A DNA stretch of 63,466 bases, filler included, from Reticulomyxa filosa (Eukaryota > Protista > Foraminifera): NCBI GenBank assembly GCA_000512085.1. It is 25 parts of 25 records of this genome, joined end to end, with 100 filler letters (N's around TTAATTAATTAA, not from the genome) between each part and the next. Parts side by side here need not be neighbours in the genome. Positions count along the whole stretch, not along the records: positions 30,077 to 37,328 come from ASPP01011083.1; 24 more parts are not named here. One strand, given 5' to 3'. Every line of letters begins with the position of its first letter. The stretch's first letter is position 1. Under the pieces are notes generated by a model. It saw only the letters and a list, made by a program, of their open reading frames with translations, did not search any database and was not told the origin of the DNA. The position numbers and the translations under genes are program-made. Below are positions 1-63,466 of this stretch, piece by piece.

Positions 1-97
1 CCTTTGGCAAAGTCACAGATAGAATGAGCGAATGCGATCCAATGCTATTTTGTCTCTGTCCCTGTGGGATCCTCCTGTGTCCATAAATGCTAAGTCT

Positions 98-2830
98 TTA
101 ATGCATCTTCAAACACGCATCGCACTCCATTATTTGACCATAGCTACATATCAGACCATGATCCTTCAACAGCGCATACGTATTATCATTGTCCATATGT
201 GGAAATAAATTATTCAATAAATGCCAAATTTCATCCAATAGCATTTGCATTTCGCTGTCATTGGGATTGCAATTTCCCTTTTTCATTGCGTCCACGACTT
301 CAACGTATTTTTGCAGAGCCACAATGATGACACCCAAGACATGGATTCTCCCAATAGCTGTGTAATACAATAATTATTGATACACAACATTTGCAAGACT
401 ACCGCTCATAACCTAGTTATCTGCGGTGCGCTGTCTATGTTGTTCGTACATTTGTATTATTTGTTCGCAGTACGAAGTAATAAGTCTGTACAATATCCGC
501 CCTTTCTGTCTTCTGATTTCCAATATCAAAACAGCCACAGTGATAAAAGAGATTAATGATGCTTTCTATCGTGATGACGCTTGTTTTGTTACCTCTTTTT
601 TCAACAACATTACTGGGGCTTGTCTGAAGTTTTGACTGGAGGAGATTTCTTATTTCCATTATCCTGTTCAATTGAAATTGGGAGGGAGTGATGATGGCTC
701 TTTTTTTTTTTTTTTGATGTTTTCGCAGTTGCACTTTCGGTTTCCCTCTTGCTTTTGCGGCAATGCCCATAATTCCTTGTTCTCGACAATTTTCTCGCAA
801 GGATGTTCTTTCACTTCCCACTATCGCTAGGATTGGAAGAGTGATCAGCACTAGCAGTAGACGGCTCATTAAGACGTTACCACTGTTTGATCAATACTTT
901 TTGTAGATGTGGAGTCATTGTTTTGTGGAGTTGTAGCTGCAGGCATAGTGTCGCCAGATGGATGCTCCCCACTTTTGTGATTCCGTGGATTTGATTAAAT
1001 AATCTCTTTTTTTTTTTTTAAGAGCTTTTTTGGATCCAAAAGAAATACTTGAAGTACCGCTTTTTATGTTCACTACTGGCTTGACTATTTTCTTGCTGCT
1101 TACTTTCATTGATTGCTTTTGCTCGGTGCCAGAAGCATTGGTTGATGGATCAGATGTAATTGCTTGTCCAAAAATGGAATATGCAAAGTTACAAACAGCT
1201 TTCATCTCCACAGTTGCATCAATAAAATATTTGTCTTGATTTTTTTTTTTAAAGATAATAACCTTTACTCTTTGTAATTGTGATGGCAAGTAATCAGGCT
1301 CGGCTTTAATTATTATGAAACACGCAGCTATAAATTATGTATTTATAGTTGAAGCATATATTCTTTGATACGATTTGGTCGATCGAAAAGTCAAGAGATG
1401 AATAGATTACTAACTAGAGGCAATCGTTTCCAGTAACAAAATCCACACAATGAGTAGAGGCAAATAACATTTCACGACAATTCGAAATGCGCTTTTCAAT
1501 ATCAAATGAGTGATTGTTCCATTGATTTTTTAAAATTCATTGATTATCATGATCATGTCCAATTCGCTTGTCTTGAGTAATCCCACAAACCTTTTTTCCA
1601 AAAATTCCTTGAATAAAAGCAACTTGACAAATAATTGCTGCGTTTGTTGTTGGAATTTGTAATCTTCACTGAGTAATATTTCCAAATCTGTCAACTACAA
1701 GCTGTGTCAATAAGTAATTGAAAAGTCTCAAATAAAGGAATAAAAAAAGAAATGATACATATATATTTTAAAAAATATATATATACAAGTGTACTCTATA
1801 GTTTTTGTGTTTGCAGTCTAGAATGAAAACTCATACCATTTATAGGCTGATCCAATCGGACAATTGGCGTGAAGTGTCATGGATAGTACAAAGTTGATCA
1901 TTGCCAATCTATTGCTACTTTCACAGCGAAGGGAGCGTTGGTTTGCCGAATTTCAATGTTTCACGAATTTGCAAGTTTTCATGTGCTCCTTGTACCGGCA
2001 CTTTCAAATCTTTCAATGTTTGCAGAAATTGAGCGTCGTTAGAATGTTTTTGGTGGACAGTGGCTCTTGCAGTCGGTGTCAATAATTCTGTTTTCCTAAC
2101 CATATCGTTCATCTGCTTCGTTGTTTTTTTTCCACTGCTTTTGGTATTTGATTTAGTCACCAATGTATATATACATATATATGTATATATCAAACACACA
2201 AACATGTTGGTATTTGTCCACGATTTGCTCAAAGATAATCTCCAATTGGGTCGTTATTAATTCACGTCGTTTAACCCGTGCGCTAGATTCGTGAAAACCA
2301 TCATTTGCTGTGGATTCAGTTGGCTTTTTTTCTGACAAACAAATCAACAGAGTTCCCATGCATAGCTCATATCCATGTTCAAGCCATTGATTTTCTTCAA
2401 ACAAAAAAATATATACATATACAAAGTAAGATATCTTTGACACTAAGAAATGCATACAAACATTAGATAAGACAAAGGATTGTCAGTGAATTAAACGACA
2501 GATGATGTCCTACACTGTGCCTCATTCAATGATAATAAAAGCATTCGAATGTGTTTTGTGATTTCTTCTTCGAACTTGGCTGTTGAATTCATCTTTTGTG
2601 TTGAAATTGAGCAGTGGTACTGTCCTACTCATTGTCGGTAAAGGAATGAAGAATCCACAGACGAAAATGCTTATTGCTGGACGGACAAGATTGAATGCTT
2701 TAATGTATATATTTTCATTTCCGCTAATCTTGATTGAGAAATAGTCCAATCACTGCCAATCAATTCATACAATATGCCATCAGAGTTATAACACGATTGC
2801 GCTGCATCTGTCGATTATTGTCTTTATTAT
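98..2830 (-). pseudogene. Degenerate multi-exon gene of unknown family
   Basis: Coding-like minus-strand segments (e.g. ELIGSDWTISQSRLAEMKIYTLKHSILSVQQ*AFSSV..., ENQWLEHGYELCMGTLL) separated by TA-rich introns and broken by TAA/TGA stops. Confidence 0.45.
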
Positions 2831-3096
2831 TTTAATTGTAGCTGGCGATATGTTGAAAAATATCACAAAAAATAAAAATTACTTAACTACTGATATCCCG
2901 AGCGGGATATAATCTTTTCTTCAAATTAAAAAATAAATAATAATATCTTATTCTTTTCTTTTTTCTTTTATTTTTTTTTACTTGAAACTTATTCTTTTTT
3001 TTTTTCTTTTTCCATATATATATTTTTTCTTTCATTTCCTTTTTCTTTTATCTTTTTTATTGTGCCATTTTTTCTTATTTGTCTTCTCCCTTTTTT

Positions 3097-3196
3097 NNNN
3101 NNNNNNNNNNNNNNNNNNNNNNNNNNNNNNNNNNNNNNNNTTAATTAATTAANNNNNNNNNNNNNNNNNNNNNNNNNNNNNNNNNNNNNNNNNNNN
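3097..3196. other. Artificial contig spacer (44N-TTAATTAATTAA-44N), first of 24
   Basis: Identical 100-nt spacer with stops in all six frames. Other copies start at 5438, 8099, 11341, 16967, 19644, 22121, 26506, 29977, 37329, 38612, 39904, 41092, 42367, 44263, 46326, 47719, 48819, 52591, 56878, 57978, 59717, 61096, 62258. Confidence 0.99.
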
Positions 3197-4936
3197 CAAT
3201 CTGATCATTTAGACTCACATTGAAATGGATAATGTTTCAAACACAATCTTTTTCATGTCTTGTCGTGGCGCAAGGTATGGCTTGAATTAATTTGGATTGA
3301 GCAATTAATACAATTTCATCCTCGCGATTAACATAAATTGCAAATTGCAATTTTTTAACATCTTTGCAACTGCTGCTCGGCAAGCTGGACCATTCAATTA
3401 CCGACTTTCCATCTTCGCAAAACGAAGATAGGATTTAATCACTGGAAACGCCGGTAATGTTCGTGAAGTGATGTTTTCATTCATTGCTTTGGTTTTTGAT
3501 TTGAGACATTCCCTTTCCACCATCTCGTGGATCTTTGGACCCATGGGATTGATCACATTTTTCAAATTGGTCGGATCACGAGTGCCGACAGCAGGAGTGG
3601 ATGAATCGTTTGCAGTACTGCCAGCGTTATCGTCTAAGACTGCGCTGACACTGAACGGAGTGGCTCCGTGTTTCGCAAAATGTAGCGGGGTGTCGATAAT
3701 GCCGTTGCCCATAGCGGATGGATTGCGACTCTTTTTTTTGGGATTCGCTAGTAATGGGGGGGGCGGGGGCCCTTCGTAAACCCGCAAATAATACTGCTAG
3801 GCTCAAATTAATCTTTTTAGGTAGATTGATGCAAATGCTCTTCTTCAGTGCGAAGACACCAGGAATGGGTGGTAGTCCGACGAGTTCGGTTTTACAAGTG
3901 GTTTGGGCGTCTCAGGTTTGTTTGAAATTGCAGATGGTTTGTTGGTATTGACATTGACATTGACATTGACATTGACATTGACGTTGATATTAACATTGAT
4001 ATTAGCATTAATGTTGACATTGACACTAGCATTGATATTAGTATTGATATTAATATTGACATTGGAAGAGACAAGTGAAAAAAGAGAAATATCTTTCTTT
4101 GTTGAACTTTGCTCTTCCACACTTTTAGAAGATACAGGTGTTGCAGTGTGCTCACTCACTTTTGGTATCTCCTTTGCTATTTTTTTTGTTGTCATTGTCA
4201 TTGCCATTGTCGTTGTGGTTGTTGCTGGTATCGATTCCAGTGCCAGTGTAGCTGCAGTCATCGCCGACGGATCGATTTGTACTTCATTTTTGTTACCTGC
4301 ATTAGCATTGATGCTATCATTGTCATTCCTCACCTTTTCTTGCTCATTTGAAGGAAAGACATTGTTGTTGATAACGATATTGTTATTGTTATGTTATTGT
4401 TATTAGTATTAACATTGTTATGATTTGAAAAAGTGTATTTTTTGTATGATTTAGCATAAAATCCTGGAATTGACGAATCCTGATTAAGAGGTCCCTTGTT
4501 TCTTTTTTATATGTTCTGTTTTCGTGGATAATTGCATTTAAATGGAACGATTCGTATTCACTCAATTGATCGTTACAAACGGTGAACTGTGCGACCAGAC
4601 TTCTCGATTGGAAAAGCAACTTATGCTTTGACTTTTGGAGCCAACGGTCCATTACATCTCCAATTTCCTTGGCCAAGACCAAGACCAAGACCAAGACCAT
4701 GCCACAAACGTTTTTTAATTTTTTCAACCATATCATTGCCAGCAATTCGATACAATAGCAAATTCAATTGTTTGTTCCTCCTCTTGTCCGTTCAATCACA
4801 ACAGATTTTTGATCTTTGTTTGAAGGATCGGAACACCGTACTTTGACGAGTGTCCTCCATACTGGACTGCTTTTTATCTTGCAAATAGATTCATATCTTC
4901 CTTTTTTATTTTAAATAGATTTCGAGCATGTACACG

Positions 4937-4968
<32 letters not shown>

Positions 4969-5330
4969 TATATACACACAGATAAATGCATATATATATT
5001 ATACTGTTCGTAATGCATGCAATTGCTTTTGCAGCGCCGCATTTTCTGACTCTAATTCTGCGATGGTAATTTTTTTAGTGTTCAGTTTCTTTGGTATTGA
5101 TATTGGTAGTGGGTAGTGGTAGGATCGACAATTGGAGAGGCTTTTGGTAGTATGTAAGTACTCATTGTCGCGACATCTTCACTAATTTCCAACTGGAAAG
5201 TAAATATTTTTCTTTCGACTAGACGCCGCTGGTGGTGCAGTTGACAATGGTTGTGACGACTGTTCACTTTTGTACTCAGGTATTCGGTCTGCACGCTATC
5301 TTGTTGTCGTCTTGATCATCAGATAGCAAT
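3197..5330 (-). pseudogene. Fragmented low-complexity protein gene (Asn-Val/Asn-Ile repeats, poly-Pro)
   Basis: Consecutive minus ORFs 5082-5294, 4389-4745, 3845-4333, 3398-3787, with frameshifts and an in-frame TAA at 3398-3400 followed by more coding-like sequence. Confidence 0.4.
3949..4062. repeat. (TGACAT)n-type hexamer repeat encoding NV/NI dipeptides on the minus strand
   Basis: TTGACA/TTGATA/TTAACA tandem hexamers are directly visible. Confidence 0.85.
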
Positions 5331-5537
5331 GCAAATAACGCAGGAAACTCTTTTTCCATCAAAATTTAGTTCCTTCTTCTCTTGTCTGCATTAATTATTA
5401 TTATTATTATTATTATTATTATTGCTATTACAAATGTNNNNNNNNNNNNNNNNNNNNNNNNNNNNNNNNNNNNNNNNNNNNTTAATTAATTAANNNNNNN
5501 NNNNNNNNNNNNNNNNNNNNNNNNNNNNNNNNNNNNN

Positions 5538-5614
<77 letters not shown>

Positions 5615-5669
5615 TATAATTATATTTACATTCATTTTTTTTTTTTAAATTCAAGAAAAAAAAAAATAC

Positions 5670-6460
5670 AATGTCATTTTTCCAATATCTTGAAATTTGT
5701 TCAGAATATTTTTCTTTTACAAATGCGTTGTCAATAATATTCCATTTGTGCTTAAGACAACAGTACAACATATCTAATTGGCTGCCGTTCACATGCCATT
5801 TGCGAATGCTATGCCAAGGGAATGTACTCAATCGATCAATCGTATTTACATTTCCATCTGACTTATTATCGACACTCTCATTCAATAGTTTTGGAAATGC
5901 TTCAATCCTTACCTGGCTTGATTTGTGTTCAATCTGTAAATTCACTCTTGTTCTTTCAGGTCCGAAAATATTAAATTTTCTTTCAAATTTTAACGTGTAC
6001 TTTTTTTTTGTTTAAAAAAAACAAAGTATTTTGGATTTTTTTTTATGTCATTTTTTTTTTTTTTTTTTACCTTTTTAAATAAGACAGGATTCAAAGTAAA
6101 TACACGCCAAAGTGATTTGGATACAAGAGGCAAATCTTCAAAAGAATCATGGCCCAAAAAAGAGAAAATATATGCTTGAATAGTCATTGGCAAAATTTCA
6201 TCAAAGGAGCCCGTATGCAAATATGTATCATGCATCTTGTTTTGTACTGAAAAAAAGTCTGTTTTATTTTCACTCTTTTGGCTTTTTTCTATTTCTACGT
6301 TTACCTTATTCTTAATCATTTCTTTCAACTCTTCAAAACTAAAGATTATTACAAATCTTGTCAAGTCTTTTATATTTCGTGCTTTGTCTATTCGATGTAA
6401 TACTTGCTTATACACGTGAAATAATTGCGTTTCTTTGAAATTTATAGTAAAGGGATTCAT
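5670..6460 (-). CDS. F-box-like protein, 5' part (exons 6460-6071 and 5999-5670)
   Basis: DEILPMTIQAYIFSFLGHDSFEDLPLVSKSLWRVF resembles an F-box. The GT..AG intron 6070-6000 joins the two ORFs in frame. The contig ends in the next intron. Confidence 0.55.
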
Positions 6461-6979
6461 CTTTTTTTGTTCTTTTATTATCTGGAAGATTTTTTTTAGC
6501 TGGTCACAAAGTTCAACAAAAAAATAAGTTCGTTTACAACTAAAAACCTATTAGGTTGCTGTGATGATTTATGATTCAAATATGCAAACTGGTGCAATAA
6601 AAACAAATTTCAACGCAACAAAAACGATCAAAGGATGCGTAAAGAGGAGATTTAGACAAACATTACATTATCTCCTTTTTTGATTTGTGCTTACAAAAAA
6701 AAGAGATTGTATTGATTTTGAATTCAAACCTTTCTACAGTAGCTTTAAGCATTTGAAACAGCTTTTTTTTCTATCTGAAGAAGGCTATCCAAGTTGTGGG
6801 GTCAGTTCCACCAAAAAAAAACTCGCTTTTTTTTATATTATAAAAACAATAATTGATTACCAAATATTTTTGTGTTGGACAAACCAGCGAAAATACTTGT
6901 TTGAAATTTGTTTGTAAACCTCTTTTATGTCTTTCACAGTTACATAAAAATAACTTTATTTCTTGTTGGAAAATGTAAA

Positions 6980-8098
6980 TTATCTCCAGATACGAATGGG
7001 ACCATTTCTCGAACCATAACACAAGTTAATATCACAATCACAATTAATTTCATTTTCATCTTTCTTTTTCAATGATAAAAATTTAAAACAATATATTCCA
7101 TTATCTTCAATTTTATCTCCTTTGATCACATACAATTCTTTTTTATTTAATCGAATATCCCAAAAACGAATTGTGTTATCAGTTGATCCAGAACATATTG
7201 TATTCAAGATACCACAAAATTCATTATTATCTACTTCAAATGGTGAATATTCGACAGTATAAACATAGCTTTTATGTCCATTGAACACTTGAATTTGTTT
7301 ACCAGATCGAATATCCCACAAACGAATACTTTTATCCATTGATCCAGATAATATTGTATTTACTAATCCATTTGGTCCATATTTGATACTTCTCACCATA
7401 TTTTCATGTCCTTTAAATACAATATGCCGTTTGTTTGTTTCGATATCCCATATTCGAATGGTTTTATCATCTGATCCAGAACAAATGGTATATCCACTTC
7501 CACCAATCACACCAATATTTTTACTTTGATTGTTGTTATTGCTATTGCTTTGCAATGGCGAAAAGACAACACACTCAACACCATACTCATGTCCATTGAA
7601 AACATGTAATGATTTGGATGTTTCAACATCCCATAAACGAATAGTATTATCACCAGATCCAGAACACAAATATCGACCACCATTAAATGACGAAAAGTCA
7701 ATTCCACCAACCCAGCCTTTATGTTGATTGAGTAATTGCAAATGTTGATTATGTTTGATATCCCAAAAGCGAATGGTTTTGTCCAGCGATGAAGAACAAA
7801 TGATATGACGACGATGATTATAGTAATGATATAATGAAAATTTTACACAGCGCACATAATCTGAATGTCCTTTGAATAATTGAATTTGTTTATTTGTCTC
7901 AATATCCCATACACGAACCGTTTTATCTTTTGATCCAGAACATATGAATTGACTGTCATCAAATAGTGCATTATCGATACTATACACAGCTTCAGTATGA
8001 CTAATAAATGTTTTGAGTGATTTGGAGGATGAACGAAATCGATCGAAATTAAGTGTAGGAACTGTTCCTGATGATGATGATGATGATGATGATGATGA
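6980..8098 (-). CDS. WD40-repeat protein (foraminiferan expanded family), 5' truncated
   Basis: About seven GH...SGSxDxTIRxWD repeats plus the family signature NIGVIGGSGYTICSGS. The frame stays open upstream to the contig end. Confidence 0.93.
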   Translation of the reverse strand, partial: SSSSSSSSSSGTVPTLNFDRFRSSSKSLKTFISHTEAVYSIDNALFDDSQFICSGSKDKTVRVWDIETNKQIQLFKGHSDYVRCVKFSLYHYYNHRRHIICSSSLDKTIRFWDIKHNQHLQLLNQHKGWVGGIDFSSFNGGRYLCSGSGDNTIRLWDVETSKSLHVFNGHEYGVECVVFSPLQSNSNNNNQSKNIGVIGGSGYTICSGSDDKTIRIWDIETNKRHIVFKGHENMVRSIKYGPNGLVNTILSGSMDKSIRLWDIRSGKQIQVFNGHKSYVYTVEYSPFEVDNNEFCGILNTICSGSTDNTIRFWDIRLNKKELYVIKGDKIEDNGIYCFKFLSLKKKDENEINCDCDINLCYGSRNGPIRIWR

Positions 8099-8229
8099 NN
8101 NNNNNNNNNNNNNNNNNNNNNNNNNNNNNNNNNNNNNNNNNNTTAATTAATTAANNNNNNNNNNNNNNNNNNNNNNNNNNNNNNNNNNNNNNNNNNNNAC
8201 GATGCTCTATATATACATATATATATGCA

Positions 8230-10500
8230 TATATATATCCCAACAAAACATCATACAAGGTCTCCTCAAGTCTTTGCATATTGCGAGTTATCAATGCGTC
8301 ATAGTGGTTATAATTGCTACAAAGTTGTCTTAGATTGTGTCATTCCATCACGTTTTTTCGAATTGTGCGTGTTATCTCGCACACGGATGATTGCATCAAC
8401 AGTGAAAAACGAGAGCGTGATTAAATGGTGAATACGGGATGTGCAAAGACAAAGATCCCCAGTTACAAGACAGTGGAACTAATCGAACTGAAGCAGCGAG
8501 TAATACAAATGAAGACATTGCGAAGTGAAGTCGGGACAGTCCATGTATAGCTGGACAATAATTCCAATATTGTGATGCATGATACACGACATCGTGATTA
8601 TCAATTGGTAGCAGTCTCAGGTGTGTGTGTGTTATTCTTTATCAATATTTATATTGAGTAGGATGAATTTGCTTTGTGAATATACCAAATGATGTGATTG
8701 CACAAAGTATTGATATTTGATCAGTATTTCCATCGAATGGAGGAGTGTGTGTGCCAATTATTCCACTGCGGACATGAAACGATGTAATGGCGAGTGGGCT
8801 TGAATATATATATACATATATATGTATATATTATAGTAATCAAAGTTTTGGATTCGGTGTAATCCTTTCACATGTGGAACCATTGTTTGTCGAAGAAGTT
8901 GGCCACAAGAATTTCCTGTTTGAATTTGAGATCACGTTATGATTCATCTTTTTGTGAAACGTGTGTATCTATGCAATTTCGGGGTATTGAAGAATGTACC
9001 AAATGGATTGTTGGAAAGAAGGGCCCAAAGCAAGAGATTCACTGCTTGTAATGCAGTCCACAATCTCACAATTTTCAATCCAACTGCTGGTCCATTGCTA
9101 CCCACACACTTTTTTACCGATACCGGCACTGACACAAATTGCAGCTCTATTACATACAAATATGTTGAAATTGTATGGACATTGGTTGATTATACTTCTG
9201 GAACACCTTCAATTTGATTGCCAATTATACGACATTGTGCAAAAAGGTTTTGACTTTATATATTTTCGAATATCAGTGCGACTCGGTGCAATCAATATCA
9301 ACACGTATACGAAAAGGTCACATCCAATCAAACGAATATACTCTCGATATCTGTTAACCCGTGATTTCAATTGTCACAGCGTCTGGATATGTTTACGAGT
9401 TGAACGTTGCATCCAAGGATGTTTTATTGAGAGACACGAGTGGGCAATCGTTGTTACATTTGGGAAGCAAATGAATTACATTTGAAATAAGCAAACAATT
9501 CCTCCAGGTAATGACACAAAATCAAATCCACGTGTTCAATCTCGTTATCAAAAAAGAAAATATCATTGGAGCACAATCTTTACCATGTATTGCAAAGATG
9601 GCCAGGAACAATCACAATGATAATCAATGGTCCCAGTAGTATTTGTCCATTTAACAATGCAATATTGCACAACCTATTCATTCGAACGAATGACCGACTC
9701 ACAAAATCGTATATCAATCAAAGTTTGTCTACTGGAGATGGTCGCGGTTATCGCTGACATGTATGAAAAAAGTTAAATGTGTCTACATACCAGTTACAAG
9801 TAAATGATAGACAAGCATTCACCAGAGTGAACCAAGTGATAGTTATTGTCTAGTTATTCTTCTGTGCCCGTATATTTGAACAGAAATTCAAGAAATTTTT
9901 GTCCAAGGTGGAATATTGGTTTAGAGGCTATTCAACAACTTGTCCAAAGCACGTTTTATTCCTCGACAACAGATGGATATTAGTACACTGTTCACAGACA
10001 CTTGAGTACATCCAACAATAGCGCCGCTCCAAATTATACCCCCCTTTACAAATTCACATTGCCACAAGCAATCAAACACTGAGTTGTGATCAACCAATTT
10101 ATTATAACACTGCTTCCAATTCGCCAATGTTGCCGTTGGATAAAGATATATGTTTGGAAAACAATTTAAATACAATTGCATGTGGGAACGTCTGACAAAC
10201 AAATGAATCGAATTAGGTTAAGCAATTTTGGGAACTGCCTCAACAAATTGGCCGATTGATATCACAGAAGATGGAATCCATGTCTATCGACAGAACGCAC
10301 TGCAATCATCAAATTACCCAACTCTGCTCTCTTCTTCATACATATCGCAATTACATCTCAAAAGCGGATTACTTCGTGGTAAACTTATAAGTCAATTCAT
10401 ACAATCGATATAAACTTAAGACAAGAACGAAAAGACAGCTTTACCCGGAGTTGTGATGATGTAAATGTGATTGTATTTTTAGAGAGAATAGTAGCAGAGA
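8230..10500 (+). pseudogene. Long degenerate gene of unknown family
   Basis: Coding-like stretches (KTKIPSYKTVELIELKQRVIQMKTLRSEVGTVHV*LD; ORF 8994-9485) with GT..AG introns and many stops/frameshifts. Confidence 0.4.
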
Positions 10501-11468
10501 ATGCATGATGAAGATTGATAGAAATGTATATTGTTTGTGTTATATTTTTCAGTTGTTGTAATATATCTCCACAAAACAATGTAAACATAGACTCTTTCAT
10601 TGTGCAATGCTTTACTTTAGGTTTGAATGTGATGGATAGAAGAAAAAAAAAAAAAGAGAAACGAAAGATCAGAGGAAAAAACGTGTGATCAATAGTAGCA
10701 ATGCAATAAACAGCAATGAATCATATGAAAAGGAGATGACGATAACAACGTATCGACCAAAAAAGTATGGACCTTATCGTGAGGGGCAAGATTTGTCCAG
10801 TCAATAGAGACAAACGTGGATGAAAAGAATCAATACAATGAATCTCTTGGAGTACGGCACGCCTTTTACCAAAATTATGTATGTGTAGTTATCAAAATCG
10901 ATGGAAAGAGCAAAACTTTCTCAAAGCCATTGAAGTTAAACATTTATTAGTGTCTTTTTTTTATAAGCAATTTAAAATTAATTTGTTGTTGTTTTTCTAT
11001 CTAAAGTTACAAGAATTAGCATATCATAAGGCTACAAACAGCGGAGCGATTGTAAGCCAGGTAATGGAGCCACAAATGAAGACAAAGAACATATACAAAA
11101 CATTAAAGCAAATTCTGTTGGCTTATCTCGGCAATTCAATTCAAATGAACAATTTATTTCTGCAGAAACACACGGTCCTCAAATCAATGTTTTAACAAAC
11201 GAAAAAAGGAAGATACTCATTTGAAAATCAAAAGACTGGATATTTAAATATTTGTTCAAATGTTGAAAGCTTCTGCAGAGATTATAATAGAAACAAACTG
11301 AAAAGATTAATCCATTTTGAAGAAGTATTGTGCTATCAATNNNNNNNNNNNNNNNNNNNNNNNNNNNNNNNNNNNNNNNNNNNNTTAATTAATTAANNNN
11401 NNNNNNNNNNNNNNNNNNNNNNNNNNNNNNNNNNNNNNNNATATATATATATGTATATGTATATAAAG

Positions 11469-12425
11469 ATGAAGCTGTTACGATTGCAGCAGATATAGGC
11501 ACAACAGATAGAGAGCATTTGAGTATGATAGTGTATCCACTTTGTAACGCGATGGGCTTGTGTTCGACAAATAACTACTCGATGCTTGCTGATTGGACAG
11601 TGTCGATATACGTATCTGGAAATAACACAATCACTTCCACGTATAGTTGCTTGGTCATGGATTCGGCCTCGATGCAATCTTCTTTTCCATTCGACAGCTA
11701 TTTGTTCACCAATGTATTGTATAGCTCCGAACAATATCGACATGATGTAGATACTTTGGTGCGTCTCAACTGCAACGCTCCCTCCACGGATGCACCTACC
11801 AGATTTCCTACTAGATCTCCTACAAGCGCACCGACGACATTCCAGGACGTGCAATTTGTGATCGTTGGGGGGTACACAGGGCAATGCTGTCCTCCCGAAA
11901 ATCAAAGCTGCGGTACACACTGCCAAAATCCCTCCACTGTGTTTACCATCAATATGACAAACTCTGCACGTGATTTGGATAACCCTTGCTTTGCTGCTCG
12001 CTATTACAATACTAGTGATGTGCAATGTGGCACTGTGGCAACTGCCAAATCCTTGTCCACAGGCAGGAGGGGTGCTCGTCTCATATACTACGATTGCGAT
12101 GGAAATGGGCCTACGCTTTGGGTCTTTGGCGGAAGTTCCTCTCGCACCTTTTCTTCTTCCAATTCTATCAAAAACGCTTATCCCACTTGTCCAGGTATAT
12201 TTATACGTGTCTATATAATGTTAATGATATATATTTGTGTGTGTGTGTGTGATGCGCTCTACAGTTCCGAGGCCGCATACACCTATTCTGCGCTGCACGA
12301 ATAGTGGTAGCAGTCATCATCGGTGGTGGCGTTCAATCAGCAGTGGTAGCAGTAGCAGTTCTGATTCCAGCTCTTCGTCGAGTGACAACTCTTTTGCTCA
12401 TTATCAACGCTCTCATTGGCATTAA
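11469..12425 (+). CDS. Cys-rich extracellular-type protein with PT-repeat stalk, 3' part (exons 11469-12194 and 12265-12425)
   Basis: APSTDAPTRFPTRSPTSAPTT repeat flanked by Cys-rich domains. Intron 12195-12264 joins ORFs 11519 and 12237 in phase (CCA G|TT). Confidence 0.7.
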
Positions 12426-13229
12426 TTGATTTTTGTTCTTTTTTTGTAAACGAAACATTTTTTTTTTTAAATTTGTGTTTCGATCCTTTTCTTACCTTTT
12501 TGTTTTGTTGTTGCTTTCTTTTGGGGCTCTCTTCTTATTCCGAACTTGCGATGCAAGTGAATTTTTTGGGGAACAGCAGGAATGAAAGAGAAGTTTCAGT
12601 TGGTGATATTCTGTGGTATATCTATCCTTTTTTCTAGATTTTACCTTTTTTTTGATTTTTTTTTTTAGCTCAAAAACATTATTTTTCTTTAAGTGCTGAT
12701 CTTGTGAACAGATGTTTAAGAGCTTCGTTTGTTCTCTTTATCTTTGGGTGGTGAATAAAATTTAATTCTACTTTTATCTTATCTTGGGTTGTTTGTCGAT
12801 TATATACACTTTAAATCACGAAAAACTTTTAAGTGTCAAATGTTATTGGCACATTCAACCGTCGATATCATGTAAGTATTCAAACTACCATTTTTGTAAC
12901 GTTACTGGAAGTGTATTGCTTTTGGACTATGATTAATAATATAAAATTCGTCTTCCTGAAGACATTTCAAAAACATAAAATATCATAATTTAAGTAACTT
13001 CTACTTTTTTTCTCTATAATCTATTTTCTTTATTAGAACCAAATTTCAAATTAGTTTTAACAAATTCATTTATAATATCTACATCAGACACCATTCCGTC
13101 CAATTCAACAATGTATATAGTTTCTCGACGAATTAGATAATTATGTTCAATCAATTTACCAATATATTGAGCAATCGACAGAACAATTAGTATGTATTTA
13201 TAATCATATTGTGTTAATGTAAGAATATA

Positions 13230-13520
13230 CTTACACTATATAAAACAATCACCAGATAGTTAATTATATTGCTTTGTGGATTTATTTGCAATCTGAATAT
13301 AAATGAAACATTTATTTTACCTAAATAATAATAAAAAATCAGACTTCCAACATCAATAGCTAAATAATTCATAACAACATAATGATATTCGATATAATTA
13401 AACATCATAGAAATGATTACATACATACATTGATATCATTATTTAAATCAACAGTATCAATTCGTCATATCAAGGTTGCATTGAGACACATGTCTCAACT
13501 ACCAATTATATCATCACATC
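13230..13520 (+). mobile_element. Possible highly decayed non-LTR retrotransposon RT C-terminal fragment
   Basis: Frame-hopping peptides VNYIALWI / MKHLFYL / KIRLPTSIAK / MSQLPI fall in the order of the LINE motifs VKYLG-D-KH-I..LPP. Weak. Confidence 0.3.
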
Positions 13521-13787
13521 GTGTATAGACGCAACCGATAATACACAATAAATGACATAATCACATCAGAAATGAAATCACAACAACATACAAGATATAA
13601 GCAAGTATACAATCGAATTAAATATAGTGTTAAAACCAAAATATAAACTCATATCATATCGCCGAATTCTAAGTGAAATGTCATTGCGTTATAAACAATT
13701 ACAAGCTAATACACAAAATAGAATTTCACAATATTATTCTGTGGAAGAAAGTTGTTCGAATGTTTAGTAATTGATTTGTACTTTATA

Positions 13788-14630
13788 CAGTTGCGACAAA
13801 AAAAAATTAGTCAAATCAAAAATATGAACTTTTTGTGTTTCTAACGAAAATTTTAGTATCAAATTGTAATTATTTTTCTGATTTACTGTATATACGTTTA
13901 CACTTTTATCAGCAGTTTATAAAAACAATAAACAAAAATTTAGAAAAGTTGTTTGAAGAAAAAATTTTCAAAAATGCTTGTAAGGTGGTAGTTTTCCTGT
14001 TGGACTTGCTTTAGTTGTTGTCACAATTTTCCATATAAACTTTTCTTTTTCAACATTAAAACAAGTTTTTTGTTTTTATTGTTATTCTTTGGATTCTAGT
14101 CATGACTCACAATCTTTCTTTAATACAATAATGAATTTTATTTGAAAAAATACTTATGTTAGTCTGTCTATCAATTTAGGACAAAGCAAAAAAAATTTAC
14201 ATCAGCATCATCAACAGTAGAATGATTACACGCAAAAGATGCTCTGGATGTCATAAAACTTGAACTATATAAATACACTTAATTTATTCTTAAGAGACAC
14301 AAACAGCAGTAGATTTGCAGCGACTACTATCACGACCATATAAAAGAGTTTTCTCCGTTAGCACTTTGAAGAACATTTTAAAATCCCATTGTTTAAATTG
14401 TTGTATATGTATCAAAAAGTATCTGTTATCTAATTGCAATAAAAAGTTACATTTATAGTTCTCCAAAAACACAAAGCATGGACCAAAAGTTATTGTATAA
14501 AAGCGATTTTTTCCGGTGAAACGAAAATAAATCTTTTCAGAATTGACATAAAAGAAACATTTGGCGAAGACCTAATGAAATGATTTCTTATCGTACTACT
14601 AAGCTTACTTTGAAAGGTAGTGGATGACGC
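13788..14630 (+). mobile_element. Tc1/mariner element relic: candidate left TIR plus decayed transposase
   Basis: TA|CAGTTGCGACAAAAA at 13786-13802. From about 14102: RKRCSGCHKT, TAVDLQRLL..SVSTLKNILKSHCL..KKYLLSNCNKKLHL*F..HKAWT..IFSGETKINLF..IWRRPNE..TLKGSG*, matching Tc1 GRP, HTH2, KKPLLS, W..VxFSDE, WRR and TVKHGGG motifs. Confidence 0.8.
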
Positions 14631-15250
14631 ATATGACGCCAACAAACTCGAAAAAGAAAAAATAATAATTTTGCTAATTTCAGTAATTACAATTATAATC
14701 AAATTTTGAAAATTTTTCGTACTGTCAATTAGAGCTTTCGACATTGTTTCGTTCATCAAATTAGATTTCAAATTTGTGTCTTTGTCTTTAAGATACCAGG
14801 AGAAGACATTTACAAATTGGAAAGTTTTTTTTTTGTATTTTTCCGTCCCTGCAAAGTGAGATGGACCAACTGTTCAATTTCACAACAATATCTTTCATCA
14901 ATTCGAGATATCATTTTAAGTAGGTAGATAAAACACTTGTACTTAGCTTATGAACCCGTTTACGTTTGCAAAGAGTTTCTACCATAGTACTTTAATTCCA
15001 GGTCACAAAAGAATTTAAGAAGATTTGTGAGAAATGTTTTGGGTTGTGTGTAAGAGATTTTTTGTTTGAAAGATTAAATGATTTGGATATGATAAAAAAT
15101 CTGAATCCAGTTTGAGAAATTGAATACAGTGTTAAGGTGTAATGAAATGCTATGTTTTGAAATATTGGAAAGAATTATATGAAAAATGAAAATAATAGAA
15201 GCAATGAGCAGTAGGAGAAAAAAAAAAAGGTAAACAACACGTGCAAAATT

Positions 15251-16907
15251 CACACCTTTAAAGCTTCCGCCGCAAAGAAAGACACATCAGCATCTTCGTC
15301 TTGTTTCTGTATTGAAAAGCAAAGAAAAGACAAGTCAAGTGTACAAACACATTAGATCAAAGATGGAGGAAAAAAAGGGGTGTGAAAAGCTCAAGCATAA
15401 AACTGCAAGCTTATCCAAAAGCTTTTGAATTGTGCGACGATGGTGGTATCAAGACGAGGTAAGACATCAACAAGCACTCTGCAAGCAATGAAGCGTACAT
15501 TAGAGATGGGATCATTTAAAGCATTATTGAGCATGTCAGCAAACTCGACTTTGAGTTGAGCAGCAGTGAGATCCTTGCAAAGCAGTTGAACGATTTTGAG
15601 AGGGACCATGCGATGCAAATAGTTGCCGCTCTCTTTGTACAAGGTCTTGATGGGGGTGAACAAGTACTCGGAGGTCCAGTCGTAGCCAAAGGATTGGTTT
15701 AAGAGTTGCACCTGTTTGGAAGCAGTTTCTCGAACGGTGTAAGCGGGATCTCGCAAGGACTGGACAAGAACGTCTTTCAATCTGGATTTGGCAAACTTGT
15801 CTTTGCCCATTTGAACAGCGATCTGCGCAATGTTGACAACAATGGAGTTGCGAACACGCCAGCGTTGGTCGATGGTGACCTCCTTGAGCAAAGGTAGAAC
15901 ATCGGATTCGAATAGTTCAATTCCTAGAGTTTTGCAAATGACCCCTAATTTAGTGCAAAGGTTGAGTCTCGTGACAGGACTTTCGTCAGAGGCGAGTTTT
16001 TTGAGGACGGATAGCAACTTGTCCTTAGCGCCCTCTCTACCCAAATAGTCTCCTAGACATGTCACTTGTTCGGCCAACGTCTCGCGAACCTCGGCGACTG
16101 AGTCGGACACGAGGCCCTGAATGGCACCACTGACCAATTTTTGCGCGAGCGTTTGTCCATCACTGTATTTCATCAGCGCTTCCAACACGCCGATGGCCGC
16201 CTTGCGCACCTGCGGTTCATTGTCACCTAGCAGCTTCACATACAGTGGGCCGATCTCCTCTGTCACTCTTTGCGGCTTCAGATGCGCGCTAATGTCGGCC
16301 AGGTTCTCCGCCGCATGCTTACGCACTCGCCACGAATCGTCTTCGATGGCCACTTTTACATATGTAGGCACAATATCCTGGGTCTTTTCGTCCTCCAATT
16401 TCTCCGCCAATTTCTTGGTCACGTCCACCACACTTTGTCGCATTGTCTCCATCAACTCGGCTTGCAACACTTCCAACAATGGCCGTGTGAATGACACAAT
16501 CAACGTTGGCGACTTCATTTCGTCAATCAGTCCCACCAGGTTCTTATATGCGTCCGACTTCACCATTGGCATTTCGTCGGCGCAAAAGCGCTTGTGGTAA
16601 TCCAACAGATTCTTTCGGTCCTCTTCCAATGCCAACGCCTTGTACAATCCCGCCGTCAGTCCCGTCGCACTGCATCGACTCGTAAACCAGGTCGCCTCTG
16701 CCAATCTCACGAATATTGGATAGCCGTAGGTCTTCACGTGCTCTGGCTTTAGCTTTCCGAGCAGTTTTGCAAACGAGGACACTGCCGCTTGACGGATCAC
16801 TGTCTCTTCCACCATCGCCAGCTTCTCCAACAGTGGCAACACATTCTTTGCCGTTGCTTCACTGCCTCCTGTGTACTCGACTATCTCAACACGTCCCAAT
16901 TCTTCCG
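15251..16907 (-). CDS. PPP2R1A: Protein phosphatase 2A scaffold subunit A (PR65, HEAT repeats), 5' truncated
   Basis: VEETVIRQAAV, WFTSRCSA, DEMPMV, DDSWRVR, DQRWRVR, NYLHRM, DPISNVRF motifs. The last exon 15307-15251 encodes KQDEDADVSFFAAEALKV*. One missing A near 15423-15426 is needed for FKKLLDKL. Confidence 0.95.
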
Positions 16908-16923
16908 CTTTTGGTTTATTTCG

Positions 16924-16954
<31 letters not shown>

Positions 16955-17066
16955 TTTTTTTTTTTTNNNNNNNNNNNNNNNNNNNNNNNNNNNNNNNNNN
17001 NNNNNNNNNNTTAATTAATTAANNNNNNNNNNNNNNNNNNNNNNNNNNNNNNNNNNNNNNNNNNNN

Positions 17067-17892
17067 ATATTTCCATCATCTTATTTGTTTCTCCACATTT
17101 TGCATATACACTCGACATCGAATTGATCAAAATTATGTTAATATCAATATCAAAATCATGTATCATTTTATTCCAAATCAATTCAGCACTTTGAATATCA
17201 TGTGCATTTGCACAAACTGATAACAATGAATTACAAGTAATCAAATCTGGTTTGATGTTATATTTGTCAATCATCAAATGGAGATAATGTAATGCATGTT
17301 TAAAATCTCCCCTCTTTGCACATCCCTTGATCATTGTATTGAATGTGATGATATTAGGAAGCAACAGTTGATAATCAGATTGATCTTGTTGTTTCTCAAA
17401 CCATTGTTGAAAATAATATTTTTGTAAATCAAATTTATCCCACATTCCCAAATGATGCAAAATTGTGGTATAAAATATGATATCTGGATGAATATGTTTA
17501 CTTTGCACAATTTCAATAATTCGAATGATTGAATTAGGACGCTTTAGTTCTGAACATCTTTTAACAGCTGCAGAATAAATAGTAATGTCTTGAGATGGAC
17601 TTTCTTTGAGATATTGGAGAATATGTCTATCAGATTCCATTTTTTGAAGTAATAATCGTTCATGTTGTGATTCAGGGGAAGGTATTGTTTTTGACAATGC
17701 ACCCTGTTGTCCCTTTAGTTTTTTCTTGTATTGAGTCCTTTGGTGCTGTTCATCCAATGCTACTTGATACATGTCGGGTTGACGAAATCGTCTAATGAGA
17801 ACGCAAGGCGTAATGTTCCAGATTGGCCTCTTGTTCAGTGCTCCTTGTTTAAGGCCAGTTCTTCTAAGAGTTGTAATCATCATTGCTGTCAT
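17067..17892 (-). CDS. Pentatricopeptide repeat (PPR) protein, probably mitochondrial, 3' truncated
   Basis: 35-aa repeats (PDIIFYTTILH, PNIITFNTMIKGCAKRGD, KPDLITCNSLLSVCA) and an Arg-rich, acid-free N-terminus like a transit peptide. Confidence 0.9.
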
Positions 17893-18411
17893 TTAGTTTT
17901 TATAAATGTTTATACTTGAACTTGCGAACCTTTTTTTAAGAAAGACAATGATGAGTTTCAAATTTGAATGCTTCAGTTGGGACTTATTGAATGTTAGTTA
18001 AAATTATTCGTAAAATACTTTTTTGATGTTGATTTGTAAAAATAAGTGAGCTTTTGAAGAAATTGATTATGTTTTTTGGAACAAACTGCATTATTTTAAG
18101 CGATCAACATCTTTGCCCAAAAACAATGTTTTAAAAAGTATAACAAGAATTTTTTAATCCTAATGGCTGACATAATGGCAATTGGCTTTGTAACAAATAC
18201 GACAAGTTTAAAAAAAAAAAGTGAAAAGATTCACCTTCAAAATTTATTTTGAAAATTGCTCCGAATTGATAGCAATGTCTCTCCTTCTATGTTCTTCTGC
18301 ATTTATTACTTTATTTGATTCTCATAAAAAAGAATATGGTTGCAATAAAAACTAACAACACAAGAATCTCCTGAAAGAGAAACTGAACAAAGTCGACATC
18401 TTATTACCCTC

Positions 18412-19414
18412 TTTAAAAGTTTCAAGGTTTTGCCCAATCCACTTTCAGACTCTCAATGTATGCTACACAAACACGAACGCTTTACTTGTGGAGGTGTATA
18501 TAAAAGAGCTTGTTATTCTTATCATACAATCAAAAACGAATACAAGTTTATCTGTGAGTATCCAGGTGATGTTACATTATGGGGATACTGTGTAGTGAAA
18601 CTGGTAGATACAACAAAGACACCAAACAAATCATTTTGTTGTCTTTTGGATCTTCTTGGGATGGAGAAAATAAATATATATTGGTGATGAAATATGTAAG
18701 TGTTTGAAGAAATATATCAGATAAATTAAATAAATCAAATGAATATTTATTACTTATTATTATTAGTGTGTTTAATTTAAATATATTTCAATTTATTAAA
18801 CATCATATTTTACCAACTGATAATCACTTATTGTTTTAAACAAATAAACAAAATTACCAAATGCTGTTGTTTAAAGAGAAGACAGGAAAATAACAATACT
18901 TTTCAATTTCATCAACTACCATTTTATTCATATGTATATGTGCATATCAACGACGTCCCCTTGTTCTTTGGTAGACGAGATAATAAATTTGTTGATGTTG
19001 TTTCAAAATCAGTGCACAAGTATTCAATCAGAGAAAACAAGTGGATGGCATTTCAAAATGCTTTACTCAGTTGATTAAGCTATTCTATTGTAATATTGAG
19101 TGAAGAGGACAATCATGTACACATTATTGGAGGAAGACATGATGAAGAAGCAACATGAAGACTAGAGTGTGTGTATGTGATCCCTCAATGTTGGTAATGA
19201 TTTGGAGATTACGAACTCGTAATTTGTGGTGGTTTTGAAAATCGACAATGTTATTCATATCACATAGCCAAAGATCAGTATAAGCCAATCTGTGATTATC
19301 CAATGAGTATTAAATTGCACGGACATTGCGTGGAAAAACTCGTGAGCAATAAGAGCACAGATACAATTACTTTATTGTCTTTTGGTGGATCGCTAAATGA
19401 AAAAAACATATGTT
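18412..19414 (+). pseudogene. Kelch-like family pseudogene plus a second partial copy
   Basis: LPNPLSDSQCMLHKHE..CYSYHTIKNEYKFICEYP..; SKSVHKYSIRENKW..HIIGG; a second ELVICGG..CYSYHIAKDQYKPICDYP..ITLLSFGG at about 19210-19414. Stops and frameshifts present. Confidence 0.75.
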
Positions 19415-19474
19415 GGTAACACAATTGTCTCAGCTTCTGAAGATGGAACAATTCGATTGTGGAGACCATTATGA
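19415..19474 (+). pseudogene. Isolated WD40 C-terminal fragment
   Basis: GNTIVSASEDGTIRLWRPL* fused directly to the kelch fragment. Confidence 0.65.
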
Positions 19475-19743
19475 AAGCGTTAAAAAAAAGAAATTATTAT
19501 AATTTATATTCGCAAACAAATAACCATTTTTGATTTTTTTTTTTTAACTTGCTTTTAGCATTAAAATTAGTAGTTCTCATTGGCACCAAATGAAAAGTGT
19601 CCTGCTTTTAAACCAATTACAAAATATTCCTATTTTTAAACTGNNNNNNNNNNNNNNNNNNNNNNNNNNNNNNNNNNNNNNNNNNNNTTAATTAATTAAN
19701 NNNNNNNNNNNNNNNNNNNNNNNNNNNNNNNNNNNNNNNNNNN

Positions 19744-21958
19744 GTATTAATGCGACACACGGTGGACGTGGCCGCGAATATCACAATGGACCAAATGCAA
19801 TGGACGAATAACGTCGCCTCGAAATTGGACGCCAGTAGCGACATTGGAATATTCCAACACCATCAAACCCATTTGGGTGTATCTTTAACCAATGTCATAG
19901 GTGGAGCAGTGAAAAAAACATCGTTTCCGAAGCGCGTGACATTTGATGTATTTGCCGACAGTACAAAAGCGCCAATTCAAAGCGTATGTCCCAATTGCAC
20001 AATGTACGGAGAAATGAAAGCATACGACGTGTTCGACGAAGAATACGTACCAATAAAGCAGTACTGTGATGCCACTGACGTGTGTTCGAATGTGCAATTT
20101 GAATTGAAATGTATGACCTCCTATTCTTCTGCTTCGTGTCCTGTGGAAGCCCAAAAAACAACGGGCTTGTTTGCCTATGGAAGTGGTAACATATCATTTG
20201 TCTCACGGCCAGGCAAACTGGGAGCAGTTGTAACATTTCAATGATGTGTCGACATGATCAGTCGGGATCCACGTGTCCAATATCAATGTATCCCAATTCC
20301 GCCAGTGTGTCCACCAAGCAATCCATTGCATTCGCTGATTGTCCTCACGATTTGAGACGTAAGATCTATGAGACAACGAACAACTCGTGGTTCTCGTGTT
20401 CTGAACCCATCTTCCCCAATTTCGACTTGGTTCGAGGCATGGAACGAAGACCTGCCATCATCGCCACTCTGGGCGTCGTCGTCTTTTGTTGCTACTCGTC
20501 TTCTTTTTGGGATGGATGCACGAAATGAATGCTTTGGTGTGTTTTGGATATTGTCGACAGAATCGCGTTCAACAAACTTCTGTTAATCAATTTTTATTTA
20601 TTTTTGTACGTTTGTTGTATATATGCAATAATAATAATAATAATAATAAATAGCCTCAAGCATTGCTACGTTACGTGTTGAAATTATTGGATGTCTTTTC
20701 AGGTATCGACCAAATAAATAAATAATAAATATATATATATATATATTTATTATTTATTTATTTGCTTTTTTCATTAAAAAAAATAGATCTAAACTTATGT
20801 CAAGCCTTTTGGTCCGCATTCGCATATCTTCTAGCAAACGACAGCCGACACGCGGCAATGCACATATGGCTCCCTCTAGCCGTGCTGTCGACTCTGTTTC
20901 TGTTTGTGCCGTGGTTGATGAACGTGCTTCTGGCGTTTATAATAAACCGCAACGTGCTGAAGTGGCTGCCCTCGAATCGGTACACACAGGGCAGCTACGT
21001 GTCGAAGCGCTTTGTGATCGCGATGCTCGTGGTGTTCAGCGGGGATTTGTATACGACGTTGGATTTAATGAACTGTCGATTGTTTGGACTGTCGTACTTC
21101 CATTTGGGATTGACGACGTACGAATTGAGACAGTTTGTAAAGTTTAAGTTATTCACAACGTGTTTAATTCAAAACCTGCCCCAAATAATCTTGCAATTGA
21201 CAGCGTTGGGCTATACGCAAAAGAACTCGGCCACGGATATCAGCGGCAGTGTGTATTTGGCCTTTTGTCTGAGTGTGCTGTCCACTATTGCCAGTGTGTT
21301 GGGCTATTGGTTCACAAAAAGTCAGGTGTTTCAATCCGATCCTTTCGAGTTGGTCATTAAGCTCCATTTTAGCAATCGTGTTACTCCAAGTGCGAAGGAG
21401 ATTGTCGAAAAGAAAATTCGCCAAAATCGCGGACGATATCAGGCGGTCATTCAACCCATTTTGCACCATTGCAAGGATTTGACGAGCAATCAAATCACTG
21501 TTGGCAGCATCGACGTCACTGGAAACACGATCAATATTTATGGCAATGTGATGCGAAGAGTCGACGACGAGAAAAGCAATCAAGCGGATAAAACCTTCGA
21601 AGGAGTCAACGACAAAATTTGTCGCTCTGTCTTGTTAGAAGGCTTCAAACTCGAAAAGGAGTTGAAAGGCTATATGCACTCCAATAATCCCAAGGTCTCC
21701 TTGAAAGGCTCGTATTTCAAAATTGGCAATCAACCTACTGAAACCAACAATCCCATCGAAATCGCTCTCGAGGCCGTGCGCTCCGGCTCTTTCGATCACG
21801 AGGCTGGCTCCGAACGAGGATTCACGCCCTCTCTTAAGTCGGATAGTCAAGTTGAACCTTGGAGTGCTAATGATCCTCTTCCAATCGCTAAAGGTGTCTC
21901 TCCTGAGCCTGTGCATGAAACAAATGGAGATGGAGGAGGAAAAGGTGAAAACGTGTAG
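19744..21958 (+). CDS. Multi-pass membrane protein with Cys-rich ectodomain and XK-like (D..SD / NLPQ..LQ) TM region, 5' truncated
   Basis: Exons end 20581, 20654-20702, 20787-21958. LDVFSDLNL and LIQNLPQIILQ motifs. Two single-T homopolymer frameshifts (20236-8, 20484-7) restore a continuous frame. Confidence 0.65.
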
Positions 21959-22220
21959 AAATATCAAAAGTAGAGGCATTAAGAATAGGGATGGGTATAG
22001 CATTTTTGTGAGCATCTTCTTTTTTTTTTTTTTTTTTTGCGTGTATTTTTTCCCTCGTGATTTTCCCGCTGTTTGTTTTTTTCTTTTTGGTCAGATGTTT
22101 GTACGTGTTAAAAAAAAAAANNNNNNNNNNNNNNNNNNNNNNNNNNNNNNNNNNNNNNNNNNNNTTAATTAATTAANNNNNNNNNNNNNNNNNNNNNNNN
22201 NNNNNNNNNNNNNNNNNNNN

Positions 22221-22265
22221 ATAAGTATCGTTTTAGGCGTTCAGTTTTCTTTGCAACATACTGTA
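22221..22265 (+). mobile_element. Terminus of high-copy TA-flanked repeat, subfamily A
   Basis: TATCGTTTTAGGCGTTCAGTTTTCTTTGCAACATACTG-TA, shared with the copies at 30222, 41192 and 56837 (reverse complement). Confidence 0.8.
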
Positions 22266-22614
22266 ATATCTAGATTTATCCACACTGCGTCAAATAGTGC
22301 AGTATTAGCATTAAGTGGCAAATATAATTAACATTTTTGCTTCGAGACTTACAGTCTCCATTTTTGTGTTAAAAAACAAAGATCACAAAACCGAAAATAT
22401 AAAAAAATTATATAAATGTATCAATAAAGTGGATATAATTTCTGTTTATTTTTATTGCAATCAATGTTATAATGTAAATTATTTTTTTCTTTCAGGCTTG
22501 GTTCACTAGTTTTTCTCCAATATTCCGTTGCATTTAAGACGTCTTACATTTAGCAAGAATAAGCAGTCCTTCTTCGTTTCAAAACAAAGCTTAGACATTT
22601 GTAAATATCTGACG

Positions 22615-23450
22615 ATGACAATGAAGAATATGAAGCAAACGTCCGCAAAGAACGATCCAAACTTTGTGCCAAACCCAAAGAAATTAGATTATGTCCCAGA
22701 CCTGTCTATGTTATATACCCAGAAATGGGGCATGTGTTACACAATTTACACTTTTGATTTAAATGTATTCCATGAAAGAATTTTACACGATTGCATCGAC
22801 CATTTTGGTAAGTTTTTTTGTACATATAATCACAATGTCACAGAAATCAAAAAGAAGTGCTAAAATCAGGGAGCATGAAAAAAAAATTTCTTTTTTTTAA
22901 ACCAAAACAAAAAAAAAATGTTTGCTTTGTATGTGTCATGAAACCAAAATGATCACAATGTCACAATTAACACTTACGAAAGCCCGCAATTTTTTTTTTT
23001 GCAATGTCAATGCAATGTAAATATGGTTGTTATAATGTTATATTTGCAAAAAAAAAAATTGTTTTCTTTTTAAATAAGGATTAATCTGAGTAAATAAAGC
23101 TATTGCATTTGACCAGCTCAAAAGACTTTGATATACTAATGCATGCGGAATTGCTGGTGTGAACAACAAAGGACTATATGATGAGTTAGCAAGATCAATG
23201 AAATTGAGGCAAATTGACAGTAAAATGATGGAATTGTGGTCCATCACGCTAATGTGTCGAACATTGCAAACATTAAATTCAAGAATGAATTAGATGTGTT
23301 TGCAAGTATCAAAAACTTTGATGTTGTGAAAAAAGTTGCTGACTTGTCAAAAAATTGCAAAGATATGCTATTATTTTGTCAATATTCAGGGAAGCTGAAG
23401 ACAAGCACCCATCATTGAAAGATTTTAAAAAATTTAAAAGTAAACCATAG
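22615..23450 (+). pseudogene. Degenerate two-exon gene of unknown family
   Basis: ORF 22528-22863 then, after an intron, GLI*VNKAIAFDQLKRL*YTNACG...GIVVHHANVS with in-frame TGA codons and a frameshift. Confidence 0.35.
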
Positions 23451-23465
23451 TTTGAATCAAATAGG

Positions 23466-23963
23466 TTATGTTTTTGATTTGTCCTTCTTTGTTTTAGATG
23501 GAAGAGAAGGCCCAGCAGGCCTTTGAGTGATTTCTTTTGCTTTTTGGTATATCTTTTTAGCCTCAGTTTCATCCATCATCTTTTTTTTCAAGTTTTCTTC
23601 TTGCAATGATTTCATGTATTCATCACTGCTTATATGCCAGATTGGTTTATTATAATTACTAAAACCACCATTAGTTGCAGCTGTTGTGTCAATGTTACGA
23701 CTATAATTCACTTTTAACACTCTTCCAAACAACTCACTTCCATCCATGTTATCTATTGCCTGGGCACAGTCATCTTCATCTTCAAACTCAACAAATCCGA
23801 ACCCTCTGTGAGCATCCACACTGGCGTCAATTGGCAAGTGCACATGAACTACCTCACCGAATGGTAAAAATGCTGCATGCAAAATTTCACTCGTTACTTC
23901 TTCTGATAAGCCACCGACATAAATTGTCGTCTTTGATTGTTTGGCTAATGACGCTGAAGTCAT
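23466..23963 (-). CDS. RRM protein of PPIE/Cyp33 type lacking the cyclophilin domain
   Basis: IYVGGLSEEV..LHAAFLPFGE..HRGFGFVEFE..AIDNMDGSELFGRVLKVN plus KPIW. Intronless, with a stop after a basic tail. Confidence 0.88.
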   Translation of the reverse strand: MTSASLAKQSKTTIYVGGLSEEVTSEILHAAFLPFGEVVHVHLPIDASVDAHRGFGFVEFEDEDDCAQAIDNMDGSELFGRVLKVNYSRNIDTTAATNGGFSNYNKPIWHISSDEYMKSLQEENLKKKMMDETEAKKIYQKAKEITQRPAGPSLPSKTKKDKSKT

Positions 23964-25996
23964 GGAAGGGGAGAGAAAAATTGAACAGTTTTTTTTGCAG
24001 AAGAGGACAAAGAAAACTGATGTTTCAGTTTATCCTCTTCAGTACGTTTTTTTTAGCTCGAATAAAAAATGTTTTAGTTAAAGAGTTTGAAATGTATTTA
24101 GACTCATGACTAGGTGTGGTAATGTTATAAAACTATTTTCAAAAATTACATTGCCAAAACAACTTGTTTGCATCAAGACTAAAACTTCTGTTTTGATTCT
24201 TTGAAGTTTTTTTCGGATGTTGTGGAAGGAGCGTTAAAATCAAAAAATCAAATATATATTTATAATTTGCTCTAAAATGTTGTTTTTGGTATTAGGCTTA
24301 GCATTCCGCATAGCATATGTGAAATTTGTCTTTTATGTGAGCTGTTTGCTGTGTTTGTATTTCTATTATCATTTGGTTTAATGGTGTCATTAACTCCAAA
24401 AGGTGCCTTTTTTCAATGTCTTTATCTGGCTGGGACAATGTACTTTGGGTCAACGTTCAATTATTTGGTTAATTTTAGAAGAAACTAGTAGAAGGGGGGG
24501 ATAATGTGAATAAGAGAAAGATAGTAACGTAACAAGAGGAGAAAGTGAAAAATAAAAAACATTACAAATAGATTTTTGATGGATTCGTATTTACAACATT
24601 GCATTTCTTGTTCAGCATAATAGGAAGACTGATCTTTCGTGGAATATCTACAGATGAAAAAAAGGTTAAATTACTATCAAATCATTCAATACTTATATAA
24701 CGTATACATATGTATGTATATGTTATATGCTTGCAAATACAATAAGACAAAAATACCACTAAATAAGAATAGACAAAACATTTGACATGTCTAGGTCACA
24801 TTTATCATATATTTGCATTTCTTCTCCTTTTGATATTGGCACTTTGTATTTCACATTTTCGTTCATTTCATCTTAATATTTCACTGTTATATACAATATT
24901 CAATATGAAAACATGATTTGCAACCCGAATGTAACAACTAGTAGCAAATCTTTTTCAATAACTGCTATATAAATTGCATTAAAAAGTGTTAAAATAGTAC
25001 AATTTATTTACAAAACACAATAAATGATATAAATAAGTTAAACTAAATTTATATATTAATAAAATATTAAAAATACAACTAGTCTGTAAGATATAATATC
25101 TTACTAATATCTTTTTTTTTTTTAGTCTAACTGACGCTGGAATTTTATCTTCCCTTTTTGAAGAAAAATCTGCATGTTCGCAGTCTTGCTGCAATACGAA
25201 AATTTTCACATATTTGTAAATATTTATGCTAAAAGCTTATAAATTATATAATAATTTTATGTACGTTATGATATTTTTTCAAATAGTTTATTATTATCAA
25301 GTCTTTGTTGCAAACAGTATGAAATTCAATATGCACTTATACTTTAACTATTACAAAGTATCTTAAACCAAAATTAGAGCTACAATTTGATTAAAAAATT
25401 ATTTGACCTGATATTTATACAATAGTGACTTGGAAATGTAATTTTTTTTAATATTTGCTTGTTGCCAGTTGCGTACAGTTAGTCACTTTTCAATATAATT
25501 CTAAAAATTCTATATCAAAAAAATATAAATCATATATCAATGCAATATAGTCCAAGTGCATACTATCTTTTTTGTGGAGTTTTATAAAAAAATCTTTGAT
25601 TTGTATATATTATTTAAAACACTCCAAAAATTTTTTAGAAAAGTGAAACACTTTTTTTGTATAAAATTCGTAAAAGATACCAAAAGTTTAAAAATATTTT
25701 GCAATTACTGTAAATTGTGAAAGATATCATAATGTTTGATTTTGTATTCAAGACTAAATTTTTGTTTGCAAATTAACTTTTTATTTATTACAACTAAGGT
25801 TCATTATCCATATCAATAAAATTGATATTTAGTGTAGTTGATGGCAAAAGGGGAAGAAGAAGCGGTTTTTCCTTATCCGTTCAATTTCCCTGTTATAAAT
25901 TCTTTTTTTTGATGATATTATCAACAAGCAAGAAAAAGATATAAAAAAAACTTGCATGTTTAAGTATTTTATTGAATTTGTTCTATTTGATCTTGC

Positions 25997-26360
25997 CTAA
26001 GGTGCAACCCAAAGCCATTTCAAGTCTTTGCAAGGGGGCCTATTCATGCGTGGCAAACTACGCAAGGCAAGTTTCAGACGGTCTGTTTTTTCAATGGAAG
26101 GATCACACATCCATTGAGGGACTTGTAATCCAAAGATGACATAATCGTTTCTGTAAGCATCCAGAACCAACGCAGTGATGGTAGAATTTTGGTTGAAATA
26201 TCGGACGTACTTCGCCCCATTTCTTTCTAGATTGGTAGCGGAGCCTCCTACTGGGCCAAAATTTACAATACTTGTTTGGTCATCAGCCCTACCAGTCTTC
26301 CATCCTTTTTTTCCATATTGTTCCCAAGTGCCCATACGTTCCATCCATACACGACGATGT
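25997..26360 (-). CDS. Last exon of a probable carbohydrate sulfotransferase (Sulfotransfer_2-like)
   Basis: YF...VLDAYRNDYVIFGLQVPQW matches the C-terminal YxxDFxxFGYxxP motif. Acceptor AAAAAAG at 26361. Confidence 0.5.
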
Positions 26361-26667
26361 CTTTTTTATTTTTTTTTTTGGTATGTGTAAATATGTTCAT
26401 TCATTTCAAAAGTCAAAAAAGGATCAAATTGTACCACTAATATTTTTTTTTTTTTTTGACGAAGTTGTTAAAAAACCAGACGTTGCAATTTCAAAACAAG
26501 TTTATNNNNNNNNNNNNNNNNNNNNNNNNNNNNNNNNNNNNNNNNNNNNTTAATTAATTAANNNNNNNNNNNNNNNNNNNNNNNNNNNNNNNNNNNNNNN
26601 NNNNNTTTTTTTTTTTTTTTTTTTATAAAAAAAAAAAAAAAAAAAAAAACAATCACTTTGAAAAAAG

Positions 26668-28255
26668 GTCCTTGGATGAATTGTTATCCTTGTGTTTGGA
26701 CATGATGGAAATAGACTTTGGCTTGTCACTGGGGTTGTCGGTATTCACATTGCTAGTACTTTTGATACTCGCGTTAGTGTTTTTCAAAGATATTTTACGG
26801 TTTGCGGATTTTTGGTTTTTGCAGCGAGAATTTAAAACGCACATGGTCGTGTTGGTATGCTACACAGCAGCATACTTTGCCACAATGCTCGCGACAGTAG
26901 TGCCGATAGGGTTTGCACAAACAGTGCTGCACAAGAAGGAAAAACAGTACATGCGAAAATTCGAACTGGCGTTTTCCATCGGCGTATGTTTTAACCATCT
27001 CGCCGTGGTCGTGCTGCTATTTATCTCAGGGGTGAGCGTGGTCAGATGGAACAAAAGAGCTCAAAAGATAGTGAGACAGAATACGATGAAATTCGAGGTC
27101 AACACACAACAAAAAGGACATAACGAGCCTCACACTGTCGAAATCAAACAGGCCAAAATAACTGAACTAATTCGGGACAAAGAAGGATATGAAGGTTGGT
27201 TATACGAAAATAAATTAAATAAATACATATACGTATAAATATATATGTATACGTATATGTATTTATTTAGTTTAGTCTCTCTTGCATTCAATTGCATATG
27301 TTATATACATATATATGTATGTATATTGCTATAGCCTTAATGTATCATTTAACCAGAGAATTTAGTGTTGGTTAAGTCATTCTTGTTTTGTTTGTTGGTA
27401 AAAAGTGCAGTGGAGTGAACGTTTACTCTTTGTGTGCATGTACGAGAAATACGTGAAGAAGGGGGACGAGAGGGAGGGGGGGGGGACACATGCATTTGAA
27501 TGGATATAACGGAAGATGTATTGAGAGGGGGATGGATGGGTGGGGGAAAACAGAGAATCTGTTAATGATCACCGAGTTGAAGCAATTTCAAGATTTGCTC
27601 TTTGAATTTGGGTTTTTGCCCCTGATTGGACAAATTTGGGTGACGCCCGTGAAGGTGAACACGGAAGAAGTTACGATCACTGACATAAAGTTACCAAAGG
27701 AAATTGACATCCCATGCTCAGAGGATATTGAGTCCACTCGCGCTCAATTGTATGAAAATCAACGACAGCTCGCGGCAGCCTCATGTCCTCCGGAAGGTGG
27801 AATTGGGAGAGGGGGAACAAAAAGATCAAGTTTTCAAAAAAAGGGTGTTGTTGATCTTATTTACGATATTACCAAAGTTAAACACGATGACAATGCAAAC
27901 ACTGGTGTTGAATCGAATATCGCGAACATTAATACAACAACAACAACAACTACTACTACTACTACTACTACTGATAATAGTACAACTAATGCTAATTCTA
28001 CTACAATGAACAATGCTGAGGCCAATCCCACTACTCAAACCAATCAAGTCAATGACTCTGATAATATCAGTGCCAACACCGCCGCTGCCAATGGAGACTT
28101 GCCATCGGAGCAGGCATTATACTCCAATAGAGCAGCTGTTGACGACTCTAAAATTGGTGATGATGCTCTGTCTATTCAGAAAGCCGTTCCGCTTCTTGAA
28201 ATGGTGGACCTCATAACCGACAGGTATGAGTATATATGTATACTTTATATGTGCA

Positions 28256-28289
<34 letters not shown>

Positions 28290-28840
28290 CTTATGTATAC
28301 GCATGTACATGTACAAAAAGAAAGAAGAGAGAAAGGAAGTTGTAAGAGGTGTGTTTTAATGATATGGAAAGTACTCAAAGCCACCACTCGGATGCGACGG
28401 AAGCAAATGGAAACAAAGTTACGAATAAAGGGCGACGATCACATCCTTCGTGGCGATATGTAGTCCCAGTTTTTTTGAGACTGTTTGAAAAGTACCTGGA
28501 CAACAAAAATGCGCCTTTGATGGTAAATATTTCCGGACGATTGCGACAAGTTATTGGTAAGCACTATATCGAATGCAAAGAGTTCTATGATGAATATTTG
28601 AAAAATGTTGGTGATCTCCAAGGTAGTCTGCTGTTTGCGGTAAATAATATGCTCCACCAAGCTAGCATTCCTAAAAAAAAGGAAGAGGAACAAAATCCTT
28701 CACAAGCTTCGCCAGTGTTAACTGACGAATACTGGTCCACGCTTCTTTTTGATTTGGGACGGGTTGCAGACGAGGTGTTAGATTTAATGCAGGACTCATT
28801 TGCACGCTTTCAATATAATCGCACTACTACTTTGTTGTGA
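26668..28840 (+). CDS. Transmembrane-RGS protein (7TM-RGS-like), 5' truncated
   Basis: TM helices, then spliced EGYE|ALMYHLTREFSV|ENLLMITELKQFQ, LFEKYLD..APLMVNISGRLR, EVLDLMQDSFARF. Introns 27195-27334, 27371-27553 and from 28224. Confidence 0.85.
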
Positions 28841-29193
28841 CCTTTCTTTAATTTTTTTTTTTTGTTGTGCGGGAGAAAGTTTGAATGAACTTTTTGTTGA
28901 TGTGCTCTTCCAATTGATGTTTCAAAGCTGTCATGGATTTTTCTTTTCTTTTTTTTTTTGGTTTTTTCTTTTAATTTGTGTAAACTTGACATGTGAATGA
29001 CGTAAACTGGGGTGTTGTCATATTTTTCTCAATTTTCTTATTTTTTTACTTTTTGTTTTTTTAGTAAGATCCTGCTCGCTCTTTTGTGTTGACTCAATTT
29101 TTACACAAATTTTAAAGGTCTAAGCAAGTAAAACAAAACTGAAACATAGTATAAGTTACACTTTTGATTTTGGTGTATTCTGAAGATTATGTA

Positions 29194-29267
29194 ATATTTT
29201 TCATTTGCCAATACAAATCCATGATTATCTATATTTTTCATTTGCCAATACAAATCCATGATTATCT
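29194..29267 (+). repeat. Perfect 37-bp tandem duplication
   Basis: ATATTTTTCATTTGCCAATACAAATCCATGATTATCT x2. Confidence 0.95.
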
Positions 29268-29781
29268 TATTCTTGCTACAAAAAAATTGCTACAGTTAGT
29301 GATTTTTCGATTGTTTTATAAGTATGAATATATGATATTATTAAAAGAGTGAGCAAGTGAGTAAAGTAGTTTAGACATTTAACACCAAATAAGCTACTTT
29401 CACAAAGTGTCAAATTATTTGTATTTTTAATTAAATCAGAAGATAAAAATAAAAATTGAATTTCTTTATTAATTGCAATTTAATGTGTGCATATTCGTAA
29501 CGTATCAGAGCTGCTTCATTCAGCAAAGAAAGATCAAATAAAGCAAATCTAAAAAGAAATGTTTAAAACAAGGCAATTTTTTCGTGATCGAATATAGTAT
29601 CATTCTGTTTTGAAGAAAATACAAACTTTTCACTTATTGTAACAATTGCAAAAATGTTTCAACTGGAATAAGTTAATTGTGTAGAGGAAAGATAGAAAGT
29701 CGAAATTATGGTCAGTGTTTTGAAAAATCACTGGTGAACGTTGCAAATTTAGGATTTTTGAAGGTCCACATAATAATCAAC

Positions 29782-29976
29782 ATGACCTGGTATTTTGTAG
29801 ATTCAGCTGGCGCAACGCATGGTCCTATGGAGATAAAAGAATTACAATCAAAATATAAAAGTGGTGAAATTGCTGACGACAGCTACGTGTGGAACGGAAC
29901 AGAAGTTAATCAATGGACTGAAATGTGCAGCGTTATTCCTCTATTAAATGAAGTCAAAGCAAGTCCTCAAGCAAGT
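29782..29976 (+). CDS. GYF_2 (DUF4339) domain protein, N-terminus
   Basis: MTWYFVD..THGPMEIKEL..GEIADDSYVWNG..W matches the GYF_2 pattern. Confidence 0.8.
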
Positions 29977-30221
29977 NNNNNNNNNNNNNNNNNNNNNNNN
30001 NNNNNNNNNNNNNNNNNNNNTTAATTAATTAANNNNNNNNNNNNNNNNNNNNNNNNNNNNNNNNNNNNNNNNNNNNCCAGTTTATTCACTTTGTATGCCG
30101 AATGATTCAAATTTTACTACATTTGAAAGAATGTTGATTTCATCCAACAAAAAAAAAGTTATTAAAAAATCAATATCATATTTAAAAACTACAAGACTTG
30201 TAGATATTTTTTAAAAAAAAA

Positions 30222-30310
30222 TTAGGTCTAAATGTTGATTTTTCATTGAGAAAATCAATTATCATCATAAGATATCGTTTTAGGCGTTCAGTTTTCTTTG
30301 CAACATACTG
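30222..30310 (+). mobile_element. High-copy repeat terminus, subfamily A, longest copy
   Basis: TTAGGTCTAAATGTTGATTTTTCATTGAGAAAATCAATT...GCAACATACTG, with an internal inverted repeat TTGATTTT/AAAATCAA. Confidence 0.8.
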
Positions 30311-31436
30311 CATAACCCAAGAAAAATACAACAAATGGGAACTGTTTAGAATATGCAAATGAACGCAATGCTAAAAATGTGAAATATAAGGAAATGATGT
30401 TGGCTGATACTAAAGTAATACGATGATTAAAACTTAGTTCTGATTTTCTGAAGTATGTTGTCAATCACTTGTTTCGTACTTGTACATTATATAATATACA
30501 TAACATTTTGTGTAAATTTAAAAAAAGTTTTGAAAGTTGGATCAATGAAATAAAAATTATCAACAAGTAGAAAAATTTAAGTTACAAAAAAAGAAAAATT
30601 ATAAAAACGTCCCAAAGAGGCAAAACAACAAGTAAGATAATAGCGTCCGTTTCAAAAACAAAATTATTTTTTTGCATTAATTACCAAAGCAAAATCAAAA
30701 ACAAAACTGAGCAACATAATATTTAAAAAAATAAAAAGAAAGGAAAAGAAGGAAAAAGCGAAAAAGAGAAGGTTTGTATCAGGCGGCACCCATTGCTTTT
30801 TTCTTCTTCTTCCTTACTTTTTATTTTTTCCAAAGCACCTTAAAAAAAAGTGGATCTAAATTTGTAAATTCTCTCTAGAGTGATATGTGAAGTGACATAT
30901 CAAAATATGTTCAAAATGAGCACTAATTTTAAAAAATAAAAACTAAAAATAAAAATGAAGTGACCAAACCAGGTTGAGATATTATAGTGTATCATTGTGT
31001 ATTATAGTGGTCTCAATCAGGTGGGATGAGCAATTGAATTTTGTTATTTTATAAGATTTTGTGATTATTTGTTTTTCGAAAAATATTATTTGAAGTATTG
31101 TGCAATGTGCGATTTGATTAAAATTTTGTATTATGTTTAGGTAGACTAGAAAATTTTTTTATTCTGTGAGAGACGAAGATCTTTTTTATGAAAAAATGTA
31201 TTCTTTGAAGAGTGACAATAGTTATGTGCTACGCACTTAACAGCAACTAGGAAAGACGTTCATTAAGAAAAAAACTAGTTCATAATTATACGTTTATACA
31301 CGAAATGTCAAATGTTAAAGCTACATTTTCTTTGATTTTTTACAACATAAGAACAGACACATATCAATCTAACTAAAAAACGCAGTATATATTTTGTTAA
31401 AGTAGAGAACGGGAATGAAAAGTGTAGAAAACAAAA

Positions 31437-34400
31437 ATGACAACAAAAAAAGCAGCATCAACAGTACCAATGCAACGCCTCCTTTTTACGCAGTTGGTTG
31501 AGAATGGTGAAGGAGCCACAATTTCACGATATAACCTTTATTGTCGGAGAGGGCAAAGATCAACAAACAATAAGTGCAAATAAAGGACTATTAGCGATCC
31601 ATTGTCCAGTCTTTGAGGCGATGTTTAACTCACCAATGATCGAATCTACCGGTACTTAATGGACACACACACACATACACGTATACACACATGTATACTC
31701 GAAATTGTTTGGTAATGTGTGTTGTTGTCTGAATCGTAGCCAATAGCCAGGTAGCACTGCCTGAAGTCGACCCGGTAGTGTTTCGAACAATGTTACATTG
31801 GATGGTGAGTGATCAACTGCGAGTTCATAGCATCACGTATTTGCAGCCATTGATACAACTCGCAGATTATTACCAAATCAAGCCATTGGTGAAAACGGGT
31901 TGCTCTTTTCTGAAATCGAACACCATTTCAATCTATGTTATCCACGATGAGTCCCTTCTCAATCACCACAGCACTGACTTGGGATTGGGAGACCACAACT
32001 TGAGAAATGTGTCTTTGCGCGTTCGAATTTTGAATAATTCCACCATCGCGGATGCCAGAGCAGCCATTGCACAATACTTGGGTATTTCTATTTCTATTTT
32101 TATTTTATTTTTTGTTTTGTTTTGTTTTGTCCATGACACAAACAACATATATTTTTAATCTTGCAATTGATAGCACAATTAATCAAACATTGCAAAAAAA
32201 AAAAAAAAAAAAAAAAAAAAGGGGTAAAAAAAAGAAAATATGCAGTTATGGAGAGTAACGCCTCGTAAAAATGGAACGGTCCGACCGAATCGATACTTGG
32301 AAGATGACAATGTACACTCTTCGCTGAAGACCGAGGCGATGGGTCCTCTGGACAACTTCTATTCGCATCCTCCGATGGGAAATGAAGATATTGCGTTTGT
32401 GGACGACCACTTCGACAATGCCAGCAACGGCGAGGAACACGAGGTGGACGAATTGGAGGAGGGCGAAATCAATGATAACGACAATGGTAGTGACAACGAC
32501 AATGACAATGACAATGACAATGTCAATGACGAAACTAGCAACGAAGATGAAGAAGAAGAAGATGGAAATCAGTTTGGACAGGAAGAAGAAGAAGAAGAAG
32601 AGGAGGAAGAGGAAGATATCGAAATGGAACCCAATTTAATCCTCCAATCTTCACCTGACGACACTGCCGAGTTGGAGGCATATAGTTCGGACGAACAGCC
32701 CCAAGCACAGACGCAAGCACAAGTACAAGCACAAACACAAGCACAAGCACAAACACAAACACAAACACAAGCACAAGCGCAAGCACAAGTACAAATACCA
32801 TCACAGCCACAAGTGCAAGTACAACCTATTCCTCCTGCACTTGCATCCGTCCAACCACAAAACATTGGCGGTGCTGTGGGACAAAATGCACTGAACAACG
32901 AAGCGCCACTCAATGCAAATCAAAATAACAATATACACAACGGCGGCAGCTTGGCAAACTTACCCATATCTATGGGCAATGTGTGGAATCCAAATTACAG
33001 CACTGATAGTCTTCATCAAAACGGAAGTAGTGATTCCATTCAAAACAAGTACTTCGTATCTGGTGTGCATTGCATTATTTAATTTATATTTAAAAAATAA
33101 TAATAATGACAATAATGTCCAAGTGTCAAATTTGAAACGCAAGGAAAATAATTTTTTTTTTTCCTTGTCTTTGATTGCAGGTTGGCATAAACATGGCCAC
33201 AAAGCACCATATCTTGCTGATGACAGCTCTGCTGAAGGTCTGTGGGAAGAAGAAGCAGATCAATTTATATTGCATGGCATATCTCCTCCTCCTCCTCCTC
33301 CTCTATTTGAATCATCCAAATCCGTGAAACATCGAGGCATTTACAATGGCGATGGAACCAATTCGCATAGTTCCAATAGCTATAGTCGTCCACAAAAACA
33401 AAAAAGGAGCAATGCGGAGTACACCTCTTCACTAACGGGAATGTATCATCACAAACGAAGAAAATTAAATTCGGACATTAAAAAAGTTGAATGGAAGCAT
33501 TTTACTGGACCCAACCCAACTAAATGTATTTATGCTAGAGCTGTTGGATATGGTTATGGATTACAAGGGCCATCGAATAAACGTGAAAAGTTTTTTTTTT
33601 ATTTAAAAGAAAAAAAAGACAACACAAATTCTTTTTATTTAGTCTTTAACAATGAAGATTCACTCAAATTGTGTCCATATGTTGTGATTTCTACTACTCG
33701 GATGGTCAATTGACATAGACGTCTACGCTTTGAAGGTCTGAAATTCGGTGTCGACAATAACAAAAACGCCAAGGAAAAAAGCAAAGATCGCGAAAAAGAC
33801 AAAAGCTGTCCAAAACCCTTAGATGTTGATGAAAGATCACTCTTGGGAATTGATCAAAGGCTCGACAATAAATCTGAAAAACTGGATGGTTGGGAAGAAA
33901 AAAAAGACCAAAGAGAAAAAAAGGAGTTGTAACTCAATTTTTTTTTTTTTTTTTTTTTTTTTGCACAGTAATCAAAAACAGAAAAAAATATAAATATGTA
34001 TTTGCACTTATACTAACAAAAAGAAGAAGACAAAAGTGACGAGAAGACAACTAAATGGGATAGTCGATGTGGTCTTAACGAGGACAATATAACAATTCCC
34101 AGCTGCATCCAACGTAAAAAAGACAACAACAGTGTTTTACTGTTTTTGAAGTACTTTGATGTGTATCACCAATCCCTAAGTGTTGTCGGGAGTGTCATCA
34201 TTGCAAAAGATGCTTTGATTGTGCATTTGGCACAATTCATACGCATTGTTGCAAATTGGAGCAGTGAACGCGAAATTATATTGTGGGAAGAAGAAGATTG
34301 TGATAATGGAAAAATCCAAGCTTTGGAAGAAAGCAAACAGATTTCTGATTGTCAATTAGTTGATGGTGATATTGTTGTTTTCCAAGAAAAATCATCTTTG

Positions 34401-34535
34401 TTGCCTTTAATGCATTTGCCTGATGCAAAGGTATGCACATTTCATCTTTTCTCTTCAATTGCCAAACATGACTTGTTTTCTAAATAGGCTTTTCTCAAGT
34501 CCTTTGCAAAACCAAAGCAACAAAATGGTCCTTAA
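31437..34535 (+). CDS. BTB/POZ domain fused to USP7-like UBL1-UBL2 (ICP0-binding-type) domains
   Basis: BTB: FHDITFIVG..ISANKGLLAIHCPVFEAMF..LPEVDPVVFRTMLHW..LADYYQI. UBL1: ISIYVIHD..HHSTDL..STIAD..QLWRVTPRKNGTVRP. UBL2: VLLFLKYFD..ILWEE..QLVDGDIVVFQ..LPDAKAF. About seven exons. Homopolymer frameshifts and a TGA at 33711 are unresolved. Confidence 0.78.
32701..32795 (+). repeat. CAAGCA/CAAACA hexamer repeat encoding (QA/QT)n
   Basis: Directly visible inside the BTB-UBL gene linker. Confidence 0.9.
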
Positions 34536-34807
34536 AAATAAATTGAAGTAACTGTCTTTTTCATTTTGCATGTGTTTAACGCGTTCTCTGGTGGATGGTT
34601 TTAAGGGAGGGAAAACTTTTCTATTTTAAGCTGTCAACAAGAAGACTGTCATATTTCAATGCATGCTTCAAATTATCGAGCAGCTATCTCCGTAATAAAT
34701 TTTTATTTCTTAGTACATCTGATTCATACGTTTTTTTTAGAGGGAACAGTTTTTTTGAGTTAGAGCCGTATTATAAAGACCTCCCATTGAATTGAAACGA
34801 CAGAAAA

Positions 34808-36856
34808 ATGGCAACTGCAGCAAAAGAACCACTATTGTCAGAACCACCGAGTGACAGCAACATTGTTGTAACAAATATCCCTGAAAATGAGCCAATTGTG
34901 TCTGACAGCGAAGACCAGAAGAGTCTGGTCAGCAAACAAAAAGTGTTAGAACATCTGCAATTGCTAGAAGAAGTGTATTCAACGACCGTGCAGATTATAC
35001 TTGTTGACTTTGCATGGGCAAATGCAGCAATAACCTCCTCCGCCATATTGTATAGCATAAAACGAAATCCATTGGACAACTATGCAGGAGCTTGGATTTA
35101 TTTTGGTATTTCGTGTGCATGTGCAATATTGTTTGGATTTTTGCCCAGAGCTTGCCAAAATGTCGGATTTGTATCACTGCACAAAAAAGTGGACTCTGTT
35201 CATGTATCATTACAAAACACGAAAGCAAATGAGCCAGATTTAACAAACTCGATGTCCGTCTACTTTTTTGTCACTATCCCTGTTTGTACAAAAGACAAGG
35301 GATTCAAAAACGATCGAATTAAAAGTTGTGAATTTTGTGCGCTTAAAAAAAAAAAAAGAGAGACAGATAAGAAGTCATTAACGAGTAGAAACTCGCGACG
35401 TGTGATAATTAAAGCCTTGGAAGCAACAGGAGCACATACTGACGAAGTGACACGCAATTTAGTGACATTGACAATTGCAGTGTTTGGATTAATTGTCGCG
35501 TTTTCGTTAAGCAATTTGACACAAATGACAGTAGAAAAAGGATTCAAGAGCAAGGACGATGAGAGTTTTTCTTTGGGGATGCTATGGACTTATGCAGTGC
35601 TCATGTTTCTTGCAGGTTCCTTTTTTTTTTTTTTTTGGAAAGGCCATTTTCAGTCGTTAAGTTTGACTTTTTTTTATATTGACATCGGCGGGGGGGGGGG
35701 GAACACAAAAGGTATTTTTAGCATCACCAAATTATCCAAGTACGTGGAAGATGCAAACGGTGAAGAATTAACCAAGGCTGTGGATCAACCGGAATATTTA
35801 GAATTACGCAATGATTTGTTGACTTTGTCTCATAGCATGCGCTGCTTTCGCTTGTATTCTGTTGCTGTTGCACTGTGCATGGCGTGGGCTATTCGCGATG
35901 CGATGAGCTATACTATTGTTCGTATATTCTACGGGACGTATCAACGAAGAGAAGGCAATCGTAGGGCAATGGTTGCGTTGTGGATTTATGTTTTATTGCT
36001 GAGTTCGATTGTTGCTTGGGTTAATATGAGGCTTGAAAAGAAAGGCTATGTTTCACAGCAAAAATTAGATTTGACAAAGTTTTCTCGGCGCGAAACTCAA
36101 TTGATTGCATACATGACTTTCAATGTCTTGCAAACTGTCATTGGTATGCATAAATATATACACGTTTTTTTTCTAATTTTTTAGTAAAATATGATAACAT
36201 TTTTGAAATAGGCTTGGCAATATACGATGCAATCATTGCTTCTTGTGAACACGGTAGAACAAATGACCTCCGCTTGTCAGTATATTGGGCAGTGGTTGTT
36301 GCTTGTATTACGACAAGTGTTATTGGGACATTTTACTTGAAGAAACGGAATCTTGAAAGTAATTCTTCAACTGAAGAAACAGAAGCACAGCAAACACATT
36401 CTTCTCAGATCACAAGTAAGCGCAAAGAATATGGCAAAAAATGGTTGGAATTATGGGTCAGCTCGCTTGGTATTGCTGGATCCTTTGCTGGTGCTGATGC
36501 TGTCACATTTACTTGGGTAGTTCTTTTTGGCAGCGACTACGACCCTAGTTTTGTATTATGTTCGTTTGCTCATTTCGATGGATGAAAAAAAACAAAATAC
36601 ATTAAATATAACATTAGGTTCCCCTAATGGTGCGAACAACAGTGAGGTGCTCAGTTTATGGCTTTCTGTGTTTATTTCATATTTGGTGAGCGCACTCATC
36701 ATCACTTACCTTTCTAAATCAATGGATGCGTTCAAAGAAAAACGAAAAAATTTTGCCGACAGCTTGATCGCTGATCAAAATCAACAAAATACTGACCAAT
36801 CTCCAAACGAACAAAACACTGATCAACCTTCAAACGAGCAATCTCAGTCTAAATAA
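34808..36856 (+). CDS. 569-aa multi-pass membrane protein with five tandem two-TM repeats (DUF5654/MscL-like)
   Basis: Exons 34808-35253, 35359-35615, 35712-36143, 36212-36547, 36618-36856 sum to 1710 nt with GT..AG introns. Five TM hairpins carry G/A-xxx-A-x-A-xx-D/N-A first helices. Confidence 0.8.
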
Positions 36857-38711
36857 TATTGCAACCCAATAATTTTATTGTTTAAGTTTTTTACGTTTTG
36901 GCATTGTTTCAATTTTAAAGTGATCACACTTAATCACACATTGTCACTATTTATATTTGGAAAAATAAACAAAAGTATCAATTATTTTTAAAATAATATA
37001 ACAAACATATCTCACACTTGACATTAAAGTAAAAATAGAATCAAATGTAAAGATAAGAAAACACAACCACGTAAAGTCTACAAATTAATAATTTATTTTA
37101 TGAAAAGTCTATCATTAGTTTTTGTAACATTAATAACGAACATATGCAATCTCTTGTTAAAAAAAAATTAAAGACACTCTTATCATTAAGATCAAACTCA
37201 AAAGAGTAGTTAAGTAAGATTTTGAGATAAATGAAGATATAGTCAGTCATCTCACATATATGGCACGCTGATAGTGTCTAAATACAGTAAGATAAAAAAG
37301 AAAGTTGACACATAAAATGCCACCTTATNNNNNNNNNNNNNNNNNNNNNNNNNNNNNNNNNNNNNNNNNNNNTTAATTAATTAANNNNNNNNNNNNNNNN
37401 NNNNNNNNNNNNNNNNNNNNNNNNNNNNTGAAGAGGAAAAGGTTTGTAATTAGTTTGATGAGCAACAATAAATATTGTCATCAAAAACTGTCTAAAAGGA
37501 GATTGCCAGTTAATTAAGTCCTTTTGATTGATTTTGTGCTGTCAAAAATTTCTCATGTCTCAGAAAATTCGTCCCTTCTATTTTTTAAATCTTCTCTTTG
37601 ATCTTGTTCACACGTTCAACAAAGTTTTGTGATCCAATTGAACCAAAAAAGTGCACCAGTCAAAAACGTTCAAAAAAAAAGAACAAATAAAATCATATTC
37701 AACAAAATCACACTGAACACCAAATAAAAGAAAGTGAAAATATAATTCATAATAAAATACGACGACAAACTCAGACAACTGAAAAGGTGCTCAAAAAGAG
37801 GCTGATTCCATTTTTTTTATTTTTGTATCTTGTTGAAAAAAACAAGTGGCAGTGTTTATGTTTTTAATACTAATGTCTTGTACAATGTATTTGATATTTG
37901 TAAGAAAATTCTTGGTTTAAGTATCACACATTTAAATATAATCTGATATTTCTTTGCAATAAATGAAAAAATAGTAATAATATTTATTCAAAAAATGATT
38001 CATTCTTGTAATAATTCTTGTACCAAAGATATTATTCAAATTGTTATTAACTGCCATTTGCTTATTCAACAGTTTCTGGTTAGCTTTTGTTTCGTTACTA
38101 CTTTCATCAAAACAGTAAAAATAAAGTTCTACTTTTTGTAGTTTCTGAATTGATAATAATTTTTCATTAATTGCATGCACAAATAAGAACATTTGAATGA
38201 AATTGAAAATTTCTATACTTTGTTGAAAAAAAAGTTATGTCATTACAGTTGAAATGAAGAAGCGGTACAAATGAGACCAAAAGATATTAAAGGGGTATGT
38301 CCATCACCTAAAAAAAGGTTCACTGCTATCCGATGAAGATATTACTGTAATGGACAAGAAGGGATCATATTTGAAAAAAATTGCCAGTGTGCTAAATATA
38401 GCTTATTTTATTTGATTTTGGATGCCATATTCAAACAAAGCATGTTATTACAGCGTATAATTGTGGAAAACTTAGAAATTTCCTTTTCTTCAAAAACGTA
38501 CTGGTTTTACTTTTGGCTTGCATTAGTCACATTTTTCAGATTATTTATGAATTAGAAAAAATGTGATTGCTTCATATCAAACTTTTTTGTGACTTTGTAT
38601 CTCATTATTCANNNNNNNNNNNNNNNNNNNNNNNNNNNNNNNNNNNNNNNNNNNNTTAATTAATTAANNNNNNNNNNNNNNNNNNNNNNNNNNNNNNNNN
38701 NNNNNNNNNNN

Positions 38712-38883
38712 CTTTGTCCCACAGCACTTTGGCACCGCGCTGGGCCAGGGTGTATTCCGGCTGCAGCGAGCCGCGCAGACGCACAACGTCTTCGGCGGAG
38801 TAACCACGCTTGATGCCATTCCAGCGCGGGTTTTCAGCCCAGCTTTTTTTCAGAGCGGCGATTTGCTGTTCGCGAGTCATCAT
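38712..38883 (-). CDS. aceA: Isocitrate lyase, N-terminal fragment (bacterial)
   Basis: MMTREQQIAALKKSWAENPRWNGIKRGYSAEDVVRLRGS..EYTLAQRGAKVLW. RBS AAGGA upstream. Confidence 0.95.
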
Positions 38884-39094
38884 GGTGTGAATCCTTAACT
38901 TGATAGTTCGTTTTGCCGGCTGGCCGGCGCTCCCAGTTTCGTTGATGCAGGCCGGTTTGTCTGGCCTTGCTGCGTCTGGCAACCCCTGTTTTAGCGGGGC
39001 TGCCTGCTGCCGGAAACCGCCCCGGATAAAGGGCTGGCATGCCATGCAGTTGCGCTGTTGTGGAACCATTTAAGCATAAAAATTTCTCGATGTG

Positions 39095-39106
39095 TGCAGT
39101 GCAGCA
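39095..39106. promoter_or_regulatory. Candidate PhaR-type operator upstream of aceA
   Basis: TGCAGTGCAGCA fits TGCRNYGCASMA, just upstream of a candidate aceA -10 (TATGCT, minus strand, 39073-39078). Confidence 0.35.
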
Positions 39107-39233
39107 AAAAAAAATCCTTTGTTTTCAATTGGTAACAATCATGCCCAAAAACGAACCGGAGCGAGCGCTTGTTTTTGTGCACTTGCGAAAAAGTTGGTGC
39201 ACAAGCGCGCATCAAAAAGCGCAGCGTGGCCCG

Positions 39234-39261
39234 CTTGAAAAGTGGGGCGATGCCCCTATAT
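39234..39261 (+). promoter_or_regulatory. Sigma32 (RpoH) promoter of grpE
   Basis: CTTGAA-N14-CCCTATAT versus consensus CTTGAA-N13-17-CCCCATNT. Confidence 0.8.
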
Positions 39262-39299
39262 AGGGAAGGTCTTTTTGATTTCAGCCAATGGGAAGCGTC

Positions 39300-39831
39300 A
39301 TGCAGGAAAATCAGAATCCCCAAGCAGAAGAAGTGCTTGAACAAAGCCAGCAGGCCGCCGAAACCGCAGCCGACACCGCCGAATCCCGCGTTGCTGCACT
39401 GGAAGCAGAGGTTGCAGAACTGAAAGAGCAGTATCTGCGTGCCCGGGCCGAAACCGAAAACGTTCGTCGCCGTGCGGCGGAGGATGTCAGCAACGCCCAG
39501 AAATTTGCCGCGCAGAAGTTCGCCTCCGAACTGCTGTCGGTAAAAGACAGCCTGGAAATGGCACTTTTTGGATCAGTCCGGCCAGTTCGACGCGCTCAAG
39601 TTCGGCGTGGACCTCACGCTGAAGCAGCTAGTGTCGGCCTTCGAGAAGGCGCAGATCACCGAGATCAACCCGCTGGGCGACAAGCTTGACCCGCACAAAC
39701 ACCAGGCCATCAGCACCGAAGAATCGGAAGCCGAGGCCAACACCGTGGTTCGTGTGATGCAGAAAGGCTACCTGCTGGCCGACCGCGTGCTGCGCCCGGC
39801 CATGGTGGTGGTGGCCAAGCCGAAAGCCTGA
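39300..39831 (+). CDS. grpE: Nucleotide exchange factor GrpE (one extra T at 39565-39569)
   Basis: [58 protein letters not shown]. Removing one T joins the two ORFs. Confidence 0.95.
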
Positions 39832-39854
39832 AGGCCGGCGTGGTTAACTACCCT

Positions 39855-39882
39855 CTTGAAATTGTGGCAATAGCCAATATCT
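39855..39882 (+). promoter_or_regulatory. Second sigma32-like promoter downstream of grpE (probably for dnaK)
   Basis: CCCTCTTGAA-N14-CAATATCT. grpE is commonly followed by dnaK. The downstream gene is off-contig. Confidence 0.5.
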
Positions 39883-40003
39883 GACAGCACATCAGGCCGG
39901 CGCNNNNNNNNNNNNNNNNNNNNNNNNNNNNNNNNNNNNNNNNNNNNTTAATTAATTAANNNNNNNNNNNNNNNNNNNNNNNNNNNNNNNNNNNNNNNNN
40001 NNN

Positions 40004-40091
40004 GATTGGGGGTAATGCGGGCATAGATGGCACTTTTACCAAGCCCGGTCTTGCAGATCAGTTGCGGCAAGCGCAGCAGGGTGTCATTCAT
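40004..40091 (-). CDS. alpA: AlpA-family regulator/excisionase, N-terminal fragment
   Basis: MNDTLLRLPQLICKTGLGKSAIYARI with RBS AAGGAG 9 nt upstream. Confidence 0.85.
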
Positions 40092-40185
40092 CAGAGGCAA
40101 CTCCTTTTCGTGGGCGCAGTGGCGCTTTGAAAAAAAATGCCTCCTCTGAATAGAGGGCTTATTTATTGGGCCATGCAGTGCAAGC

Positions 40186-40370
40186 CCCGTCAACACCTAT
40201 ACTTTGACGGGTGTACCGTAATGTGCCGCAATGTGTAGCAGCGTGCCGTGTCGTGCGATATCACCACGTATCAGGAAGGCCGCAGACGTCCGCAAACGTC
40301 CGGCATCACTTTTTCCTTACTTGTATCTGATATGCAACACTCCGCAGACCTTAACGAACCCATACAGACC
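40186..40370. repeat. Inverted repeat and three 10-bp-phased direct repeat arrays between int and alpA
   Basis: CCCGTCAA-N10-TTGACGGG (40186-40211); arrays at 40211-40260, 40281-40302 and 40341-40370. Confidence 0.7.
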
Positions 40371-40390
40371 ATTGCGGAACTCATGTCAGC

Positions 40391-41091
40391 CTATGCACTA
40401 CGGAAAAGCGGTATCACCTCAGCGCCCTGTACCGCTGACTGCACAAAGTCAGCCCATGCCTGCATGATGGTCTTGCGCTGCTCGGCATACTCGGCCCGGT
40501 TGTACACACCCTTGATACCCACGATCTTGTGAGCCAGTGCCTTTTCGATGGCATCAGACGGGTGCCCCATTTCGTGCAGATGGGTGGATGCGGTACGGCG
40601 GAAGTCGTGCAATACGAAGTGCTGCACATCCAACGACAAGGCCCGCACTGCCTGATTTAGTGTGCTGCTGGCAATCGGGCGATCTTCCATGCCCCTGCTA
40701 GATGGAAACAAATACACGGAACGGCCAGCCAGGTGGTGCAGCTCCTGCAACAAGGCAATGGCCTGGCGTGACAGGTACACACGGTGCGGCCTGTCTTTCT
40801 TCATGCGTTCAGCTGGGATATCCCACACCCCCGCATCTAAATCGACCTCATCCCAACGGGCCTCGGTCAACTCGGTTTTCCTCACCATCGTAATGGCCAG
40901 CAGGTGCAGTGCCAGCTTGAGGCTACGCCGTATATCCGACGCATACACACCGCGCAGTACCTGGCCCACCTCCTCGGCAGACAACACACGGGTACGGCTT
41001 TCCTCGCTGGCGATAAAGCGAGCAACCAGTACGCCCGCAGGGTTGGTATCAACCACCTGGCGAGCGATAGCGTAGTCGTACATGCGCTTGA
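40391..41091 (-). CDS. P4-type tyrosine integrase, 5' truncated
   Basis: TMVRKTEL (R), MKKDRPH (K), HDFRRTAST (HxxR), LAH, GVYNRAEY (catalytic Y). Confidence 0.95.
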
Positions 41092-41191
41092 NNNNNNNNN
41101 NNNNNNNNNNNNNNNNNNNNNNNNNNNNNNNNNNNTTAATTAATTAANNNNNNNNNNNNNNNNNNNNNNNNNNNNNNNNNNNNNNNNNNNN

Positions 41192-41260
41192 TTCATGGAG
41201 AAAATCAATTATCATCATATGATATCGTTTTAGGGGTTCAGTTTTCTGCAACATACTGTA
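41192..41260 (+). mobile_element. High-copy repeat terminus, subfamily A
   Basis: GAGAAAATCAATTATCATCATATGATATCGTTTTAGGGGTTCAGTTTTCTGCAACATACTG-TA at the contig start. Confidence 0.8.
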
Positions 41261-41524
41261 GATAATACTTATATATATTCTACGAAAGTAAAAGCAATAA
41301 TGCAAGCGTTTATGTTATTGCTAGATTTAATAACAACACGAAAGTACATTTTAATACAAATTTAGATAATCTATTTGAAAAGTGAAGAAGTTAAAAATTA
41401 AGTTAAAATGCAGGATATAGAAGTATTTAAAAAAAATGTAAAGAATTGAGCAAAGAAAAAGAATAGAAGTGAAAATATATTGATTTGATATTTGAAATTA
41501 TGATAGTAAATTTAAGGAAATGAA

Positions 41525-41611
41525 AGAAAAAATATCGTGTTTATGTAGCACATATTGAGATCCATACAATGGAGTGGGCAGCTCCTTCAAAGTTGTATTT
41601 CGATTAACCAT
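41525..41611 (-). pseudogene. Kelch-family N-terminal fragment
   Basis: MVNRNTTLKELPTPLYGSQYVLHKHDIF, homologous to the peptide at 18430. Confidence 0.6.
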
Positions 41612-42575
41612 GTTGTTAATGTTATTGAATTTTTTTAAGTAGTTTTTAACTTTTTTAAAAGGATCGTGGTATAACTTTTTTGAAAAAAACAAAACGTAAT
41701 ACATAAAGACAACAAACGCAAGGTTGAATTGATATCTTTTTTGTTTTTTGTAAGGAGGCAAAGATTTGAAACATACTTTGTCTACTTATTATTCAATGAA
41801 TTAAATAAAATTGATAAAAATGACTTAAAAAAAGACAATAAATTTTAAATAACAAATTTACAAAATATTGAAAATAACACAAAGATATCAAACAAAATAT
41901 CGTCATTAAGAATAGTGGAAGAAGTGGAATATCACATAGCAATAGTGTAAATCGACAATCATGTTTTTGAAAATATGGCAGCAGCATCAAATAAAAGAAC
42001 TTTCAAACAATTTTTTGGGTCCACAAGTACAAGCAAACACTTAATTCTGAACAACATTATCATTTTGAATAACACCATTATACGTTAACACAAAAAAAGA
42101 GGCAATAAATTAAACCAAAACAAATAAAACAGCTTTGGATGTATATGTATGCATGAGAGACTTTTAGGAAATATTGAAAGTACATTTAGACAATGAAAAA
42201 TATTTTCGATTGTTATTGTTATCTTCCCTTTTTTATATTTTTGTGTTTTCAATCAAGTATTTTTTTTAATACAAATATTCAAGAAAGACATTGATATAAA
42301 ATATTATTTAATTGAATGACATGTATTGTTTATTATAAATTAATTTCAGATTTAGTATTTCGTAAANNNNNNNNNNNNNNNNNNNNNNNNNNNNNNNNNN
42401 NNNNNNNNNNTTAATTAATTAANNNNNNNNNNNNNNNNNNNNNNNNNNNNNNNNNNNNNNNNNNNNAAAATTTTGATATTTAAAATATTGAAACATTTTA
42501 TTGCTTTTAAAAAAAGAGTTTTGTTTGTATGCTGGTTGGTGGAGCTAGCATTCGATATGTAGCAAAGAAATTTAA

Positions 42576-42720
42576 TATAGTATTTAGGTATTGCAGTTTT
42601 TTTGCAATATACTGTATTTTTCTTTTTTAAAAATTATGTCTGAATGTTGTTTTTTCGTGAAGAAAATCAATTATTTTTATAAAGTGCTATTTTATGTTTC
42701 AACTTTATTTTGCATTATAC
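42576..42720 (+). mobile_element. Repeat terminus subfamily B followed by a degenerate second copy
   Basis: TTTAGGTATTGCAGTTTTTTTGCAATATACTG-TA, then GTCTGAATGTTG..GAAAATCAATT..TTTGCATTATAC. Confidence 0.6.
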
Positions 42721-42909
42721 AATAGTACAGTCTTTTCAAAAGATTTAGCTTATATACATTTTGAAAGAAAGTTTTTGCATATCTATGTTTTATTATTTCA
42801 TTTATACAGTATCGATTACATACTATCGCAATGTTTGGAGTAAGTCCTTTTACATAATATTATGTGTTGTATTTTCTAATTTTTTGTTTAGTATTTATTG
42901 CTGAGACTA

Positions 42910-43297
42910 TGCTTTCTTCATGACACGTTTGACTACAATATATGCTTTTTCATTTACTGTGATTTTAGTATGTCATTTGATTAAGTATATTTCAGGTTAT
43001 AAATGTACTCAAATGTTGAATAAAATACATTGACATTCTTTAATTTGATTTTCATATTTTCCTAGTCTTGTTTTTATTGAGCCAATGACAAATTTGCAGT
43101 TAATTAATATTATTACTCTTTCTTTTTTGTTTGTATTGAGATTATACATATTTCAATGCGTGTTTCATTCCTTCTGTCTCACACTTGATGTTTGTGACAA
43201 TTCCATTAATTGAATATTCTATTTCGATCCGTTCTGTAAATGAAAGGTCTTGTAAACCCTTCCAATTCCTACAAATACTGGATTTGGAAATGTAATT
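42910..43297 (-). mobile_element. Decayed RNase H domain of a non-LTR retrotransposon
   Basis: TFPNPVFVGIG..TNIKCETEGMKHAL..RVIILINCKFV..PEIYLIK*HTKITVNEKAYIVVKR, matching NPGxGG, E..A, xDxxxV and WxxGH..GNExADxxAK. Confidence 0.72.
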
Positions 43298-43745
43298 GTG
43301 GATGAGTTATTTTGGCATTTGTTGTCAATTTATAAATGTATTTGTCTGGCACAATATGTTGAATTTCTGCTTCATCTACATGAATATTTGTATAGTTCAT
43401 TTAAGTAGTCTTTTGAGATTTATTCAAGGCCGTAAATCAAAAAAGTGAACTTATCGCTATTCAATGGACGAAAATTTTGGTGCCTACAAATTTAAGATAG
43501 TTTTGTTGGTCAATACTCTGCTTAAAATTTTTTTTGAAGCAACCAAAATTATTCTAATCACGTCAATCTCATACACAACCCACAGCAAGTTTAGCGTGAG
43601 TCGATTTTATAATGAATGTTACAAGCAAGACCCAAAAGGTCTGCAAACACGGAAAAAAAACGTCCGCCACTATATGAAGTATTAAAGAAAAAAACAACTA
43701 CGAGAGACGAACACGACTGAACGGCTGCAAGTAGTTTCGAATGTT

Positions 43746-44218
43746 TTATATCATTTCAAAATATCTCGCTCTTTCCCAGTCGCTGACATGGCTGAGATAT
43801 TTGTCATTTTCCAATTGGTAGAAATGGGTATAATGATTAACAACATCTTCGCCAAGAGTGTCATTTGCCCATTTGGAGTCTCTCAGCTTTGCAATGGCAA
43901 CATCGAATTTGGTAGGCACTTGTTCCAAGTGCGAAGCCTTTTCATTTTTATTTTATTTATTTTGTGTGTGTGTGTTTGTACATTCCATTGGTTTGACAAT
44001 GATATTTGAAAAAAACAAAACATTATAAATATCGCCATCTGCAGCTTCAGGAGGTTGCAATTCTTGTTCAATTCCGGCCAGACCCGAGGCCAAAGACCCT
44101 GCAAAAGCTAGATAAGGATTGACATCAGCACCACAAATTCGCATTTCAATTCGAAGCGAATTGCCACTGCCAACGACACGAAATCCGGCAGAGCGATTGT
44201 CATAACTCCAAGCACATC
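43746..44218 (-). CDS. Glutamine synthetase-like gamma-glutamyl ligase (bacterial GlnA4/PuuA-like), last two exons
   Basis: CAWSYDNRSAGFRVVGSGNSLRIEMRICGADVNPYLAFA...LGEDVVNHY..VSDWERARYFEMI*. Intron 44021-43938 is phase 0. Confidence 0.88.
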
Positions 44219-44223
44219 CTTTT

Positions 44224-44262
<39 letters not shown>

Positions 44263-44362
44263 NNNNNNNNNNNNNNNNNNNNNNNNNNNNNNNNNNNNNN
44301 NNNNNNTTAATTAATTAANNNNNNNNNNNNNNNNNNNNNNNNNNNNNNNNNNNNNNNNNNNN

Positions 44363-44431
44363 CATTGAGAAAATCGATTCTCTTCATATAGTGCCATTTA
44401 GGTATGGCAGTTTTTTTTGCAATCTACTGTA
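44363..44431 (+). mobile_element. High-copy repeat terminus, subfamily B
   Basis: CATTGAGAAAATCGATT...TTTAGGTATGGCAGTTTTTTTTGCAATCTACTG-TA at the contig start. Confidence 0.75.
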
Positions 44432-45464
44432 GGTAACTTGAATGCACAAGAAAGTATAATTGAAAATGATATTTGTTATTTGTATTTCATTTAAAATGTA
44501 AATACTTGTTTATTTAATTCTTTTATATTACAAAGGACATCAAAATTTTTTCATTCCACACATTGCTACTTGGAGCAACACTATCACTATTGTTATCGTT
44601 GCAGTTTTTACTTGGCTTTGAACTAATTTTGTTGATCTTGTATTCTTTCACTTTGTGCTGCACTTTTATTGCTTTTTTTTTCAAACAACATCGAAGTCAT
44701 CACTACTTGTTTTTTTTGTTCTTTTTCTTCATTTTCATTCTTCTTGTCTTTGTTGTGTCGATGTTTCCGCGCATTACTGGTTCATCAAATGTTTCCCTTT
44801 AAAAATGCCAACAAAAAAAACTTTGTAAAGTCTTTGAATGTGAATAGTGCAGAATCAAGGAGACCTCCATAGAGATGTGGAACTCGACGCAAATGTCGAT
44901 GATGTTGTGCAATTGCGTGACGTAATAATAGGCAATTTAATATAGAAGAAAGAAAATAGTTTTAAAAAATATTTTTGCTTAATTCGTTTGTTTTGAGTTG
45001 TTTTTTTAGTTTAATTTTAAATTTTATTTGGTAGTGCTAATTTAGTGTTAAAGTCTCTGTTGTTGAAAATTGTAATTTACTAAAATTTTTTTTTGTTGTT
45101 GGTAGCGTATTTTAAGTTTGAAAAATTTATGTCCATTTGGGTTTAAATACAATAGTTTAGAACTATTGCGCACGTGAAATATGCTTATAATGTAATGCAA
45201 TTTGTAATATACATGATATATTCAATTTTTAACAAATTTTTTCCTTTTACATCATCCACTTCAATCCTAAAAAAGTGCTAAAGGAATAACTACTTCAACA
45301 CAACAAGCATTGGTAGATCTCAATTTAATCTTGAAAAACTGCTTGATTATAAACCTTTTTTTTCTTAAATGACAAAAATTCCAAAAATAAATGAAACGAC
45401 AATCCAAAGTATAAATTGAATAAATTCAAAAATGAAAATCAAAACAAAATTTCATTCATACATA

Positions 45465-46325
45465 TTATCCCCAAACATGAATTAAACCATTATGTGAGCC
45501 ATAATATAAATGAACACCGTAGTCATTTTTTAATTTTTGTTCATTATCATTTACTTTGTTTTTCAATGATACAAATTTAAGACATCCTATTCCATTATAT
45601 CCTTTAATTGAATACAATTCTTTCTTATTTGATCGAATATCCCAAAAACGAATTGTATTATCCCATGACCCAGAGCATATCACATTCGAATTACAAATAT
45701 TATTCTTTATTACAAATGGTGAATATTCAACAGACCAAACCCAATTTGTATGTCCATTGAACACTTTAGCTTGTTGACCAGATCGAATATCCCACAAACA
45801 GACACTTTTATCATCTGATCCAGATAATATTGTATTTAATAATTCATTTGATCCATATTTTACACTCCTAATAACATATTTATGTCCTTTGAATACATTC
45901 AATTGTTTTGTTGTTTCAATATCCCATATTCGAATAGTTTTATCAGATGATCCAGAACAAATTGTATATCCATTTCCGCCAATCACACCAATATTATTTA
46001 TTTTATTATTATTATCATTTTTGTTATTGTTTTGTAATGGCGAAATATCAACGCAACAAACAGCCTTTTTATGTCCATTAAAAACGTGTAATGATTTTGA
46101 TGTTTCAACATTCCATAAACAAATCGTTTTATCAATAGATCCAGAACACAAATATCTACCACAATTAAATGGTGAAAATTCAATTCCACAAACACCACCA
46201 GTGTGTCCATTAAATATTTGTAATCGCTTATTATGTTTGAAATCCCAAAAACGAATGGTTTTGTCAATTGATGAAGAACAAATGACATTTTGATGATGAT
46301 TATGATAATGATATGATGAAAATTT
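45465..46325 (-). CDS. WD40-repeat protein, paralogue of 6980-8098, 5' truncated
   Basis: Same repeats and the NNIGVIGGNGYTICSGS signature. The frame is open to the contig end. Confidence 0.93.
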   Translation of the reverse strand, partial: KFSSYHYHNHHQNVICSSSIDKTIRFWDFKHNKRLQIFNGHTGGVCGIEFSPFNCGRYLCSGSIDKTICLWNVETSKSLHVFNGHKKAVCCVDISPLQNNNKNDNNNKINNIGVIGGNGYTICSGSSDKTIRIWDIETTKQLNVFKGHKYVIRSVKYGSNELLNTILSGSDDKSVCLWDIRSGQQAKVFNGHTNWVWSVEYSPFVIKNNICNSNVICSGSWDNTIRFWDIRSNKKELYSIKGYNGIGCLKFVSLKNKVNDNEQKLKNDYGVHLYYGSHNGLIHVWG

Positions 46326-46709
46326 NNNNNNNNNNNNNNNNNNNNNNNNNNNNNNNNNNNNNNNNNNNNTTAATTAATTAANNNNNNNNNNNNNNNNNNN
46401 NNNNNNNNNNNNNNNNNNNNNNNNNTTTTAAAAATTTCGAATGAGTTCATATAAATTGAACATGTATTGAAAATAAGAAATTTTTAAATCTTTTTGTTTT
46501 CATTTTAGGAATCTTCAAGTCACGTGGATACTTTAAAAAAAAGATTAGCATTGTATCTTTCGTAATTTTTAACAAAATTTTGAAAACTTTTTTTTGATTA
46601 TTTGAAATTTTTTAAAAAAAATATTTTTTTGTTATTTTTACCATTTTGTTGATTTTCATTGTGAATTGATTAAAGCTTCAATTATCATTGGCATTGACTA
46701 AACTAAAGT

Positions 46710-47170
46710 ATATTGACATATTTGAATGTCGATCTTTTGTTCTTGCACATTATATCTTCGTAACTCTTGAAATCCAAGTCCATGCAATATTTGCCAACAC
46801 ACATTTTAAAGGTTAATTCTAGTCTCAAATAGATAAATTTCAAAAGCAATTGAAATGCTTAGATTGGAATTACAATCTTTCATCGCGAGTTTTGCCATAA
46901 TCGCTTTCGATTGTTTGAAATGTCAAATTTGCATCCAAGCAAATGACTCAGCATGTAAGGCTTGCTTGTGGATTGTTTCCACATACTGCTTATTACTCGA
47001 ATTTTTCCTAACCACGAATTAGTCAGCGCGTCATAGCCTACAAATCGAATACACTCGACAAAACTACTGTCTGTAGTGCAATGGGCATAACGTGCTTGAT
47101 CATTTTCACCATTGTGCAGCAATACAAACTCGCAATTCTAATACTTCATTTTTTCAGGAAAACTGTTTGC
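46710..47170 (-). pseudogene. BTB-domain pseudogene
   Basis: Y*NCEFVL...LSHLL...IPI*AFQLLLKFIY pattern with stops. Confidence 0.4.
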
Positions 47171-47360
47171 AAAAAAATTGAAAATTATATTTGGAGCAGT
47201 TGAAACAATATTAGTGAAGGTATAGATGTGGTCAAGTTTATATATCATTGATATGTCGAAATTTTAAAAAATGTTGCACATATCGATTCCAGGAGCCACT
47301 TTTTTTGCGGTCGATTGTATGTTCAAAATAAAAATTTGCCTACATAAAATCTTTTTTTAA

Positions 47361-47678
47361 ATGGCGAGCATAAACAACGAATCAACTGTCATCTCTGAAA
47401 AGAAGGAAACAAGATCCGTCAGCTCACTGGATGACATTGAAAGCCAGCTGTCTCGCTTAAGTAAACGCAAGAGACTCAAAATATTTACCCTTGTGCCAAC
47501 TCGATGACAAACTTGCAAAAACATACACATATAAAAAAAGGTGTCCTGACAAAAATATCGCCGCGTTTGTCACAAAATGAAGACGATAAAAAAGAGTCTA
47601 CTCCAACAGTCACCAACAAAGTATCTACGGATTCCGAAACAAGCCAAAAGTACAAAGGATGGGCTAAAGGAACTGGAG
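47361..47678 (+). CDS. N-terminus of unknown protein ending in WAKGTG (motif seen in BIRC6-type UBC proteins)
   Basis: Exons 47361-47460 and 47541-47678 join in phase. The contig ends in a poly-T intron. Confidence 0.45.
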
Positions 47679-47679
47679 T

Positions 47680-47718
<39 letters not shown>

Positions 47719-47818
47719 NNNNNNNNNNNNNNNNNNNNNNNNNNNNNNNNNNNNNNNNNNNNTTAATTAATTAANNNNNNNNNNNNNNNNNNNNNNNNNN
47801 NNNNNNNNNNNNNNNNNN

Positions 47819-48818
47819 CGTGTTGTAATGCATGTATTGAAAAGGAATGTATCAACGACAAAGAAAAAGAAGAGCAAATTGATTGACAAGGAATATTCAC
47901 AACAAAATCAATTAAACGAAAGCAAAGAAATAAATAATAACAATGATATTGGATTGAAACTATTGGCATTTGGTGTAATGATATATAGCCCTCGAATTCA
48001 ATTTAATTTAAGTTATGATAAAAATATTATTAATTCTGATGCTTTCAAAACATTGTTACAATATTGCAATGAACAAGCCATTGAATGGGGATTGCCAATA
48101 GAACAGAGATGGAATGTTGATGATAAAATCCCACTTCCTTTTTGTATAAAATCTCTCAACACAAACAAACACAAAGGTCGTTACAATATTGTTTGTGAAT
48201 CAGCACAATCAGGTGATATGTCTCAATTGAAATCTGCATTGAGACATCATCACATCAACATTAATGATGCATTCAATGAACATGGGCACGCTCCATTGGC
48301 TCTGGCATTACATTACAAACATTGGGATATTGCTCGCTATTGTATTCAACAAGGTGCATGGATTGATGTTAGAGGAGGTGCATTCAATGAAGTCACTTCG
48401 CAAACACCTTTTGAATACATTATCAATATTTTTGGGAGCGATAAAGTGGATGAAAATAAATATTTGGAAATGGTGAGCACGTGTAAATGGATATTGAGAC
48501 AACGAACAATATATCCAATGAAACAAATTGAATATGCAATTAATTATGTGAAAGATAAATTGATTGATGAAGATGGTGTAAGCAAAGTAATTGATGAAAC
48601 AAGTTATGAGACATCACTAGTTGAAGGTGCAACATTTTTATTGGGAGAAAATCAAAAAGGATTAAAAGATTTGTTAATTAATAATAGGTGTTTGTATTGG
48701 GCAGCCAGTCAAAATCTATTGTCTATAAAACTTGAAGATTGTAAAAAACAAAGATTTGACGAAGGATGGCATCCAATTCGATTTCTTGCTTTTCGAATAT
48801 TTTTGTTATTTGAAATAT
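47819..48818 (+). CDS. Ankyrin-repeat-containing protein, internal fragment
   Basis: SAQSGDMSQLK..ININDAFNEHGHAPLALALHYKHWDIARYCIQQGAWID. Open across the whole contig. Confidence 0.75.
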
Positions 48819-48930
48819 NNNNNNNNNNNNNNNNNNNNNNNNNNNNNNNNNNNNNNNNNNNNTTAATTAATTAANNNNNNNNNNNNNNNNNNNNNNNNNN
48901 NNNNNNNNNNNNNNNNNNTTTTTTTTTTTT

Positions 48931-51069
48931 TTAAACATTTGGAAATTTAGAGCGAATTTGATCTTGGTCATTCCGATTCAAAGTGACACGAGATTGATTG
49001 TCATACTGTTGTTGTTGTGGATTATCATTGTTGACAGTATACTTTTTTTCAAAAACATATTGTACCAAGTGTATCGCTTCGTAATACTCTTCAAAGTGCT
49101 TTCGGGAGATTGATACCGTCACTGATTTTTGCTCTTCTATTTCATAAGGGGCAGGAAACTGACACCATATTTTTTGCGGAAACGTTCGCCGACCTCTGTG
49201 TACGACTTCTAGTCCACTGAGCACCAGCACATACTTCTTACCTCGCCCACTTTTTTATTTTTTATTTCCAATAATGTTCGAGTTATTTTATTCATATGTT
49301 GTTTGATGTCCTCCCCCTCTTGCTCTACAAAGTACTTTAGTGAGAGATAAATACAGAAACAAAAAAGTGCAAACTTTTCATCAAGTTCATTTTGAGGACG
49401 CTGTCGCAATACAGGGCAAGTTAACAAGAATCCGCAATACACGGCGGAGTGATCTGACCCTTTTAATTTTTGGGACACGCATCCGTAATTGTGAGTTCGT
49501 TTGTAAACACGTGACTGCGTACTAAGTATTCCAATGTCATTTTCCGGCCTTAGTTGTCCATCCGTTGTCAGCAATGAATGATACTTTTTTTTTTTTTTTG
49601 ATACGTATACAGATACATACGTATATATACTTAAAAAAACAACATGCAAGCGTCTATTTTTTATTTTTTGTTTGTTTGACTAAAAAAAGGAGGGGGGGGG
49701 GAAAAACATGCATGCACGTACGTACATATGTATATATGTATGTAGATGTAAAGTAGAAAATGCATGTGACAGAACTAGCACACGGTCAGTGAAGGAAGGA
49801 AGTCTGTCTTGAACAGAGCCACCTTTGTAAAACGGGACTTTAAATTTGATGCGATAAACGTTGGCCAATTTTTGTTTGCGTTCGTTCTCTGCTTCGGGAT
49901 TGGCTGCGACTTGCAATGGATCCTCATCAAAATCGTCATCACGATCGGGTCTCTTTTTATACGTCGGATAAAAATCTAATCGCGGAATAGGTTCTCGAAA
50001 TGATGCAAAGGCTTGTCCTTGTCCCATTTCTTCTTTCAGAGTGTCTTTCTTCCAAATCTTGTCCAGTTGTCCCTCGGACATGCACTGCAACACCTATTTT
50101 TTGCAAAAAAAAAAGAATCGAGTAATATTCATTCAAACATTGAATTTTTTTGTAATGAGTAACTTCATCACCAGTCATTCCCTTCAGACGATAATTCAAG
50201 TCTCCAAACCACACGACGTGATGAAATTGTTCCAACAATTGAAAATTGGGTTGTCCCAGTTGAGCGCCCGCTTTTTCCACGATTACTTTGTAATGTTCTC
50301 GTTTTTGCTACAATCCCAATATACACATATACATATACACATACAAATATATGTACATATGAGAAGGAGGCAGCTTTCGTTTGTATAACTTCTGATGCAT
50401 TACAGGACATATGTACGGCGATGAAGCATATGGATACTCCATATACTTTTAATACAATACCTGCACCGCCTTTGGACCCTTCCATCATGCCTGCAGACAC
50501 TGCTCCTGCTCGCTTCAATCGGATCACGTCTTTCTTATCTTTATTTATATATACTGCTATTCCTGTGTATTTTGAATTCAAAAATGAGCCATCTCCGCGT
50601 CCTTCCACACGGTCCTTCTTTGGCGATATTTTAAAGCGCTTTATCTTTTTATCTTTAAAATATGCTGACAATAAATCAAAATATCCGTCATCAATTCCCT
50701 CTTGCACTCCAAATACGTATATCTGTTTTATATATATATATATACAAACAGATATTTCTTCTTTCTTTTTTTTCTCCTGCTCATCATTACTACTCCCTCC
50801 GAATGACGTGGCAGAATAAAACACAAACATAGCCAATAACAATAATATAAAAACAATAAAATAAATTAAAATGATTTGAGGACATCATAGTCAGTAGGGA
50901 CAATGTTTTCCAATTCATTTATTCTCGTTGTATCCACGTGCTTGACACCCTTTTCTGACATCTTCATTGGAAAATGTGATTTTGCCGCCATATTCCAACT
51001 ACAAACCCATATTCGTATCTTTGACTCACGTTTTTCTTCTTGACCATCACTATTTGATTCTTTATTCAT
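48931..51069 (-). CDS. Inositol polyphosphate 5-phosphatase family protein (5+ exons)
   Basis: SWNMA, YD|IYVFGVQE, SKGGAG, ICFIAVHM, VWFGDLNYR, FYPTYK, PSFTDRVL, SDHSAV. Introns 50883-50723, 50389-50308, 50163-50094, 49775-49584. Confidence 0.92.
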
Positions 51070-51959
51070 TATTTTTATTTGTTAGAGTTTTTTAATGTTG
51101 CTCTAGCTCCTTTCGGAACCGGCTTTTCAACTTGACTAACTCCTGTAAGGATTGTTCCATTGCATACACTTTCTACAAGATTAAATTTTAAAGTGTCCAA
51201 TTCTTTACGCCATTTATAAAAATGAAATATAATTCCTTGCTTTATCTTTTTTAGTGCATTTCAAAAAACAAAAATTTAAAACAAATACTCTTTTGTATTC
51301 ATTTTATTACGAGCCTGTCAGATCGTATTTCGAGTCGAACATGGAGAGGCTTATCTTATTTTTGAAATATCAACTAGATTACAAATATACTTTAGAGGAT
51401 GTTCTGCAGAATTGAGAAAATACTATCAAGAATGTACAGATAATTAGTCGCTTGCTTATTTTTGATCAATTAATTGTCATTTGGATTTTGGTGATAAAAA
51501 TAGCCTGAAAAAAATATAACGCAATTCTATGAAGGTATTACTAAATAGGTTTCATTTTTAGTTTTTTTGTTGACAATTCAATTTTAAAAAATAATTTGCA
51601 AACAATAAAACGCTTTTATCACGGATTTGATTTAGCAGTTTTGAGAAGTTTTAGATATCATTGCCTATTACGACAGTGTCAGAAGATATGAAAAGATCGA
51701 TTGTGCATTTCTTAAGTTGGGATTTTAATAATCCCACAAAAGAAAAATGCATTTATTGTTGCTTCATGGAAACTTTTAATCTCTTAAAAAAATTTTTTCC
51801 CTACAAAAATCCACTTATTGAACACGATTTTTTTTGTTCCCCTAGCAAATATTCTGGTGTACCCAAAAAAGGGGGTTTCAAGTCTAAAGAACAAAAAAAA
51901 GCAAGCATCCTTGTAGTACTGTTCATCTCTTATTTATTGATATATACTTCATCTGGAGA

Positions 51960-52546
51960 ATGCAACGCAAACTCGTAATTGACCTTGAAGATTCAAGACC
52001 CTTTACCAAACGTACGTCAGACACAGATTTGAGCGAGATCGAGCCACCGAAGAAAAAGCGGAACACCCGCTGGCGCGACAATACGAACGAGACGAATAAC
52101 AATTTGGCAGAGACTGTGCAAAGCAGCGTATCGAAGAATAGTAGCAGCAACAACAGCACAAATGGCAGCAACTCGAGCATAAGCAGTAATACGACGCAAA
52201 GTGTGCAAACAATGCAGAATAATGGTATCAGCAGCAGCAGTAGTATCAGTAGCAACAGCAACAGTAACAGCAATGGCACTAGTACCATAAATCCTTTCAC
52301 ACGAATGCAATATTCACAAAAATACTATGAGTTATTGAAAAGCCGCAAGCAATTGCCAATTTGGGAACAAAAAAAGGAGTTTTTAACCATATTCCAGAAA
52401 AATCGCATAACGATATTGGTAGGAGAGACGGGAAGTGGAAAGACGACGCAAATTCCGCAATTTCTGATTGAATCTGGTTACACCAGTTCTTCCAAAATGA
52501 TTGCTTGCACCCAGCCTAGGCGTGTTGCGGCGATGTCGGTTGCCAG
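51960..52546 (+). CDS. DHX15: DEAH-box helicase Prp43/DHX15, first exon
   Basis: [52 protein letters not shown]. Confidence 0.88.
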
Positions 52547-52549
52547 GTC

Positions 52550-52590
<41 letters not shown>

Positions 52591-52795
52591 NNNNNNNNNN
52601 NNNNNNNNNNNNNNNNNNNNNNNNNNNNNNNNNNTTAATTAATTAANNNNNNNNNNNNNNNNNNNNNNNNNNNNNNNNNNNNNNNNNNNNAAAAAAAAAA
52701 AATTTTTATAAAAAAAAAAAAAAAAAAAAAAAAATTAAAGACCCTTTGGGAATTGTATACGTAGCCAACAGAGAAAGAAAAAAAAAAAACTCAAC

Positions 52796-53527
52796 ATCAT
52801 AGGTAAGATAAAAATTCCAAGCAATTTGCATAATGTCGACAATAATACTGATCGCTCCCAAATTGATAAATTTACTTGCAATGCCAATAAATTCTATACT
52901 TGATGTGCTCAACACTTCACCCTTTTGCTTGTCGGCGTCAGATTGCACTCTTTGTCGCACCTTGTCAGCGATACGGACAAGGTTCTTCACGAACACCGAC
53001 AACACAAATATTTGCATCAAACAATCACCTTGGTAATACGTACACAATATCCACGCTCCGGTTATTTGATTGTGATTGCTGTTACTCCAGAACGAAAAAC
53101 AACGAAAGATGATCCCTGTACTCAGCAATGCACTACCAACAGATGCTAGTAACAATACACTTATTTTTATCGCTGGTGAATAGTCGAAAACGGTTTCTCG
53201 GAATGATACGTGGATACGTGACACCCACAATATGTACAAAGACAAACGTGCTACAACATAACACACGTATGCGATAATTGAAACGATCTCATTATGACGA
53301 TGATAATTATTTGCCACTAATATCACCTGCCCACAAAATATACAGATAAGCGTAAACAGGTATCCGAAAATCGTAAAAAACGCTGGGAGCAGTATTAAAA
53401 ATGATATTTCTTTCATTGGGATTTTGCACAAGGATCGGAGGAGTAATATCACAGTTATACATAAGCATATACTAGACGTTATCACACCAAAGGAAGCTCC
53501 AATCTCTTCACTTCCCGAACTATGCAT
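52796..53527 (-). CDS. 7TM/GPCR-like membrane protein, first exon
   Basis: Six hydrophobic helices with Y..ARLSLY..W..RI..SF..T.F.YS after TM3. The contig ends in an intron. Confidence 0.65.
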
Positions 53528-53810
53528 TTGAAAATTACTATTGGATTTCTTCACAAAACGCCCAAAGAAATACAAATTTTCGAGGTTCCAACGAGATTCT
53601 TTGCTAGGATTTTCACCCTTTTCCTGCGAAAACGTCGTCTCAAAATCTTTTTCTTTCTATTTACGTGTTAATACTCTATACAATCAACTGAGAATTAGCT
53701 ACGTGTTTCCTTGCGCCTTTTCGGACACTTTTTGGAAAAGGGACTAAAAGAACCAAAATTTTTTATATATAATATATAATCCACGTATAGATTATCATAA
53801 AAAAAAAGAA

Positions 53811-54810
53811 ATGTCCAAATTGACAAAAGTTTCAAATGGGCCTGGTGTCTCGTTACCAAAAGATATAGATGAGTGGTTGGCTTTGGCGAAAGAGTCAGCA
53901 ATAAGCGCAGGAAAGCTGATAAAGCAATATATTGACGACCGAAACTTTAAGAAAGCGTCAGTGAATTATAAGTCGAATACAGCGGACTTGGTGACAGCAG
54001 TGGATGTAAAATGTGAGGCATTGATAACGGAAAAAATAAAATCGAGATTTCCAACTCATCAAATAATTGGAGAGGAATCACAAGAGGACCCAACAAAATA
54101 CAACATAACGGACGAGCCGACATGGTTCATCGATCCCATCGACGGTACAACCAATTTCATGCACGGATTGCCACATGTTTGTGTGAGCATCGGTTTGAAG
54201 ATCCGGAAAGTGTCAGTTTTGGGCGTCGTGCACCTACCAGTCTTAAACGACACCTACACTGCCATCTTAGGTAAGGGGAGCTACTTGAATGACAAAGTTC
54301 GACTTCGCGTGTCTGATGTTACCACACTTACGTCTGCACTTTTGTTGACAGGTTTGTCTTTAAATGGTATACGTTTATACATACATATAATTTTCCAAAC
54401 AAGAGGCCCCTTTTTGCAAAATTTTTTTTTTTTTTTTTTTTTAAAAAAAAGAATATGGGTACGATCGGACCACCAAAGGTGTGCAAGGTCAATTGGACAA
54501 AGTGCAAAAGCTATTGCTCAGCAAGGTGCAAGGGATTCGATCCCTTGGCTCTTGCGCCATAAATATGTGTCAGGTGGCGGCTGGACGAGCGGACTTGTAT
54601 TACGAGGGTAGAAACGAACAATATGGACCCAAACCTTGGGATGTCGTTGCCAGTGAAGTCATTGCCCAAGAAGCTGGTGCACTTGTTCTTTTGCCTGAAG
54701 GTGATACTTTTGACTGTACTAAAGGTAGGGTATTGTGTGTCAATGGCACCAAACTTAGAGATGAATTTTTAAATTTGCAGCTGTATGCAAAATCAGGCTC
54801 AATGCTTTAA
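53811..54810 (+). CDS. IMPA1: Inositol monophosphatase (exons 53811-54351 and 54452-54810)
   Basis: DLVTAVD, IIGEE, WFIDPIDGTTNF, RSLGSCAINMC, KPWDVVA. The intron joins TE|YGYDR. Confidence 0.93.
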
Positions 54811-56836
54811 AATTTGCTTGGTTTTTTTCATTTCGCTTTCTGTTTTAGTAAACCTTTTTTTATACAAATATTTGTCAATTGGTTTTCAAAGTTACTGGTT
54901 TATTCTAACTTGAACGAATCATGAAGTAGTCTCATGAACCAGTTTGCGCAGTCCTTGTAAAAAAGGAAAAAAAAATTAAAATTTTAACACCATTCGCTGT
55001 CGTAAAGGTTTTTTGGAAAAGTTACTCATTTGAAGGGATTTGTGTAATTCAAGCAAGTCACTTCGACATCTATCAAGATTTGAAGCTCATTTTGAGTTTA
55101 AGTGACAAAAGTAATTCGAAAATTCAAGTTGAAATTTCTCTGGAAAAGCGCAGAAATTATTGGAGAGATGAAACAGAGCAAACGTCGCTTGTGAAAAGTG
55201 CAAAACTGAAAGTAGAAACTGTCAGAAAAACATAAAATAATGTTCCAATTGACACGACAAAAAGCTTGTATCATTTAAGTCAATCATTGGCCAAAAGTGA
55301 ATGAAAAATCAAAAATATTATAGCATAGGTAAGCATAACTTTGAAATAAAAATGAAAAAATAAAATTGTAAAAAATAACTTTCATTCATTTGAAAAGAAA
55401 AAAAGGAATTTCAATTTGATGATGCTACAATTTGGAAGATAAACATTGAACATAATTGAATTTTTTTTTAGAAAAACAAAACATATTGTAATCACATTAG
55501 TTTATAGAAAGACATTGCGATCAACGACATAAGTATTAAAATTATTTAGTAAATATACGAAAACAATTTTAACAAAAGTGAATGTAAACACATTATTATA
55601 AATATTTATTATGCACATTTTGATAACAAAGTATCATTGAATAGTCATTAAATAATATTAAAACAAGATTCAATCAATTACACATTCTTATTGAATCAGA
55701 AATAAAAAATTGAAAATTTGACAAGAAAATAAAAAAAATAAAATGATGTTTATAAAATACAATGTATGCAAATGAACAAAAACAAGAAGGATAATGAAAT
55801 CACAAATCGGCGACTCAAGAATGTCTACGAATGAAAGTAAAAAAGATATTATGTAAGCTGAAAGATATTAAATATAATCTTGACAAATATAAATTTAAAT
55901 ATCTTGAAATAGTAAATGTGATACTTTCCACGTCAAAAGATTTGAAAAAAGAATTTCAAAACAATGAAATTATAATTGGATACATGATGGCAACATATGA
56001 CATTTTCGACATATATATTATCAGTAAATAAATGTACAATACAATATCATAAGATAATGAGCAATTTAATTTAGAATTAATGCTATATCTGATTGAAACT
56101 GTTCATACGAGTACAAAACTTTTTGCAATGATTGAAGCAGCTAACGTTTCTGAATTTGGACAACCTTAAATGTATTAATTATCTTCAAAACTACTCTTAG
56201 AACTTTGAAAGTCACATAACTACTTTGCTCATCATCATTGCCTGATAAAGTGGTTTAACATAAACAACTAATTATTGTTTGTACTTTAATATTCATACAC
56301 TATAAGTTACTTACGTTTCATGATAAAAATTTAGTTTGTCAAGAAAACTTGAAGAAAACTCGAAACAATAGTGGTTAATTCGCATGCACATTTTGCCAGC
56401 GAAGTTATCATATATTGTTCAATGTTTTCCTTGGCAAACTAAATTTAAATATGCTTGATTGTTTTTTTAGCATGTTATTAGCTATGTCAATACAATCACG
56501 ACATAAACTATGAGAAAAATGCATATTGATTTGCAAATGATATACTTGTCAATATCATACATTTGTGCTTTTAAGTTGACATACATCAAGTGAATATAGA
56601 CAATCAATAATTCTGGAACAAACCACGAGTCGAGTCAATTCTCCATTCCAGAAATGTATTGAACTAACTGCATTCAAATATTGAATTCACTGACAACATT
56701 ACATCTATAATGTTTACAGATTTAAGCAAAGAATATTAACTAAGAATTTGAGTGTCACTATTAGTTATTAAGGCCAATCTAATCCACAATAGAATAACAA
56801 CAACCGAAGCAATTAGACAAATAATTGAATACGTAC

Positions 56837-56877
56837 TACAGTATGTTGCAAAGAAAACTGAACGCATAAAACATATC
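56837..56877 (-). mobile_element. High-copy repeat terminus, subfamily A, inverted, at contig end
   Basis: TA-CAGTATGTTGCAAAGAAAACTGAACGCATAAAAC is the reverse complement of the 22221 copy. Confidence 0.85.
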
Positions 56878-56987
56878 NNNNNNNNNNNNNNNNNNNNNNN
56901 NNNNNNNNNNNNNNNNNNNNNTTAATTAATTAANNNNNNNNNNNNNNNNNNNNNNNNNNNNNNNNNNNNNNNNNNNNAAATATTTTA

Positions 56988-57977
56988 ATGATTGAAATGA
57001 TTTTACTCATTTTCGAAGACTTGATTCGAGGTTATATTCGATTGTTAAGTCTCTGCGATAGCCAAATAACTCAATCAATTGCGAGACAATCCTCTGATGT
57101 GAAACATACCCCGCGGATTCAATTGATAAATGTAGCACTGACATTATCCAAATATTTTTTGTGGAATCCATCCCAACAAAATGACGTGGGCTTTCCTCAC
57201 AAAATTCGTCTGGCATATGGTGCTTTGCCAGAAATTGCGATTTTTCTACGGGAAATATGTTCAAAAGAGAAAGAATATCAAGAATTTTTATCTGTGTATC
57301 GACAAATTCAGATGAAACATCTTGGACTCAAACACTTTTGGACAATTGATTGTTATTCAATTTCACCCAACGAGAATCTTGCTACACATACGTTGTCCTT
57401 AGCAAAGCAAGGATTTGCAACAGAGAACGCGCTTATTGATATTATAGATTTGATTATTAATAGTTATTCTGTTTCTGTTTCATTGATACGAAAAGCCATA
57501 TATTTCATTCGAGACTTGTTGTACACTGTACAACAAGTAGAAAATTTTAACGAGCAAACACTCCAACTGATGTTTGAAAAAGTAACTAGTCACATTTTAT
57601 GTAAAATTGACAAATTACCTAATGAATGTCCTAAAAATGTGTGGAGATTTCAGGCATTGGAAAACATTATTGTGACTACATCGTCGCAGCAACAGCTTCT
57701 CGAAAAACATTGCAAAACAAATGTTGAAATAAATCGTATGTTTGAAAAAATGTTTATGAATTCAAAAACGTTGGAATTGGATGACGTGCGTAACTCAAGT
57801 GAATATGAGAAAAATAGAATCACTTCAAAACTTAAAGTACAATTAACAAAGCACATTTATTTCTTATGTGAAAATGCGGCAATAACAACTGGAGAGCTCT
57901 CCACGTGTGACGTATTTAAATCAACTTTGGATAAAATTAGTGATGGGCTATCGTATTTCAAAAGCAAGAAAATCCAA
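56988..57977 (+). CDS. Hypothetical protein fragment
   Basis: About 330 open codons in AT-rich DNA. No family recognised. Confidence 0.6.
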
Positions 57978-58077
57978 NNNNNNNNNNNNNNNNNNNNNNN
58001 NNNNNNNNNNNNNNNNNNNNNTTAATTAATTAANNNNNNNNNNNNNNNNNNNNNNNNNNNNNNNNNNNNNNNNNNNN

Positions 58078-59716
58078 TGATTATACGTTTCCGCTGTCCA
58101 TGTCTTTTTTTTTAAAAAAAAAAAAAAAAAGCATAAATATTAAATTTTTGTTATTGTTTGTCAATTGATATTGAGATAGAAGGGAGATTAGGACAAATGA
58201 ACAAAACAAACCTGCACGTGGAGTATGTACTACCCATCGGTACATTTATGTATTTTTTCATTTCCAGTGCTACCATATGATTGATTTCTTCCAATTACGA
58301 AGTTCATCCGATATCGCCGTCTTTGTAATGAGGGACATACTTTGACGTTGGATAATACTCGTTATTGGAAACGTTATCATCGACAAAGTGTAGTTCCAAC
58401 CTGCAATCCAAACACAAGTCGATTTTTCCTCACATTTTGAGCATTAAAAAATCAGTTTTGTGTGGTAAATTTGCTCCCATGATGATAGCAGTGGTCACAC
58501 ACCATGCCAACGCCTTTGTAAGCCCAGGAGGGTTTCGCGACTTCAAAAACTAGCTTTCACATTTTAGACATCGTTGTTTCAAATATTGGCGGCTCGGGTC
58601 ATCATTGCGGCGATGTTTTACTTCTTTCACAAATAATCCTCGCTTTGGTGGACAAGTAAAATACATATTTCTTTGTGCACGCCATTGCACTTGCTTCATT
58701 TATCGTGTAACTCCACATCTATATGCTCGTCTGTCGCGAAATGCGTGATATCGATGAAACGGATCGTGGCCACTATGCCATTGATCAATCACACGATCTC
58801 GTCTAATTGTCTTTTTCTTCGATTCTCACAATTTTGAGACTATTTCGAGTTGCGTTGTTGCAATGCTGAAGTTATACTATTTCTGTGCTTCACGCTAAAG
58901 CGTGTTGTTCGTCCCGCTTCGGCGTTTATTGATTCTTCGGTCCACATGTTGACTTCGATACCATATATTTCTCTTTCGTTCGTATCTCCAATTTATTTTA
59001 TGTGTCCATGACAATTTCACTCGGTCTCTTACACTGTATTTTGAACGTCGTCGTCTCGTCGATTGCCATTTTGATTATACGTTTCCGCTGTCCATGCTTT
59101 TTTTTTAAAAAAAATAGCATAAATATTGAATTTTTGTTATTGTTTGCCAATTGATATTGAGATAGAATGAAGATTAGGACAAATGAACAAACAAATATCG
59201 CACAATAAAAACAAGACAAAAAAACACCTGAAGTAGCGGTATTGGTCGTACACGCCATCATGAGTACCAGAAGTCCATGCGTCTATAAAGAAAACACAAC
59301 ATAGCGTTACATATTTTAAAAAAATTGATTCTAAAAAAACAAACATAATTGAGTACTAATAACTTCACTATCGGCAAAAGGAGGATAACCAATATATTTG
59401 ATGACACCTGTCGCCCCTCCATTGACGAAAATTATGCGACTGTCGGGCTTTAATGATTCAAATTTAAAGGTTGTATTGGAGGTTTTCGGGTCCAGTTGCT
59501 TCACCAAAGGGATTACTACTTGAGAAATAGAGCCTTTTCTTGCGAAATGGTCACGACATACATTGGCCTCAACATATTTTTTTCCTTGAACTGTGTTATT
59601 GTGCTGTAAGGGTTCAATGTAACCAACTCCAAATCAATGATATCTCCTTTCATTAAATCGATTTCTCCGATTTATTTCACCACTACTGCTTTCCTTCGAA
59701 ATAATTTCATGTAGTC
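58078..59716 (-). pseudogene. CAP-Gly repeat protein pseudogene
   Basis: VVK*IGEIDLMKGDIIDLEL..HNNTVQGKKY; TGVIKYIGYPPFADSEVI; DAWTSGTHDGVYDQYRYFRC. Stops and frameshifts present. Confidence 0.7.
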
Positions 59717-62700
59717 NNNNNNNNNNNNNNNNNNNNNNNNNNNNNNNNNNNNNNNNNNNNTTAATTAATTAANNNNNNNNNNNNNNNNNNNNNNNNNNNN
59801 NNNNNNNNNNNNNNNNTTACTGGTCCATTTAGCATGATACCAATACCACAACGAGTAATAAACTTGATATGAAATGTTTATATATTTTTATCTTACTTTA
59901 AAAAAATAATTTTCAAAAATTCATTCATAATCGCAATCATCAACTAATAAATCATTCATATCCGTTATTCCACGTGAGGAAGTCTCAGAATTTCCAGAAC
60001 ACCTCATTTCCAACATTACTCGAAGGGGGCTATCACTATATCAAACAAAATAAAGTGAACGAAAACATCAATTTTCGATATAATTACGTTCATTTGTTAA
60101 ATTACAAAAAAAAATTTGTAAAAATGATATATTTTACTTTCAATCGTACTTATTGATTATTTTTTATTGTTTTTTTCCTATTTTTAAAATTTTTTTTAAA
60201 TTCAAGACTAAAATGCAGATTTTGTTGCGAAAGGACCTCATATGTACTGACAAATGTCTTCACAATCAAGGCATTGGTTGACAACATTGACATTGATCGC
60301 ACTCGCAAGTACTCATTCACAAGCACATTAATCGTATCACGATATTTTATTTGTAGACACAAGATAATGCACTGAACATGCATATAGTTCATTGATTGTG
60401 CATAACTCTGGTGTTACAAAATAAAAGATTCAATTGAACTTTATTGTACAAATGGAACAACTATACATTAATCACCAAAACTCTTTTGATACAGTGTACA
60501 TATAAAGAGACTAGTGGACAATCACTTGACAGTTTATGTTTGTAATATATATGAAAGAACAAATCCATTGTTCTAATTATGTGTATACACAACATATTCA
60601 AAATTTGACTCAACAAAAACATTTCAAAAAATAAAAAGGTGAAAAATTAGTAACTTTGAAAGTAATCAAAGTTTCTATAGAACACCAAATTACACAAACT
60701 CGAATTTCTTTATGTCGGTGCATCATATAGCAGCAAATGAAAAACAGATATAAGAATATATACAAAAAATTTTTTGTTTGAATATACGTATAAACAAAAA
60801 CACATATGCCAAAAAAAAGAAAAACAAACTTGAAATAAAATTTCTTCGCAATTACATCTTCGATTCTTTGGCAATGATAGTCCACCTTTTAAATTGGCGG
60901 AAATATATTTCAACTAGATTCCAAAATCTTCCGCTGATGTAAGCGCGCAGTGGATAGCAACGATATAATCATTCAAAGCAATCCTTTTTGCCGTATTTGG
61001 TCAACTGTTTGATACTTGCCAAAAAAATAGCTTTAAAAGATTTCTTCGTAATCGAGATTATGAACTACAAACACATTCATATCCTTTGCTCCACGNNNNN
61101 NNNNNNNNNNNNNNNNNNNNNNNNNNNNNNNNNNNNNNNTTAATTAATTAANNNNNNNNNNNNNNNNNNNNNNNNNNNNNNNNNNNNNNNNNNNNGGGGG
61201 GGCTGTGGTCTGACCCTTTTTTTTTGAGAAAACAAACAATACTTTACATTGACATTTTTTATTTGGTTAAACATAATTTAAGTAACGAAAATTGAAATGT
61301 GTGAAAGATTGAATTATTATTATATCGAAAACTTTAAATGAAAAAGTAATACTATTTGTTAAACGCTGTTATTTATCAATCAAGACTGAGATTGTGACAG
61401 TCTTTGAATAATGAAAATATCGGAAACATGGATGTTGTATTTTTAAAAAACCCAAAAAAAATTAGTTATTAAGAACCTTGAAATGATTTATACTTGTGTG
61501 TAACTGTACAAAATCATTGTCTTTTTTTTTTTTTTTAGTGAAATTTAAAAAAAAAGATAGTTCTATGGTATTTTTATCCTTTCATTTCTTTGTATTATGA
61601 AATGATTGGAGTTTTTAATGGTGTAAAACTTTTTGTAAAGTTATGCAACTTGTAAATCCCTGTGTTCAATCAACATTGCAAAAAACTTTGTCAATTATCT
61701 ATTGTTTATTTTATTTGAATTCATGCAAATGTGTCTTTGAAAAACATCAAATCCAGGTTAAAATAGATTTCATCTTGATCAAAACAATTATTCGTAATAT
61801 ATACAATCAAATGCATTTCTTACATATTTTGACTCGTACTTCCATTAATTGTAGCGATTCCAAAAAAAATATTGTTTTTTTATGAATTAAATAAAATTAG
61901 ATTAAATTTGTTTCTTTCAACAAAGTTATACTCCTGCATTCCAATGCATAGCTTAAAACATTTGAATCGCAACAAGTTCCATTTAGAGACCTAAAAAAAA
62001 ATGACACTACTATAAGAATGACAAACTTTTTGTTCAGAACCTCCATAAATAAGGAGTTTGTGTTTGTGTAGCACATTGAAAATTATAAAGTAAAAAATGG
62101 GCAACCTCTTCAAAGTTTGAACTGCTCATGTTAATCAACTATGAAGTAGTTTACTAAAAAAAAACAAAAATTATGATGTTCTTCTATTATCATTATTTGC
62201 ACAAGTTTCTTTGTTTATAATAGAATAAATATTGAAAAAATATCAATTCCATTTATANNNNNNNNNNNNNNNNNNNNNNNNNNNNNNNNNNNNNNNNNNN
62301 NTTAATTAATTAANNNNNNNNNNNNNNNNNNNNNNNNNNNNNNNNNNNNNNNNNNNNGGAAAAAATTTTAAAAAATTGTTTCCACCTTTTATTCTTTTTT
62401 TTTTTATCACAATACAGTATTTTACCAAATTGTTCCTTAAAACAACTCAAATTTTGCATAAATCAAAAATCAAAAATTCTACACCAAAAACAAAACATCA
62501 AAACACATTAAAATTTAAACTTACATTCAGTCAAAAAAAAGTTTTTCAAAAAAGGTTTAATGTGTAAATTGAATATGAACAACGTAATACAATTTAATTA
62601 TATAAACTAATTTAGCAATAGCATTTATGATATAACGTATATTATTAAACATTTTTTCTTTCATTTACTTAAATTTAATATCATAGCTACAAATATCAAA

Positions 62701-62784
62701 CTAATTTATTTTATCCAAACAAAATATCTTTGTAACGTGAAATGAATTTTAAAACTTCATTCAAAAGAACGACTTGAAAAGATA

Positions 62785-63466
<682 letters not shown>

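What the first reader, a model, noticed from the sequence alone, without database searches (positions are those of the whole stretch)
34808..36856. Five tandem DUF5654/MscL-like units in one chain: candidate single-chain pseudo-pentameric mechanosensitive channel
Seen after splicing (569 aa): five helical hairpins whose first helices align: STTVQIILVDFAWANAAI; NLVTLTIAVFGLIVAFSLSNLT; FRLYSVAVALCMAWAIRDAM; AYMTFNVLQTVIGLAIYDAII; WLELWVSSLGIAGSFAGADAV. Each is followed by a loop and a W-x-Y/V second helix (GAWIYF, MLWTYA, ALWIYV, VYWAVV, SLWLSV), and units are joined by polar linkers. From memory this resembles prokaryotic DUF5654 (L..AFGLVAALAWNDAI...YA) and MscL TM1 (DLAVGVIIGAAFxxIV). Established: MscL is a pentamer of 2-TM subunits. 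Inference: exactly five fused, diverged subunits would build an asymmetric MscL-like pore, a plausible osmotic valve for a wall-less protist. The first two introns (105 and 96 nt) are in-frame and stop-free, so ab initio models would hide the repeat.
Basis: partly seen in the sequence, partly recalled or inferred. Interest (0 to 1): 0.85.

Follow-up and report, generated by a model that had tools for sequence, protein, structure and literature searches.

The report
Five fused DUF5654 membrane hairpins
A gene of the naked foraminiferan Reticulomyxa filosa encodes a membrane protein made of five old, diverged copies of a two-helix hairpin (DUF5654) otherwise known as a small stand-alone protein of archaea and giant viruses. 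This hints that the hairpin works in fives, but nothing tested links it to the MscL pressure-valve channel.

Summary
Two environmental relatives run without gaps across the junctions of introns 2, 3 and 4. The public annotation RFI_15159 (Reticulomyxa filosa) keeps introns 1 and 2 as coding and mis-splices units 4 and 5.

The DUF5654 resemblance is real. Unit 2 reaches Pfam's gathering score, and units 2 and 3 of a distant relative also hit. All 13 units from three organisms align in one register with one invariant Trp at the start of the second helix. Leave-one-unit-out HMMs recover every unit class against decoys that keep the hydropathy pattern. Units 1 and 4 are the weakest. A relative only about 25% identical also has exactly five units in the same order.

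The MscL link is not supported. No unit hits the MscL model, E. coli MscL does not hit DUF5654, hhalign gives 0.4% probability, and fold searches return only generic helical hairpins.

A closed five-fold ring with a pore remains inference. The joined protein could not be folded here, and the partial AlphaFold models have low confidence.

Verdict: a new architecture of a known family whose function is unknown. Interest is moderate.

The parts
34808..35253 (+). Exon 1: acidic N-terminal tail and unit 1 (unit 34940-35167; first helix 34982-35047; second helix 35087-35149; hallmark Trp codon 35093-35095)
   Evidence: Unit 1 is the most diverged: leave-one-out HMM 52/2000; hhalign P 0.0014 over the second helix only.
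35254..35358 (+). Intron 1 (105 nt, GT..AG, in frame and stop-free, contains an A13 run), in the unit 1/unit 2 linker
   Evidence: There is no direct RNA evidence. L001 has an intron in the equivalent linker. Annotation RFI_15159 keeps it as coding.
35359..35615 (+). Exon 2: linker and most of unit 2 (unit 35405-35746; first helix 35453-35521; Trp codon 35585-35587)
   Evidence: Pfam DUF5654 E 4.5e-5, 23.8 bits, equal to the cut-off; 24.5 bits when trimmed.
35616..35711 (+). Intron 2 (96 nt, GT..AG, in frame and stop-free, with T and G homopolymer runs), inside the second helix of unit 2
   Evidence: Removing it gives a gap-free alignment to the L001 relative. RFI_15159 keeps it as coding.
35712..36143 (+). 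Exon 3: end of unit 2, all of unit 3 (35795-36040; helices 35843-35908 and 35966-36022; Trp 35981-35983), and the first half of the first helix of unit 4
   Evidence: The AlphaFold model of unit 3 is a hairpin: helix 7-54, loop, helix 62-91, pLDDT 77.5. Leave-one-out HMM 0/2000.
36144..36211 (+). Intron 3 (68 nt, 18% GC), splitting the first helix of unit 4
   Evidence: The junction is confirmed by the uninterrupted relative L002/P0002.
36212..36547 (+). Exon 4: rest of unit 4 (unit 36056-36348; Trp 36286-36288), linker, and first helix of unit 5 (36442-36528)
   Evidence: A contig of run X1 covers 36231-36490.
36548..36617 (+). Intron 4 (70 nt, 24% GC), in the hairpin loop of unit 5
   Evidence: The junction is confirmed by a gap-free alignment to L002.
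36618..36856 (+). Exon 5: second helix of unit 5 (36647-36712; Trp 36659-36661), Gln/Asn-rich C-terminal tail, and stop

Best explanation
Shown: this is a spliced nuclear gene of Reticulomyxa filosa. It encodes a membrane protein of about 569 aa built from five tandem, anciently diverged helical hairpins of the DUF5654 (PF18898) type. Each hairpin has a long, fairly polar first helix that usually carries an Asp/Asn-Ala motif, a short turn, and a very hydrophobic second helix that starts with an invariant Trp. Polar, Lys/Arg-rich linkers of 25-65 residues join the units. The five units and their order are kept in a relative only about 25% identical, and each position keeps its own identity across relatives.

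Inferred topology: both ends and all linkers are cytoplasmic, and the hairpin turns face outside.

Inferred mechanism: the chain is a fused, now asymmetric version of the homo-oligomer that single-hairpin DUF5654 proteins of archaea and giant viruses presumably form. The five hairpins pack side by side into one closed bundle. The polar first helices sit inside and the hydrophobic, Trp-anchored second helices face the lipid. This would make a pore or channel whose permeant and gating stimulus are unknown. It is not a detectable relative of MscL.
For: - Organism and annotation.
- Gene model and ten helices. Junctions are supported by two relatives found in an exhaustive search of 1.84 billion representatives.
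- DUF5654: Pfam hits at or above the gathering score for unit 2 of the window and for units 2 and 3 of P0003. It is the only Pfam family hit by more than one of the 11 units. The three nearest ESM-Atlas clusters to P0003 unit 2 are all DUF5654, mostly Nucleocytoviricota. The preprint 10.64898/2026.05.28.728509 reports an ultra-conserved Trp in PF18898 and its presence in archaea and many viruses. One Trp is invariant in all 13 units.
- Repeat statistics.
- Five units in the L001 gene.
- Topology: 29 Lys/Arg on the linker side against 11 in the hairpin turns. The first helices are more polar than the second (34 against 18 polar residues; mean hydropathy 1.1-1.5 against 1.4-2.3).
- Hairpin shape.
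- Purifying selection: of 11 differences in the contigs of run X1, 6 are synonymous and the 5 replacements all lie in polar linkers.
Against: - Ring closure, a pore and conductance rest on no computation or experiment.
- The three-unit AlphaFold model is poor (pLDDT 61.6, pTM 0.44). The joined five-unit protein was not folded.
- Units 1 and 4 are only weakly tied to the others by hhalign.
- Unit 1's nearest Atlas clusters are arthropod 7tm_7 fragments, not DUF5654.
- The DUF5654 scores sit close to the threshold, and transmembrane composition can inflate such scores.
- The function and oligomeric state of DUF5654 are unknown.
- Only three family members exist, so co-variation cannot be used.
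- No RNA evidence crosses any junction.
Confidence: 0.55

Rival explanations
1. The five DUF5654 hairpins are real, but the protein is not a pore. It could be a membrane scaffold, a curvature or organising protein, or a regulatory subunit, with the hairpins in an open or differently packed array.
For: - The best structural matches of the three-unit model are open tandem helical-repeat proteins (Z up to 13.4, within the background for helical repeats).
- The first helix plus its cytoplasmic extension runs 44-48 residues, longer than a bilayer.
- No channel family is hit.
Against: - The unit number stays fixed at five across about 25% identity.
- Each unit position keeps its own identity.
- The polar first helices carry buried Asp/Asn.
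- These features fit a closed assembly of fixed stoichiometry better than an open array.
Confidence: 0.27
2. One reading: a diverged single-chain homologue of the pentameric mechanosensitive channel MscL, acting as an osmotic safety valve.
For: - The analogy with MscL (a pentamer of two-helix subunits, from established knowledge) covers the number five, the predicted ends-in topology, and an inner polar and outer hydrophobic helix.
- The organism is a wall-less freshwater cell (established knowledge; identity).
Against: - No Pfam MscL hit at E up to 10 for any exon, unit or relative.
- E. coli MscL does not hit DUF5654.
- hhalign of the unit profile against E. coli MscL gives 0.4% probability.
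- The unit profile finds no MscL among PDB sequences.
- MscL is absent from the 50 best structural matches of the unit.
- The hairpin turns are short (8-19 aa), and no C-terminal helical bundle follows each unit.
Confidence: 0.05
3. There is no true repeat. This would be an ordinary ten-helix membrane protein whose helices look alike through composition, with a spurious DUF5654 hit.
For: - Most single unit pairs are not significant.
- hhalign is weak for units 1 and 4.
- The DUF5654 score sits exactly at the threshold in the window.
Against: - Block-shuffled decoys that keep the hydropathy pattern are beaten by every unit class.
- DUF5654 is hit independently in two orthologues and in two different units.
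- One register and one invariant Trp hold across all 13 units.
- U5 against U2+U3 gives P 1.9e-5.
- No transporter family or fold is matched.
Confidence: 0.06

Closest known systems
DUF5654 (Pfam PF18898): small two-helix proteins of archaea and of many viruses, notably Nucleocytoviricota
   Same: - The HMM matches at or above the gathering score for unit 2 (window) and for units 2 and 3 (P0003).
- Each unit is about 70 aa with two helices.
- A conserved Trp is present.
   Different: - Here five units are fused in one eukaryotic, intron-bearing gene.
- The units have diverged so far that only two of the five are seen by the Pfam model.
- The Atlas clusters nearest to it are single-unit proteins of 50-100 aa.
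MscL (Pfam PF01741): homopentameric large-conductance mechanosensitive channel
   Same: Analogy only: five two-helix units, predicted cytoplasmic ends, and a more polar first helix with a more hydrophobic second helix.
   Different: - No sequence or profile similarity was found.
- No preferential structural match was found.
- The external turns are short, and the linkers between units are long and polar.
RFI_15159, hypothetical protein of Reticulomyxa filosa (676 aa; the public annotation of this locus)
   Same: Same locus. It is 98-100% identical over exons 1-3.
   Different: - It keeps introns 1 and 2 as coding.
- It drops 7 residues after unit 3 and inserts 9 residues into the first helix of unit 4.
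- It replaces most of the first helix of unit 5.
- It reads past the stop codon.

Membership tests
DUF5654 (PF18898) | Match to the Pfam model at or above the gathering score (23.8 bits) | tested here: met
   - Window unit 2: 23.8 bits; 24.5 bits when trimmed.
- P0003 as a whole: 29.5 bits.
- P0003 unit 2: 25.9 bits. P0003 unit 3: 16.2 bits.
- Units 1, 4 and 5 do not hit on their own.
DUF5654 (PF18898) | Ultra-conserved Trp (reported in bioRxiv 10.64898/2026.05.28.728509) | tested here: inconclusive
   One Trp is invariant in all 13 units, at the start of the second helix. I could not see the Pfam alignment, so I could not confirm that this is the same column as the family's conserved Trp.
DUF5654 (PF18898) | Domain of about 70 residues with two membrane helices | tested here: met
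   Hydropathy. AlphaFold hairpin for unit 3, pLDDT 77.5.
DUF5654 (PF18898) | All five units are homologous to the units that hit DUF5654 | tested here: inconclusive
   - The leave-one-class-out HMM recovers every class.
- hhalign is good for U5 (P 1.9e-5) but weak for U1 (P 0.0014, 24 columns) and U4 (P 0.018).
- Atlas features for U1 point elsewhere.
MscL (PF01741) | Match to the MscL profile | tested here: not met
   No hit at E up to 10 for exons, units or relatives. As a control, E. coli MscL scores 160.8 bits.
MscL (PF01741) | Profile or structural similarity to a solved MscL | tested here: not met
   - hhalign against E. coli MscL: 0.4% probability (a single MscL sequence, so power is limited).
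- The unit profile against PDB sequences finds no MscL.
- VIA-align top 50 has no MscL (a hairpin discriminates poorly).
MscL (PF01741) | Five two-helix subunits around a central pore, opened by membrane tension | not testable with these tools
   Five units are present. Ring, pore and gating need a full-length model or an experiment. The joined protein has no reference and was not folded.
Known ten-helix transporter folds | Match to a transporter family or fold | tested here: not met
   - Only sub-threshold, scattered Pfam and NCBIfam hits appear. The Anoctamin hit (19.5 bits against a cut-off of 28) spans the translated intron 2.
- Fold searches of the three-unit model give designed helical repeats only (the model has low confidence).

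The most novel reading that the evidence does not exclude
The protein is a single-chain, pseudo-five-fold pore built from DUF5654 hairpins. It would then show that the stand-alone DUF5654 proteins of archaea and giant viruses are homopentameric pore formers. That would be a so far unrecognised, ancient channel or viroporin-like family unrelated to MscL, with a conserved asymmetric ring of Asp/Asn in the fused form.
Probability: 0.25. Interest if true: 0.75.

Novelty: new variant of a known kind. Interest (0 to 1): 0.5.

Why it matters
DUF5654 is an old family, reported as archaeal-ancestral and common in viruses, with no known function or stoichiometry. A natural fusion of exactly five units, conserved between distant relatives, is the kind of evidence that often reveals the oligomeric state of the free subunit. 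It gives a concrete hypothesis to test: a pentameric bundle, possibly a pore. It also corrects a public gene model that hides the repeat. It does not add a eukaryotic MscL.

Tried and rejected
**Searches for more relatives or for stand-alone DUF5654 sequences**
- Word-indexed protein searches with the 445-aa unspliced exon 1-3 stretch, with a unit 2/3 alignment and with P0002 found only the queries themselves. One search was a parameter error.
- tblastn against phage records gave only chance-level hits.
- As a result I could not assemble a DUF5654 alignment for a direct profile-profile test of units 1, 4 and 5.

**RNA evidence**
- One run of uncertain kind held two short contigs inside exons 1 and 4. 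No junction was covered.

**Structure**
- Foldseek and VIA-align searches of both models returned only generic helical hairpins and repeats.
- PHROGs gave nothing consistent.

**Rejected leads**
- Weak Pfam leads (Anoctamin, 8xMP, holin_5) were rejected as sub-threshold or as spanning translated intron. A paper search for 8xMP found only unrelated texts.

**Procedural notes**
I redid it with coordinates only.
- Joined step: the spliced 569-aa protein was built only inside local scripts, from window coordinates. It was used for hydropathy, unit cutting and a local tblastn against the two fetched loci. It was not sent to any search or folding tool. All database searches were done exon by exon by reference. 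The search and fold of the joined protein were left out.

Full report
**Identity and gene model**

The piece is a 7252-base contig of Reticulomyxa filosa. The unspliced exon 1-3 translation matches the NCBI protein RFI_15159 (P0001, 676 aa) at 98-100%.

The four introns run GT to AG and are 105, 96, 68 and 70 nt long. The first two introns are indeed in frame and stop-free. The public model keeps both as coding. It also drops 7 residues after unit 3, inserts 9 residues into the first helix of unit 4, replaces most of the first helix of unit 5, and reads past the stop.

I built the joined protein only inside local scripts, from coordinates. All database searches were made exon by exon by reference.

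**Relatives**

An exhaustive phmmer of the 445-aa stretch (units 1-3 plus half of unit 4) against 1.84 billion representatives found only two relatives.

- P0002 (244 aa) lies on a 951-base JGI contig, L002.
- P0003 (375 aa) lies on a 3654-base ENA contig, L001.

L002 carries units 4 and 5 without interruption and is 47% identical. It aligns without a gap across the junctions of introns 3 and 4.

L001 carries units 2-4 in one open frame and aligns without a gap across the junction of intron 2. Its unit 1 lies in a separate exon (1069-1518), after which L001 has an intron of its own in the same linker as the window's intron 1. Its unit 5 is at 2677-3354. The tail of an upstream tandem copy is at 80-769. 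So a relative only about 25% identical has the same five units in the same order.

Intron 1 of the window has no direct support, but it lies in a polar linker. The one sequencing run that holds the locus gave two short contigs within exons 1 and 4 and none across a junction. Of their 11 differences, 6 are synonymous. The 5 replacements all fall in polar linkers.

**Is the repeat real?**

Single unit pairs are mostly not significant. The exceptions are U3/U5 (z 5.7) and U4/U5 (z 3.7).

All 13 units from the three organisms align in one register. The shared layout is a polar lead-in helix, a first membrane helix that usually carries Asp/Asn-Ala, often a Gly near the turn, and one invariant Trp at the start of the second helix.

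HMMs built with one unit class left out recover that class against 2000 decoys shuffled in blocks of ten, which keeps the helix-turn-helix hydropathy pattern. The best member of each class is beaten by 0-2 decoys. The window's own U1 (52/2000) and U4 (40/2000) are the weakest.

| hhalign comparison | Probability | P | Note |
|---|---|---|---|
| U5 vs U2+U3 | 78% | 1.9e-5 | 49 columns |
| U1 vs the rest | 17% | 0.0014 | second helix only |
| U4 vs U2+U3 | 2.5% | 0.018 | expected register |

The DNA has no internal repeat. A unit tree groups the three U4 copies together. The duplications therefore predate the split of these organisms. I regard U2, U3 and U5 as solidly homologous, and U4 and U1 as probable.

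**What the unit is**

Pfam DUF5654 (PF18898) hits the window's unit 2 at E 4.5e-5 and 23.8 bits, exactly the gathering score. Trimmed, it scores 24.5 bits. P0003 scores 29.5 bits (E 7.6e-7), with unit 2 at 25.9 bits covering positions 2-68 of 71, and unit 3 at 16.2 bits. DUF5654 is the only Pfam family hit by more than one of the 11 units.

The ESM-Atlas clusters nearest to P0003 unit 2 are all DUF5654, 50-100 aa long and mostly from Nucleocytoviricota. The literature holds nothing on function. One preprint notes that PF18898 is inferred for the archaeal ancestor, has an ultra-conserved Trp, and occurs in many viruses. That agrees with the invariant Trp here, although I could not check that it is the same column.

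Unit 1 by Atlas features resembles arthropod 7tm_7 fragments instead. Pfam does not support that, so I leave it unexplained.

**MscL**

- No exon, unit or relative hits Pfam MscL at E up to 10.
- E. coli MscL (160.8 bits to its own family) has no DUF5654 cross-hit.
- hhalign of the 11-unit profile against E. coli MscL gives 0.4% probability.
- The unit profile finds no MscL among PDB sequences.

The power of the hhalign test is limited, because only one MscL sequence could be referenced. Still, no test supports homology. What remains is an analogy.

**Structure**

The three-unit stretch of P0003 folds as three long-helix, short-turn, helix hairpins, but with low confidence (pLDDT 61.6, pTM 0.44). 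The window's unit 3, folded with the 11-unit alignment, gives a hairpin of 48 and 30 residues at pLDDT 77.5.

Fold searches in PDB, BFVD and the Atlas return only generic helical hairpins and designed tandem helical repeats. None stands above background, and there is no transporter fold and no MscL. These results neither support nor refute a ring.

**Topology and likely mechanism**

Lys/Arg are enriched on the linker side (29) over the hairpin turns (11), which predicts cytoplasmic ends and linkers. The first helices are more polar than the second (34 against 18 polar residues).

The Asp of the Asp-Ala motif is kept in units 3 and 4 of all relatives. Units 1 and 2 carry Asn or Thr at that position. 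Each position therefore has its own conserved identity.

A fixed number of five, units that have become individually specialised, and polar helices that must be shielded from lipid together fit a closed pseudo-five-fold bundle best. In that bundle the first helices sit inside. It would be a fused form of a DUF5654 homo-oligomer, and plausibly a pore. This last step is inference. I put it at about one in four as a true channel, and the MscL reading at about 0.05.

**Verdict**

- The MscL part is not supported.
- The pore is untested.

This is a new architecture (a five-fold fusion) of a known family whose function is unknown. It is of moderate interest, mainly because it suggests the stoichiometry of that family and corrects a public gene model.

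Noticed in passing
window 31498-31659, 31778-32158, 32240-33082, 34146-34487 (+): Upstream on the same strand there are two exons of a BTB/POZ domain (E 3.6e-7 and 0.0017). A long acidic and Gln-rich low-complexity frame follows, then a USP7 ICP0-binding-type domain (E 4.6e-15). They may form one multi-exon gene that ends about 300 bases before the hairpin gene.
   Followed up: partly
L001 80-769 and 1069-3354: The environmental relative is tandemly duplicated. The last unit and tail of an upstream copy (about 85-90% identical to the downstream unit 5) end 300 bases before the start of the complete five-unit gene.
   Followed up: partly
L002 about 95-125: In the JGI contig the reading frame shifts by one base between the second helix of unit 3 and the linker to unit 4. 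This may be a sequencing error or a real frameshift. The contig otherwise has no introns at the window's intron 3 and 4 positions, so it may derive from RNA.
   Followed up: no
window 34940-35167 (unit 1): By protein-language-model features, the nearest Atlas clusters are arthropod gustatory/odorant receptor (7tm_7, 7tm_6) fragments at 0.87-0.94. No Pfam hit supports this. It is probably the composition of a eukaryotic two-helix fragment, but it remains unexplained.
   Followed up: no
window 34878-35090 and 36231-36490: The contigs of run X1 differ from the window by 1.9% and 3.5%. This suggests a second allele, strain or close paralogue of the gene.
   Followed up: partly
window 35345-35357, 35621-35638, 35690-35701: Long homopolymer runs (A13, T18-19, G12) sit inside introns 1 and 2. 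Such runs are prone to length errors in assemblies, so the in-frame lengths of these two introns may be accidental.
   Followed up: no
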